DNA of 64,000 bases, from the NCBI GenBank assembly GCA_028534125.1, contig CM052816.1:23934001-23998000 (forward strand). Direction: 5' to 3'. This document shows, in pieces, positions 1 to 64,000 of this stretch. The translations under genes and the position numbers were made by a program. The DNA is from Lama glama (Eukaryota). Each line of letters starts with the position of its first letter. Within the stretch, counting starts at the first letter, position 1. The notes beneath the pieces are model-generated. The model made no database searches, was not told where the DNA came from, and saw nothing but the letters and a program-made list of their open reading frames with translations.

Positions 1-253
1 GTTCCCAGTCTTCATGATACCCGTGAAGGTGTGCTTCAATATGTTTTATTTTTATAGTCTTACATCAATATATTATTGTACAGTTGTCTTATAATCACTG
101 TGATTTCACTGTTTAACTGTACTGCATTTGATGCACATATACAATATTTATTATTTATCATATGCACTATATCATGTCTGTTGTGGTGTATTAAATACAT
201 TATATATTTTCTGGTAAAGTAAATGTCCTTTAAAATTTTTAAGTCCCTGTTGA

Positions 254-276
254 ACACACACACACACACACACACA
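254..276. repeat. (AC)n microsatellite
   Basis: About 11 AC units, ~50 bp upstream of the exon 52 acceptor. Confidence 0.9.
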
Positions 277-327
277 AGTTTGGCATCTTTTTATATAAGG
301 AAGTTCATGGCCAATTCTATATTTTAG

Positions 328-453
328 ATGTCAATGAATGTCTTGAGAGCCCAGGCATTTGTTCAAATGGTCAGTGTATCAACACAGACGGGTCTTTTCG
401 CTGTGAATGTCCAATGGGTTACAACCTCGATTACACTGGAGTGCGCTGTGTGG
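328..453 (+). CDS. FBN2: Fibrillin-2 exon (human-equivalent exon 52), cbEGF32
   Basis: ttttag|AT...GTG G|gtgagt; 126 bp, phase 1-1; (D)[41 protein letters not shown], 6-Cys cbEGF consensus. Confidence 0.96.
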
Positions 454-1020
454 GTGAGTGCTGACTCCACATTTCACACTTTTAAGGTTTATTTTATTTC
501 TCATATTCAGCAAAAGGTCTCTCAGGCACCCTGGGTGGCAGTGGGATTCACAAAGCCAGGATAAGTAGCTGGTGATCACTCTTTCTTTCCCCATTCTACA
601 TTTTCCAGTAGACCTGGTTTATGTGAAGATGGAGAGAGTTGCCCAACCTCTGCCTTCAACCAAATATACAAACTCTGATGTGTCTAGAGATTTACAGTTG
701 CCAAAACCGCTAACTGGAAAAGAGATCCATTTTACTTTACAACTTTCCACTCCTGCTCTTGTAGCAGAAGACCACATCCCTCTCTGAGTTTGTGGCTTTC
801 AGGGCAAGCACAGCTGTCTCTGGGAGCCCAGAGGACGGCACCCATCAGGGTCTTCTGGCCTGCACTAAGGCAGCCAGCCGGGGCCAAGGGGCATGCCAGA
901 GCCACGTGTGCCCTGCACGGGCCTGAGAAGTGTGAGGCCCAGGCGTGTATCCATGGGCGTGCCCCTGTTGAACTAAAACTTCTCCAGATTTGGTGACACT
1001 TTCTTATTCTTCCATTTCAG

Positions 1021-1140
1021 ATACTGATGAATGTTCGATAGGCAATCCGTGTGGAAATGGGACGTGCACCAATGTTATCGGGAGTTTTGAATGCAACTGC
1101 AATGAAGGCTTTGAGCCGGGGCCCATGATGAACTGTGAAG
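1021..1140 (+). CDS. FBN2: Fibrillin-2 exon 53, cbEGF33; followed by a GC donor
   Basis: tttcag|AT...GAA G|gcaagt; 120 bp; (D)[39 protein letters not shown]. Confidence 0.95.
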
Positions 1141-2003
1141 GCAAGTGACGCTTTGCTTCAGCATTATTTCTTCTTGGTACAGAAAGGACTTTTTTAATGT
1201 CTCAGCTTCTACTTACATTGTTCTGATACTAGTGAGAGTTGGTACTTGTTGCCTGTCTGTTCCCTGGAGATTGGGTCACTTTCCCTGGTGCCTCAGTGTG
1301 TTGGTTAATGTTGGTTTATACCCTGGATATTGTGGATGATATCCTCTGGAATCAGTTATATTATTTCAAAGAATATTGATGCTTTTGTCTTAGTGGGCAA
1401 AACTTGGATGAGTATAAAAGCAGACTGTCAGGCATGTGGGAGACAGTGGTTCAGATTTCAGCTCTGTTCTTTAAACCTTTGTGGCTAGCTTCTTTGATTT
1501 TGTCCCACCCATGCATGGTTAAGTCAGCAACTTTAAATGAGTTTATGCAAAGAAAGAGAGGAGAAGGCAACATCTCTGGCCCTCTCCTTTCTGAGATTTC
1601 CCCCTCACTCTTCAGCAGCTTTGGTTGCTCATAAGGCTCCCTCCCTTGATTCCTCTGGATAGAAGCTCAGAAAGTTTCTCTTGGAGATTTAGCTGCCAGG
1701 TGCAGCAGCCATCCCCAGGGTAATTTGAGGAAAAAAGATTGAGAACTTATTTTGCTGGCTGTTCACTGAGTTTCCACTCATCACCAAAAACAAGTTCAAG
1801 TGTTGTTTTTGTATTTTTTTCAGAGTTTATAGTTGTTATTTGTTGGAGGATGAGTTTATTAGGTACCCAGTTCCCCAAACCAGGACTGGACGTTTCATTA
1901 AACTATTGCTTTCAGTACAACTGCCAAGTAAATACATCGATATTTATTTAAACAAATAATTAGAGCTATAGGCTGACCACATGCTGCCTGTTTCCTTCAT
2001 CAG

Positions 2004-2126
2004 ATATCAATGAGTGTGCCCAGAACCCGCTGCTGTGTGCTTTCCGCTGCATGAACACCTTTGGGTCCTATGAATGCACATGCCCGACTGGCTATGCCCT
2101 CAGGGAAGACCAGAAGATGTGCAAAG
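2004..2126 (+). CDS. FBN2: Fibrillin-2 exon 54, cbEGF34
   Basis: catcag|AT...AAA G|gtaagg; 123 bp; (D)[40 protein letters not shown]. Confidence 0.96.
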
Positions 2127-2567
2127 GTAAGGTTACAGACAAGGAAGTAGTTAGGACTTTATTTGCCATGACAGAAATATATTTTAATGATTTTGTAGTT
2201 CTCAGCTATCTTCTTCTAGAGTTTTACAGAAATGTATCTGATGGCCTTGCTGGTAGATCTCCTATACCTAGATAGCAAGACACTTGATGGTCTATCCAAC
2301 ATTTTCAAAAATAGGATGTCACACTATTGAACTCTTATTAAGGCAAAGATAGCCCTTTCCTGAACTTCTTTTCGTTAGGATCAATGCTGAAACTTTCATA
2401 AATACAGCCAGCAGTGGAAAAAGACTGAGCTCCTCCTTTCTTTGTCACACGATGAGATTACATTTTAAGAACCAGAAGACCAAAAATATGACTTAAAAGC
2501 ACTAAACAATAGCCTGTTCTGGAGAATTTCCTGTTTTTATATCTTTCCTGTTAAAAATATTTTATAG

Positions 2568-2699
2568 ACCTGGATGAATGTGCTGAAGGGCTGCATGACT
2601 GTGAATCTAGAGGCATGATGTGTAAGAATCTGATTGGCACCTTCATGTGCATCTGCCCACCCGGGATGACCCGAAGGCCTGATGGGGAAGGCTGTGTAG
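2568..2699 (+). CDS. FBN2: Fibrillin-2 exon 55, cbEGF35
   Basis: ttatag|AC...GTA G|gtaagg; 132 bp; (D)[43 protein letters not shown]. Confidence 0.96.
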
Positions 2700-3564
2700 G
2701 TAAGGCTTTAAGGGACGATGCCCGCTTTTCCGATATGCCTACTCCAGAATCACAGTGCTACTCCCAGACCATCCTAACTGGATGCCAGCTATTTCTCGAA
2801 TCTGTTTCCAGGCGGTGCTGTAGCTAGATTTCTAACATCTCAGAGTTTGTGCCAACATAGCAGGTTCTGGATCATACAGTGGAGATTATGCCTGTTCTGT
2901 CCTGGAATGTATGCCCTTTTGTTTTTCAAAGTTCTGTGTCCTGTAAATCTAAAACATTAAATTTAGAAGTGTCAAAAAACTTCTTGAAACAGTTCTACTC
3001 ATGAGGCCAAATTAAAAGTATGAGTTAATATTCTCATTTTTGTATCATTCCATGAAAGAGGAGAGTAAAGAGGCAGATAATTTATAGACCCCTGTTACAG
3101 GCTGGATATCTCTGAGGCTTAACATATTTGGACCTCAGTTAACTCATCTATAAAGGGAGGAGGGGGAGCTGGATCTCTGTGATGACTTCAAGAGTTTGAA
3201 ATGTTATGATTTTATGATGCATGTGGAAGAATCATGCCATGTAAGCTGGTCATGGCCACCCTATCCACTGTCTCAGCACTTATTTTCAAAAAATGTTGCC
3301 ACCTGGGATGCTGCAGCCCCAGGACACAGTCTTTCTCCTCCTTGAGAATAGTTGGCTCCTCTCTTTTAATTAAGAATCTGCTGCTCCCTTTTTAACCTCC
3401 AATACCTAGAGAAATTTGGATATTTTTGGAGGAACACTTGAAAAATGCTAATAATTTCTTATTTTGGAAAAAATAACAAAATAATAGTATTTCTTTAAAA
3501 TAAATCTGCTCGTGATTGCCTGGTGCTCAGAGTCACAATTGAGAGTAGCTGCAAGTGGACCCGA

Positions 3565-4170
3565 GGGAAATGGAAACATTCTAAACCTGGATTGTGGCAG
3601 TGATTGCACAACTCAGTAATTTACTAAAAATCACGGAAGTATACATTCAAAAATGGAAATTTTTAAGTTATCCCTCAGTAAAGTTGTTTTTAAAAATGAA
3701 TCTACCACAGGAAAACATGCAAGGATGTCCACTAAATTTTGTTTGTAGTAACAACTGGAAAAAAAAAAAAAGAATAGGAAGCAACCTAAATGCTCATCAT
3801 AGGAGAATAGCTAAATAAATGTGGTGCAGCAGCGCTATGAAATATCAGAGCAGTTGAAAGGAATAAGCTATATGTGTGTGTATTGAAGTAGAAAGAACTC
3901 TAAAATATGGATGCAGAATAATATAGACAACGTGTTATATTTTAAAGAAAGTTGTAAGTAGTACTATATATTTTCTGTAGTTATATATAGAAGCAAGTAA
4001 GTACGTAGAAAAAAAATTTTTAAATAAACCCCAATTCATAAAAGGGGAATTACCTCCAAGGACGAGATTAGAGGTTACTGGTCTGAAGTGAATTCAACTT
4101 TTTCTGTCAATTTTAATTTTTTACAAAAGAATTCCTGTATTACATGTGTAATGGTTACATTAATTTTTAA
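3565..4170 (+). mobile_element. Old L1M 3'-end fragments
   Basis: GGAAATGGAAACATTCTAAACCTGGATTGTGGCAGTGATTGCACAACTCAGTAATTTACTAAAAATCA is typical of L1M 3'UTRs. Confidence 0.65.
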
Positions 4171-4649
4171 ATGCCTGCAACAACCCATCAGATTATAATT
4201 GGATTCATAGTTTCTTTTAGTCTATTAGATATACTTAATAAAATTAAAATAGATTATGTCACATGTTTGGTTATGCAGTTCTTTCAAAAACACTTATTCT
4301 TCTAAGATCTAAAAACACTGTTCTTCCAAGATTTGAAAATCAAGCCAAACCTAGACTCCTGTCATGTTTAAACAATATATGTTTGTCAAACTATATGAAA
4401 TGGTATAAATAACATGTATGGAAGACATTGCTACCATTCTTACTTCTTATTGTACATGGGATCCATTTTCATTTATATCTTTTTTAAAATTTATTTGAAT
4501 ATGTAGGTGTTTGAATCTCATCTGACTAAAATACTTTTAAGTGTGTTTTGCTTTTAATGCTTGAAAATTTTTTGTTTCTGTAACTAGCTAAATTTTACAC
4601 CTTGCTGTCGTTACATCTGTATGTGTGCTTCCTGGGAAAAGGGGTAGGC

Positions 4650-4820
4650 ATTGTGATGAAGCTGGGAATCCAGGTTTCTGGTCCTGGATCTGCCTAAATG
4701 AGCTGGGTGAATTGAAAGTGACTTAATTCTCTTTGCCTCAGTTTCCTCCTCTGTACAGTGAGAAACTGATCTGTGTGGGAGAAGGATGTCTGCTCTAGCT
4801 CTGATAGTCTATGATCCCAT
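4650..4820 (+). mobile_element. MIR/MIR3 SINE remnant
   Basis: MIR core GTGACTTAATTCTCTTTGCCTCAGTTTCCTCCTCTGTACAGTGAG. Confidence 0.65.
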
Positions 4821-6549
4821 AAACATCCTTTTTCAAAGAAAAGACTCATTACGCATTTATAATTTTTTTCATTTTTAAAAGATGCTACAAAAGATACAGG
4901 TTCTGAAACCTTTTTGATCCTAAATCTTTTAATGATGAAGTGCTGATAGCTGAAACTTCTAAAAAACCTTTTTTGATCATCAGAAAACTTTGTAGAGAAG
5001 TTTCATTTTATGCAAACATATTTTTACAATTATAAATTCCATAATAAATAGCCAAAATATGATTATAAATAAAGTGTTTACAAATATCAGAATGAAGGTT
5101 AAAGCCACAAAAAAAACAATAAAAAAGCTGAGTGCAATGAAATGGGAATCTAACAGAATTACCTCCATAATGTCAAATGCAATAAAAACTAAAAATATTA
5201 TAGGCTAACGAATTAGTTATGCAAGAAATCTAAAACCTCTGTAAAGAAAACTGTAAACTTAATCAGAGACATAAATTTGACAATACAATATATTATGTCA
5301 CGGTAATTCTATTTAAATAAATGAGTTATAAAATCTAACGAATAGAGGAATGTTACTAAGATTGTTAAATTTTAATGAAAATGCCAACAGAATACATTTT
5401 GGGATTCATTATCATTTAAAATGTTAATGAGGGGAAGGAAGGCGTCCTTTTAAGGATGATGGAATGGGGTTACCTCACCCTTATCCCCTGAAGAGTTTAG
5501 AAACAGGGTGGGGGAGGGAGAGTACTGTCTTAATTTAAATGAAAAAAGTGGTCACAACTACAGATGCTGAAGAACATCTTTCAAGTAATATAATATTTCA
5601 CACAAAAACTCAGAAGATGTTCAGTTACATATTCTTCTTTAGACTTTGGCAGAATAAAGCTCTCTCTCAAAGTAACTGCCCCAATTGCAAAATTTGATCC
5701 AGCAACCTTTGATTAGAAGATTAGGGACATAGGTGAATGAAAGAAAAGTGATTTTGTTGTTGTTGTAAAGCTAAGTTCTACACTGCAGGGTCAAGAGATG
5801 AAGAAGTGGAAGAGAAAACATATGATGGGCTGAGACTTAAAGAACTTTACTCAGAGCTAAAGTAGCCTCCTAAATTAACAGAAAGCTTGAGTTGCACATG
5901 CCTCATGGGCAGAGAACAAAACAGATCTGGTGAGAGGATGTTCACACAACAAATGTGAATTGAAAACTGTAGGCTATCTGCAGTTCAGCACTGGTGATCT
6001 TCTGCTGTTCTATCGAATATAGAACTAAAATTCTATATTCAATCTACTGAGAAAATAAACTGAAATACGACATTGTCAGAAATGTGTTCTAGAATATTTA
6101 TCACCTACATACCTTCTCTGAAATGGCTACCACACTATATGCTCCAATACATTTTTTAAAAAATTAATTGAAGAGGAAGTAGTGTATGTGGAGCAGTGGT
6201 GAACCAAGAAACCACTAAACCTTATTATTTGTTTCAAATAGATGTTGATAGTCCATAACAAACTAAAATTTCTCAACCACGTGAACGTGGCAGGTGGCAC
6301 TGGGAAAGAGGAGGAAGCAATAAACTCATACCAAAATGCATGTTAGGGCCAGAAGCTTTTGAAACAGATACTTCTTGATACTGATAGGAAGGTATTCATT
6401 AAGAGTGTGTGAAGTTGTTTCATTGTCACTGGAAGAAGAGAAGATTACAACTTCCCAGCATGAGCTAGGAACCAGAGAAGGGCATAGAGAACTATTCTAA
6501 TCTAAGAAAGACTGAGAGAAGGGAGCAATATAGCATGGTAAATATAAAA

Positions 6550-7080
6550 TAGTATAAAATAGCAGGCAAGAATCCAGACATACCAGTAATCACCATAGGT
6601 AAAACAGTAGTTTAAATTTCTTGTTAAAAGATAAATGGACTTGCAGAATTCCTTTGAAATGCAACTTGGTGTTTTTTACAAAAAAATGTACCAAATCAAA
6701 ATGTGAGATAGACTGAAAATAAAGGGATGGGACAAGATATTCAAGCAAATGCTGATTAGGAAAAAAAAAAAAAGAAAGAAGGCACATACAAAATAAATAT
6801 CAACAAATTGAAAATTAAAAGTAAAAAAGTGTCAAGATGAAAGGAGCAGTTAATCAAAGAGATTTAATTGTCATGAGCTTTCTTTTTTTTTTTACATTTT
6901 TTATTGATTCATAATCATTTTACAGTGTTGTGTCAAATTCCAGTGTTCAGCACAATTTTTCAGTCATTCATGGACATATACACACTCTTTCTTATGCTTC
7001 TAACAACTTAGATTTGAAAAATACCTCAAACAAAATTTACAAAATGTGAAATAAACACAATAAGTAAGGACACAGAAATT
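6550..7080 (+). mobile_element. Old degraded L1 ORF2 (endonuclease-region) fragment
   Basis: AAAGGGATGGGACAAGATATTCAAGCAAATG...TATGCTTCTAACAAC...AAACAAAATTTACA resembles the start of L1 ORF2. Confidence 0.6.
6883..6986 (-). mobile_element. Young, strongly 5'-truncated L1 3' end (camelid-type) nested in an older L1
   Basis: Poly(T) at 6883-6893 followed by TTTATTGATTCATAATCATTTTACAGTGTTGTGTCAAATTCCAGTG; candidate TSD CTTTCTT at 6878-6884 and 6987-6993. Confidence 0.75.
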
Positions 7081-7662
7081 TTAATGTCAGTTTTGCTCTA
7101 ATAGATTTTTTGTCACCAACCAAAAGAGCAGTATTACTTAAATTCGTTCACCCATTAGCGACCCTCACAAACCACACTGCTCTTGGGATTTTACTCAACC
7201 CAATCTAGAAGGTCTTCCTTTATTCCTGGCCCAAGTGGCCTTTACCCTTCTCCCTACCCCTCCCTAATGCCTACCTCCCTTCTACCCTCCTCACCACCCT
7301 ACCCCGCCCCCCCACCCCACCTCTCTCTCATGTCACATAAACAGGCAACCTCTTCCTCGAAGTTATTCTTCTCCTTTTGGGGGGCAAGTTAATCCCTTCT
7401 GGAGACCAATTTTTCAGATCTCCATCAAACATTACCTCTTCCCCAAAAGAAGGAAGCGGAAGAAAAAGGAAGGGGGAGAAAAAAACACTTGGTTAACAAA
7501 GAAGCCACATGAAAGGATGAGGTAAAGTTAAAAATAAATCAGCATTCCATCATATTAGTGTTTTGTTGGAAAAGTTTTACATAAGATATAATCCATTAGC
7601 AGACAATTAGTAAATTAAATTTTACAATCTGCTTATTATTCACATTATTTGTTTTTCTGAAG

Positions 7663-7788
7663 ATGAAAATGAGTGCAGGACCAAACCAGGAATCTGTGAA
7701 AATGGGCGGTGCATTAACACTATTGGAAGCTACAGGTGCGAGTGTAATGAAGGATTTCAGTCAAGCTCCTCAGGCACTGAATGCCTTG
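7663..7788 (+). CDS. FBN2: Fibrillin-2 exon 56, cbEGF36
   Basis: ctgaag|AT...CTT G|gtaagt; 126 bp; (D)[41 protein letters not shown]. Confidence 0.96.
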
Positions 7789-9180
7789 GTAAGTTGATAA
7801 ACGAGTATATTTCACTTGGTAAATAAAAACATCTGCTTTACGTGTCATCACAGAAGAGCTCCACATACGTATCCTTGCCTGCTAAATAGACCCCTCAATC
7901 TGAGTAATCCACATACCTCTTCCAAAAGGGGCCATCTATTAAAATGACAGATGTGTACGTGTGTGTGCTGTAGGTACACCTATGCATAATGTAAATAACC
8001 ATCTTCAATAGTCTTTCCAAAATTAAGATTAATTAAGTTCTATGGAAAATTTGATGGAAGTAAAACTTCCATCAGGGAATGATTTAATTCCGAAAGAAAA
8101 TATTTGCTATGTGAGGTAAGCTCTGCTGTGTTAATGATACTAAAGTAAATGCCGCATTTCAAAAATGAAGTGAAAGCCAATTTTTATTTTATGGTACAGA
8201 AAAACATTTTACAAAATATTTTCTTGTGGAAAATATATGTCTGAGACATTATATTTTATTTTAATGCTAAAATGCATACATCATAAACCATTTTTCATTA
8301 ATTATGAGCAGGTGTAAAAGTATGGAGTAGTAAAATTTAAGACTATACTTCAATTTTAAAAATTTAAGCAAACAGAGAAATAGCACTCATCACTTGATTT
8401 GGTGTAAAAAGCAACATGTTTCAACTGTATCAGGTTTTTCTCAGAATGATGTCATTTGCTGCAAATACTAGGACATACTTAGTCAAGAAAATATATTTTG
8501 TTTATTGTTGTCTTTAATCTAGGTCTTTACTAAACCATCAGTCTTTTGGAAACAGAAAAGATAACCAACACAGAAAGTGCACTTTTCTTTTCATATTAAC
8601 AGTTTCATTAAGATGGTTCATAAAACCATATTAAAGATCTCTTTGCCTATTTCCATCAATGAAATCCCTTTATTTATACTATAAAAAATGACTTAGTCCA
8701 ATATTTGAACAGTCTTCTAGATGTAAAAAATTCAAGAGATTAGGTTGAATATCTACCAAGATTATAACATAGTCTAGAATTTGCTTTTTAAAAACAAATA
8801 GTGATACACATTTGCTTCTTTAAAGGAAAATATTTTACTTTGATTTTCCTTTTGTTTGGATTCTACAGGAATTGTAGTTTACTGTTACCTAAATACTGAT
8901 GGAAAAGAAGAAAAACCAAATCTGTTTCTTAAGTGTAGTATCCCTTTTGTCAAATTTAATAAATTGTTTATAGTGAAAGAACACTCTATGAACTTAATCT
9001 CCAACAAAACTTTGTAATAGTTGTCTTAAGCAGTGTGACTGTTCATATGAAAGAATACTTTAAAAAGAAAAAAGTATTGCTAAGAAGGAGAGCATTGATT
9101 ATCATATTTAATTTGAAGATCAAGATAAAAAGTATCAGTTCCATTGCCATTGATGCTTATTAACTACTTTGTCATTTCAG

Positions 9181-9387
9181 ACAATCGGCAGGGACTCTGC
9201 TTTGCAGAGGTACTGCAGACAATGTGTCAAATGGCATCCAGCAGCCGCAATCTTGTCACAAAGTCAGAATGCTGCTGCGATGGGGGGCGAGGCTGGGGTC
9301 ACCAGTGTGAGCTATGCCCACTTCCTGGAACTGCCCAGTACAAAAAGATATGTCCTCACGGCCCAGGGTACACCACTGATGGAAGAG
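9181..9387 (+). CDS. FBN2: Fibrillin-2 exon 57, TB (8-Cys) domain 7
   Basis: tttcag|AC...AGA G|gtaagt; 207 bp; (D)[68 protein letters not shown], with the TB-domain CCC triplet. Confidence 0.97.
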
Positions 9388-10336
9388 GTAAGTAGTGGAA
9401 AAAATTCATGAAAGTTATCAGCACCATGAACTTAATTCAGATTAATTTGAAGGAAACACAGTTATAACAATAACTGAAATATTTGTGTGTATATGTGTTT
9501 GTACATTCTTTTTGCTGATGCTTTAGATTCTTTAAAAGGTGCAATCTTCATGTCAAATCTAAGAGGTGGAATTTATTATTATTCCTGTTTTAACAGGTAG
9601 GAAACTGAAGTACAAAGCTTAGGTAAAAATATGTCATTTTTCCAAGATCCACCCTTTTTAAGGGATGGACCCAGGAATGGGACTTATCTATTGCCTCCAG
9701 AGGCCATGCTGTAACCCCCGAACTAGACTTGCTTTACTTAAATAAAGGCTGCTTATTTCTTTGAGCATGCACAGGAACTCATTCTGTTTGCAACATATTT
9801 ACAGGCCAGCAAGTTTCATAATTGATTAGTGGTTTCCATTATTTTGTACAACCAACTAATATACTAATGTCCTAAAAATGCCATTTTCCTCTATTACTAT
9901 GCAGATTCTTGACCCTGTGCCTGATTACTTTGCTAATGAAACCCTTTCTTCAGAGTCTAATGCAAGTGCGTATTTGTGGTCAATCCATAGGATATTATCT
10001 CAAATTACAAATTAGTTGAACTTCAGAAGGGTAGCTTTCTAGATTCCCCCAAAATAACTCATACTTAGATGGCAGAATTAGTAGACTTCAACAGGGCTTT
10101 CAACATAGCTTTCCTTTTGTTTATCTCTTCGTATCCCTTCAGATTAATTTTTTTTCTCTCCTTTCCATGTTGCACTCGCCTAAATGATAAGAAGGTATAC
10201 CAGCACGATTGTGAATGATAGTTGTTAGTTATCTCATGTCAGTTCCTTAATTTCTCTTAGTTTCTAAACTAGTTTCATCCTTGCAGAGGATATATTAACT
10301 TCTGTTGTTTTCACCTTGGGGTTTTTGGGGGCACAG

Positions 10337-10462
10337 ATATTGACGAATGTAAGGTTATGCCAAATCTCTGCACCAATGGTCAGTGCATTAATACCATGGG
10401 CTCCTTTCGGTGCTTCTGCAAGGTTGGCTACACCACGGACATCAGCGGAACCTCATGCGTAG
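10337..10462 (+). CDS. FBN2: Fibrillin-2 exon 58, cbEGF37
   Basis: gcacag|AT...GTA G|gtaagg; 126 bp; (D)[41 protein letters not shown]. Confidence 0.96.
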
Positions 10463-11306
10463 GTAAGGAGATGTGAAGCGTCTCTGCATCTGAGAGTTGT
10501 CAGCTGTTTCCTACCAGTCAGTTACTGTCAGCAGAGTACCTTTATTATGGAGCTTTGGAATGTACATTTTGTTAAAATGATGCCATTCGTTTCAGTAATG
10601 TGGTTGTTACGGTCACAGGAGTTGTCCAAGACCTTGTCTAGTAATGGGAGACACAGAACTGTTCAATTCATCAAGGAGTTTGTGCAATTAGGGAATCATA
10701 AAAATTATTTTTAAAAATATACTTCCAACATTCTATATTTTAATTTAAAATGTATAAGGGCACATTTGTTTTCCATTCCTTTAATGAAAGAAAAGGACTT
10801 TTGATTGTGAAAATGTGATGCGTGTTTGCATATGGAGAGAGAATGCTTTTTGCTTGTTTCTCATTGCAGATTTTTGTATAAATTATACGAATTAATCATC
10901 ATCTACAATTTCCAGTTGCAAAGCAGTCTCAGTACAGAAACTTTCTACATTTTCATAATCTCTTTTTCTAATTTTTTTTATTGTTTCACCCACACCATTC
11001 TATGACAGTGAGGGTGGGGGTGGGGGTGCTTGCCTTTACTGAGTCTTTCCAAAGCATTCAACTTAGTTTTCATTAAAGAAAAAAAAATTTCTCCTTCATA
11101 TTTCATCAGCTTATATCATATTCCATTAAAGTTCCTATTTTAATAGCAAGCACACCTGGCATAGAAGGGTTGAGAAAACGAAACTTAATCCTAGTAAGCA
11201 TTCAGCTCACTTGGTTGGGCATGAGTGTGATAGAGAATAAGCTATCCATTGTGAGCTTTTAGCATTTTGTGGCATCAGTGTGTCTTACAGGGGAAATGGA
11301 GATTGC

Positions 11307-11730
11307 TTGCTATCAGTCAGAGCCCTAGCAAGAAAACGTGGCATATTCCAATAAGGACAGTTTAAGGAGACTTGTCTTTAATAAAGGGATGATGTATAAA
11401 GGCGTGGGCAGAGTGTGCACAAACTACAAGGAATAGGTGCTGGGGCTGTACCACCCTAGGACCAAAGGAAAGAGAGAAGTTATTGGAACCCAGAAGGAGG
11501 AGAAAGCTGTGCCCAAAGGCTGCCTGGAGAGAAGCTGTGACCTCTGATCCCGTGATTCAGTCAGCCTGAGCCTGTCTTGAGAGGAGTCAAATGAGAAATT
11601 AAGGACCAAATTGAAGACAGAGGGCAAGAGAGCCTGCTAATGATGTCCATGCAGTTCAGCCTCCTGGGCCCAAGAGCAGGGTAGACCAGGGTGAGGACTG
11701 CATCTAGAGGGGGAAGTGGAAGATTTCTAG
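11307..11730 (-). mobile_element. Old ERVL-type solo LTR remnant
   Basis: TATCAGTCAGAGCCCTAGCAAGAAAAC...TTTAATAAAGGGA...AAAGGCGTGGGCAGAGTG resembles an antisense ERVL LTR. Confidence 0.45.
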
Positions 11731-12081
11731 CACTGTGTGATGCTGCAGCTAAGAGGGTTTGAGAACTTCTGCCACATCCACGTGTCAAAAGAAAGAAACT
11801 TTAAGCTTTAAGTTTCTCAAGGTGTAAACCTAAGTACATTAATCTAAAGAATGTAGTGGATTTTTTTGAACCTAGACAGGTGTTCAAGTATTTGCTTTAC
11901 AAAGTAAACCAGTATGTTACTTTAAAAAAAAATTGTTCTGTGCATAATTTCTCTGGGTGTTTTCCATTTCCTCTTAAGTTGAAGAGGAAAAGAAAAAGAC
12001 GAAGTAAGAATAGTGAGGGAGGAAGAGAGGCTCATTGTTCCTTTTAACCAATAATTTAATCTTCATATCACTTTTACTTAG

Positions 12082-12204
12082 ATCTTGATGAATGTTCACA
12101 GTCCCCAAAACCCTGCAACTTCATCTGCAAGAACACGGAAGGGAGTTACCAGTGCTCGTGTCCACGAGGGTATGTCCTGCAGGAGGACGGAAAGACGTGC
12201 AGAG
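12082..12204 (+). CDS. FBN2: Fibrillin-2 exon 59, cbEGF38
   Basis: acttag|AT...AGA G|gtgagc; 123 bp; (D)[40 protein letters not shown]. Confidence 0.96.
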
Positions 12205-12559
12205 GTGAGCAAAGTCTGGCATTGTGAGCTTCTCTTCTTTCAGATTCAAAATCAGCTCATCAGAGAATGATACCATGTGCTTCACCTTCATTAAAGCACA
12301 TCTTTCTAGTGGTCCCTTTATTATTCAAGGAAAATTCTTCCAAAGGACACATTGTGTTGGAGGAAGTGGAGAGAATGAAAACCCTGGTTACAGTGGTTTT
12401 GCTGCCACAGAAATTTTAAAATAAACAAATAAATTATGATGAGGGAAGAGATTGAAACAACTAAAATAAGATTTCTTGCTCATCAAAGATATCATTTCTG
12501 TAAACTATTACACATTTACTGCAGAAGATTGAAAATGAATTGGTAATTTAAAATTTTTT

Positions 12560-13059
12560 NNNNNNNNNNNNNNNNNNNNNNNNNNNNNNNNNNNNNNNNN
12601 NNNNNNNNNNNNNNNNNNNNNNNNNNNNNNNNNNNNNNNNNNNNNNNNNNNNNNNNNNNNNNNNNNNNNNNNNNNNNNNNNNNNNNNNNNNNNNNNNNNN
12701 NNNNNNNNNNNNNNNNNNNNNNNNNNNNNNNNNNNNNNNNNNNNNNNNNNNNNNNNNNNNNNNNNNNNNNNNNNNNNNNNNNNNNNNNNNNNNNNNNNNN
12801 NNNNNNNNNNNNNNNNNNNNNNNNNNNNNNNNNNNNNNNNNNNNNNNNNNNNNNNNNNNNNNNNNNNNNNNNNNNNNNNNNNNNNNNNNNNNNNNNNNNN
12901 NNNNNNNNNNNNNNNNNNNNNNNNNNNNNNNNNNNNNNNNNNNNNNNNNNNNNNNNNNNNNNNNNNNNNNNNNNNNNNNNNNNNNNNNNNNNNNNNNNNN
13001 NNNNNNNNNNNNNNNNNNNNNNNNNNNNNNNNNNNNNNNNNNNNNNNNNNNNNNNNNNN
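12560..13059. other. Assembly gap (exactly 500 N) flanked by an identical 145-bp overlap
   Basis: 12415-12559 is identical to 13060-13204; the round gap size suggests a scaffolding spacer. Confidence 0.95.
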
Positions 13060-13845
13060 TTTAAAATAAACAAATAAATTATGATGAGGGAAGAGATTGA
13101 AACAACTAAAATAAGATTTCTTGCTCATCAAAGATATCATTTCTGTAAACTATTACACATTTACTGCAGAAGATTGAAAATGAATTGGTAATTTAAAATT
13201 TTTTTCCTAGGAAGTATTAAAAGTAATTATCAAACTAAGTTAGATAATTAAAATACTCCAATACTATACTCATACCTTCAATTTTATAGTAAACCTCATC
13301 AGTATGAAAAATATGGACTGAGGAAATTCCTGCCAAATTAAATTTTTGAAATATGAATTATTCTCTAGAAGATGAAGTTTTGTTTCCAAGAAATACCAAA
13401 AAAAAAAAAGTAGAATAAAATAATAGCAAGCAGTACTATTCTCTTGGATCTACTTAGTGAACCATTAAGGGCCCTCATACTGCATCCTAAATATAACCAT
13501 GTGTGTTCAGATAAAATATGATTAAAGGCTCACTGTTGTTTAGAACATGCTAATGCACATGCCTAGTTTTTTTACGTTAGAAGACACACATGTTAAGAGG
13601 CTTTCAGTCTGTACTATCAAAAACCATGTCCTCATTTAACCCAAAATAAGCTCTAGTTGAAATATACTTTTTCTGACCATTTTTGCCTTTAATACAATGG
13701 TGAATCATGGCATACATTTCCCTAAAATGCTGTTTTCACATCATGAAATTTAGGCTTTCATACTTCACTTTTTACTTCACGTAGTGAAATTTGAGTCATG
13801 TAATAATTGAGACGTGTGACACTCTACCCCTTCGTGCTTTGCTAG

Positions 13846-13974
13846 ACAACAATGAATGCGGGTCTCAGCCTTCACTTTGTGGAGCAAAAGGCATCTGTCA
13901 AAACACCCCAGGAAGTTTCAGCTGTGAGTGCCAAAGGGGGTTCTCTCTTGATGCCACTGGCCTGAACTGTGAAG
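13846..13974 (+). CDS. FBN2: Fibrillin-2 exon 61, cbEGF40
   Basis: tgctag|AC...GAA G|gtgagt; 129 bp; (D)NNECGSQPSLCGAKGICQNTPGSFSCECQRGFSLDATGLNCE. Confidence 0.96.
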
Positions 13975-15646
13975 GTGAGTTTATTTGCTCAAACATCCTT
14001 ATTCTAAAATAGCAAACTATTTTCTTTTAACTTCCAAGCCACTCACTGAAAATTGAGATCATCTCAAAAGAAAAAAATACATATTTAACAAAGTAGAACC
14101 CAGAACTTGATTTTTGGTTCATAAATTTTCATGTATTATTTTGGGGACAGAGGAAAACCTTAATGTGATGAAACAAAAATTTTGTCGGTGCATATTAGCT
14201 TTTAAATTAACTGAACTGTTTATCTGATTATTAATCTAAAAAAGAATTAAACTGAGAAAGAATGTGCCTAACTTAGTGTATGAGTATACCAGAAAAAAAT
14301 TGAATGTCTGTTCCATGATAGTCGAATATGTAAATAGTTAGTGTAAGACAAAGAATCAATTATTGTAGAGAACTGGGAAATGTACAGAAAGTGCTGGGGA
14401 AGACTCATGGTGATTTTATTTGGTCTGAGACCCTGATTCACTCTCTTTTCTACAATGAACATTTCCTATAAAGTCTCTCTCACAATAGGTATTTCCTGTG
14501 AAATCCATGGGAACATTTAATTGGGGATAAAATAAGAATCTGCCTGTGGTCAATAAAATATATTGTTCTTCAGTATTTCCATTGCAAGTGCCAGCGTGTT
14601 AAGACACATGTACTAGGATTGGTATTTTTTACACTATTCATGCCAGAGATTCCGAGGTCACATACATCGCATTATGTTTTTATATTCTATTATAATTTGT
14701 CTTTATAGATTTTAGTCACTCTTTAATTATTCTTAGAAATACATTATTTTGAATTCCAGAAATATATTCCAAGTTTTTAATATACTCTTTATAAGAATAT
14801 ACAACTTTTATATGTATCTAATTTGCAGCCAAGAAAAATTTAATTTAAAAAATTTCTATTTTAATATATTATATTTGAAGTCATTGAGACTTTGAAAGTT
14901 TTCTGAACATACAGCTGCTTGCCACGTGTGAGTTCAGCTTGTGATCATCCACATAAGATACCATTTATTAATTATCCCTATAAATTTGTTACACACACAT
15001 CAGACATGCCAATTTTATTTCACTCTTTATGGGTAGATTTCAAAGCCTCAGTTGTCATTCCAAAAGAGTATGCATATATGAACAAGGAAATTATTCCGTA
15101 TGTGTCATAATACCATATCCTGTCTAAAAATAACATATTTAAATACTTTAAATTTGCATCTAATTAATCTTGAATGGTAATAAAATTTTTTGCATGCAAA
15201 ACCATTATACTTTTTAAGTCTCTGTAGTTCTTGTATCTTCCCAAAAATGAAGATTACATGTCAATCACTTTTTAATCTACTGGAATGTGTAATGCAAATA
15301 TATTTATATCATTTACCAAATAAATCATACCATATGTAGTTAATCCATCCAAAATGCACAACATTTGTGGTTTCTGTGGTTGATTTGCTGAAATTAAGAT
15401 GTTATTTAGAGCACTGACGTAGCATGATCTGGTGGATAGCATAAGAATGATGTGGTTTCTTATCTTTAGAACCATTCTCTGCATCACCGCTGACTAATAA
15501 CCATGTGACTTGAAAAAAAATCACAGCCTCTTTATGTGTGTTGTTTGTTTATTCCTCTGATAATAGTTACCCAGGCTGTGTTTGGAGTGCAGTTAAGAAT
15601 AGGAGAAGAAAGGTACATAAAGATCTTGCCGGAATTATTTTTGCAG

Positions 15647-15766
15647 ATGTTGATGAATGTGATGGAAACCATAGGTGCCAGCATGGCTGCCAGAACATCC
15701 TGGGAGGCTATAGGTGTGGTTGCCCTCAAGGGTATATTCAGCATTACCAGTGGAATCAATGTGTTG
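15647..15766 (+). CDS. FBN2: Fibrillin-2 exon 62, cbEGF41
   Basis: ttgcag|AT...GTT G|gtgagc; 120 bp; (D)[39 protein letters not shown]. Confidence 0.96.
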
Positions 15767-18700
15767 GTGAGCACTCACTTGTTAATTGGCATCTGCTTTC
15801 CCCACCTTAAGGTATCTTTGAGTAAAATGTGTGAAAGAATAAAGGTTGGCGTTTCGGTATAGCCTTTAAATCCTAGAACTTAAGAACCAGTGCTTAGGAC
15901 TAAGGTATGGTCTCTATACCTATGTATATTTGAAAATATCTGTCATAACAATGTTAAGTACCAAAAGGGTAACTCAGCTTGAGCTTTTATAATTCTAATT
16001 TTCTGCTCGATGTAATTTTAAAAGATGGTGTCAAGAACCATAATCTTCATTTATTAAGGTCAGAGGCTTTTTATCAGTAATTTAGTATCTTTAGATTTAG
16101 GGTTGAAGGATTGCCCATCCATCCCCCTCATACAAATCTAAAGGGATTCAGATCAACTTAATGAGGGCTGTTTGTCTGTGATTTCCAGTCACGTATTTAA
16201 TGAAGGAGGTAAAAGATTTTAAGGTAGAAAAAGTACTTCCTTACCAAGTTTACAGCAAATTTTGTTGAGAACTCCAGACAAAAGTGTTTGTAAAATAAAT
16301 TCTGTAGGCACTCAGCTCTTCCTTGCACTGTTAAGAGTCATGGAAAGTCTCCTTTTAAGGAAAGATTGATCAAAGACGGCATTATTCTCTACTTGAATAG
16401 CCAGCTGACTTAGCATATGCCTAATTTCTTGGCTCCGTGTAAATGCCCTTCATAGACATACTGTCCAACACAGTGTGATGTTAGATGCTGGCACAGCCGA
16501 GCAGAAAGGGGAACAGTGGTCCTGCCGAGAAACAGCGGGGTGCGTCCTGTTTCTCCATAGTGATTTAAATTACCCCACACGTTATTTCAAATATTCTACC
16601 CAGAGCAATCCACTAAATACATTAATCTGATTTTATCCTTGGTGATCTTCTCAAAAGAAATTTCTAATGACAGTTTAGTGAATTGAGAAGAAAATCAAGA
16701 CAAATTTCAAAGGAGGGAAAACAACTCTGAAAGTCACAACTCTGCAGTGGCCTTGTGCCAGGTCAAGGACAAATGCTTTGCCACACCAAGAATACACACT
16801 CATGGGGAAATTCAGAAACCACTAATGATCTAGAAGTTAAGGATAGAGTTTGAAAGGATTATCAAAATGATGAGTCTGGAAGTCAATCAAAATAATCCCA
16901 TAAGCTTAGTTTACTTCTTTTCTCTCCACAGAAAAAAAAAACGTTGCAGAAGTCCTTACACCCTGATTTATTAATTCATAAACAAAGTGTAGGCACACTC
17001 TTCAGAACCTAGGGAATGGTATGTTTTTAGGTAGCTATTACAACAGTGTAAAACAATTCTATTATATTGCATTTTTTATGAAGTATGAAGCCCACCACTC
17101 TAATACCATAGACTTACTGGTTAATTCTATGGAACTTAAGAAAAAGAATGATGCTCTAATATTTCACATGTGTCAGCTTAAATAAAATTCTTGTTTTCAA
17201 AATGATCATCAGTAGAAATAGTAACATGTATGGACTATTAACTCAATTTCTAAGTTTTTAAGTTTCCTAGTGTTTCTGTCTGTAAGCATCTAATGCAAAA
17301 ATAGCCACCCAGGTTTTCACCAAATTTGGCCTGACTTAAGATGGCAGTCTGTGTGGGATATCCCAGTTCTCCTGGATGGGCTCCTTGGAGTAGGCACTGA
17401 GCACAGCAGTCACCCCAGGGCAGCTCAGGCTGGAGTCCGGCCAGAGCCTGGTGTGCCTTCTAATCAGGAGAGACCCCACGGACAGAGGGATGAGTGGTTT
17501 CAAAGATGAGTTCAAAACTAAAGATACACAAACAGATATCCCCAACTGCAAGTACTAATTAGTGAGCTTGCTCTGCTAACATGGGCACCACTAAGCAGCA
17601 GGCCCCTGAGTAGGACGAATCAGAAATTTATTTTGAAAGATTTGAAATTCTTCTGTTGAGCAACACAGCTGGTCTCTAATAAAATTGCTGACTTTCTTGC
17701 CTTTAACCCACAAAATACAGTTAGAATTTTAACTCAAATACATGGCAGTAACAGAATTAAACAACCCGTCAGGAAATAATAAAAGCAACAAGCTAGCAAA
17801 ATAACAAGCGTTATAACAAAATGCAAATCGAGAGGCCATAGATTATTTTTATGTCATTTCATGTATGCATATCCTCAGTCATTCATACAATTGAGGGGCA
17901 AATATAGCATGATATATTTCAGACAGATTTAACTACGGTCTCCTTGTAAACAGACAGAAATTTTAGTGCATCAGATAAGTAATACTAAACTATAAACTTA
18001 ACAGTGTTGTTAATACTACTGCCAATCTAAGAAAAATGAGTTCTTGTAAGTGTTAATATTGAAAAAAGCTTTTAATTCAAATGAAGACTTCTAAGTTTCT
18101 AGCCAGTTGCCACAGACCGTTTGTAACATTCTGATACATGGATTATGCAGAGTGAGGTAACTGTCAAACATTTGCAAGCATTATTATTATTCCAAATTGA
18201 AAATTAGGGAATATTGGCATTTGCGTATGATTAAAAATTACATCTTAATGTATGAAGCCTTGGGTTACCTGGTGAAAAACAACTTCTAGCTCCTTCTGTG
18301 GCCTTTTCAAAATAATTTGAACATGGTTTAATGAGGCTTGAGTCAGTTCAAAGTATGTCTCAAACAGGAACATATTTTGAAAGTCAGAATACTACCTAAG
18401 CCTATAAAATTATACCATGATGTATATTTATATTATATAAATATGAAGTTTATCATGATGTTTCCAAAAATTTTACATATTTTAAAATATTTTTGTCAGT
18501 GGTATGTTTAAATGCAATTTATTTAATTAAGTATTTTTCCTGGTAATTTTTCAACCTAACACACTATCTAACACTATATTCACAGCAGGATCAGTTTGTT
18601 AAATTATAATCTAACATTCTCTATTAGGACAGAAATACTTCATATAAATGTCACATTTAATTATAAAAGCAGAGGAGCCTTTGAGGCAGAATTCCAAATA

Positions 18701-19645
18701 TTTTGTATATAGAAATAAGATAGCAATTATGTTTGTCATAGGAAGCCTAGTTATTAAGAATTTATTTACATACTTTCTACCCATGAAATGAAGGCTAAGA
18801 CTTTGTGCATCTTAGGTAATCATAGTGTGTTTTATATCCAGTGATTAAGAATTCTACATTTGGCAGTCTGATTTAATTCTGGAATTATAATCATGATACA
18901 GAAATGGGCCTGATAACGTCTGCCCTTTCAATAACCTCTACGCTGTAGTTAATGGAGTTTAATTTCCTGTCTGAGAGACCTCTTCGCTGAGACTCCATCT
19001 GCATCTCCCATAATCTCACTGAGTTACTTCAGATAAGCACGTCCCTCTGCTGCTGTGTCCCAGGCGCACACCTAATTGCACATGGGCTGGTTCCCCCACG
19101 TGGGCTGAAACACAGACGTGTCATCTATTAGGTAAACAGGCACACTGCTCAAGCATAGTCACAAGAATTTGAAAGAATTCCATGGACCAGATGTGACCGG
19201 TGCCCCAGGTGAGAGGTGGATTATGATAAAGCCCACAGGAGTCAAGCCACAGACTAGCTATCAACCAGACAGTTAGGAGCAAAGTTGTCATTTCCAAAGT
19301 TAAAAAGCACAGTCAGGCTTGAATTTGTAAAAATGACAGGAACAACTGAAAGTATAATCTGTAATTATCCTGTTGTCAGGCATTTAAGGGACAGTGTCAG
19401 TGGTTAAACTAGTAAAACCTACGTCAGCTGATGACTGGATGCGAACCCATGTCAGAAGGCACACTCTGCGCCTGATGGGTTCTCAAGCAGGTAAAAGTGC
19501 ACAAGGTTGATGGTCCAGTAGACACAATTAATATTTATTTCAATTATTTTCATTTAGGGTATTTACGTTTTTTACGTATTTTCTCTCCATGTATAATGAA
19601 GGCTAGGAGAGTTGCTGGGAGAATGGATACAAATATAGACAGAGA

Positions 19646-19870
19646 CTTTTTAAACATTGAGATATAACTCACATACCATAAGATTCACTCTTTAAAATGT
19701 AAATTCAGTGGTTTTTACCATATTCTCACAGCAGTGTGCAACCACCAGCACCACAGCACCACAACATTCATCAACCCAGGAAGAAACTCCATACTCATTG
19801 AAAGTCATTCACCATTTCTCCCTCCCTGCAGCCCTGGGCAACTTGTAATCTCCTTTCTGTCTCTGTGACT
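19646..19870 (-). mobile_element. L1MB-type 3' end
   Basis: TTGAGATATAACTCACATACCATAAGATTCACTCTTTAAAATGTAAATTCAGTGGTTTTTA...GGCAACTTGTAATCTCCTTTCTGTCTCT. Confidence 0.75.
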
Positions 19871-20248
19871 CTGTCTGAGGTATAGCCTTCTGTTTGAGGT
19901 AGCCTACTGATAATAGAATAGAAGAGTTATTCAGTAGTCACCCTGCAAATAGCTGTCCCTAAAGGCTGTCAGCATATTCAGAAACCTAGTACAAACAGGA
20001 TATAAAAGGGTGGGGCAAGGTTATCTCAAGCTGTAATTTGGCTGGGGTGGGGGTGGCGCGGATTTGTTAGGTTTTGTTTTGCTTTGTTTCAGTGTCATAT
20101 GCTTTGTGAATCAACCATCAGGGTAAACATTTTAAAATATGGTTCTAGAGCCGTTTCCCCTGTTGAATCACAGGTACTTGGAGACGCAAGCTCTTTTTCG
20201 CCTCACTGCCCCTTTTGCAGTGTTGAGTCTCTTTCTTTGTGTTCATAG

Positions 20249-20480
20249 ACGAGAATGAGTGCTCCAATCCGAATGCCTGTGGCTCTGCTTCCTGCTACAA
20301 CACCCTGGGCAGTTACAAGTGCGCCTGCCCCTCGGGGTTCTCCTTTGACCAGTTCTCCAGCGCCTGCCATGACGTGAATGAGTGCTCATCCTCCAAGAAC
20401 CCCTGCAATTACGGCTGCTCCAACACAGAAGGGGGCTACCTCTGCGGCTGCCCGCCTGGGTACTACAGAGTGGGACAGGG
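20249..20480 (+). CDS. FBN2: Fibrillin-2 exon 63, cbEGF42-43
   Basis: tcatag|AC...CAG GG|gtaagg; 232 bp; (D)[77 protein letters not shown]. Confidence 0.97.
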
Positions 20481-21520
20481 GTAAGGCCATCCACCCCCTT
20501 GCACACAGGAAAGTGAGCATGATCCAGCTCAGACTGCGCTCCCTAAGATCAGGCTGCCTGGCCACTTGCGACTGTGGGGAAATGAAAGGGGATTAAAGGC
20601 CCTGAGGCAAGAGCGTTGGTCAGAGTGCTTAGGGTGTGGGAGGAAAAGGCACCAAGTAGGCATGTGGTTTATGTTCAACCTGTGGGACTACCTCCTTTGT
20701 GGTGAGCATAAGACTTGAACTTGTATACAGGTATCACTCTTTTGCCCCTGAAAACGGCTTGAATGGATTCGATCAGATCCCTCAAGGCCAAGGACAAGCA
20801 GATGTTTAAAAATGCTGCAACTCACATGTTGTCAGAGATACCTGGGTCATGAGGTACAAGTGGAAATGGTTCCACCCAGTTCTTCTGTGAATTTTGGCAT
20901 GTGCTAAAAGGCCCAGTGGTCCCTGAGGAGAGTTATCCCTCTCTTTGCTCATCTGGCTTTACGTTGCATGGTGAAGACGTGCCTGGTTGATGTGACACCA
21001 TCTCCACAAAGCTGAGTTCCCTCCAGCTAGTTGCACACTCCCAAGTGCAGCCGCCTCAAGTCCTGTCAGCTGCAACTGAGGTGGTGGCCACGTGCATCCT
21101 TCCAACAAGGCAACCAGTGCTCAACAGCACAGAAGATGGGAACTCAGGAGGAGCAGTGTATGAGTCAGGCACTGAGGGGCATGGACTGTTCTGTCCACCA
21201 TGGGTACATAAAAATGCTTGAGACAAAAGTCTTGGTGTAGACAAGGGTCATTTAGAGCCAACTGATTGACTCTTTCACTAACCAAAATAAGAGTTCCAAA
21301 ATCTCAGGTGTTAAAGCAGAGAGCTTTGTTGTGAACAGTAAACATAGGCTTCAGGCTTAGGATTCAACAGTGCTTCTAGCATTCTCTTGGGAAATTCATA
21401 CTTTGCTTTTACCTTCTTGATTTAACTACGCAGAGTGCTTCAGTCTAATTAGGATTGCAAATTGGGAAAACTTGGGGCTCACTCTTAGAAGAATTTTGCT
21501 GTTCAAAGTAAGAGAAATCA

Positions 21521-21641
21521 GGGGGGTGGGTGTAGCTCAATGGTAGAGTGCATGCTTAGCATACAAAAGGCCCTGGGTTCAATCCCCAGTATTCCCTCTA
21601 AAAATAAATAAGCAAACTCAGCTATCTCCCCCCAAAAAACA
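21521..21641 (+). mobile_element. tRNA-derived SINE, vic-1-like (camelid)
   Basis: A box TAGCTCAATGG at 21533-21543, B box GGTTCAATCCC at 21576-21586, A-rich/C-run tail; TSD CAAAGTAAGAGA at 21504-21515 and 21642-21653. Confidence 0.85.
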
Positions 21642-21826
21642 CAAAGTAAGAGAGAATCTCATGTATTAGGTGTTGAAGAAAAGACTATTTATGAAGTTTT
21701 TACGTTTATAATCTTAGGATTTGCTTTGTGGGTTTCTTATTTCGGAAAAGTCTTTCTCTTCTTCTGGAGAGCTTTAGTTAATGTTAATGATGAAGTCTAA
21801 CAACACCTTGCTCTCATTGCCAATAG

Positions 21827-21998
21827 CCACTGTGTCTCAGGAATGGGATTTAACAAAGGGCAATATCTATCGCTGGATGCAGAGGTGGATGAGGAAAACG
21901 CTCTGTCCCCAGAAACATGCTATGAGTGCAAAATCAACGGCTACCCTAAGAAAGACAGCAGACAGAAGAGAAGCATTCACGAACCCAAACCCACTGAG
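21827..21998 (+). CDS. FBN2: Fibrillin-2 exon 64, C-terminal unique region with furin site RQKR|S
   Basis: caatag|C CAC TGT...GAG|gtgagt; 172 bp; [61 protein letters not shown] is encoded at 21960-21971. Confidence 0.96.
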
Positions 21999-22589
21999 GT
22001 GAGTAAATCTCACTTTGTTTTGTCACAAGATTTTGCCCACATGGAGTCATGTGTACTAAGCAGTAAGCTTTTATGTAGGTTCCAGCCTATCGTGAAATTT
22101 ATTAGTTAAATTAATGGACACGATATGGCAGAGACAAGTACATTAAAATTAGTGGCATTTTTAGCTCAAAACACAAGATCTGGGGGAAAAGACTTAAGAT
22201 TCACAGTTGCAGATCATATGTTTCCATTTTTGATTTGTGCCAGAAGGCAGTAAGATGTCCTTTCTAGGAAATAACTATTTTGAAATGATTCAAAAAAACA
22301 AAATTATTTTGAATCTGGTCAGTTCTGTTTTATACATATAAACAGTTCACTAGGCTTATTTTAATTTTCAGTAGGTAAGCCAACTACATCTCATATTCCG
22401 TGACATTTATAAGATAGGTGTTCCTTCCATAAACTTTATCTCCAAGTAACTTATATTTTGTAAGAAGCTGAGGATCTGAATTGCCTACCACTGATATTTC
22501 TTTGCTGTTAATGGTATTTAGCAGAGTGGCTAAAGGGGTGGGCCACACACTTCGTGGTTTTGAAAGTGTTCCTTGCCCCTCTCCACTTA

Positions 22590-22770
22590 CTACCCATGTT
22601 ATATGAGGCATGTTTACTTAACCTCTACCTCAACTTCTTCACCTGTAAAATGGGAATAAAAATATTTACCTCTGAAGGCTGACAGAAGGATTAACTGAGT
22701 GATTACTGTGAAGTGTTCAGAACAGTGTCTGGCATAAGCATCACACATATTCAGTAAACGTCACCGAATA
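22590..22770 (+). mobile_element. MIR SINE
   Basis: TTACTTAACCTCTACCTCAACTTCTTCACCTGTAAAATGGGAATAAAA...GGATTAACTGAG...AGAACAGTGTCTGGCATA. Confidence 0.7.
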
Positions 22771-23823
22771 ATATCCGGTATCTAGAGATGTTGATGATTT
22801 CCCTCAGAGATCAGGGAGAGCACCACCCCTGTCAGTTAATATCACGGCCGATGCCCCATCAAAAAACCGCAACTAACTGGCTGTGTGAATTGGGCAACTT
22901 GCTTCAGTTTTCTGGGCCTTAGAAACTTATTTGTAAGACTAGACTTCTCTAGCCAAGAAGTCTCTGATTCTATTTTATAATAATAAGTAGGCCAGTATTA
23001 TATTTACCTTAAGTAGACTAAGGTTCTTCACTGATGTTTAAATATAGCAACTGAGATTATTCATCAAGTACCCCAAACTACAAATCCAGAAATTCTGCTT
23101 ATGAAACCCTCCCATTGTGGTTCTGAGACATGATTCTATCCTAACACTGACAGGGCCGCTTTAGCACCACCGTAAGCAAGTTTTTAACAGGCGCTCACTC
23201 AAAGCATTGGATTTTTGCCTGTCCTACTAAAGTAGCATTCTCAAACCTCCCATACTTCTTATTGAGTGAGACTTGGTTTATGTGGGCCCTGCCCTGTTGG
23301 CTTTTTGCCAAAGCTGGTTCAAACCTGAGCCCTGACAACTCTGCACGTCCCTCCCTCTGCACTAATGGCTCCCAGCAAACACACTGGCTCGTGGTTCATT
23401 GGCCTTACACATCAACCTGAGCCTTCAGAGTGAAGATTCCTCTGGGAAGAGTCCATGCTGTTGGATAACAGCTGCACTTCTCATTATAACTCCAGCGGAA
23501 AAAAAAAAATTACATTTCCTAAATTGTCTTTTTGTATTATTAGTAAGCATGCTATTCCATAAACTCAGCAAAAACTTGAAGTGTGAATGCTCCCTGTAGG
23601 CTCAGCCCTGTAACTTTACCTGGATAAGGCTGAGTGAGAAGTCGTAAAGATTTAAAGAGCATGCTCTGTGGAACTGACCTCTTCTCCCAGCCAACAGGAA
23701 GTTACAAGCGGCGTGCGGTGGGGCAGACACATTGTCACTGTAGCCGCACTTCAACAGCAGGTTCCTATCAAGGAACCTGTGCTATTGTAGCTCTTCCCAC
23801 ATCATTTCCTGCTCTTTCTCCAG

Positions 23824-24198
23824 GTTGAACAGATCAGCCTGGAGAGTGTGGACATGGACAGCCCCATGAAAATGAAGTTCAACCTCTCTGGCCTTGGCTC
23901 TAAGGAGCACATCCTAGAACTCATGCCTGCCATCGAGCCGCTCAACAACCACATCCGCTATGTCATCTCCCAGGGGAATGAGGATGGCATCTTCCGTATC
24001 CACCAAAGGAACGGGCTCAGCTACTTGCACACGGCCAAGAGGAAGCTCGTGCCCGGCACATACACACTGGAAATCACTAGCATCCCTCTCTACAAGAAGA
24101 AGGAGCTTAAGAAACTGGAAGATAGCAATGAGGATGACTACCTCCTAGGGGAGCTCGGAGAGGCTCTCAGAATGAGGCTGCAGATTCAACTCTATTAA
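23824..24198 (+). CDS. FBN2: Fibrillin-2 last exon (65), coding part: C-terminal propeptide (placensin)
   Basis: ctccag|GTT GAA CAG...; [14 protein letters not shown]...[17 protein letters not shown], the FBN2-type C-terminus; TAA at 24196-24198. Confidence 0.97.
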
Positions 24199-25735
24199 CC
24201 CCTTGCAGACTTGGTTCCAGTCTCAAATCCCTGCACAGCCAGCCTTCAGAAGCCTTTGAGAAATCAATGACTAATTTTAAAGAGGAAAAAAAAGACTTTT
24301 GTTTTTTTTCCTCCCTGTCTCAGACTTCAGAATGTTGACTCTCACAGGGAGGGATAATTTAGACTCTGGTGTGGCCAAAGATTTGAGTACAGAGGCAACC
24401 GTCATTACTGTATTTTTTATATAACTTCACTTTAAAATATATTAAAAAAAAAAACTAAATGTTCAAGAGATCGGCATATGGCACTAAATGCACAAAAATA
24501 ATGTGAGCTTTTTTTTTTCCTGTTAGCAGTCTGTAACACTTTGGGTATTTTGCTATAGTTGCTAATTAAAAAAATATAGATGTTTATTTATTTTTAATGC
24601 AGTAATATATGGAGAAATGAACAAGCTATGTAAACAAAAAGGGAAACTCACTTGTTTTTCTTTAGATTTATAAATTTGAGCTATTTCTTTTAGAGGTGCT
24701 TTTTAAAAAATTCAGTAGATTCAAGAGATGTTTCCTTTGGTTTTCTGCCAGTTGTCCAACTGGTACACATCTGATGATTTTAAAGAAAGACTTACAGAGC
24801 TGAATGGGCAGTATAATCAATAATTTAAAAGACAGAAATGCCATTCGATCCTTTCTAAAGGAGATGAAAGCCAGAACAGCTCATTGTGATGATATTTCGC
24901 ATCACCAGACACACCAGGCAACAGAAGATGAAGCACAACCACTGTAGCAAAATACCTTGACTGCTTGTGAGACCAGTAGCGTTGCAGGCCAAACCGTACT
25001 GTATTTCCTTCTCATAACCTCAAGGAAGCATATGTGCTACCCACGACACCTCATTCTTACCCAGGGTGTGCTGCGTACTCGTGGTACTGTAGGCAGCTGA
25101 AGAACTGCCGTTCCTCGGAAAGGAACACCTGGCGTTCTGTAGTGTTTGGTGCTGTCTTAGATTAATGGTGCATTTATTATGTTCAAGCTATTTCAGGATT
25201 GCCATATGTGCAAGCAAATCATGCAGTACAGCCAAGGAATATATGTTGTTTTTTTTAAATCCATTTTTTTAGAATTTTCATTAATACTGTAGTTATACAC
25301 CATATGCCTCGTTTTATCATAGCCTATTGTGTATGAAAGATGTTTGTACAATGAATTGATGTTTAGTTTGCTTTAGTCATTTAAAAAGATATTGTTCCAG
25401 GACGTGCTAGTAAGAGTTTGTCTCTGTTCTTCTCAACCCAAGAACCTGTCCCTGGACCAGTGACCAAACCTCATATGTGAAATGGCCAAAGCACATGCAG
25501 GCTCCGGGTTGTTCCTTTCACACCTGTGCTGACCAAAGATTAGTCACCAGTTATATCCAGTTTGGGATTTTGTTTTGTTTTGTTTTCTAATAACTAAAAA
25601 AAAAAACAAACTGTGTAAATTTGTAATCAAGCGTTTGTGAGGAAGAACTTATGGCTTTTGGTTTTGTTTGTTTTCGTAGGTCTGTGTATCAAATATGACA
25701 CTTTTCTTGCAATAAAGCTTATTTTGGGGTAGCTT
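24199..25735 (+). other. FBN2: FBN2 3'UTR (end approximate)
   Basis: AT-rich sequence after the stop, ending near AATAAA at 25711-25716. Confidence 0.75.
25711..25716 (+). terminator. Probable FBN2 polyadenylation signal AATAAA
   Basis: Canonical hexamer ~1.5 kb after the stop, U-rich upstream and GU/U-rich downstream. Confidence 0.7.
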
Positions 25736-28700
25736 TCCGGATGAGAGTTTTATATGACTAAAATCCCTGCTGTGTTTATGGGAAGGTGTGGGAGCTTTGC
25801 TTACTGGGACCTGAATGAAAGTACCAGAAAGAGAGCCAGGCACAGTTACAGGAAAACAAGGGGGTGTTGTCAGATCTGTGACACAGAATAAGCAGGACTG
25901 TTCAACTGACGATTGCAATTTAAAGTCGTATTCAAATAGAAGGACACAGTCAACGCAGTTAGTTGTTCACTTCCTCGCAGACTCTAAACCTCCCAGAGAC
26001 CTCAGAATCTCTCCACTCCACCTCACCTGTACTTTTTTTGAATGCCATTGTGTTAAAGCACCCTAAAGCACCTGTGAGGAAGTGAAACATTCCCTCAGAG
26101 CCTTTCTTCTTTAGGGGTTCCCTCAACATGGGTTTTTAAGCAAACGTACACAGCAGGCATAACCCGGGCCAAATGGCACCTTCGCCAAGAATAATCCAGA
26201 GGCTTCCTATTACTTGCAGTGTTGCACCCGATCCCCAGTGGAGAAGTGTGTAGATAGGACAAGTGGTTTAACAGGGACTCTCTGTTGATACATGACTGAA
26301 ATGAGCAAAGACATGTCTCAGAAGTTAATTCCACTGCAAGGTTTGAGAATTTGTGTGCTTAAATTTCTCATCCGAAGAATAAGAAAACAAAATATTGTGA
26401 CTGAGCTTAACGCTGTTCTTTGCCAACCAGAAATTAGCTGAATGGAATAAGGGAGGTATTTGCCTTGAGGCATCCTTTAAAACCTAATGTGGGTCCTCAT
26501 CTGGCATCTGTTACTGGTACAGCATGAGCACTGTCCTGGAACCAAAGTTGACTCCGGCTTGAACGAAATGTTGAGCAACAACACTGTTTAGCTTTAACCT
26601 GCTCTTGAGGAAGTCTGAGTATCTACACCATTAGGTGCTTTACACAGAAGAGAAAAAGGACCCTTAGGTGCTTCACACAGAAGAACATGCTAGCAGGAAG
26701 TGACAATGTCATGATGCTCCTTCCAGGAAGAACCTTTTCAGACACCTCCGGTGGCTTTATTGAGACTCTCTTTAAGCACTGACACAGCTGAGATTAGTTT
26801 GTGTCTCTCTGGTAACTAACTGCTAATGATATATTCTGTACCATTTTGTCTTTCCCATTAACTGTCCCCTAAAAATTACCTTGGCTAAGTTACAGAAAAC
26901 TTTGCACAAGAGTAAAGTACCCCAGACATATAAACATAATATATGTAAACATATAAACAAAATCTTACAGTTATATGTATTAGTAATGTAATAAACAATA
27001 ATTTGGTCTTCAGCTGACATGGATTCTTTCCCCACAAGCATTTAGATTTGGAGCTTTTAAAAATTTAGTCCTGTTGAGTACTTTTTGATGTTATTGCTTA
27101 CTTGTGGTAGATGAAAGTTGGTTACAATTTGCACATAAATATTGAAAATAGTTCAGGGTAATATAAAAGGATTTCACTCCAAATTCAAGCATCTGCCCTT
27201 TTTCATTACCCAGGAATATCAAACAGGATTAAGTCATACAATATGTCCCTTCTAAATACTTTGAAGGTTTTGTTTTACCTTCTTGGTTCAAGAATAAATG
27301 CTTAGTGTGGAGGGTAGGCAACACAACTAAAATTTACTGAACATCAGCCTGTTTGAGACCTAGAGACCTTTTGGTTCATATCGTTAATGCCTCAAGGAAA
27401 ATGAGTGAATTTATATGTTAAATTGAACCATGAGTAACTGCCAATATTTGGCCATGTTTGACCTACAAAATGGTAATGACTCAGTAATTCAGAAATACTC
27501 ATGTTCCTCAAGAATAGACTGGAAAGCTGAAAATTTCTCTTCTCTTTGAAAGACAGTCAATTCTGTTCATTCCTTTCCATGCTACTTGTGGCTCATTTGT
27601 ATCTCTAATTTACAATAGTCCACGAAAGAATGCACATAATTTATTCAAACAGCCATTTGCTTTCATGCTTCAAAAACTTTGGAAAGAGTCTATATCACAC
27701 ATTTTGGGGGACCTTGAGGGGATTAGTAGAAGCTGTTTAAAGACAAAGACAAACCAATTGGGAAAGGTTAAATATAGCACAATGTTTTTTACAAAATAAA
27801 GGGAAAACTTCAGGAATATTTTTTTCTGAAAAGACAGGGGAAAGATGGTGATTCATTAACACCCCAAAGGAAGTGAAAGTGACAGCTCTTTTGCAGTCTC
27901 AGCCAGCCTGCCTTTGATATCTAGCTTATGGATCTATTTTTTTTTTTAGCACGATTGCTTTCTCAAATAAATACTGTGATTTTCTTGCTTAATAAGAAGT
28001 ACATATTTCTAACCTTAATTCTCTTTGAAATCCACCTGATGTACATAGTAAGAGTCCTGAAACACAGTGAACAGCTCACTAAGTTCAGCACTTCAACCAC
28101 CAAGGCAGTATCACCTTGCAGGTAAAAGAAAGAGACCTTCAGATCAGGCAGACCTGTTTGGCAAGTGGGAGACTGGGCAAGCTCACTGACTCCCTTGCAT
28201 CTGCAGCACCCTCTGAGATTTAAGTGACCCTACTTTTGGAGGAATGGGAGGGTAGAAATCTCTTGGGTGTCCTGGTGTAATATGCGAGGCACTTTTGCTC
28301 AGTTATGAATGTCTAATTAGCTGTAAATAAAAGAGGAGATTAAAGGAAGGACTCACTCCAACAAGCTACACAACGTCCCTGAGCCTTGGTTTCTTTCCTA
28401 GGTGATGTTTCCCTGCAGTGTGGCTAAGAGGATCAAGTGAGATAGTATAGCAGTGCTGGCAGCTGAGGGCCCAGCACACAGCAAGCACTTTGCAACTATC
28501 AGCTGCTCTTCTTCCTCCTCCTCCACCCACTGCTCCTAAAACCACAGTATGAGAGAGAATGTGCCCCCATATTCACACAAAACTCCTTCCTAATCATGGC
28601 CCTGAAATTACGACTTTCCCACTGAATTACTGGACCACATCCAAGATAAATAGCATCCAAGACGTGTCCCCTAAATGGTCTGTACCTCTAGGGAGTCTTC

Positions 28701-31700
28701 AGAAGTTCTGGTGTGATCATGAAAGTTTGGTGTCTCCACCCTGCTCGTCACTTACTGAAGTCACTGTCTGTAGCCCTGGAAGTTCAAGCCAACTCCACAG
28801 CCAGAGCTGTCATATGTACAGATACCTAGGAAACCAAACATGAAGGAGAACACAGACTTCTGATAACCCCTTTTAGGATGATACAGTGTCATGGAAAGTC
28901 AGAGCTAGAAAGGCCTTTGGAAACCTACTCATATGTTCATGTGAGGAAACTGAAGCCCAGAGTCATAACCCAGCCAATTGCACTGCTGGTTTCCACCAAG
29001 TTGAGACCAGAACCCCGGTTGCACGGTTGTAGTCTGGTGCTATTCATATTTCCACTACATGGTAAGCCTATTTGGATCTCTTTTAAACCTTGAGGATATA
29101 GGCCAGTTCCCATGGTTTTGGCTCACACTGAATCCAAAAATGTTTTCCAAGCACGATCCAAGCACTGCTTTTTGTTTTGTCTACCCACCCTCTGTGTAAC
29201 TGCTTCTAACCTCCTGTAGACCAGAGGTTTGTATACATACTAGAATGCCAAGATACTGGCTGCCACAGTGTAGACCCCACCTAAATCATACACTTCTTTT
29301 AAAAGCATGCTGGAGCCATGACTTTCAAAGGGTTAAACGTTTTATTTAAACCAGACCTTCAGAACTTCAAAAAACACACACTTGTTTGCTTTACTAAGAA
29401 TGCTTAAGGAAAGCACACTAGTGGCTTGTGTTGCTTAATTGTCTTTTTTTTTTCCTTTTCCTGTGTGCCTAAAAAAAGATATTACTAGATTAAGCTGGCT
29501 TACTTTTGAAACAGCCAAGAACGAACAGCTCACATTAGTCACCCCCGTTAGGGCTTCAGATTAAATTTCAGGATGTAGTATAGACATTTTCCAAAGGAAA
29601 AGAGGAAAATGCTTTGCATGATTTTTAGAGCAAACCATAGCGAAAGTTAACATTAGTAGCCTTCCCCAGACAACTACTGCTACATGTGTGAGTTCCATTA
29701 ATGAAATAGCAGCAGAGGCTGTGAATTACCAATTCCCGAAAATGTGTCAAAAAAGCAGCCCTTTGGTCTGCTTAAGCTGCCTACATTTCCACTCCTGGGG
29801 TTTCCTCCTTCCACTCTGTCAGACCCAAGCATCCCTGTACCAGGGGAACCCATTCATGCCGAGGTGAATTTAGAACTTCAGGCCTGTGCATTCATGAATA
29901 TAAAGCTTGAGGCAGAGTTGTAAGTCCCGTGGCCATATACCAACACCTGGAACTCAACCTGAGATGAACCTTAGTCGATCTGGTAATTCACAGGGCCAAG
30001 ACCAGAAAATATTCAATGAAAAAAGGAAAACAGGGAGAGGATTCTAAGACTCTCCAGAGTCTACCACCTTGAATAGTAGTGGGCTGCCACAGATCACTGT
30101 GTGGAGCTGGACACCATCCAAGGAGTGGGTGGTTTCACAGTAATGATTTTAGTGGGAATCCTCTGAACAAATTTCTGAGGATCATTCTGGAGAAATCGTC
30201 CCTTCTTTCTGGAGGAGTTTCTTCATTTATGCTGCTTTCATTTACTTTTCTAGGGAGCCTCATAGATCTCACTCAGAATGAGAGCAGACTGAAAGCTCTT
30301 TGGAAGGCTGACTGTGTCTTGGATTTGTCACATGAGGGGATTCCCAGTCCAAACCTGTACTGAAGCTGCTGCTGCTTCCGTAGTGTTGTGGGTGGGAGAA
30401 GAGAGCCAATAACTTCATTTTTAGAGAGGGTTTACACAGCTCTTATTTCTGAAACAAACTGACTATATGAATATTTGTTGCATAGCTTTTACCCAGTCCT
30501 AAAAAGATTTTTCCCTCCAAAGACTTACAGTCAATTCAGGGAAACAAGATTACCACATAAGATTATGAAATGGTATATAGTTAAAGGCCCAGATAAATGG
30601 TCCAGACTTTGTCTTGAAAAAGTGAGTGGTCCTTGAAATGTAGAGCTACTGGAAATGGTCTCTCAGAGATGGTGAGAATTGAGCTCGACCTTGTAGAATG
30701 AGGCAGATTGGGTACAAGGTAGAAAGTTGGAAGAATTTCCTGGAAGATAGACTAGCATGAACAAATTTTGAAGTTATAATGGGGATGACATATTGGAACA
30801 CAAGGAAAAGATAGGCTAACGGGCCACCTTGAATGATGGTACCATGAACAACAAAAGAGAAGATTATTAGGTAGTATGGTATTCAGGCATGAGGAACCCT
30901 GAACACCATGCTGACCCATTTGGACTTTACCCTTTAGTCAGTAGCTACTGAGGGTCATTGGCGTATGGATGAGAGTTGATGGAAAAAAGAGGACCTTGGA
31001 CCAAGCCCTAGGAAACTTTTTATCTAGAAATAGAATAGGAGGAGCTGAAGAGCATCTGGGAGAAAGAGGAGGTGAAGAAGTAGTAGTGAAACCAGAAAAG
31101 AGAAGTGTCAGGGATGCCTAGACAGCTATTCAAGAAAGTATCATGAGAATTTTTTGCTAACAAAATCAAATCTTCTCCTTTCTCCCCCATATCTACTCAC
31201 CACAACCTCCAATCTTCATCTCTTTCTTCACATTAATCACTTTGTTGCAAGCAATGACAAAATAAATGATGTACATGATCCCTGTCCACCTGTAGACCTG
31301 AGAGGTAGCATGGCAGAGTAGGAAACAGATAGCCTTTGAGGCAGGAAAAAGAATTGAGTTTGTATCCGAGCTGCCATTCATACCTTATTCCTAGGATTAT
31401 TATGAGGATTAGAAATATGAAACTCTCTAAGCACAGAGCCTAAAATACAGGGCATACAATAGACCAACAGCTGCTTTACTTATGTCAAGAAGAAGGAGCC
31501 CTGAGTTTTCCTCAGTCCCATCCCATGCCATATATTACCATGAATATCTAAGCCAGGATGAGTCTGCCATTCACAAGAGCTTTGCCCTTTTTATTCATTG
31601 TCTTTGCATCCTCCCCATCTCTCTAGATTGGGCAGGATGGAGCTAGGTTGGCCACACTGGGCTCAGTCCCAGGACAAACCAGGGCCAGGACTCTTTGTTT

Positions 31701-34700
31701 CTGAAGCACATGTTGAAGAAAGGTGGGGTCTTCTCTGCACAGGAGGTAGATTTCTACATTTCACAAAGGACCAAGGAAAACGGCAATAGGAAGAACCATT
31801 TATGATCCCCGAGCTTTGTGCCCAACAGCCCCAAGAAGGGTGGAAATAGCCTAGCTAAGTAAAAGAGAGATGAATCAAATGCCATAGTTGTATGTCAGCC
31901 ACTTTAATTATTTCTTTCCATGCTGTCATCCTTTGCTTTTCCTGTAATACTCTCCTAAACTGTTCCATGGGCTGATTGAGTACATGCATGTGAAGCTTTG
32001 TGTAGAATAAATAGTTACACAAGACGGTTTTGAAGGCATTTGGCCTAACAAAACTAATTCACATCTTAAAAAGCCAGCTTCTCCAAAAGCCAGTTATGTC
32101 AGCTAACTATTTCTTCAGCAACCTAGCAATTTAATTCTTTACCCTTGTCTCCTTGGCCAAGTTACACATGAATGGTTTTCAGAAAAGAAAAAAAAAATGC
32201 TTTCCAGTATCTGTTTTAAATTTGTTTTTATCTACTTTATGTCTCTAACTTTTTCCTTGTATTTATTTTACAGCAAAAACAAAATAGAGAAAAGATATTA
32301 ACTATGTCCCCAAAGGTTTATATATCTGTAAGTTCCCTTTTGCTGTTGATAATGAAAGCAATTCTGTTTCATAGCATAGGTTTTGTCCATAAACCATAAA
32401 CATCCACTTCTCACTTCCTCAGGTCTCTTCTGAGGGCTGATGAAGGAAGGGATAGCCAGCGGCATGTGAGTGTCTCTCAAGGTCAAGCCTAATAGCAGCC
32501 ATTTCTGTTGCAAGGAATCTAATTGCCTGATTGCTTGATCTTCTTCAAAAGAGGAAACTGAAACCATGCTGGAATCAGAGAGAGCCAGGATAAGGGGTTG
32601 TGTTTCTGAGCCCCTGGTTCTGACTTCATCCAATAGCTGTCAACTGACAAACCCTCAAAGAAATCACACTTTCTATGTAACATATCTGCCTAAACATGAG
32701 GCAACCCCAAGTGTAAGTAAGCACCCACTTTCCCAACTGAGACTGTTAAAGAGAGAGAGAAAGAAGGAAGTGTGGCCAAACTGAATCTATAACTGTTAGG
32801 AATTGTATAAAATAATAATATTCACTTTCTATTTACCAATTCATTACACACCTATTTCAAATTGTATAATATCTAAAATAATATATTGATTTAATATATT
32901 TTATTTCTCTACACTCACATTTTATAAACCATTTTTTATTTAAATTCCTTGCATGCATCTTTGCCCCATGTATGTTCTGCACTTTTCAAATCATTTAACA
33001 GATTTCCAAAGCATGCTATCTCCAATGTCACCTAAATTGTTTTAAGACATAGCACTGTTCAAGTGAGGTTGTACTGCAAAATTTTTCTCAAGCTACAAGT
33101 GCTCATTTGCATGGTATTAGAGCAGTTGATAATTTTTATTCATCCTATAAATGTATATTCATGATCTCTGCAGAGAAATCATTCACTATATTGCTTTTTA
33201 AAATTATCATTTAAAAGCATCTTTAAAGGTGATCTGAAACTTGCAATCAAGAATAATTACTAAATCTGGGACTTAGGGCCTTGATAAAGAAACTGAATTC
33301 TATTAGAGTTAAATCTTATTTTGAGTAAAATGGGAAGCCGCTGTTGGGTTGTAAGCAGGAAATGAAACGATCTGATCTCCCCTCCTGCTAGCTTCTCTGT
33401 GAACTGTCCCTGGAAATGCAAGGGCAACAGTTGAATCACAGAGGAGGTAACAGCAGTCACCCAGGGGGGACATGGTGGAGGTGGTAGGAAGGAGGAGCTT
33501 CTGGATATGTCTGAGAGAGAGCCCACACAATTTATTGATGAAACTGGTATAGGATATTAAAGGAAAAGTAAAAGAGTAAAGGATCATGTTGGAATAAGCC
33601 GCATTTCTGAATGGTGACTGAGCCTGACAAAGACTGCCACTCTTATCCTCTGCCAGGAGTAGAATGGGTTATCCCCATGAGAACAGCCTTTGCTGTCATT
33701 TAACCAATGACATCATGAAAATACTAGGCAATTTCAGCTTGTCCTGTGTCCCTCTTTAGTTGCCCTAGTAGTAGCTCCACAAAAGATAGTCTGCTGGAAT
33801 AAATTTATATATTTCTTCCAAGCTAGAGACTAAAATTGTCCTTTCTTCCACGTTGATGAGTCCCATTATGAGATGTTTGCCCATCAGGAAGCTGTTGCCC
33901 CAGAGTATGGCCTCGTTTAGCATCAAAATTGTCCGATAAATGGACAGAAAAAATATTTTATCCTAATTGCATTATCCAATGAAGATGCATCATATTTAGA
34001 AGTCATGTGGTCTTTATCGAGCAAAGAAAATGTGACCCAAACACAAGATTTCCTAAAGGGTCACTTTGCTTTCATAGTCCTCCTCTGCTCTACATATCCA
34101 TTCCACACACAGAACATGAACTAGGCTCTTGGAAACAAAGTGCACAACTTACCTCATTTCCCATATCTTATAAATACATACAAAGAGAAAAAAATACATT
34201 CAAGAAATTTGGATTGATAAAACATCACCACCATGTGGTTATCCTTTCACAAAAGAAAAGAAAAGGGGCTAGCAGAAAGATCTGGCAAGATGCAGAATAA
34301 GTCATAGGAAATAGTACTAGTAACTTCAGGAGAAAGAAAGGACATGCAAATATTAGAAAGAAAGCAATTAGTAAACATCTTGATAGCCTCCTATGTCTCT
34401 TCTTCAATCCTGGTTCTAAAACCACCAGCAAAATGCAACACTCCTCCAACCTGTTCCCAAATAAAGAGGCATTTCTTCCAAAAGAGGTGGTGAGAAATTC
34501 AATCCAGTTCTGAGGGTCATGAATCAGACATGACACAAGGATGGTTCAAAAAACAATATTCAGAAACATTCCCCATGGGAAATATTGAGTGGAACAACCA
34601 AATCCTCAAATTTTGCTTACAAATGTAACAATCTCTACACGGGTACTTTAAGCATAGACTCAGTACTATGTATGGCAACAGCCCTTAAACTCAAACAGCT

Positions 34701-35401
34701 GGGTTAGTAACCTAAACAATTGCCTGTTAAAAGCGTACTTATGACAATGGTGGTGAAAGCGTATGGAAAACTACAGCAGGAGCCCTCAAGTCAGAAAGAC
34801 AAGAGTCTAAAAATAAAACCACACCTATCAAAATGAAGAATGAGACACAGATAAGAAAATAACAAGAAACAGATGACTCTGATATTTTCCATTGTAGTGT
34901 TTAAGTTTTAAGTTCTTGTTCTGAAAAAATTTCTACATGAAGACACTGAACACTTCTCTGTGCATTCTACCCGTGCAAGAGAGAATTGTAATACTTTGCC
35001 AAACTTGGAGAGAAGCATTTGGCTGGTGTGTTGGGGAAGACTCGGCAATCTAAGTACATCCCGAGCTCATGGAGGAAGGATTCCCCCAAGGCATGGGAAG
35101 GCACTGTGGGGGAAAGCCAGAGGGGGCCCTTCTGTCAAGACTTGCTTAGAGATAAGCTTTGGAAATTATACTGCTTAAATAGTGGGACACTTGCCACAAG
35201 AATCCTGAATAGTTCTATGGTTTTCTTTCTCTTCTCAGAATTAACCATTAAAAACTGATGCACTAAGATATTAATTCTTTACCAGCCCCAGAGAGAAGTC
35301 ACCCTAAGACTGAAAATATAGCTCCCATTTAGCCCATCACAAAGTCTAAAAGAATGTCCTCTCCTGATTGGCAGAGGAGGGTAAAATTTATTTTATGTGC
35401 C

Positions 35402-35697
35402 TATCTTAGTCTGTTGAGGTGGCTATAACAAGAATACCATAGACTGGGTGGCTTTTCAACAGCAGAAATTTATTTCCCACAGCTCTGAAGGCTGAGAAGA
35501 CCAAGATTAAGGTGCTAGCAGAGGGCCCACTTTATGGCTCACAGGTGGTGGTCATGTTGCTGTGTCCTCACATGGTAGAAGAGGCAAGGGAGCTTTCTGG
35601 GCTCTTTTTTATAAAGTCATTAATCACCCCCGAAAGGCCCACTTCCAAATATCATCACATGGGGGATCAGGTGGACACAAATATTCTATATATAGTA
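35402..35697 (-). mobile_element. MLT1A-type (ERVL-MaLR) solo LTR
   Basis: TCTTAGTCTG...GCTATAACAAGAATACCATAGACTGGGTGGCTT...AGAAATTTATTTCCCACAGCTCTG...GTCCTCACATGGTAGAAG. Confidence 0.8.
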
Positions 35698-36356
35698 TTC
35701 CCCTTGGGGGAGGGGTAATATTTCATCATCATTTCTAAGTATGAAAACTGCTTTTAAAATTGTTTCTTTTAAGTGTTTATTTAAATTTGCAGGCAAACTG
35801 ATTTGGATTTTTGGTTTTTGTGTGGATCAATTCTCAGCATTCTAGGGGAACGTGTTCTAAAGGTTTTTCGTCCCTGAGTAAAGATGTTCTTATCAACTGG
35901 ACTTGAAAAGAACTTTCTTGTTTCATATTTGGGCTAATCTTAGGTAGTGTAAGAAAAAATAAAGACAATGGGCTTCAGAATTAGATAAGGGCTTGAGGTC
36001 CTGCTCTGGTGTGTGCTATCTCCATGACTTTGGCAAATCACTTCACTTCAGTGACTTAAGTAAGGATTACTATTAACCTACCTGAAATTGTTATAGAGGT
36101 TAAGTGAAGTAAGGTTTTAAGAACTCCAAGCACAGAGTCAGGTTCAGAGAAGGTGCTAAACATATGTCCACCTCCATCCCCTGCTCACCACTGGTTTTCC
36201 TGCAGGTAATACTCTTCTAGGTTCAGATCAAGACACTCAAATGTCTCTTACTTCTCTCCATAAGGAGAAAATCTAGGTTAGAAAAGGTGGAACAAATTCT
36301 TTTGGTGTGACTTCCAACTCTCTTTAGTGTTATGTGTCAAAATTAATTTATTCAGT

Positions 36357-36424
36357 GATTTGGCTGATTTTTTCCTACACCTCAATCAGCGATTTGGCTG
36401 ATTTTTTCCTACACCTCAATCAGC
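36357..36424. repeat. Perfect 34-bp tandem duplication
   Basis: GATTTGGCTGATTTTTTCCTACACCTCAATCAGC x2. Confidence 0.9.
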
Positions 36425-39153
36425 GGATAGCTGCCAAACAGCACTTAATCCCTGCCAACTCAGAAATCTCAGCTCTTATTTCTAGTCATACCAGCCCCTC
36501 CCTCCCTAAACCTTCTAGAAAAAGTAAAGCTGTTAAGAACACACCCAAAGTATACCTTGATCAAAGGAAAGCAAAGCATAGGTCTTGGGAGCCTGTCAGC
36601 TTTACCTTGACCCAGGGTGGGTTTGGGCTTTCTTCTCCAAATGTTCGTTTTGGGTAACTTTTCAGAATTGTGAGTTATTTTTCTTCCTCCCATTCTTAAT
36701 ACAGTGGGGAGAAAAAAAAGCACATGCCATAAAAAGCCCCAGTACAACACCTGAGCAGTATAATCAGCTTGGAAAGTGAGGTGTCATTGAACGAAGCCAG
36801 CCAAGAAAATGAAGTCAGCCATATTAACATATGAGCTGGAGTCAGAAAACATTCTTGGTGAGGAAAAAAAGGAGTAGGGGAGACTTTGCCGAACTGAGAT
36901 TAACTTTTAAAATCACATTTTATAAAGACACTGTGCCTAGCTCAGTAATATTGAGAATTATGATAATGTTTTCGGTGGGGAGTAAAGGATGTACTTCCTG
37001 TGGGACTCCAGCAATTAATTGATGGTGAAACAAAGTGAAGTTTAAACAGTTAGCGTTTCCGAGTATTTCTTGCATTATCTAACTGTGCCCACAAGTTGGC
37101 AAACATGAGGACATGTTTGCATCCTCATCTGTGTATCACATTCTTTGTGGTATGTGGGATGCTACCCCTAGTGCAAATCAAGGAGACCACCCTGCAAGAT
37201 TCAGAGCACCCATTTTTGGTAGCATTAGTCACCCTTCAGCTTTTATCAGGCTGTGTTTCGAAGTAACTGTATCCAGAGGAAGCCAAGGCAGTTCAAGAAA
37301 TTTTAAGGACTACTTTTCTTTCCTGGGAAAGTTTAATTTGTTGATTAGTGGGCTTGGAACAATGCCACCCACAACAGATGCTTTAGCAAAGAGGAACAGT
37401 AAAACAAATGATTGCTCAAATGTGGAGCGTCTGCAGAGAATCTGGGTAAGAATTACTGGTGTTTAATGACCTAATCCTAGCAAAGCTGGCCAATAATAGA
37501 GTTTAGAACGAATCAAATCTTAATTCCTTGGTGCAAATGAAGCATAATTAAGATGCAGTGTGGTGAGTTCTTGCACATGTTAATTGTGCCTGAGTTGGCA
37601 TTAATATCTCTGATAAATGTTCACAGGAGATTTTTTTGTAATTATCTTTTTAAACAGTATAGGTAATTGGTGTTTAGTAAGCTAATTTCGTATCTTTCTT
37701 TATGGTGTCTGTCTATAGAGGACAGTAAGATCCTTAAAATGCTGCCAAATGAAACCTGTAGCTACAATGAATTTCTCGGACCCAGAGCAGGTCAGATAGG
37801 TAACAGGGCTTCAGGAAAATACAACCCTATTCAGAGCAGGCATTTGCAATGCTGCCCACCCTCAAGACCATGTAACACATAACCCCAGAATGGAGACAAA
37901 CCTGGGTACCTCCTAGGCTTCTTACAGAAGAAGTAAACCATTCCCTAAGTTAGCCAACATCTTGTAAAATCAGTGAGTCATCCTTATCAAAGGAACCGAA
38001 AGAGCAGGTGTAGCTATATTTATCACCCGAGCCAGGATGTCAGTATGTGTGTATTATGAGGTCAGGGGGGCCACCAACTGCCAAGTGTGTCATTCTTAAG
38101 GATTAGTATAAATCAGCATAGAAGGATGTGACTGGGCCCATGGGTATCCACCTCTACCCCTCTCTCCCTTTCTCTCATACACACACATACACACATACAC
38201 AGAGGTTAGGATGGACCCATTGCTAAAACAGCCTGGTGAAGAAGAAAGAGTACTGAATTTGTAATCAATAATCTTGTTCTGATTCTCCTACTACTTTGGC
38301 TGTATGGCCCAGGCAAGAAACTTTTTGTTGTTTTGTTTTCCTCACCTGTAGAATGAGTGTTGTATCCAGATCATTCCTGTGGTCCTTTCTAACTTGACCT
38401 GAGTTTGTAAGTCTATTTCTTGTGCCCACTCATTTTTTGCCTATATTCTTTAATTTAAAAACTTACAACTTCTTGGAGTTCCCTTCACCAGGATGGATCT
38501 TACAGTGATATTCAGAGTGAATAAGGGAGAAAGCTTAAAGAAATACATACAAAATGTATGGTGCTGTGATTCTTCAAGGGGCCACAATATTTTCTCAAGG
38601 AAACCTGGTGGTCAGAGGTGTAAACTGTAGAGAAGGCACAAGTATGATTCAGCTCAGTGTTCTATTCCTGTCACAGCTCCCTGGAATAAATACTTCATTT
38701 CTTCCTCTCCATGGCAATGGGCCACATCCTTCCCAGGCTTGCCTCACCCTTTTGGCACAATTCCTCTCCTGTAAAAGCAGGATCCTCCCTACTCCCAAGA
38801 ACCTGGAAGGCTAAGGCATTGGCACTTCCACCCTCTGAAAACCTGCCCTCCAGCCCCAACTCACATCCCATTCTCCAAATCTACCTCTTTCTTCCCAGCT
38901 GCTACCACCACGAGGCCAAAGTAGGACACTAGAAAGTCTCTCTGTTCTTTAGCTTTCTTCTGAGGATGTTTAATGGTGGTGGATTGCACCATATCCAGCT
39001 AGCTACAGCAGAGAGGGAAGCAGCCTTTTTTCCTCCAATCACTGAGTACTCGGCCACTTATCCACCTGTGACCCTACTGCCACCTCTCCTGATTCTACCC
39101 ATTTGTGTATAGAGTCGTCCTCTTTCAGCTAAAAGTCCAGCAAGTTTCTTCAC

Positions 39154-39490
39154 TTTTTTTTGTGGAAGGGGGGGACCAAATTACATTATTTGAAGAAATG
39201 GTACAAAAGAAAGAATTTAAGTAGTTGTTTTGGTACAATTTATAGAAAAGATAAAGTTAATCCCAACATGCACACTCAGCCTGGTGACCAGGGAAATCAC
39301 CCCCATGACTATGAGAAGCCAGCCTACAACTTAGCTCTGGTTGCCAGTCTCCCAGGTATATTGGTCAAAGAGATACTCTGCCATGCCAGATTTGGGGGCC
39401 ACCATGTTGCACAAATTGGTTATGAGGTCTCCCAATTCTTTGATGAATTTCACCTGCTCATTCAGGTAATGAGTCTTGATGAAGTCAACA
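39154..39490 (-). pseudogene. 5'-truncated processed pseudogene of ferritin heavy chain (FTH1)
   Basis: Minus strand 39486-39331 reads [51 protein letters not shown], close to the FTH1 C-terminus ([44 protein letters not shown]). It is followed by an FTH1-like 3'UTR (TTCCCTGGTCACCA...TTGTACCAAAACA...TTGTACCATT) and an A8 tail (T8 at 39154-39161). Confidence 0.93.
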
Positions 39491-42400
39491 AAAGTTTAGT
39501 TTCCAGACTCATTCCATCTACAGAATTCATACTCTTATGCACTGGGCATTTTAAAGCCATTGGGAATCTCCATAATTTGGGAGATCTGTCAAAGCTGTGT
39601 GTCATAGAGCAACTATCGGCCTAGAACCAGAGGGAAAGGCAGGTGACAATGCACAGTAACTAACTCACAGGCCTATCCTTGCCTCTGCTAATGGTCTCCT
39701 TTATTCAACTTGCGGGGAGGCCTCAGAGCTTCCAAAAGGCTCAAGTGTACCTGTGACACATTATCTGGAGAGGACATGAAGATGTCAAATTGAATAAAGA
39801 CGTGGATTTTTACAGTAAGTAAAAGTGAAGTATTGTAACAAGATCAGTCAGCTTCTCGTGTGGGACGGAACCATGAGCCCGTAGGCATTCTGTGTTTGGA
39901 CCTTGATCCCATCCCAGCACTGGTAACCAATGCTGTCACCCGACTCCATGACACTGCCCTCCCTCTGAGACTCATCTGGCCCCTTCTGGTGATACAAACT
40001 TGATTCAGAGTCCAGGCTCCAGCACATAGCCTTCCCACTTAGGCTGAATCTTTTGTACAAATCCACAAACCAGAAATGACTTGGCAATTGCCCCCTCCAT
40101 TCAGTTTCCTCCTTGGAAGAACAGGAGAGGGCCCTATCTGCTGCAACCAAGCCTTTTTAATGGAAGTATGGCTAAAAGATGTATTTAGAGGAAACACAGT
40201 ATTGGAACTTCATAAGACTAACATTCTTTTTGTTCTTTTCTTCATAAAATGAGACTTCAAAGCCACATTATGTCATATTGTGGATGAAAAGGGGCTGGGT
40301 TCAAAATAAGGAATTTCATTATTAACATCACCATGGTTAACCCAAGTGCCAAGATTAACAAACTAACCTAGCCCTCTGGCAATTCATTGTCATTTAATAT
40401 ATATTTAGAGCCCACCCTGTGTGCAGAAATGAAGAGAACACACACGTGGTCCCTTCCCAACCAGACTTTACAGCCCAAAAAGGCAAGGCTCACATCTGGC
40501 ATATCCTTTCCATAAAAATATTAAAATGCCACATAAGCATGGTCCAATCATACTAAAATGATTCTGTAAACCTTAATGTTTGATAGGTGTAACCTCTGTC
40601 ACTGAAACATCTTATGGAGATTTGGACAGAAATAACAGTATTCTTCTTTTCCTTTCTCAGACTTTCTTGTTCTGCTACTCCCAAAAAGCCTGTTATATGA
40701 CAGGCATTCTGTGAGGCTGAGTAATATATAGAACACGCTCTCAAAATACTCAGACTGGAAGGGAGAGAGGGAGATAAGAGCAGAGGTGGGACCAGATAAA
40801 GACATACTGGGGGTGTTCATGACCCAGATCATGAAGGAAGCAGCTCAAGAGTTTGGATATAGTAGATGAAGAGGGCATTGTATATGGAGAGTAGGAGGGC
40901 AGAGAGAAGATTTGGGTAGTAAACTTTGTAAACCAGGGAGGAAAATGATCAAGTTTGTCCTTCAGGGAGATAAGCTTGATGGGTGGGTGGGGAATGGATC
41001 AGAAGGGAGACTAGGGATTAAAGCTGCTGAAACGGCCCAGGAAGAGAAGAGGAAGGTTGGATTCTAAGGCGGAAGATATCTAAGTCTTTCCAAGTGCTGC
41101 CCAGGCAGATATCCCACCTACATATGTTTTCTTTCCTCAAAATTGTCAGATTACCCACACTAACTCACCACCAAAACCCTGGGACTGAGAGAGGGAAGAG
41201 CTGGGGAGTGTATCTAAGGCCATGCATGCAGAGAGGAGAAGTCGACCTGATCCCCTATCGATACCTACAGTCCTCCTCTCATTGCCCTTGGCAGCCACCA
41301 GCCCTCCATACGGCCCCATGGGCATCTCCTCATGTTCAGGAACCCTGAGTCTCCATCTGTCAGGTTCATGCAGGTTATTCTGTGCCTGCCTTACCTGACA
41401 GCCATGCCCTTTAGGGGTTGTAGGCTCTCCTTCCACTCTCTCCTACCCCCTAGTCAGAGGGCCCCTGAAAGTTCTGGGTGCTCTCTCATAGCACTTTCAG
41501 GGATGATGCTGGGCCTGCTGGAGCCTCCACAAACTTCCACTAGGTCTACTGGCCTCACACAGCACACACAGAACATGGAGTTTCTTCCCAAGGCTTAACT
41601 CTGGGAATCAAGTCACAGGATCACTTTGCTCTGGGACCACCAAATCCACTGGGGATACTGTTATTTCCTCCCCAGCTCTGGCCCAGGAAATACAAAGACA
41701 GGCTCGGGTTCAGAGAACTTCCATCCCCTTCAACCACTATCACATGCACAGTCTATTCAAACTCTTGTTTCCTTTCTCTCATCAGCAACTCCCTCCTTCA
41801 GCCTTGGGCACCTCTTATCTAGTGACAGTGGATATGGGGTGGCACTAGTTGTAGGTGATAGTCTCAAGCTCCTAAAATACCCAAACTCAAGGCTTTTGAA
41901 ATCAAGGGCCCAGACTCTGCTGTCTTTGCTCTCTGGCTCCCTCCTGACACTCTTCCCCAGCCTGAGAGACAATGCCAGGCTCTGGTCTCAGGCCAACTGG
42001 CAAGAGCAACTGGTAGAAAGAGGTGGGGAACTTCAGTTAATACTTCACGTCCTCTCACTGCATTCATTTTATGTGACGTACACCTTAGGTGTGATCTGCA
42101 ATATTCCAGTTTTCGTTAAGACCTAACTGGCCCAGGGTCTGACTGCAGCTGGCACTGAGTCATGTTCCAGCTGTGGGTCTGCGGTCAAGCTCATCTGAGC
42201 ACACTAAGCCTAGCTCAGGAGGCCATGGGCACAGGCCACAAACCACTGGCCTGAGGCAAGCTGCTTGGCTTCCACTGGGAGTCGAAGAAACCCAAGCCTT
42301 ACTGCACAGCAGGGGAGCAGGAAGGGAGGGTGAGAGCGAGGGGAAGCCAGTCTCCCATGCCCTGTCCACATCGGGGCAGAAACCCTGCCAGGATCAACAG

Positions 42401-44189
42401 CCTGGCTACTGGCAAAGCCTCTGCCAGGTTCCCTCAACACTGTGGTCACCAAAGGCCTATGATTTTCCTGAGATGTGGATTTTGAAATTGACCTCCTGAG
42501 GTCTGGCAAACAACTGAGTTTTTAAAGAAAAATGGACAGGGAGGTGACGGCTCGCTCATAGGGGGTTATGAAAGCAGAGCAGGCTGTTACTGCATGGGAA
42601 TGGTGCTGTAACAGCATCAGTGAAGGGTCAGTGTTTGCCTCTATAAGACAATACTGCAGCCTAGGATGTGAAATCATATCATAGAAATATACCCCCTCAA
42701 AAGGCCTGGAGACCACTGAATCCATACCCTTCATTTCAGAGCAGCCAGCCAAAGCAGAGCACTGATAAACATCTGGCTGCCGTGATGCTTCCCCTTCTGT
42801 TCACTTACTTCCTTTGTGTGTTTTGCCTTTTACTGAGCTTTAAAAGACATCATAAGCAAACCTTGCCTTATTTTAGAAAATCAATACACCACTGACCTTC
42901 ACAATTTACTGGCTTCACATCTGGACTATCCTCAGTTGCCTTATGCAGTCAAACTTGGAAAAGGAGCTGGGCCCATGAATTAGGTTAGGTGTGAGTCTGA
43001 GGCCTACCTTAGCCACAGATCAGCTGTGGCTGGTCACTCTGACAAGGTGGATTTGAATTGCTCAGTAACTCAGCTAATAGTAATCATCTGAATCAGGGTG
43101 TGGCAAGGGCCTGGAAAGATTTTGCGTCCCAACAGTGGACAGGTCAGAGTCTCTCTTAAAAAGGTTTGCATATGGGTCACACTAAAGACCAGAAGTAGAA
43201 AGTGATGGAAGAGAGAGGCTGAGTCCTAAGAATGCAGCTGTGTGTGCAGTGGGTGCCTGATTATGAGTAGAATGAGACCATAAGTGCCTTGGATCCTGCT
43301 GAGCGGCCGAACCTTGGGGAGTGACAACAGTGCGGCTCCCCAGGAGTCCTCACAGTAGGGGCTGTCCAGGCCGCTCCAGACTTTCTTCCCTCCATATGTG
43401 ACGGAGAGACCGTGAGGGTCTCTGTTCCTCCCAACTTGAAACAGCAGCATGAGTGTAATCCACGTTTCCAATAACCAAAATGCTAACTCTTGTTACACTG
43501 GAGTTTTATTTTGTTTTAATGACAATCTTTCTAAAAGATGCACTTATTTTTCTAATTTCTAAAATGCTGGGCCCACAGTTTAGGGGTGGATGCCATTTCT
43601 CAAACCACTTGGCTCATTCATCTCTGTTATCCTCTGCCTGAGCCATGCAGTGTCATTACCTTACCCTCCTCCTGCTTCTGCTGAGAGACATTCCCTTGAC
43701 TCTTCTTTCTGCCTTGTTTTCCTGTTCTTGATCTTCTCCTCTCGTGATCTCCTTTTCTACAGAGAAAACTGACCTTTACATACACTTTTGACCGATTATG
43801 GAGCATCTTATACTCCATGCACTTAGATCCATGCAAGAGGGCGCCAGCCAGGCCCTGTGATTTGTGTGCCCTTCCTTGGCTGTGCTCTGCTGTATTCCAT
43901 TCCATGGGGTGGAAAGTCTGCAGGGTTAAGAAAGTATGATGACCCAGAGCCCTTAAACCACCTGCAACTCAAACATGGTCCTCAGAATTTCCTACCCCAT
44001 TGGCTCCAGCCAGCTTCTAGAACCTGCACCAGCTTCTTCTCTGGGTCCTTAATCTAAAGTTCATAGAGATCCATGGCGTGGAGGGCAAAGGGCCGCTGTT
44101 TGTGAGAAGAATGGACAGAATATGGAAGCGTGGACTGAGGTGTCCACATACACGCACGTAAGGTCTCCTAAGCAGCAGTATTTCTTCTA

Positions 44190-44390
44190 AACCCCCAATG
44201 ACTAGCTGTAAAACCTCAGGAAAAATCCTTCAACTTTTTGAAAGCCTCATCTGTCAAATGGGAGTAATGATATCTACCTTATAGATTTTTGTGAGAATTA
44301 CATAATAGCAGGCATGTAAAATACTTGACACAGTGCCTGACTCATAGAAAACACTCAACAAATAGTGGGCATATTTGTAATATTATTATT
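44190..44390 (+). mobile_element. MIR SINE
   Basis: CCTCATCTGTCAAATGGGAGTAATGATATCTACCTTATAG...ACAGTGCCTGACTCATAGAAAACACTCAACAAATAG. Confidence 0.7.
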
Positions 44391-44833
44391 GTCATTGCTT
44401 TTTAAAAATTAGTTCCTAAAATTTGCTATTGTAGAAGTATATCAACACGACAATTTATCTACCATTTCTTCCAAACAAATATCCAGAGTACTTTTTTCAA
44501 AACTGGTAATTTGATAGATTTTTGTCAGCTCTTTACTGCTTCTTTTGATGAGCATATTAGGAGGTCTGAGTAAATGGCCTGTGGTTGGCATAAACTCCTT
44601 CCCTACACCTACTACTCTGGTCACACCTTGGAACATAAAAGTACAACCTCAATATAGCAGAAAGGTATAAAAAGCTCATAAAAAGTTGAAGGAAACTTCC
44701 AGCTTCTAGAAATGCATAATGTATACATTTCTAACACAACTGAAACAACATTTTAACCACAGATTTTAAATGTGTTCACCTCAATTCACCAGCTTCTAAC
44801 AGGCAGCTATTTTCCCCCAAAATAAGGGCAACA

Positions 44834-44847
44834 TCGCCATCTACTGT
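44834..44847 (-). promoter_or_regulatory. Candidate CTCF motif
   Basis: Minus strand ACAGTAGATGGCGA versus consensus CCASYAGRKGGCRS. Confidence 0.45.
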
Positions 44848-46319
44848 TTCCATTTCACAACCACTGAAGAGAAATTAATTGCTCTTACTTATTAAGGTAA
44901 AGCAGGGAAAGTTTTCTACCTTATAAAAGTCATAATGCAGTTTCTATTTCAGCTTCCAGGATAAACTCTGTTTTACAGAAGTTAACTGCTTGGAAATCTC
45001 TTGTTGGGACCTGAAGGTGGCTTGATATTGAGTATGGGTCTTGCCTAAATTTAGTTAAATTTCTTCTTCTCCCAAATGTTGTACCATGTGTAACTGTCTT
45101 CAAGCCTTCACCCTCGACTTAGTTATACTTAAAACTGACTAATGAGTGGCAAATTGTGTATGGTTTGGTATCTCTGCCTTGTGAATTGGACAGGCATGGA
45201 TCACCAGAAGGTTGGTGAAGCATGAGAAATATTGAGAAGCCAATCTTGTGGTTATTGCAAGAAAAGTAGTTATTCTTGCTTGACAGAGCTGCGTAAGACC
45301 CTGAAAGACTGGAGTCAGCAATCTAGATCAGCCTTGTGGTGCCCAGCACAAAATCTTTAAGCTGCCCCACCCCACAGACAGTTGACAGCTGTGTCATCTC
45401 CTGGATGTAAGTTTTTCTTCTACCTTTACCATAATTTATTACTGCATACCAACAAATGGCTAATACAGAGCTTTTTATTAACTGTAAAGTGCTTTTGGAA
45501 ACAGTCTGTATGAAAGGCACTTTGCAAAATCAAGCCCTAAGTACTGCATGAAGCTGGAGAAGAGGTACCCTTTCTACATTTATGTACACACTTGTCTGGA
45601 GTTTTATTTTTCCATCACCTCACTCGGCCCCTGGAAACATCTTTCATCTTGGCACGGCTCTCTTCCACACTTCTGTGTTAGTTCAGTCTCTGGTGAACTG
45701 TTCCTGCCCCTGGGCGTGTTCCTCAGACACTAAGACTCTAAGATTCCTATGGAAAAATCGGGGAGGTGACAGTTCATTTTCCACTGACAATAAAATAATA
45801 TAAAGTGTCTTTACCAGGATAAACTGCACACACCTCACAGAGAACAAGGACCCCTGTTCTTGGGCAGGAAGCAAAATGACTTAGAACAAGTGGGGATTTT
45901 CCACGTCTTTGAAAGTGTGTTCATCTCCACCACTGGATTAGATGCCAGCCTTTAGATTTCAGCTCTTTTTGGGGTCATTTCCCTCCTGGAATTGGGATCA
46001 AAGTGGACAGAGCCCACAGCCTGGCCAAGGTATACCCTGAGGGAGGCAGCTTGGTTTACTTTAGAGCAGACAAGGGGCTTTCCAAAACTAAAGTTATTGG
46101 GGAAAGTAGGAGGGAGAATGTTTGGAAAAAATGATGTTAACACCTGATCCATACTTCTTTCCTCTCCCTCTGTTCATAATCACTCACAGACTTGGGATGT
46201 TTAGGAACAGATTAGGTAACCTCAACTTTAAAGTTTCCCAAGACACAAAGTCCCTGACACCTCATCTCAACTCCTCTGTTTCTGGGTCAACTGTAATTGT
46301 ACATATTAACTGTTTGGGT

Positions 46320-46932
46320 TTATTTTTTAACCTTTTGACCTCTTTCACCCATTTCTCCCAACCCTCAACCACCTGTCTTGGGCAACAACCAATAATCTGT
46401 TCTCTATATCTATGAGCTGGGGTTTTTTTTGTTTGGCTTGGTTTTGGTTTTGGTTTTTTAGATTCAACATATAACTGAGATTATACAGCATTTGTCTTTT
46501 TCTGTCAGACTTACTTCATTTAGCATAACGCCCTTTAGGTCCATCTATGTTGTCCCAAATGGTAAGATTTCATTCTTTATTTATGGCTGAATAATTGTGT
46601 ATGTATACCACAATTCCTTTATCTGTTTGTCCATCAGTGGACACAGGTGAGGAACCTATGTTGGTTATTGTAAATAGTGCTGCAGTGAACATAGGGTTGC
46701 ATATATCTTTTTGATTTAGTGTCTGCATTTTCTTCAGATAAAATATTCATAAGTGGAATTGCTGGGTCATATGGTAGTCCCATTTTTAATTTTTTGAGGA
46801 GCTTCTTACTGTAAACAATAGTGACTGCATCAATTTACATTCCCCCAAAAGTACCTAAGGATTCCCCTTCCTCCACATCTGTGCCAACACTTGCTGTTCT
46901 TTGTCTTTTTGATAATAGCCATTCTAACAGGT
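46320..46932 (-). mobile_element. L1 (L1MA-like) 3' fragment
   Basis: GACTTACTTCATTTAGCATAACGCCC...GTCCATCTATGTTGTC...GTGGAATTGCTGGGTCATATGGTAG...GATAATAGCCATTCTAACAGGT. Confidence 0.85.
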
Positions 46933-47019
46933 TAGGCGAGAAAAACTTTTAAAAAGAAAATAAGCATCACCCTTCCAGTATTTTCTTCTTTGCACATTTC
47001 CTTGCAGTTTTCTCCTCTC

Positions 47020-48560
47020 CCTACCAATTTCAGAGAGGTGTGTTAAAATCTACTACTATGGTTTTAGATTTTATCTATTTCTCCTGGAAGGTCTGTCCAT
47101 TTTTACTTTACATATTATGAGACTATGTTAATTAAATAAATGTAAACTGAAAATGATTACATCTCCACTGTAAATTGAACGTTTTATTCTTTAAGAATAA
47201 TCTGCTTTATTTTTTAGTAATGATTTATGCCTGGAAGTTTCTTTTGTCTGATATTAATATGGCTAATTATTAATATTACTATCAGTCTTTTCTTCAGACT
47301 TTAACAGATACACTCTCTTCTATCTTTTTCCTTTCAACCTTTGCTTATCTTTTGATTTAGATATGTCTCTTGCTAACAATATATGGTTGGGGCTTTTTGT
47401 ATATCCCAACAAATTCTTTTTTCTCTTAACTGCATAATGCAATTCATTTAGGTTTACTGTAATTTCTATCTATTCTTGCTTGAGTATTTTTCATACTATT
47501 TTTCACTTTTCTATTTTGGAAGCTATCCAAAATTTTATTTAAATTGTTTATTTAAACATTGTCTTGCTTTTTTTAAAATCCCACTCAAGATATTATTGTC
47601 TTTTGTATGGTCAGTGCTTACTATGACTTACCTATGTATTAGTTTCTTTTCTCTTCATCTGTTGTTATAGCTTAGCTATTCCTTCTGCATTCACTTTATT
47701 TCTACCTCATGACCAACCTTTGAAATTTTATTTTGTGAGGATTGCTGGTAGAGATCTCAATTTTTGTTTGTCTGCAAGTTTCTTTATTTCACCCTCATCT
47801 TTAAAATCCTGAGAACTTATTCATCTTTTAACTGGAAACTTGCACTTTTTGATCAACATCTCATTTCCATACCCTCCCTACTTCCAGCCCTTGGTAATCA
47901 CCATCCTAGTCTCTGTTTCTTTGAGTTTGGCTTTTTTAGATTTCACATTTAAATGGTACCATACAGTATTTGTCTTTCCCCATCTGACTTATTTTACTAA
48001 GTATAATGCCCTCCAGTTTCATCCATGGTGTTACAATTCTTGCCACTTTTAAAATCTTTTTAACTTTTTTGTACAGTTTCACTACTAAATGCCTAGAGTG
48101 TATTTTTTATTTATCCAACTTCTCATTCTTGCTTCTCATATTCTCAGTAATTACCTTTGTTTTATACCATTCTTTTTCTTATTTCAGAACTCCTAAAGAA
48201 TGTATTTTGATTTTCACACTCCTCCTCCATATCTCATATCCTCTTTTGTATTTTCCATCTCTTCATCTCTCTATACAACTTTCTACACTCTATACAACTT
48301 TCTCTGGCCTACCCTCTACTCTAGTCTACTAATCTCTTCAGCTATGTTGAATCTGCTATTAAATCTGTCCATTTTTTAAAATGTTAACTGTTTTTTTAAG
48401 ACAAGAAGTTCTGTTTAGTTCTTAAAATGCTGCATGTTTTAAAAGCTTAAAGTGTCCTTGTCCCTGCAGAGATTTTCTAAATTGTCTTTTCTTTTGATTA
48501 GTACGTAAACAAAATTTTCATATTCTGTGTCTGAAAATTCCAATAGGATATTTGAGGGTC
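47020..48560 (-). mobile_element. Cluster of degraded L1 fragments
   Basis: T-rich strand; GAGAGGTGTGTTAAAATCT...TTTTGTCTGATATTAATAT (antisense ORF2) and an L1MA-like piece at ~47800-48030. Confidence 0.6.
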
Positions 48561-48591
48561 TGTTCCTCTTTTGTTTCTGCAAGTTCTTTCT

Positions 48592-48746
48592 TGTAATGAG
48601 TATGAGTCAGAGTTCTCAAGAGAAAAAGAATCAATAGGATATATAAGAATATTATATATATTATATGTATATATTATATGTATAAGAAAAAAATGTATTA
48701 TAGCAGTTGGCTCACATGGTTATGAAGTCTATGAAGTCCCACAATC
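48592..48746 (-). mobile_element. MLT2-type LTR fragment
   Basis: GAGTCAGAGTTCTCAAGAGAAAAAGAATCAATAGGATATATA...TTGGCTCACATGGTTATGAAG...GAAGTCCCACAATC. Confidence 0.6.
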
Positions 48747-48754
48747 ATGCATCC

Positions 48755-49114
48755 TGAGGGGACAGTACGGAAAAGAACAGGAAGCTGGCTCTATGTAGCT
48801 AAGGTGCATATCAAATGATTTAAATGAGCTCAGAGTCTTACACCTTCTCATACATAGAAAAGCACTAAATTCATTAACTTGAGATACCTGATTTTTCTTT
48901 AATTGACAGTAATCTTTTGATGTTCTGACTACCTGCTTTCTGTGACAAAAACTCCTAGATTTCTTGGCTTCTCCCTTCCCTCTTTGGAGCAGCCCCTCAG
49001 AACTATTTGAGAAGATTTCTTCCCTGCCTAAGTCCTCAAAAGTCTACTAAATAAAACATAATTCTCAACTTTTTTAAGGTTTTTTTTAGGTTGTGCATTT
49101 TTTTTCAGTTGACA
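48755..49114 (+). mobile_element. ERV1-type LTR (cetartiodactyl-like)
   Basis: CATACATAGAAAAGCACTAAATTCATTAACTTGAGATA...AATAAAACATAATTCTCAAC...GGTTGTGCATTTTTTTTCAGTTGACA terminus. Confidence 0.65.
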
Positions 49115-49579
49115 TGTAGTAACTTTTAATGGAGTATAAACCGTAAAAATACCGAATCACACTACTATACACTTGAAACTGATATTATAGACCAACCATA
49201 CTTCAATTTTTTTTAAAAATGGGGATGACAATTCCCACTCAAGTTGACATACTCTAAGATTAAATAATAATGTAAACTGCCTGGCACTTAGTGGGTATTC
49301 AATTAATCGTGTTTTTAGCTTCTCCTTTTCCTCATCTGTGTGACAAAAGCAGCCTTGAGGAATTCTGCAGTAATTTTATCCCAAATTGTTTCGCAGGCAG
49401 GAGTCTGGTTACTTAAAACTGGATGTCACTGAATTCCTCTCCCAGAGTCCATGTTAGACTGGGAAAAGCTGGAAACTTTCTACTCTGAAGGAGACCAAAA
49501 AATGTGCTAAAAAGAAAATGAGACCATCTCCTCCGTCTGCTCCTGAGGGCAAGACCCTGGCCTTCTTTATCAAAAAAGA

Positions 49580-51170
49580 ACGGAAGCAAACATTTAAATC
49601 ACGGGCTTCACTGTCCGCAGGTGCCACGCGGGAGAGCCCCTGACAGGACAAACCAGCAAACTGCCGCTCCAGGAAGCGTCCCCTCCCCACTCCCCCCGCC
49701 ACAAGAGGCAGACACAGCGTGCGCTGCTCTGTGAGGTGGAAGTCTCCACAGGAGCGCGAGGCGCGCGCTGCCCTGTGACACACAGGCCCTCCTCAAGCGG
49801 GCGAGGCGCGCGCTGCTACCTGAGGTGGGGTCTCGTGCGGGAAAGGCGCGCGCAGCTCTGTGAAGCGAGGTCTCCATAGGAGGCCGAAGCGCGGTCTCCA
49901 CGTAAGGGCGAGGTGTGCGCTGCCCTGTGGGAAGGGCCCTCCACGTGCGGGTAAAGCGCTCGCGGCTGCCTGAGGCAAGAGCCGGCACTGGAAGGTGAAG
50001 TGCGCGTTGCCCTATGGGACTGGCCCTTCACGTGAGGGCGAGGCGCTTGCTGCCCTGGGGGGCGGGGTCTTCACGTGATGGGGGGGTGCACGCAGCCCTG
50101 AGGGGCGGGGCCTCAACGTACGAGCGAGGCGCGCGCAGCCCTGAGGGGCGGGGTCTCCACGTGAGGGCGAAGCGCGCGCTGCTCTGTGAGGCGCGGTCTG
50201 CGCAGGAGGGTGAGGCGCGCCGGTCTCTTCAAGATGCCTCAGAGAGCTTTGGGCGGGTCTGTGCCAGCCAGGCCTCGCTCCTCTGGTTGGCGTTTAATGA
50301 AACTGAAGTCAAAATAAGGAAGAAAGATCTGTTTTCAAAAGTAGAAAATATGTTCAAGGCACGTTCTTTTCTTTAGAACACTTCTCCAAAGAAAGAAATG
50401 AAATGGCGAAACTTGAGAAATGTGAATAGAAAGCAGGAGGGGATGCAATAAGTTAGAATTACAGTTGTACTAACTGGAAGAGGGGGGACAAGAAAAGGAG
50501 GCGAGGAGGGAAAGAGGAGGGAGGGAAAGGGGAAGGAGGGAGGAGGGGAGAGAAGGGGAAGGGGCGGGGGGAGAACGGGAGGAAGCGTCAGGGTTTCGTC
50601 AGCCGGTCTGCACCTGAGCTGGGCGTGACCCGGGTTAGGCAGGATTCCGCGCTGCGTTCGGGACCCTGAGGAGAAGTCAACCCTCAGCGTCTTTTGTTTC
50701 GGAAAAGGACCTCTCAGAAGACGGGAGGTTTAACGGCAAGTGAGGGTTTGCTTCCCATTCGAGTACTTTTCGGCACAAAGTTCTCTCAAAACAGCAGGCA
50801 CCTGTAGGGCAGAATTGTTCAATAATCCTCAGAGAACAAAAGCCACCGAGAAGCATTTACAGGGCAGTTAAGATAACAGTCTTAACTGGTGCCTGGACTT
50901 GGCTGAGCGGGTGACTAATTTCTTAAGCAAATACTTCGACACCTAACAAAACATTGGCTCCCTTTCCTCCTTGTCTTCAGCATTTCACCCCCAGCCCCAC
51001 CGCCCTCCACCAGAGGGGGCCGGAGCCACAGGGCTGCCCTCGCCGCGCTGCTCCCGGCCGCGCCGCCCGCAGCTTCCTTCTCGCGCAGGGTTTGGGGGCT
51101 CACATCGCGTGGGAGCCGCCTTTTAAAGGTGCCTTCAAGTAATGGAGGGCGCCCCTCGCCCAGCTCTCCA
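49580..51170. promoter_or_regulatory. Orphan bipartite CpG island (about 49580-50300 and 50570-51170)
   Basis: Visibly high GC and CpG density against a CpG-depleted background; no coding gene start nearby. Confidence 0.75.
49717..50227. repeat. Degenerate GC-rich minisatellite, ~12 copies of a ~43-bp unit
   Basis: Consensus about GCGCGCGCTGCCCTGTGAGGCGGGGTCTCCACGTGAGGGCGAG; unit starts at 49717, 49761, 49806, 49846, 49889 (partial), 49913, 49956, 50000, 50043, 50086, 50129, 50172, 50215 (partial). Confidence 0.88.
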
Positions 51171-52189
51171 GCCCTAGATGTCCTCCCCAGTTCTTCGTCT
51201 TCTCTCCCAATGCGATTCTATTCATTTACTCCATAAATACTCACGGTAGGACCTGCTAGGTGCCAGGACCTGCTAGGTGCCAGGCACTTTGCTAAGTATT
51301 AGGGATACAACCACCAACCACTTATTCAATGATATCCTAATGATTAGCGCAAAGGAAACAAAAATCATGCATTGAAATGGTAGTTATTGTAGATTAGGCC
51401 TCAAGAATTCAAGCACACATGTCTTACAACATGCAAGCATTATTAGTGTAGTTGTTACGACCAGAACACTGAACCAAATCACCCATTTCTGAAAGCTCCA
51501 ATTCTAATAAGGCTCCGTGCCTGTAACTCCATTCATCCATTCCCCTGTCATCATCAGCCTTCCCCGTTATATAATTTTTTCATTAATTTATTAATTCAAA
51601 AATCCTGTATTGAAATCTCCTTGCTGCTCACAACTAAGATAAGCCACTGGAGATATGAAAGTGATTGTCAGTTAATCTAATTGGGAAATCAAGTATAAAA
51701 CAATAGAATGGACCAAGGAAAAAGGTGGGAGGTCTGCAGAAGGAGTTTGGCAACAGAACATAAGAGAATTTTCATAGAGAAGGTGACTTTTGAGTTGTGT
51801 CATAAAGAAAGGGCAGAGTTTTGCCAGTTGGGAAAAGTAATGAGTAATATTTACATAATATTTTGTCATTCATAAAGCAGATAGAAGAGCGTGGGTTTGG
51901 GAAGCACTTGGTCCTCAGGCACTTGACAAGACAAGGCATTGATAGCAGATGCTTTTTCACAATGATAAGACAAATTTGTTTAATTTTTAAGTATTTCAAC
52001 ACTCCTACTTAGTCCGAAAATGTACTGATACTCTAATATCATAAAAGAAGTCAGAGTGGAGTAGGAAAGAGAAAGGATGTAAAAAGCCTTTGAATACCCA
52101 CCATATACCCCTGTTAGTACTTCACCTATCAGTCAGGGTTAAATGGGAAACAAAATAAACTACATGGTCCATAGGGTTCATAAGATTTA

Positions 52190-52790
52190 AAAAATTCATT
52201 CACTTCATTTAGTGTATTTACACACTCAACAACATTAAGTGCTAAACAATGTTGTAAGCCCTGCCTAAGGTCATGCCCCCAGGGTGCTCCCAGGCTGGTG
52301 TAAAACACAGAACAAAGGAATAACTCTGATGCAGATGGTGAGGCTATGGCAGGGGAAAGTGGGTGAGCACAGAGGGGTACAGTAGAGAGGACAGACCCCT
52401 AATGCAGCCTGGTGGCCTCAGAGAAAACTTCCCAGAGCAGGTTCTCAGCTTTCTTTTGAGGAAAAAGATCAGGGACAGACCAGCCAGTGAAAATGGGATA
52501 TTCAACTTCTTGGAAGCAAAAAAAAGAGCCCTGTGCAGATGTTTAGTCTGGTTGGAGTAGATAGTTGAAGGCATGGGGCAGTGGGAGCTGAAAATGAACC
52601 TAGAGGGAAGCATGAAAGAACACGCTGAAGCACCTGGAGCATATCCAGAAAAAATAGGGAGCCAAGTGGTGGTGTGAAGCAGAAGAGCAATACCATCAAA
52701 TCTTGTTTTAAAACCTTCAACCTGGCTTTAGTGTGGAGACGGGTCAGAATGATGTAGTATGGGAGCAGAGACAAAGGAGAAACCTGTTTT
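52190..52790 (+). mobile_element. L2 LINE remnant
   Basis: ATTCATTCACTTCATTTAGTGTATTTA...AGTGTGGAGACGGGTCAGAATG; degraded L2-like text; strand uncertain. Confidence 0.5.
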
Positions 52791-55700
52791 AATAATGTGA
52801 ACTATATGATCATTTTGGCCTGTCTACAAAGTCCAGATCTGAGTTAGAGAACTAAAGAGAATAGAGATTTGGACTCAGGTTAAGGGGCCTTTGCTTGGGT
52901 TTACTGAAAGAACTAGCAAAGAAACAGTGCAAAAGAGGGACAATGTAAGGATACAAGTTGGTGGATGTACTCTGAGGTGGCCCCCTAGTTCCTCAGGAAT
53001 GCACTCAACACCTTACAGAGATGTGGAGAGAGAAATTCGCCTTAGAATAAGGGAGCCCAGATACTTGGTCCACATTAGTACCCAATCCACCTCTGCCAGG
53101 CATGAGAATTCTTCCTTTGCCCTGACTTAATAATCCCAGTCTCACAGTGTAGGAAATAGGAACTGACATCATAGCTAATCTATTGGTTGGAGAGAGGTAG
53201 AGATTTGAATTTTTCAGGAGAATAACGTCAATAGGACTGGGTGATGGACTGTCTTGGGGGCTGAGCAAGACGAGAGCCACTCACTTTGTCCTAATTGCTT
53301 AAATATTGTCTTCTTAATTCTATGTCCAGAGAGATGTGGAAGAAAGAGCTCACATGAACTGAACACTTCCCACATGCCACTTATTTACATATATTAACTT
53401 ATTTAAATTTCACAACCCCTCTCTGAAGTGGATAATCTTATCCTCAGCAGAACTGAGGAGCAAGGCTTACAAGGGACTGTGATCCTAGTGAACAACACAG
53501 AGTCAGCACGGGAACCCAGGTCATTCTCTTTTGAAAACCACAGCTACACTTCCATTTCCTCTCAAAGGAGTGCCTTGTCTGTATTTTTATACTCTGCTTC
53601 TTAACGTCTCTGGAAAAATGTGGTGTCCTGTAGTGAGCAGAAAATATTCCATTCAGTATACTATACTGGTGACTTTCTTCATCTTTTTTTTGAAGTTCAA
53701 GAGATAGCTCTTGTTTATCAGCTATTCTAGTGCACGTTCATCCAATAGAACATGTCAGCTCTGTGTGGCACCCTGAGCTCATGTGCAGCTTTCTGCCAAG
53801 GAGCTAATTTTGTGCCATGATTTTAGAAACAGAGGAGTATCTTTGATGTTTTGTAAAAGTTAAGCCTGTTGGAGATAGGAGCATGACTTTTCCTTTATCT
53901 ACAGACTATTATTTGCAAGATAGTGATACCTTTTGGAAACTAATGAATATCTCCATAGATTTATATCTCAGAGTGTACTTTTCCAGGGTAAGAGGGAAAA
54001 AATATTCCATGTAATTTAGGTAATTTCTACTGAGGGGGAGAAATAAAACGTAGAGCACTGCCTTTTTTGCATTTGTCTCAGCCATAACACCTGAGATATT
54101 TAATGGAAGTGATAAATTCAAAAGTGTTGTCTCTTCTAAGGATCAGAAACAAATCCAATCGAGAAATGAAAAAAAAATATAAAAAAGGAAAGGAATAACG
54201 TCAAGTGTATGAAATTTGAAATTATATAAAATCATGGTCTAATTGCTAAGAAAATTTCAAGATACAGGAATTAACATTAATAAAAGACTATTAAAATTGA
54301 CACGGCAAAAAATAGAAAACCTAAAAACAGTTAACTGTGGAATGAAAACAACATAAATTAAGTACTGCTTCTAAAAATGATTTAATCAGATGATTTTATT
54401 GGTAGATTATTTCAGTGGTTCAATGGCTAATTGTCATGTTGGGTTCCAGACCCTGTATCTTACCTTTAACTCATGTTCTAAACAGCTCCTTTATCCTTAT
54501 CCCACACACACACCTTTCCCCAAACCAGCTAGGCTTCTTGTGTTATAAATTTTAGCTTCCACCCTGTGACCCAAGCCAGAAACTTTGATGTCATCCTCAT
54601 TTCATCCCCTAGTCTCTCCTCCTACCCGCACTACATCCTGTTGCCTTTTAAAATCCTTTCTTTCTGAGCTCTCTATTCTTCCTGCTGCTGACTTGGTTCA
54701 ATCCCTTCATCCCCATATTCTCTTACTTGAAACTATAATGCCCTCCCAACAACTGCTGATGCCACCAATGCCAGTAGCTCCCCCTACTATAGTCTGGGAA
54801 TAATGAATGTCTCCTTAAAGCTTTTTTGGGTTTACCATTGTCTGGGTATGGTTCAAGAGTAACAGGGTGAGCTGCTGAGAATTTTATACAACAGAATAGG
54901 AAAAATCAAACTGTTTTTCAATTACTTTGGAAAAAGCATAGTATTCTATTTTGGTGAGTAAAGACTGCTATTGCATTCTAAATGCAACTCTAAATGCATT
55001 TCTAGATACTATAGGTAAAGCAGACTGTTCTGTGATTTCGAATCAACTACCAGGTTTTTATTTTCCTTTGGGCCATACGGACCCAGTGTCAAGGAAAGGG
55101 GAAGGGAAAGAAAGGCTGGTTCTTGTCCCAGGGTTGAGGGGAGGCTGCTCCCTGGTGTGGGTGGGGACTAGGGTAGGAGGCAGTTCCAGGAGAGATACTA
55201 CCCTAAGGAGAAAGGACATGAGGGGTGTGCAGATTGAACTGATGAAGACTAGCGAGTCAGGAATTCTCTGCCAAATACCCTCTGAACACAAACTTTGAAT
55301 TGGGATTGACTGTGGGACTGACTGCTAGGGAAGGGAGTGGATATTAAGCATTCAGCTACAGAGCTTGGGAACCTAGTAAAGGTGTTGGTAGCTTGGATTT
55401 AGCCTGTTCACCTTTGAATCAGCCTTCATCAGCACCTGATGAAGCAGCCAGCCATAGGTGTACCAAAGAACAGAGGCCCTTCCTTAATTTCCTGGACTAC
55501 ATCAACCCCAGAGTCCAAGGGCAAGCCCAAAGGAGAGGGCATGGCTCCTGACAAATAATGAAGTAATTCTAGTGGCCAACATAAAGCACTCTTTTACTAC
55601 AGTAGTTGAACTCAAGATTTGAGTTGTTTTTTTCAGAAGCCATCGAGCACACTATGTAGTGACAAGTCTACCTGAACAATCAAGTCAAGCCTGCAGAGGT

Positions 55701-56054
55701 AAACCAGAGAGAAGAAAAAGGTAGACAGAGCTCTACTGACATTGTTCTGAGTCCCTGCTTACACTAACTTGAGTCCCTGAACTCAGCTGTCTTCTTTGTT
55801 AACCTGCCATAGGTTCTGTTCCTACCACTGAAGATCTAACATAAAGTGAAAACACTGAGGAATGCAGAAGGGAGGTCATTTTCTGAATTCACAGCTGGTG
55901 TGAGAGGAGATGAAAATAAGTGTACTTTGTGGAAGTAACTCAACAAATGAGGCATGGGTAAAGGACGGAGGCAATAATAAAGAAGGGAGGGTTGTACTGA
56001 GAAGGAACGTTTGTGAAGGGGAGGAATTTCACTCAGAACAGATTATTTGGCAGG

Positions 56055-56120
56055 AGCAAAGTATGTTTTAGCAAACCCTCCAGGTGATTCTGATGCACAC
56101 TGAAGTTTGAGGAACCACTG
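56055..56120 (+). mobile_element. MER5-type hAT DNA transposon end
   Basis: TTTTAGCAAACCCTCCAGGTGATTCTGATGCACACTGAAGTTTGAGGAACCACTG. Confidence 0.7.
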
Positions 56121-57866
56121 TTCTAGTCAGTTTCAATACATAATACACCTGTGCTTCCTTACCGTCAGTTTTCTGAAAAACACCCAGTGTAAAATTTATG
56201 TCAACAATTCTAAACTCACAGGTGCATAGACAGTAAATAAAGGATTACCTTTACTGATAGAACAACCATAGAGAAAGACTACCTGAAAGAAAGAGGCCAT
56301 ATGTCTGAGAAAGCTAACAGGAGATGCTAATTAAAATCAACAGATTTTAAAGTTCAGGAAAAAAATACAACTTTCATTCTTCACAATTCACTGTTTACTG
56401 GGAGGTATGACTGCAAGGCTCTTAGCCATAAAGAGGCAAATCTTTCACAATCCATCAAACTCTTTTCTTTCCTAACTTTCCATCCTACTACCCTCAACAA
56501 CTTCAGTTCCCAAATAGTCCTTGTCATCTTTTTAATGTCTTATCTATTAACTCTTCTTAGAAACTCAAAAAGAGTTTTCATGGCTTAAGCAAAATGTTGT
56601 AGGCTTAAAAATAACTTGTGTCTTACTGGCCACTCACATAAACTCCTAAAGCTCGCTCCTTTCCACACTGTCACAATCTCCTTCAAAAATGGCTTACTTG
56701 GGGCTTAATCTTATTTAGAATGTAAAAGAGCAAGTATAATCTTATCTTACAGTAGTTGTTACATGCCATATGTGTACCAGAGGTAAATTAAAAATACACT
56801 GCCTGCCTAATTTTGAAATGTTTTGGTCTGTTAATTAGAGATGTGAGCTGGGTATGAAATTACCCTGTAAACCACTTGCCTTCTTCAGACTGTGTAAGTT
56901 AAGAATAAACCATGTAACAGACTGTGTAACTTCCAGAATAAAATCTCCACAATTCTCCACCCCAAAAGCTTATTTAGCAGTATTCTAATGAAATTCTGTC
57001 AGTTACTATGTCTGGGGCCTCTGCTTTTGCATTCAGTATCCATGGATCACCGATACTTTTCTACAGATCAAAAAAGTAAATTTCATTTGTAGCTCTGGGC
57101 AAAATATCTTGCTAATCTGCATTCATATCTTAGAAGAGTAGAACAGAGGTTATATATATGTTGACAAGAACTAGCATTTTTGGGAATCTGATCTTGAGGA
57201 CAGCAGCCATAAGTAAGCCTGAACAACAGGAGGTGACAAATTCAGAGGCCCTCACATTTCCCTCTAAAACAGTTTTTCCCACCTTGTCTAACACAAAATT
57301 CAAGGGTAGATTCAAGGGCAAAAAAATGGGCTGAAGTTCTTAATGCTACTATATTATAGGCTACCTAAAACTCCTATCCCACAGTGGTCTGTGACCACTG
57401 CCTTCGTGTTCTATAGAGAGCAACAATATCTTCAGGTATTTTAGTAGTCTACCAAAAAAAAAAAAAAAAGGAAGTCAAATTGTTAACCCACGAACACCTT
57501 TTGTGTACCTACTATCTGAACTAGCTAAACAGTACTTTCTGATGAGTATATCCTAGAACTTCTGCTGTCTTTACTCAGTTAAACATTAAACTACTGTCTG
57601 TTCACTCTGACCGGACAAATATCCTGTTGATTTGTAAATAAAGACAGAAATGTATCAAACACATTTATATTCTCTTCCCAGCGAATGAACAACAACAACA
57701 ACAACAAAACCCTGCTGGCTTAAAGATGAATTACATTCCTGTTTTGAAAACCTTTGGATGGTCTAATATTAGGAAATACCACATGCATAGTTGTCTCTGA
57801 ATTCTCTTTTAAAAACTCCCCAGACAATTGGCCTGAAAAGCAGCTTACTGGAGAAGAAGCAAGATC

Positions 57867-57968
57867 ATACAATGCATATATACGTTTGTTTCAGATTAAG
57901 ACAGCGTGTAGCTAACGTATACAATGCATATATACGTTTGTTTCAGATTAAGACAGTGTGTAGCTAAC
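57867..57968. repeat. Near-perfect tandem duplication, period 52 bp
   Basis: ATACAATGCATATATACGTTTGTTTCAGATTAAGACAG(C/T)GTGTAGCTAAC x2. Confidence 0.9.
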
Positions 57969-58319
57969 AACTTGTATTACCTGAGCATATGCTTGCTAGG
58001 CAAAAAGGTATGAGTAGTTTGGAAATGACCAATCTCTCCCAGCCAGTAAGTTATGGATCAGGCAGAAGCACATGTTAAGATGGAGACATCCCTGGAGATG
58101 GAAGATCTGGGCTCTGGGCCAGTAGCCTCTGTTGATTTATCACATAACCTTGGGAAACTTGCTCCAATGCTCCAAGCTACTTTCTCAATGGTAGAAGAGA
58201 AATAAGCTGTCTTGCACATATAATATACCTACTGTAATGTTCAAATGAGAAAGTAAAAAAGCTTTGTAAAACTTGAAACTACCTTTGCCAAAAATTTTCT
58301 AAAGAATCAGATTATATTC

Positions 58320-61300
58320 ACAAATTATGAATCTATTTTAATCTTCTAGTTTCCTAATTCATAAACATGTGATTTAACCCAAAGATAAATAAAACAGAAT
58401 TAGAAAAGCTATATCATTTACAAAATATTAAAGTGAGCTGCATTTGATATGGCTCAATCACACTGTCAGTATAAAAGTGATTATAACAAAGGCCCTTTAA
58501 AGGTAGTGCACAATTTCAAACAACTTTTCCAAGGTGTGAATAATAAGATAAAAGACTTAAAAAAAAAAACTCAGACATCCATGAAATAAGTTATATAAAT
58601 GAGGTTAAATCACAAAGTTGACATCAATTTATAGTAACAGATAAAATATACGAGTAGACATTAAATAGTTTTAATGAATCCACTTCCTTTATTGCAGTAA
58701 CCTCTGTACAAAGCAGCAACTGCAATACTCAACATTAAAACATTAGAAAAGCATCTGTGTGACAGTTATAGTACAGTATTATCAAAATATTACATTTTTA
58801 AACTTAGTAGATAAACATCCACCAGAGTTCAATTCTTTAAATTATTTTTCCATACTCTTTAAAAATATGTAATGTCAGAAATCATAAAAAAGAATGTAAA
58901 AGGAAACCTAAAGTACAAAATAATGTAACAAATAAATACTTGATTTAATTAACTATTAATAATCAACACCACCATTCTCTCTAAACCCACTGAATTTTTG
59001 CCTATAGAAATAATGAACTGTCATATGCCATTGCATAATTATTTCCAAGTTATCACCAATGATTAGAACTAAAAATTTGGTATTAAAATAATCAAATTCA
59101 GTATAAATAAAATGGAGTAGAATAGCTTCAACACTAGCTAGCATCTCTTAAGAATTAATCGTTCAAATTTATTAGAGCACTACAACAACCTTGAAAATTT
59201 TGATCTGGTGTCTAGTTTTAAGTGAAAGTAATACTTTTTTTTAAAAAGTGAAAAGCTTCTTACATTATTTCACAGACAATATTACCCTCCCCCATTATGC
59301 ATATTTAGATATATTTTATGTACTTTATACACATATGTATGATGTATGACATTTGGTTCCTGCAGTACAGATCACAATTATGGTTTCCTGAATGGAAAAA
59401 CTTAAAAACAAAAAAAAGTAAGTGTACCTGTGCACATTTCAAGATAGCAGCACTCAGTTATGCCCTATTATCCATTTAAAAAGGTCAAACATGATACTGT
59501 TTACTGAATAGTATGACATTTCTACTGTCTTTTCCCCCTCAAACACTACAGAACTTCCAATAAATGGTATGATTCTATGAGTTACAATGTAGGGAAAAAA
59601 TTTTAGATTAACAACCTCATTCTCTTAACATCCTGAATTCAAACTTACTACCAGATCTCCATTTTAATATTAATTTAGTTCATGACTCATGCAGTAAAAA
59701 TACTGCATTATTGACAACAGCAGTGATTTTACAGATTTCTATCAAGATTCATGAAAATCTGCATAAATTCTTTACCAGTGAAATTTGTACCAATGAACAC
59801 ACTGAACAGTACTTTGGATGAAATGTTCTCCATTTCTAACTGAATGAAGTTACATGCCCTTCAAATGATCACCTTTGTTCTCTATGAAATGTGTATCTCT
59901 CAGTCTAACTTTGAACTTATGTTTGCTGAAACAATTTTTAATCTGATTAATCGTGATCACCTTAAAATGCAAAAAACCAGTAACATGTCATTATAAATAC
60001 ACATATGCATCTGTGTATGCATATACATATACACACACACATACAGATATGTAGACATATATCCCTTGAAATGTTTTTAGGAAATCCTTCCTTGAATAAA
60101 AAATGAAAAAACTTCACATTAATAATTGCATATAAAGCTTTTTAGTAACAGTACATATGCACTGTCAAAATTGTACTAGTAGACTATGATGTCAAAACAG
60201 ACATTTCAAAAGCACAAACTGGCAGTTTTTCTTAACACAAAAGTTTTAAAGTATTAAGAATGGGTTAAATTTAAATGTTCAGAATAATCTGTTCAAACCT
60301 GAGTATATTAATTAAGACTAAGTGTACTTGACAATTGAATGAATTAAGCCTAAAAACATTTCACTAAGAAACCGTGGTCCATTTAACCATTTGATGAAAC
60401 ATTAAATATTTTAATGATTTATAAAAGGATGCTTTAGTGAAATTCCATGTAGTGTTTATTGGAATATTCTATTAAACGACAATGCTTTGTCTAATTTTCC
60501 TCCAAAAAATCTTTTAGCATTTCATAAAAGTCCCTCATATTTAAGGAAAACTCTAAATTAGGTAAGATCTTTCTTCTACTAACTACCAATAATCTTGAAA
60601 TTTTTTGCCTAAAGAATGACAACATGTGAATTTTCAGCATGGTTTTTAGAAGTACTGGATAAATCTTCAACATTGCCTAAGATTTCAAGACAGGATAATC
60701 AAATAAAGATATAAATAAAAGCCAATTAGAGTTTGTTTTTTTTTAAAGGTTTATTTGGCCTTTTTTCTCCTTCAATCTACATTTATACAAACTCATGCAA
60801 ACCTAACCTCGGGGTCACATTTTGGTTCCCATTTTTTTCTTGGATTTTTATTAACTTGCCCTAATTTCTCACTTTCTTTAGTGTATCTAACAGACACTTT
60901 TATATAAGTAATAGAAAACATACAGTACTCTCAACACTAATTGTTCAATGGAAGATGAAAAGCAGTGTCCATTTTATTTTAAGGTGAAAAGACTAAAAAT
61001 AAAAAGAGCTAAAGGCAAAGTATGACATTCTACAAATTTATAAAAGAGGATAGATGGATGAAATTTGGTTAATTTCAGAAGGCACCTCAAGGCTAAAGGC
61101 TTTTTGTACTCCTTTCATCAATCAAAAAATAACATACTTTTATTGCTATTCAAGTAGCAAAGGAAAACTTTCATGAGTTTCAGTCCAACAACAAGGAATC
61201 ATCAAGAGTGAGATACAGAATTGACTAAAACTGAAGTCTCCGTACACATATCAATGAAGCAACTTCCCTGTGTGCTTTCAAATTAATGAAATAGTGAAAG

Positions 61301-61415
61301 AAAAGTCACAGTCTGCCATTGTGATGTTAACGTGTCATTGAAGATTTCAGTGATTTCAGTTTCACTAGGCACTGAAGTACCGTGTGGAGGGCTGTCCACT
61401 GTGCGGATAGAACAT
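58320..61415 (-). other. SLC12A2: SLC12A2 3'UTR (~3 kb, end approximate)
   Basis: Very AT-rich, TE-poor stretch after the stop; candidate minus-strand signals AATAAA at 58688-58693 and ATTAAA at 58337-58342. Confidence 0.7.
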
Positions 61416-61592
<177 letters not shown>

Positions 61593-62805
61593 TTAAGTTG
61601 AGAAGAATAAAATGTAATAAAAATTTATAAATTAAGTTACAGTAATAGTAACTAAAAATTACCAAAGTTACAGAATATTTTTGAGTGCAGGGAAATTCTG
61701 CCTATAATATAGCGACTATTATACTCACATATCACTATTCTCATTTTTTTCAAGTTTGAAAAGATTTTTAAAGTATTTCTTCCTGAGAACAGCAAATAAA
61801 TATTTCTGTAAACCGTAACATTTAATATCTAACATTAAACCCCGAACTACCCTTTAGAATTCTTTTAGGAAAAAGGGATGTTTCTACCTGAATTTAGATA
61901 GTGGTAACTATACATGGACAAATGAAATTCAAACACAATTTATTTTACATATTAATGTCCATTTTTTCTTATCTCTCTGGGCTCTCATTTCCATTTGTAG
62001 ATAGTGGTAGTATGTTCAGCCGTTCCACAGAGTGTTTTTCACTAGATTTCGATGTTTTAGTATCTTCTATTACAGATACTTGACTATCATCAGCAAAATC
62101 TACAATTTGCTGGTGTAGAAAATGTTAGTTGTTAAAATAACAACCCTTTGGAATGACTTTATTTCATCATTTGGCATGTGTTCAGAGGTCTGGGCCTTCC
62201 TTACCAATTTAAGGACCCAGACTCTAGGACTGTGTTCAAGAAAAGATCTAGCTAACCTGGTTTAGTGGAGGAAAAGCCAGAGTAAGCATAAAGATCTACA
62301 TTCAATGCAAGGACACGTGTCTATATGTAAAGTTTGTGTGCAGGAACTTGAGGGTGGGGATTCAGATAGGAATCACGTTTTAAAGTTAATTCTCCATGTA
62401 ACTTTATGGGGTTATTTTTAAGAAGAAGCTACCTGGGGTCCGAATTTTAACTTGCAGCTCTCAAACCCTACATATGTTGACTATGCCGTGGTGTTTCCAA
62501 AGCTAAGGAATTTTTAAAAGAAGGGAAAAAGCACAAAGGAAAAATTACAAAATAAACTACTATGATAAAGTACTTAGATCCATACAAACTTCAGACTAAA
62601 ATTTTTATTCTTCTTTCCTCCTATCTTAAATTATTTCTTCATATGCTTAAAGCAAGTGTATTTTTTTAAAAAGTTAATTTTTTCCTCCTTAAACTACTAA
62701 GTAATTATGTATGTTATGTAGATACATATTTGGTAATAGAAATTAATCCTAATTGCATTATCATAAAATGAATACCCCCAAAAATCTTAGTATAGGTATT
62801 ACTTA

Positions 62806-62895
<90 letters not shown>

Positions 62896-63174
62896 TCATT
62901 CCTAGACTTTATGAAAATTAGAAGCTACTGTGGTTCATAAAACTATAAGGAGACAAAAGGAAACCAAAATCAATTTTGATGTAATAAGAATATCTGTTCC
63001 CTAATTTAAAAAAATTAATCCTTTGTACTATCCACATAAAATTCAAACTTCAAGTAGATTTAATTTACACAGCTGGTTCCTCTCATAACCAACTACAGTT
63101 CCTGATACTTCTGTCTTAAGTAAAAAAAAATCATAGGGAAGATTAATGAAAAGGAAGCAGGAAAGAAAGAATAC

Positions 63175-63310
63175 CTTGGTCTTATAAAGTTCAAGCTCAT
63201 TATCTGTTATTCGCCATGGTTCGTCTTCTTTCATTTTATCTGCAACATCTTGTTCTTTATCATCTTCATGAAGTCTGTATGGCTCAATCATTTCATCAAA
63301 AGCTATAATA
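63175..63310 (-). CDS. SLC12A2: NKCC1 (Na-K-2Cl cotransporter 1), third-from-last exon
   Basis: Minus strand tgtaag|T ATT ATA GCT...ACC AAG|gtattc; 136 bp; [45 protein letters not shown]. Confidence 0.93.
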
Positions 63311-64000
63311 CTTACAGAGAATACTGACAATTAACTTTATTTTAAATTACTTAACAATAAGATCTTAAACATTAAATTATAACTTGAAAAGTTAGTGTTT
63401 TCCAGCTATTCTGCTCCCTTCTGTATCCTTAGATAATCACTGTGGGAATTTATTTAGAAAACAGCAATCACTAGTTTCTAAAACTGATTAGAAATTTAGA
63501 ATCATACTCCTAATAACAGAATTGCAATTTTAACTGCTAATGCAGATCTCCTTTTATCTACCCCTGCTCCCACACCCACCACCCTCAATCTAAATAAATT
63601 TCACCCTGTAGCCAAAATAACCCTCTTGAGTAGTTAAGTAAAAGTGTGTTACTCCTTTACTCAAAACACTTAAAAGCTCTCCCAGTTCAAGTTCCAGTGA
63701 ATATAAGTAGTTAAGAAAAGATTAGAATTTTGTGAAGGGAGGAAAGGGCAGATATTAAACATTTAAGAAGATGCAGAATTAATCTCTAGATCTAAAGATA
63801 CTTAACAAGACAGAAGATAGTACAAGAACATGAATAGCACTCTAATCCTCTATGAATGTGAAAAACCTATTTTTCAGTATCAAGTCTCATACAAAGCTCC
63901 TGAAATATATAATTTTATAAGAGGAAAGAAGTCCTCTCCCTGACTGGAACTTACAACGAATATCTTACTGTTTTCTATTTAAAATGAATTTTTCATATCA

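What the first reader, a model, noticed from the sequence alone, without database searches (positions are those of the whole stretch)
12205..13845. FBN2 exon 60 (cbEGF39) is absent, and the only gap that could hide it looks like a false gap
Seen: the exon ending ...EDGKTCR (12204) is followed by the exon starting DNNECGSQP (13846). No cbEGF-coding exon appears in the sequenced bases between them, so only six cbEGF domains follow TB7. Established: fibrillins have seven cbEGFs after TB7; in human FBN2 the intervening domain is, from recall, [39 protein letters not shown]. Seen: the gap is exactly 500 N with identical 145-bp flanks; merging the overlap leaves a 996-bp intron with no room for the exon. 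Both neighbouring exons are phase 1-1, so loss would be in frame. Inference: either a real lineage- or individual-specific deletion of one cbEGF module from a highly conserved ECM protein, or an assembly collapse.
Basis: partly seen in the sequence, partly recalled or inferred. Interest (0 to 1): 0.8.

Follow-up and report, generated by a model that had tools for sequence, protein, structure and literature searches.

The report
Missing fibrillin-2 exon is on unplaced contig
The fibrillin-2 exon that seems to be deleted here is intact on a small leftover piece of the same genome assembly that fits exactly into the gap, so the "loss" is an ordinary assembly artefact.

Summary
The exon for cbEGF38 (12082-12204) is followed by the exon for cbEGF40 (13846-13974). 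Between them lie only intron sequence and a 500-N gap (12560-13059) with identical 145-bp flanks.

The exon is not lost. A search of the window's own assembly with the cbEGF39 peptide of a database FBN2 protein found it at 100% identity on an unplaced 2,273-bp contig, C164714. That contig begins and ends with the same 145 bp as the gap flanks. Its exon is 117 bp, phase 1-1, with AG/GT splice sites, and scores as a calcium-binding EGF domain.

The gap is therefore real. It hides 1,983 bp, because a 407-bp direct repeat (99.5% identical) flanks the exon and made a loop in the assembly graph. The scaffolder joined the two long contigs with a fixed 500-N spacer and left the small contig out.

Fourteen DNA runs from 7 studies hold 70-76% of the contig's sampled words.

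One question stays open. Junction contigs for all four repeat combinations exist, so a heterozygous deletion or duplication allele cannot be excluded without raw reads. The one read-mapping call allowed returned nothing.

Low interest.

The parts
12082..12204 (+). It is 123 bp, phase 1-1, with AG before and GT after.
   Evidence: Pfam EGF_CA E=2.9e-12. 95% identical to P0038 residues 35-76.
12205..12414 (+). Unique 5' part of the intron after cbEGF38 (called 'a' here), 210 bp.
   Evidence: Its last 54 bp start junction contigs C741164 and C741038.
12415..12559 (+). 145-bp segment X at the end of the left contig. It is the start of repeat copy A, whose remainder is at the start of unplaced contig C164714 (reverse complement).
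   Evidence: Exact match to 13060-13204 and to both ends of C164714.
12560..13059 (.). 500-N scaffolding spacer. By contig overlaps the true content is 1,983 bp (reverse complement of C164714, positions 146-2128). This includes the 117-bp cbEGF39 exon at C164714:206-322 (minus strand).
   Evidence: A fixed 500-N spacer is the default of the Hi-C scaffolders 3d-dna and SALSA2 (passage read in PMC9292758).
13060..13467 (+). Repeat copy B (X plus 263 bp). It is 99.5% identical to the first 407 bp of the reverse-complemented C164714, with one T/G difference right after X and one A more in a poly-A run.
   Evidence: blastn. Junction analysis. Genome search.
13468..13845 (+). Unique 3' part of the intron before cbEGF40.
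   Evidence: similarity to C164714 stops at 13467.
13846..13974 (+). It is 129 bp, phase 1-1.
   Evidence: Pfam EGF_CA E=1.2e-9. 100% identical to P0003 residues 1551-1593.

Best explanation
The cbEGF39 exon of FBN2 is present and intact in this animal. It is missing only from the chromosome-scale scaffold.

In the real locus a 407-bp sequence occurs twice in direct orientation. Copy A lies 210 bp after the cbEGF38 exon. Copy B lies 60 bp after the cbEGF39 exon. The first 145 bp of the two copies (X) are identical.

In the short-read assembly graph this made a loop: left contig ending in X, a 2,273-bp contig X-D-X carrying the exon, and right contig starting with X. The assembler could not choose a path. 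A scaffolder then joined the two long contigs with a fixed 500-N spacer and left the 2.3-kb contig and four 253-bp junction contigs unplaced.

Restoring the contig gives:
- an intron of 2,161 bp (355 + 1,806);
- the 117-bp exon;
- an intron of 846 bp (205 + 641);
- the normal seven cbEGFs after the last TB domain.

Shown: the exon, the overlaps, the repeat and the junction contigs. Inferred: the identity of the assembler and scaffolder, and that both haplotypes carry one copy of D.
For: 1. A search of the window's own 2.35-Gb assembly (1,072,352 contigs) with the 39-aa cbEGF39 stretch of P0038 gave 4 matches at E<=1e-5. These were C164714:207-323 (minus) at 100%, the FBN1 paralogue on C8 at 92%, the FBN3 paralogue on C11 at 74%, and one unrelated EGF at 46%.
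2. C164714 is 2,273 bp. X sits at its positions 1-145 and 2129-2273 at 100% identity.
3. The first 407 bp of its reverse complement match window 13060-13467 at 99.5%.
4. The exon on it has an AG acceptor, a GT donor, 117 bp and phase 1-1. It translates to a full cbEGF and hits Pfam EGF_CA at E=1.1e-11, 45.1 bits against a cutoff of 27.
5. Genome-wide, X and its neighbours occur only in C1 (the window), C164714 and four 253-bp contigs. Each of the four is 54 bp + X + 54 bp, that is, two 199-mers overlapping by 145. Together they link every left context (a, D-end) to every right context (D-start, R). This is the signature of an unresolved two-in, two-out repeat in a K=200 graph.
6. 500 Ns is a fixed default spacer of 3d-dna and SALSA2, not a size estimate (passage in PMC9292758).
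7. Fourteen runs marked DNA or unknown, from 7 studies and 4 coded organisms, hold 0.70-0.76 of the contig's sampled words. A genome without D could hold only the repeat part, about 24% of the contig.
8. Missing exons were among the most frequent types of false gene loss in older assemblies (passages in PMC9516821).
Against: 1. No read-level evidence was obtained. The only read-laying run returned nothing. Junction support, depth over D and phasing across X are therefore untested.
2. Junction contigs of the recombinant types also exist: a-X-T (C741038), which is what a deletion allele would give, and D-end-X-G (C744569), which is what a duplication allele would give. I attribute them to graph construction across a 145-bp repeat (pair closure or overlap joining, from recall). 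That attribution is an inference.
3. No transcript of this species joining the three exons was seen. P0038 comes from another organism; it differs at the last residue of both cbEGF37 and cbEGF38.
4. The best run shares are 0.76, not 1.0, so none is shown to be the source sample.
Confidence: 0.87

Rival explanations
1. The animal, or the cell population sequenced, carries a copy-number variant alongside the intact allele. Unequal homologous recombination between the two 407-bp direct repeats, with the crossover inside X, would produce an allele lacking D (an in-frame loss of cbEGF39). It could also produce a reciprocal allele with D twice (an in-frame duplication of cbEGF39).
For: Near-identical (99.5%) direct repeats flank the exon. 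Junction contigs of exactly the expected recombinant types exist: C741038 = a-X-T and C744569 = D-end-X-G. In the long contigs, G is joined to the D side and T to the R side.
Against: Both reciprocal products in one diploid would need a deletion/duplication compound heterozygote or mosaicism. A deletion alone leaves C744569 unexplained, and a duplication alone leaves C741038 unexplained. The four-way set is also what a graph builder produces at a repeat shorter than its K (recalled, not tested). From general knowledge of fibrillinopathies (recalled), in-frame loss of a cbEGF from a fibrillin is usually dominant-pathogenic. That makes it an unlikely genotype for a reference animal. No depth or read data are available.
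Confidence: 0.08
2. The T/G site directly after X is polymorphic in both repeat copies, for example through gene conversion between them. All four junction contigs would then be real sequences, with D present once on both haplotypes.
For: This explains all four junction contigs with normal copy number. The repeats are 99.5% identical, which fits ongoing homogenisation.
Against: It needs two heterozygous sites with swapped alleles. No extra contigs carry the alternative linkage further right. However, the next difference lies about 203 bp away, beyond the reach of a 200-mer.
Confidence: 0.03
3. The exon is truly deleted from FBN2 on both haplotypes. On this reading C164714 is a stray piece: a paralogous or pseudogene copy elsewhere, or contamination.
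For: Only that the scaffold lacks the exon and that the flanks overlap.
Against: Both ends of C164714 carry 145 bp identical to the FBN2 gap flanks, and 407 bp are 99.5% identical to the right flank. No other locus in the assembly holds these sequences. The exon is 100% identical to FBN2 cbEGF39, against 92% for FBN1 and 74% for FBN3. Its splice sites are intact. A haplotype containing the 407|D-start and D-end|X junctions must contain the repeat twice around D.
Confidence: 0.01

Closest known systems
False exon loss in short-read, Hi-C-scaffolded assemblies (the 'missing exons' class of false gene losses, Genome Biol 2022, PMC9516821; passages read)
   Same: An exon of a conserved gene is absent from the placed sequence at a gap caused by a repeat. 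The sequence exists in the data.
   Different: Here the missing piece can be named exactly: an unplaced contig of the same assembly with exact overlaps to both gap flanks. The cause is a low-copy local 407-bp direct repeat. That paper stresses GC-rich sequence and high-copy repeats instead.
Fixed-length scaffolding gaps of Hi-C scaffolders (500 Ns by default in 3d-dna and SALSA2; Mol Ecol 2021, PMC9292758; passage read)
   Same: The gap is exactly 500 N between two long contigs, and many small contigs are left unplaced (1,072,352 contigs in all).
   Different: Which scaffolder and assembler made this assembly is not known from any call. K=200 is inferred from the 199-bp overlaps and the 253-bp junction contigs.
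Fibrillin C-terminal array of seven cbEGF domains after the last TB domain
   Same: With C164714 restored, the locus encodes cbEGF37 to cbEGF43 in the same order as P0038. In 48 of the 109 database hits, cbEGF38 is followed by a cbEGF39-type domain.
   Different: Nothing differs once the contig is restored. Only proteins of up to 2000 residues were searched, so full-length fibrillins were not among the hits.
Repeat-mediated (NAHR) intragenic exon deletions and duplications
   Same: Near-identical direct repeats flank a phase-symmetric exon.
   Different: No deletion or duplication allele is demonstrated here. Only short graph edges of ambiguous origin point to one.

Membership tests
Assembly artefact: exon on an unplaced contig that belongs in a scaffold gap | The 'missing' sequence exists elsewhere in the same assembly | tested here: met
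   C164714:207-323 (minus), 100% identity over 39 of 39 residues, E=2.9e-22.
Assembly artefact: exon on an unplaced contig that belongs in a scaffold gap | Both ends of the unplaced contig overlap the two gap flanks | tested here: met
   X (145 bp, 100%) sits at both contig ends and at both gap flanks. 407 bp are 99.5% identical to the right flank. Junction contigs with 199-bp overlaps link all the pieces.
Assembly artefact: exon on an unplaced contig that belongs in a scaffold gap | The gap length is a placeholder, not a measurement | tested here: met
   The gap is exactly 500 N. 500 Ns is the default of 3d-dna and SALSA2 (PMC9292758 passage). The tool actually used for this assembly is unknown.
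Assembly artefact: exon on an unplaced contig that belongs in a scaffold gap | Reads of the source sample span flank-contig-flank at normal depth | not testable with these tools
All runs offered are kept as k=31 contigs, which cannot bridge a 145-bp repeat.
Fibrillin-2 cbEGF39 exon | Calcium-binding EGF domain with six cysteines and the N-terminal D-x-D/N-E-C motif | tested here: met
   Translation. Pfam EGF_CA 45.1 bits (cutoff 27), E=1.1e-11.
Fibrillin-2 cbEGF39 exon | Orthologous to FBN2 rather than FBN1 or FBN3 | tested here: met
   100% identity to the FBN2-type P0038 stretch, against 92% for the C8 (FBN1-like) exon and 74% for the C11 (FBN3-like) exon. The contig's flanks are identical to the FBN2 introns.
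Fibrillin-2 cbEGF39 exon | Usable exon: canonical splice sites and phase 1-1 matching its neighbours | tested here: met
   AG|AC...ATTG|GT, 117 bp. The neighbouring exons are phase 1-1.
Fibrillin-2 cbEGF39 exon | Included in mRNA of this species | not tested
No transcript-derived protein of this species was among the hits.
NAHR exon deletion or duplication allele | Direct repeats of high identity flank the segment | tested here: met
   407 bp, one mismatch and one 1-bp indel.
NAHR exon deletion or duplication allele | Recombinant junction supported by reads, with altered depth over the segment | tested here: inconclusive
   Recombinant-type 253-bp contigs exist for both reciprocal products. 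No read or depth data.

The most novel reading that the evidence does not exclude
The 407-bp direct repeats around the cbEGF39 exon are an active recombination substrate. On this reading the sequenced animal, or its cultured cells, carries an FBN2 allele with the cbEGF39 module deleted in frame, a reciprocal allele with it duplicated, or both. The two recombinant-type junction contigs (a-X-T and D-end-X-G) would be their trace. That would be a naturally occurring copy-number polymorphism of a single cbEGF module in a fibrillin.
Probability: 0.07. Interest if true: 0.5.

Novelty: not a real feature. Interest (0 to 1): 0.08.

Why it matters
Taken at face value, the scaffold would yield a fibrillin-2 gene model lacking one calcium-binding EGF module. 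That could be misread as a lineage-specific domain loss in a highly conserved matrix protein.

The exon sits on an unplaced contig that fits the gap exactly, which removes that claim. It also gives a concrete repair for the locus: insert the reverse complement of C164714 between 12559 and 13060, with the X overlaps merged.

There is a practical lesson for this assembly. Identical flanks at a 500-N gap mark an unresolved short repeat with a possible missing loop. They do not mark a gap that can simply be closed.

The only biologically interesting remainder is the young 407-bp repeat pair around a phase-symmetric exon. It could mediate deletion or duplication of the module.

Tried and rejected
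There is therefore no depth, junction or splice evidence.
2. Survey of other gaps, to see whether identical flanks are a general trait of this assembly. The 100 kb directly upstream of the window (C1:23834001-23934000) holds no gap at all, so no base rate was obtained.
3. Contig-length check. Five sampled contigs measured 209, 218, 245, 809 and 806 bp. This fits many tiny graph edges, but contigs are not sorted by length, so no count could be derived.
4. Bat gene model P0003 (Cnephaeus nilssonii, 1892 aa). It also runs from cbEGF38 straight into cbEGF40. I considered a shared real loss and rejected it as evidence. That model lacks 5 of the 11 cbEGFs compared (32, 33, 35, 36 and 39), so it is simply gappy. 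Models P0030, P0005, P0039 and P0022 skip other sets of domains.
5. A search for a named full-length FBN2 of the same species. Both protein searches were limited to proteins of at most 2000 residues, so full-length fibrillins could not appear. The nearest C-terminal exon match was 98% (P0003).
6. Earlier notes of this scan. Three look-ups by place, by words and by sequence returned nothing.
7. Literature on scaffolder behaviour. PMC13085270 had no relevant passage. That 3D-DNA by default ignores small input contigs, and that DISCOVAR-type assemblers use K=200 and enumerate pair closures, is recalled and comes from no call.
8. The rest of the window after FBN2 (24.2-64 kb). There are 16 stop-to-stop ORFs of 110 aa or more and none looks like a gene. 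I did not search them against Pfam.

Full report
**Observation**

The window carries the 3' part of a fibrillin-2 gene on the + strand. A six-frame scan for EGF-type cysteine spacing found cbEGF-coding stretches at:
- 339-461
- 1032-1136
- 2015-2122
- 2579-2695
- 7674-7784
- 10348-10458
- 12093-12200
- 13857-13970
- 15658-15762
- 20260-20367

. tblastn with two database fibrillin-2 proteins added the TB domain (9180-9425), a single open stretch holding cbEGF42 and cbEGF43 (20245-20481), and the C-terminal exon (23824-24195).

The exon ending ...EDGKTCR is 12082-12204: AG before it, G|GT after it, phase 1-1. The next exon, DNNECGSQP..., is 13846-13974. Between them lie 355 bp of intron, exactly 500 N (12560-13059) and 786 bp of intron. 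The last 145 bases before the gap are identical to the first 145 after it. No cbEGF39-type exon is anywhere in the window.

**Where the exon is**

The window is G000:C1:23934001-23998000 in an assembly of 2.35 Gb and 1,072,352 contigs.

A database search with the cbEGF38 exon returned P0038. This is a 457-aa transcript-derived FBN2 C-terminus from an unnamed Logan record. It has the full series cbEGF37 to cbEGF43.

Its 39-residue cbEGF39 stretch was searched against the window's own assembly and gave four matches at E<=1e-5:

| Place | Identity | Reading |
|---|---|---|
| Unplaced contig C164714:207-323 (minus) | 100% | the missing FBN2 exon |
| C8 | 92% | FBN1-like paralogue; its cbEGF38 exon lies about 2.6 kb away |
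| C11 | 74% | FBN3-like paralogue |
| C3 | 46% | unrelated EGF |

So the method finds in-place exons for the paralogues, and for FBN2 it finds an off-scaffold exon.

**How the contig fits**

C164714 is 2,273 bp. I call its reverse complement M. M starts with the 145-bp segment X (positions 1-145) and ends with X (2129-2273), both at 100% identity to the gap flanks.

M 1-407 matches window 13060-13467 at 99.5%. There is one mismatch, G in M against T in the window, directly after X. There is also one base fewer in a poly-A run. Similarity stops sharply at M 407 / window 13467.

The exon lies at M 1952-2068. It is preceded by ...TTTCAG and followed by GTAAGA. It is 117 bp and phase 1-1. It translates to a complete cbEGF that hits Pfam EGF_CA at 45.1 bits, E=1.1e-11. 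M 785-1620 is an interspersed repeat.

Genome-wide, X and its neighbouring sequences occur only in C1, C164714 and four 253-bp contigs. Each small contig is 54 bp + X + 54 bp. Between them they join both left contexts to both right contexts:

| Contig | Left context | Right context |
|---|---|---|
| C741164 | 'a' (window 12361-12414) | start of D with G |
| C741038 | 'a' | right flank with T |
| C744805 | end of D | right flank with T |
| C744569 | end of D | start of D with G |

A length of 253 equals two 199-mers overlapping by 145. The pieces therefore behave as edges of a K=200 graph around an unresolved two-in, two-out node.

**Reconstruction**

Four junctions each lie inside longer assembled contigs: a|X, D-end|X, repeat|D-start and repeat|unique sequence after 13467. 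Any linear haplotype that contains D must therefore carry the repeat on both sides of it.

The simplest path is left contig, X, D, X, right contig. It gives:
- an intron of 2,161 bp after cbEGF38 (355 bp in the window plus M 146-1951);
- the 117-bp exon;
- an intron of 846 bp (M 2069-2273 plus window 13205-13845).

The gap therefore stands for 1,983 bp, not 500 and not zero. The identical flanks are two real copies of X rather than one stretch written twice.

A fixed 500-N spacer is the default of the Hi-C scaffolders 3d-dna and SALSA2 (passage in PMC9292758). That such pipelines leave small contigs unplaced is my recollection. It is consistent with more than a million contigs here and with sampled contigs of 209-245 bp.

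The 100 kb upstream of the window has no gap. So this break is specific to the repeat and is not a sign of general fragmentation.

**Independent presence**

Fourteen runs marked DNA or unknown, from 7 studies and 4 coded organisms, hold 0.70-0.76 of the sampled 31-mers of C164714. The repeat parts make up only about a quarter of the contig, so these shares require D itself. This indicates that the segment is ordinary in this species group. It is not proof for the source animal, because none of the runs is shown to be its source and none was laid.

**What remains open**

The single read-laying run returned nothing. I therefore have no depth, no junction-spanning reads and no splice junctions.

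Two of the four junction contigs are of recombinant type:
- a-X-T is what a deletion allele would give.
- D-end-X-G is what a duplication allele would give.

In the long contigs, G is joined to the D side and T to the right flank. Three readings explain all four junctions:
- Graph construction across a 145-bp repeat that is shorter than K. I think this most likely. It rests on recalled behaviour of pair-closure or overlap-joining steps.
- The T/G site being polymorphic in both copies.
- A deletion/duplication compound heterozygote or mosaic.

A deletion alone or a duplication alone explains only three of the four. I put about 8% on a real copy-number allele being present besides the intact one.

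**A coincidence checked**

The bat gene model P0003 also runs from cbEGF38 directly into cbEGF40. Compared with the window's exons, it lacks 5 of 11 cbEGFs (32, 33, 35, 36 and 39). It is a gappy prediction and carries no weight.

The 109 hits were all at most 2000 aa by the tool's length limit. Among them:
- 48 have cbEGF38 followed by a cbEGF39-type domain. Forty-four were classed directly. Four more, among the 10 first classed as 'other', carry it after an insertion or with a variant (P0009, P0012, P0058, P0064).
- 1 goes directly to cbEGF40 (P0003).
- 4 of the 'other' class jump further on (P0005, P0030, P0039, P0022).
- 2 of the 'other' class are P0026, which reads through unrelated residues and resumes with a DNNEC motif, and P0017, an octopus fibrillin-2-like protein that continues with a cysteine-rich stretch which was not classified.
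- 35 read into the intron.
- 17 end there.
- 2 cover cbEGF38 only partly.

**Comparison with what is known**

This is the 'missing exon' type of false gene loss described for older assemblies. In that study 26-60% of genes carried some false loss, and missing exons were among the most frequent types (passages in PMC9516821).

The special points here are two. The missing piece can be identified exactly. The cause is a young, local, low-copy 407-bp direct repeat rather than GC content or a high-copy element.

**Verdict**

The claimed absence of the exon is not a real feature of the genome. The claim that the gap is false is wrong. Interest is low. The only remainder worth a look is whether the repeat pair mediates copy-number variation of the cbEGF39 module.

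Noticed in passing
L021 (C164714) positions 654-1489 (= 785-1620 of its reverse complement), in the intron upstream of the cbEGF39 exon: An interspersed repeat of about 835 bp. The genome search gave 1,049 first-look candidates. Of the 40 scored, 39 were copies elsewhere at 75-84% identity on many chromosomes. Its family was not identified.
   Followed up: no
window 21526-21597 (+): Rfam tRNA match at 35.2 bits (gathering score 29), E=0.0012, in an FBN2 intron. ARAGORN calls no tRNA anywhere in the window. It is probably a tRNA-derived SINE remnant or a chance match.
   Followed up: partly
window 20245-20481 (+): cbEGF42 and cbEGF43 are encoded in one uninterrupted open stretch. P0038 residues 198-276 align at 98.7% without a break. 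This differs from the one-domain-per-exon pattern of the neighbouring cbEGFs.
   Followed up: no
window 24200-64000: No convincing coding ORF lies downstream of the FBN2 3' end. There are 16 stop-to-stop ORFs of 110 aa or more, all low-complexity-looking. GC rises to 0.46-0.50 around 40-44 kb and 50-52 kb, possibly CpG-rich intergenic elements.
   Followed up: no
protein P0003 (Cnephaeus nilssonii 'Fibrillin-2', 1892 aa): This public gene model lacks cbEGF32, 33, 35, 36 and 39 relative to the window's exons. Its C-terminal exon is the closest named match to the window, at 98%. It shows how often fibrillin models drop single cbEGF exons.
   Followed up: partly
G000:C1050131 (250385-250504 minus and 1416660-1416779 plus; also 239750-239866 / 1427298-1427414 and 238207-238332 / 1428832-1428957): Three EGF-coding matches occur as mirror-image pairs with identical scores on one unplaced contig. 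This suggests a large inverted duplication or a palindromic assembly artefact in that contig.
   Followed up: no
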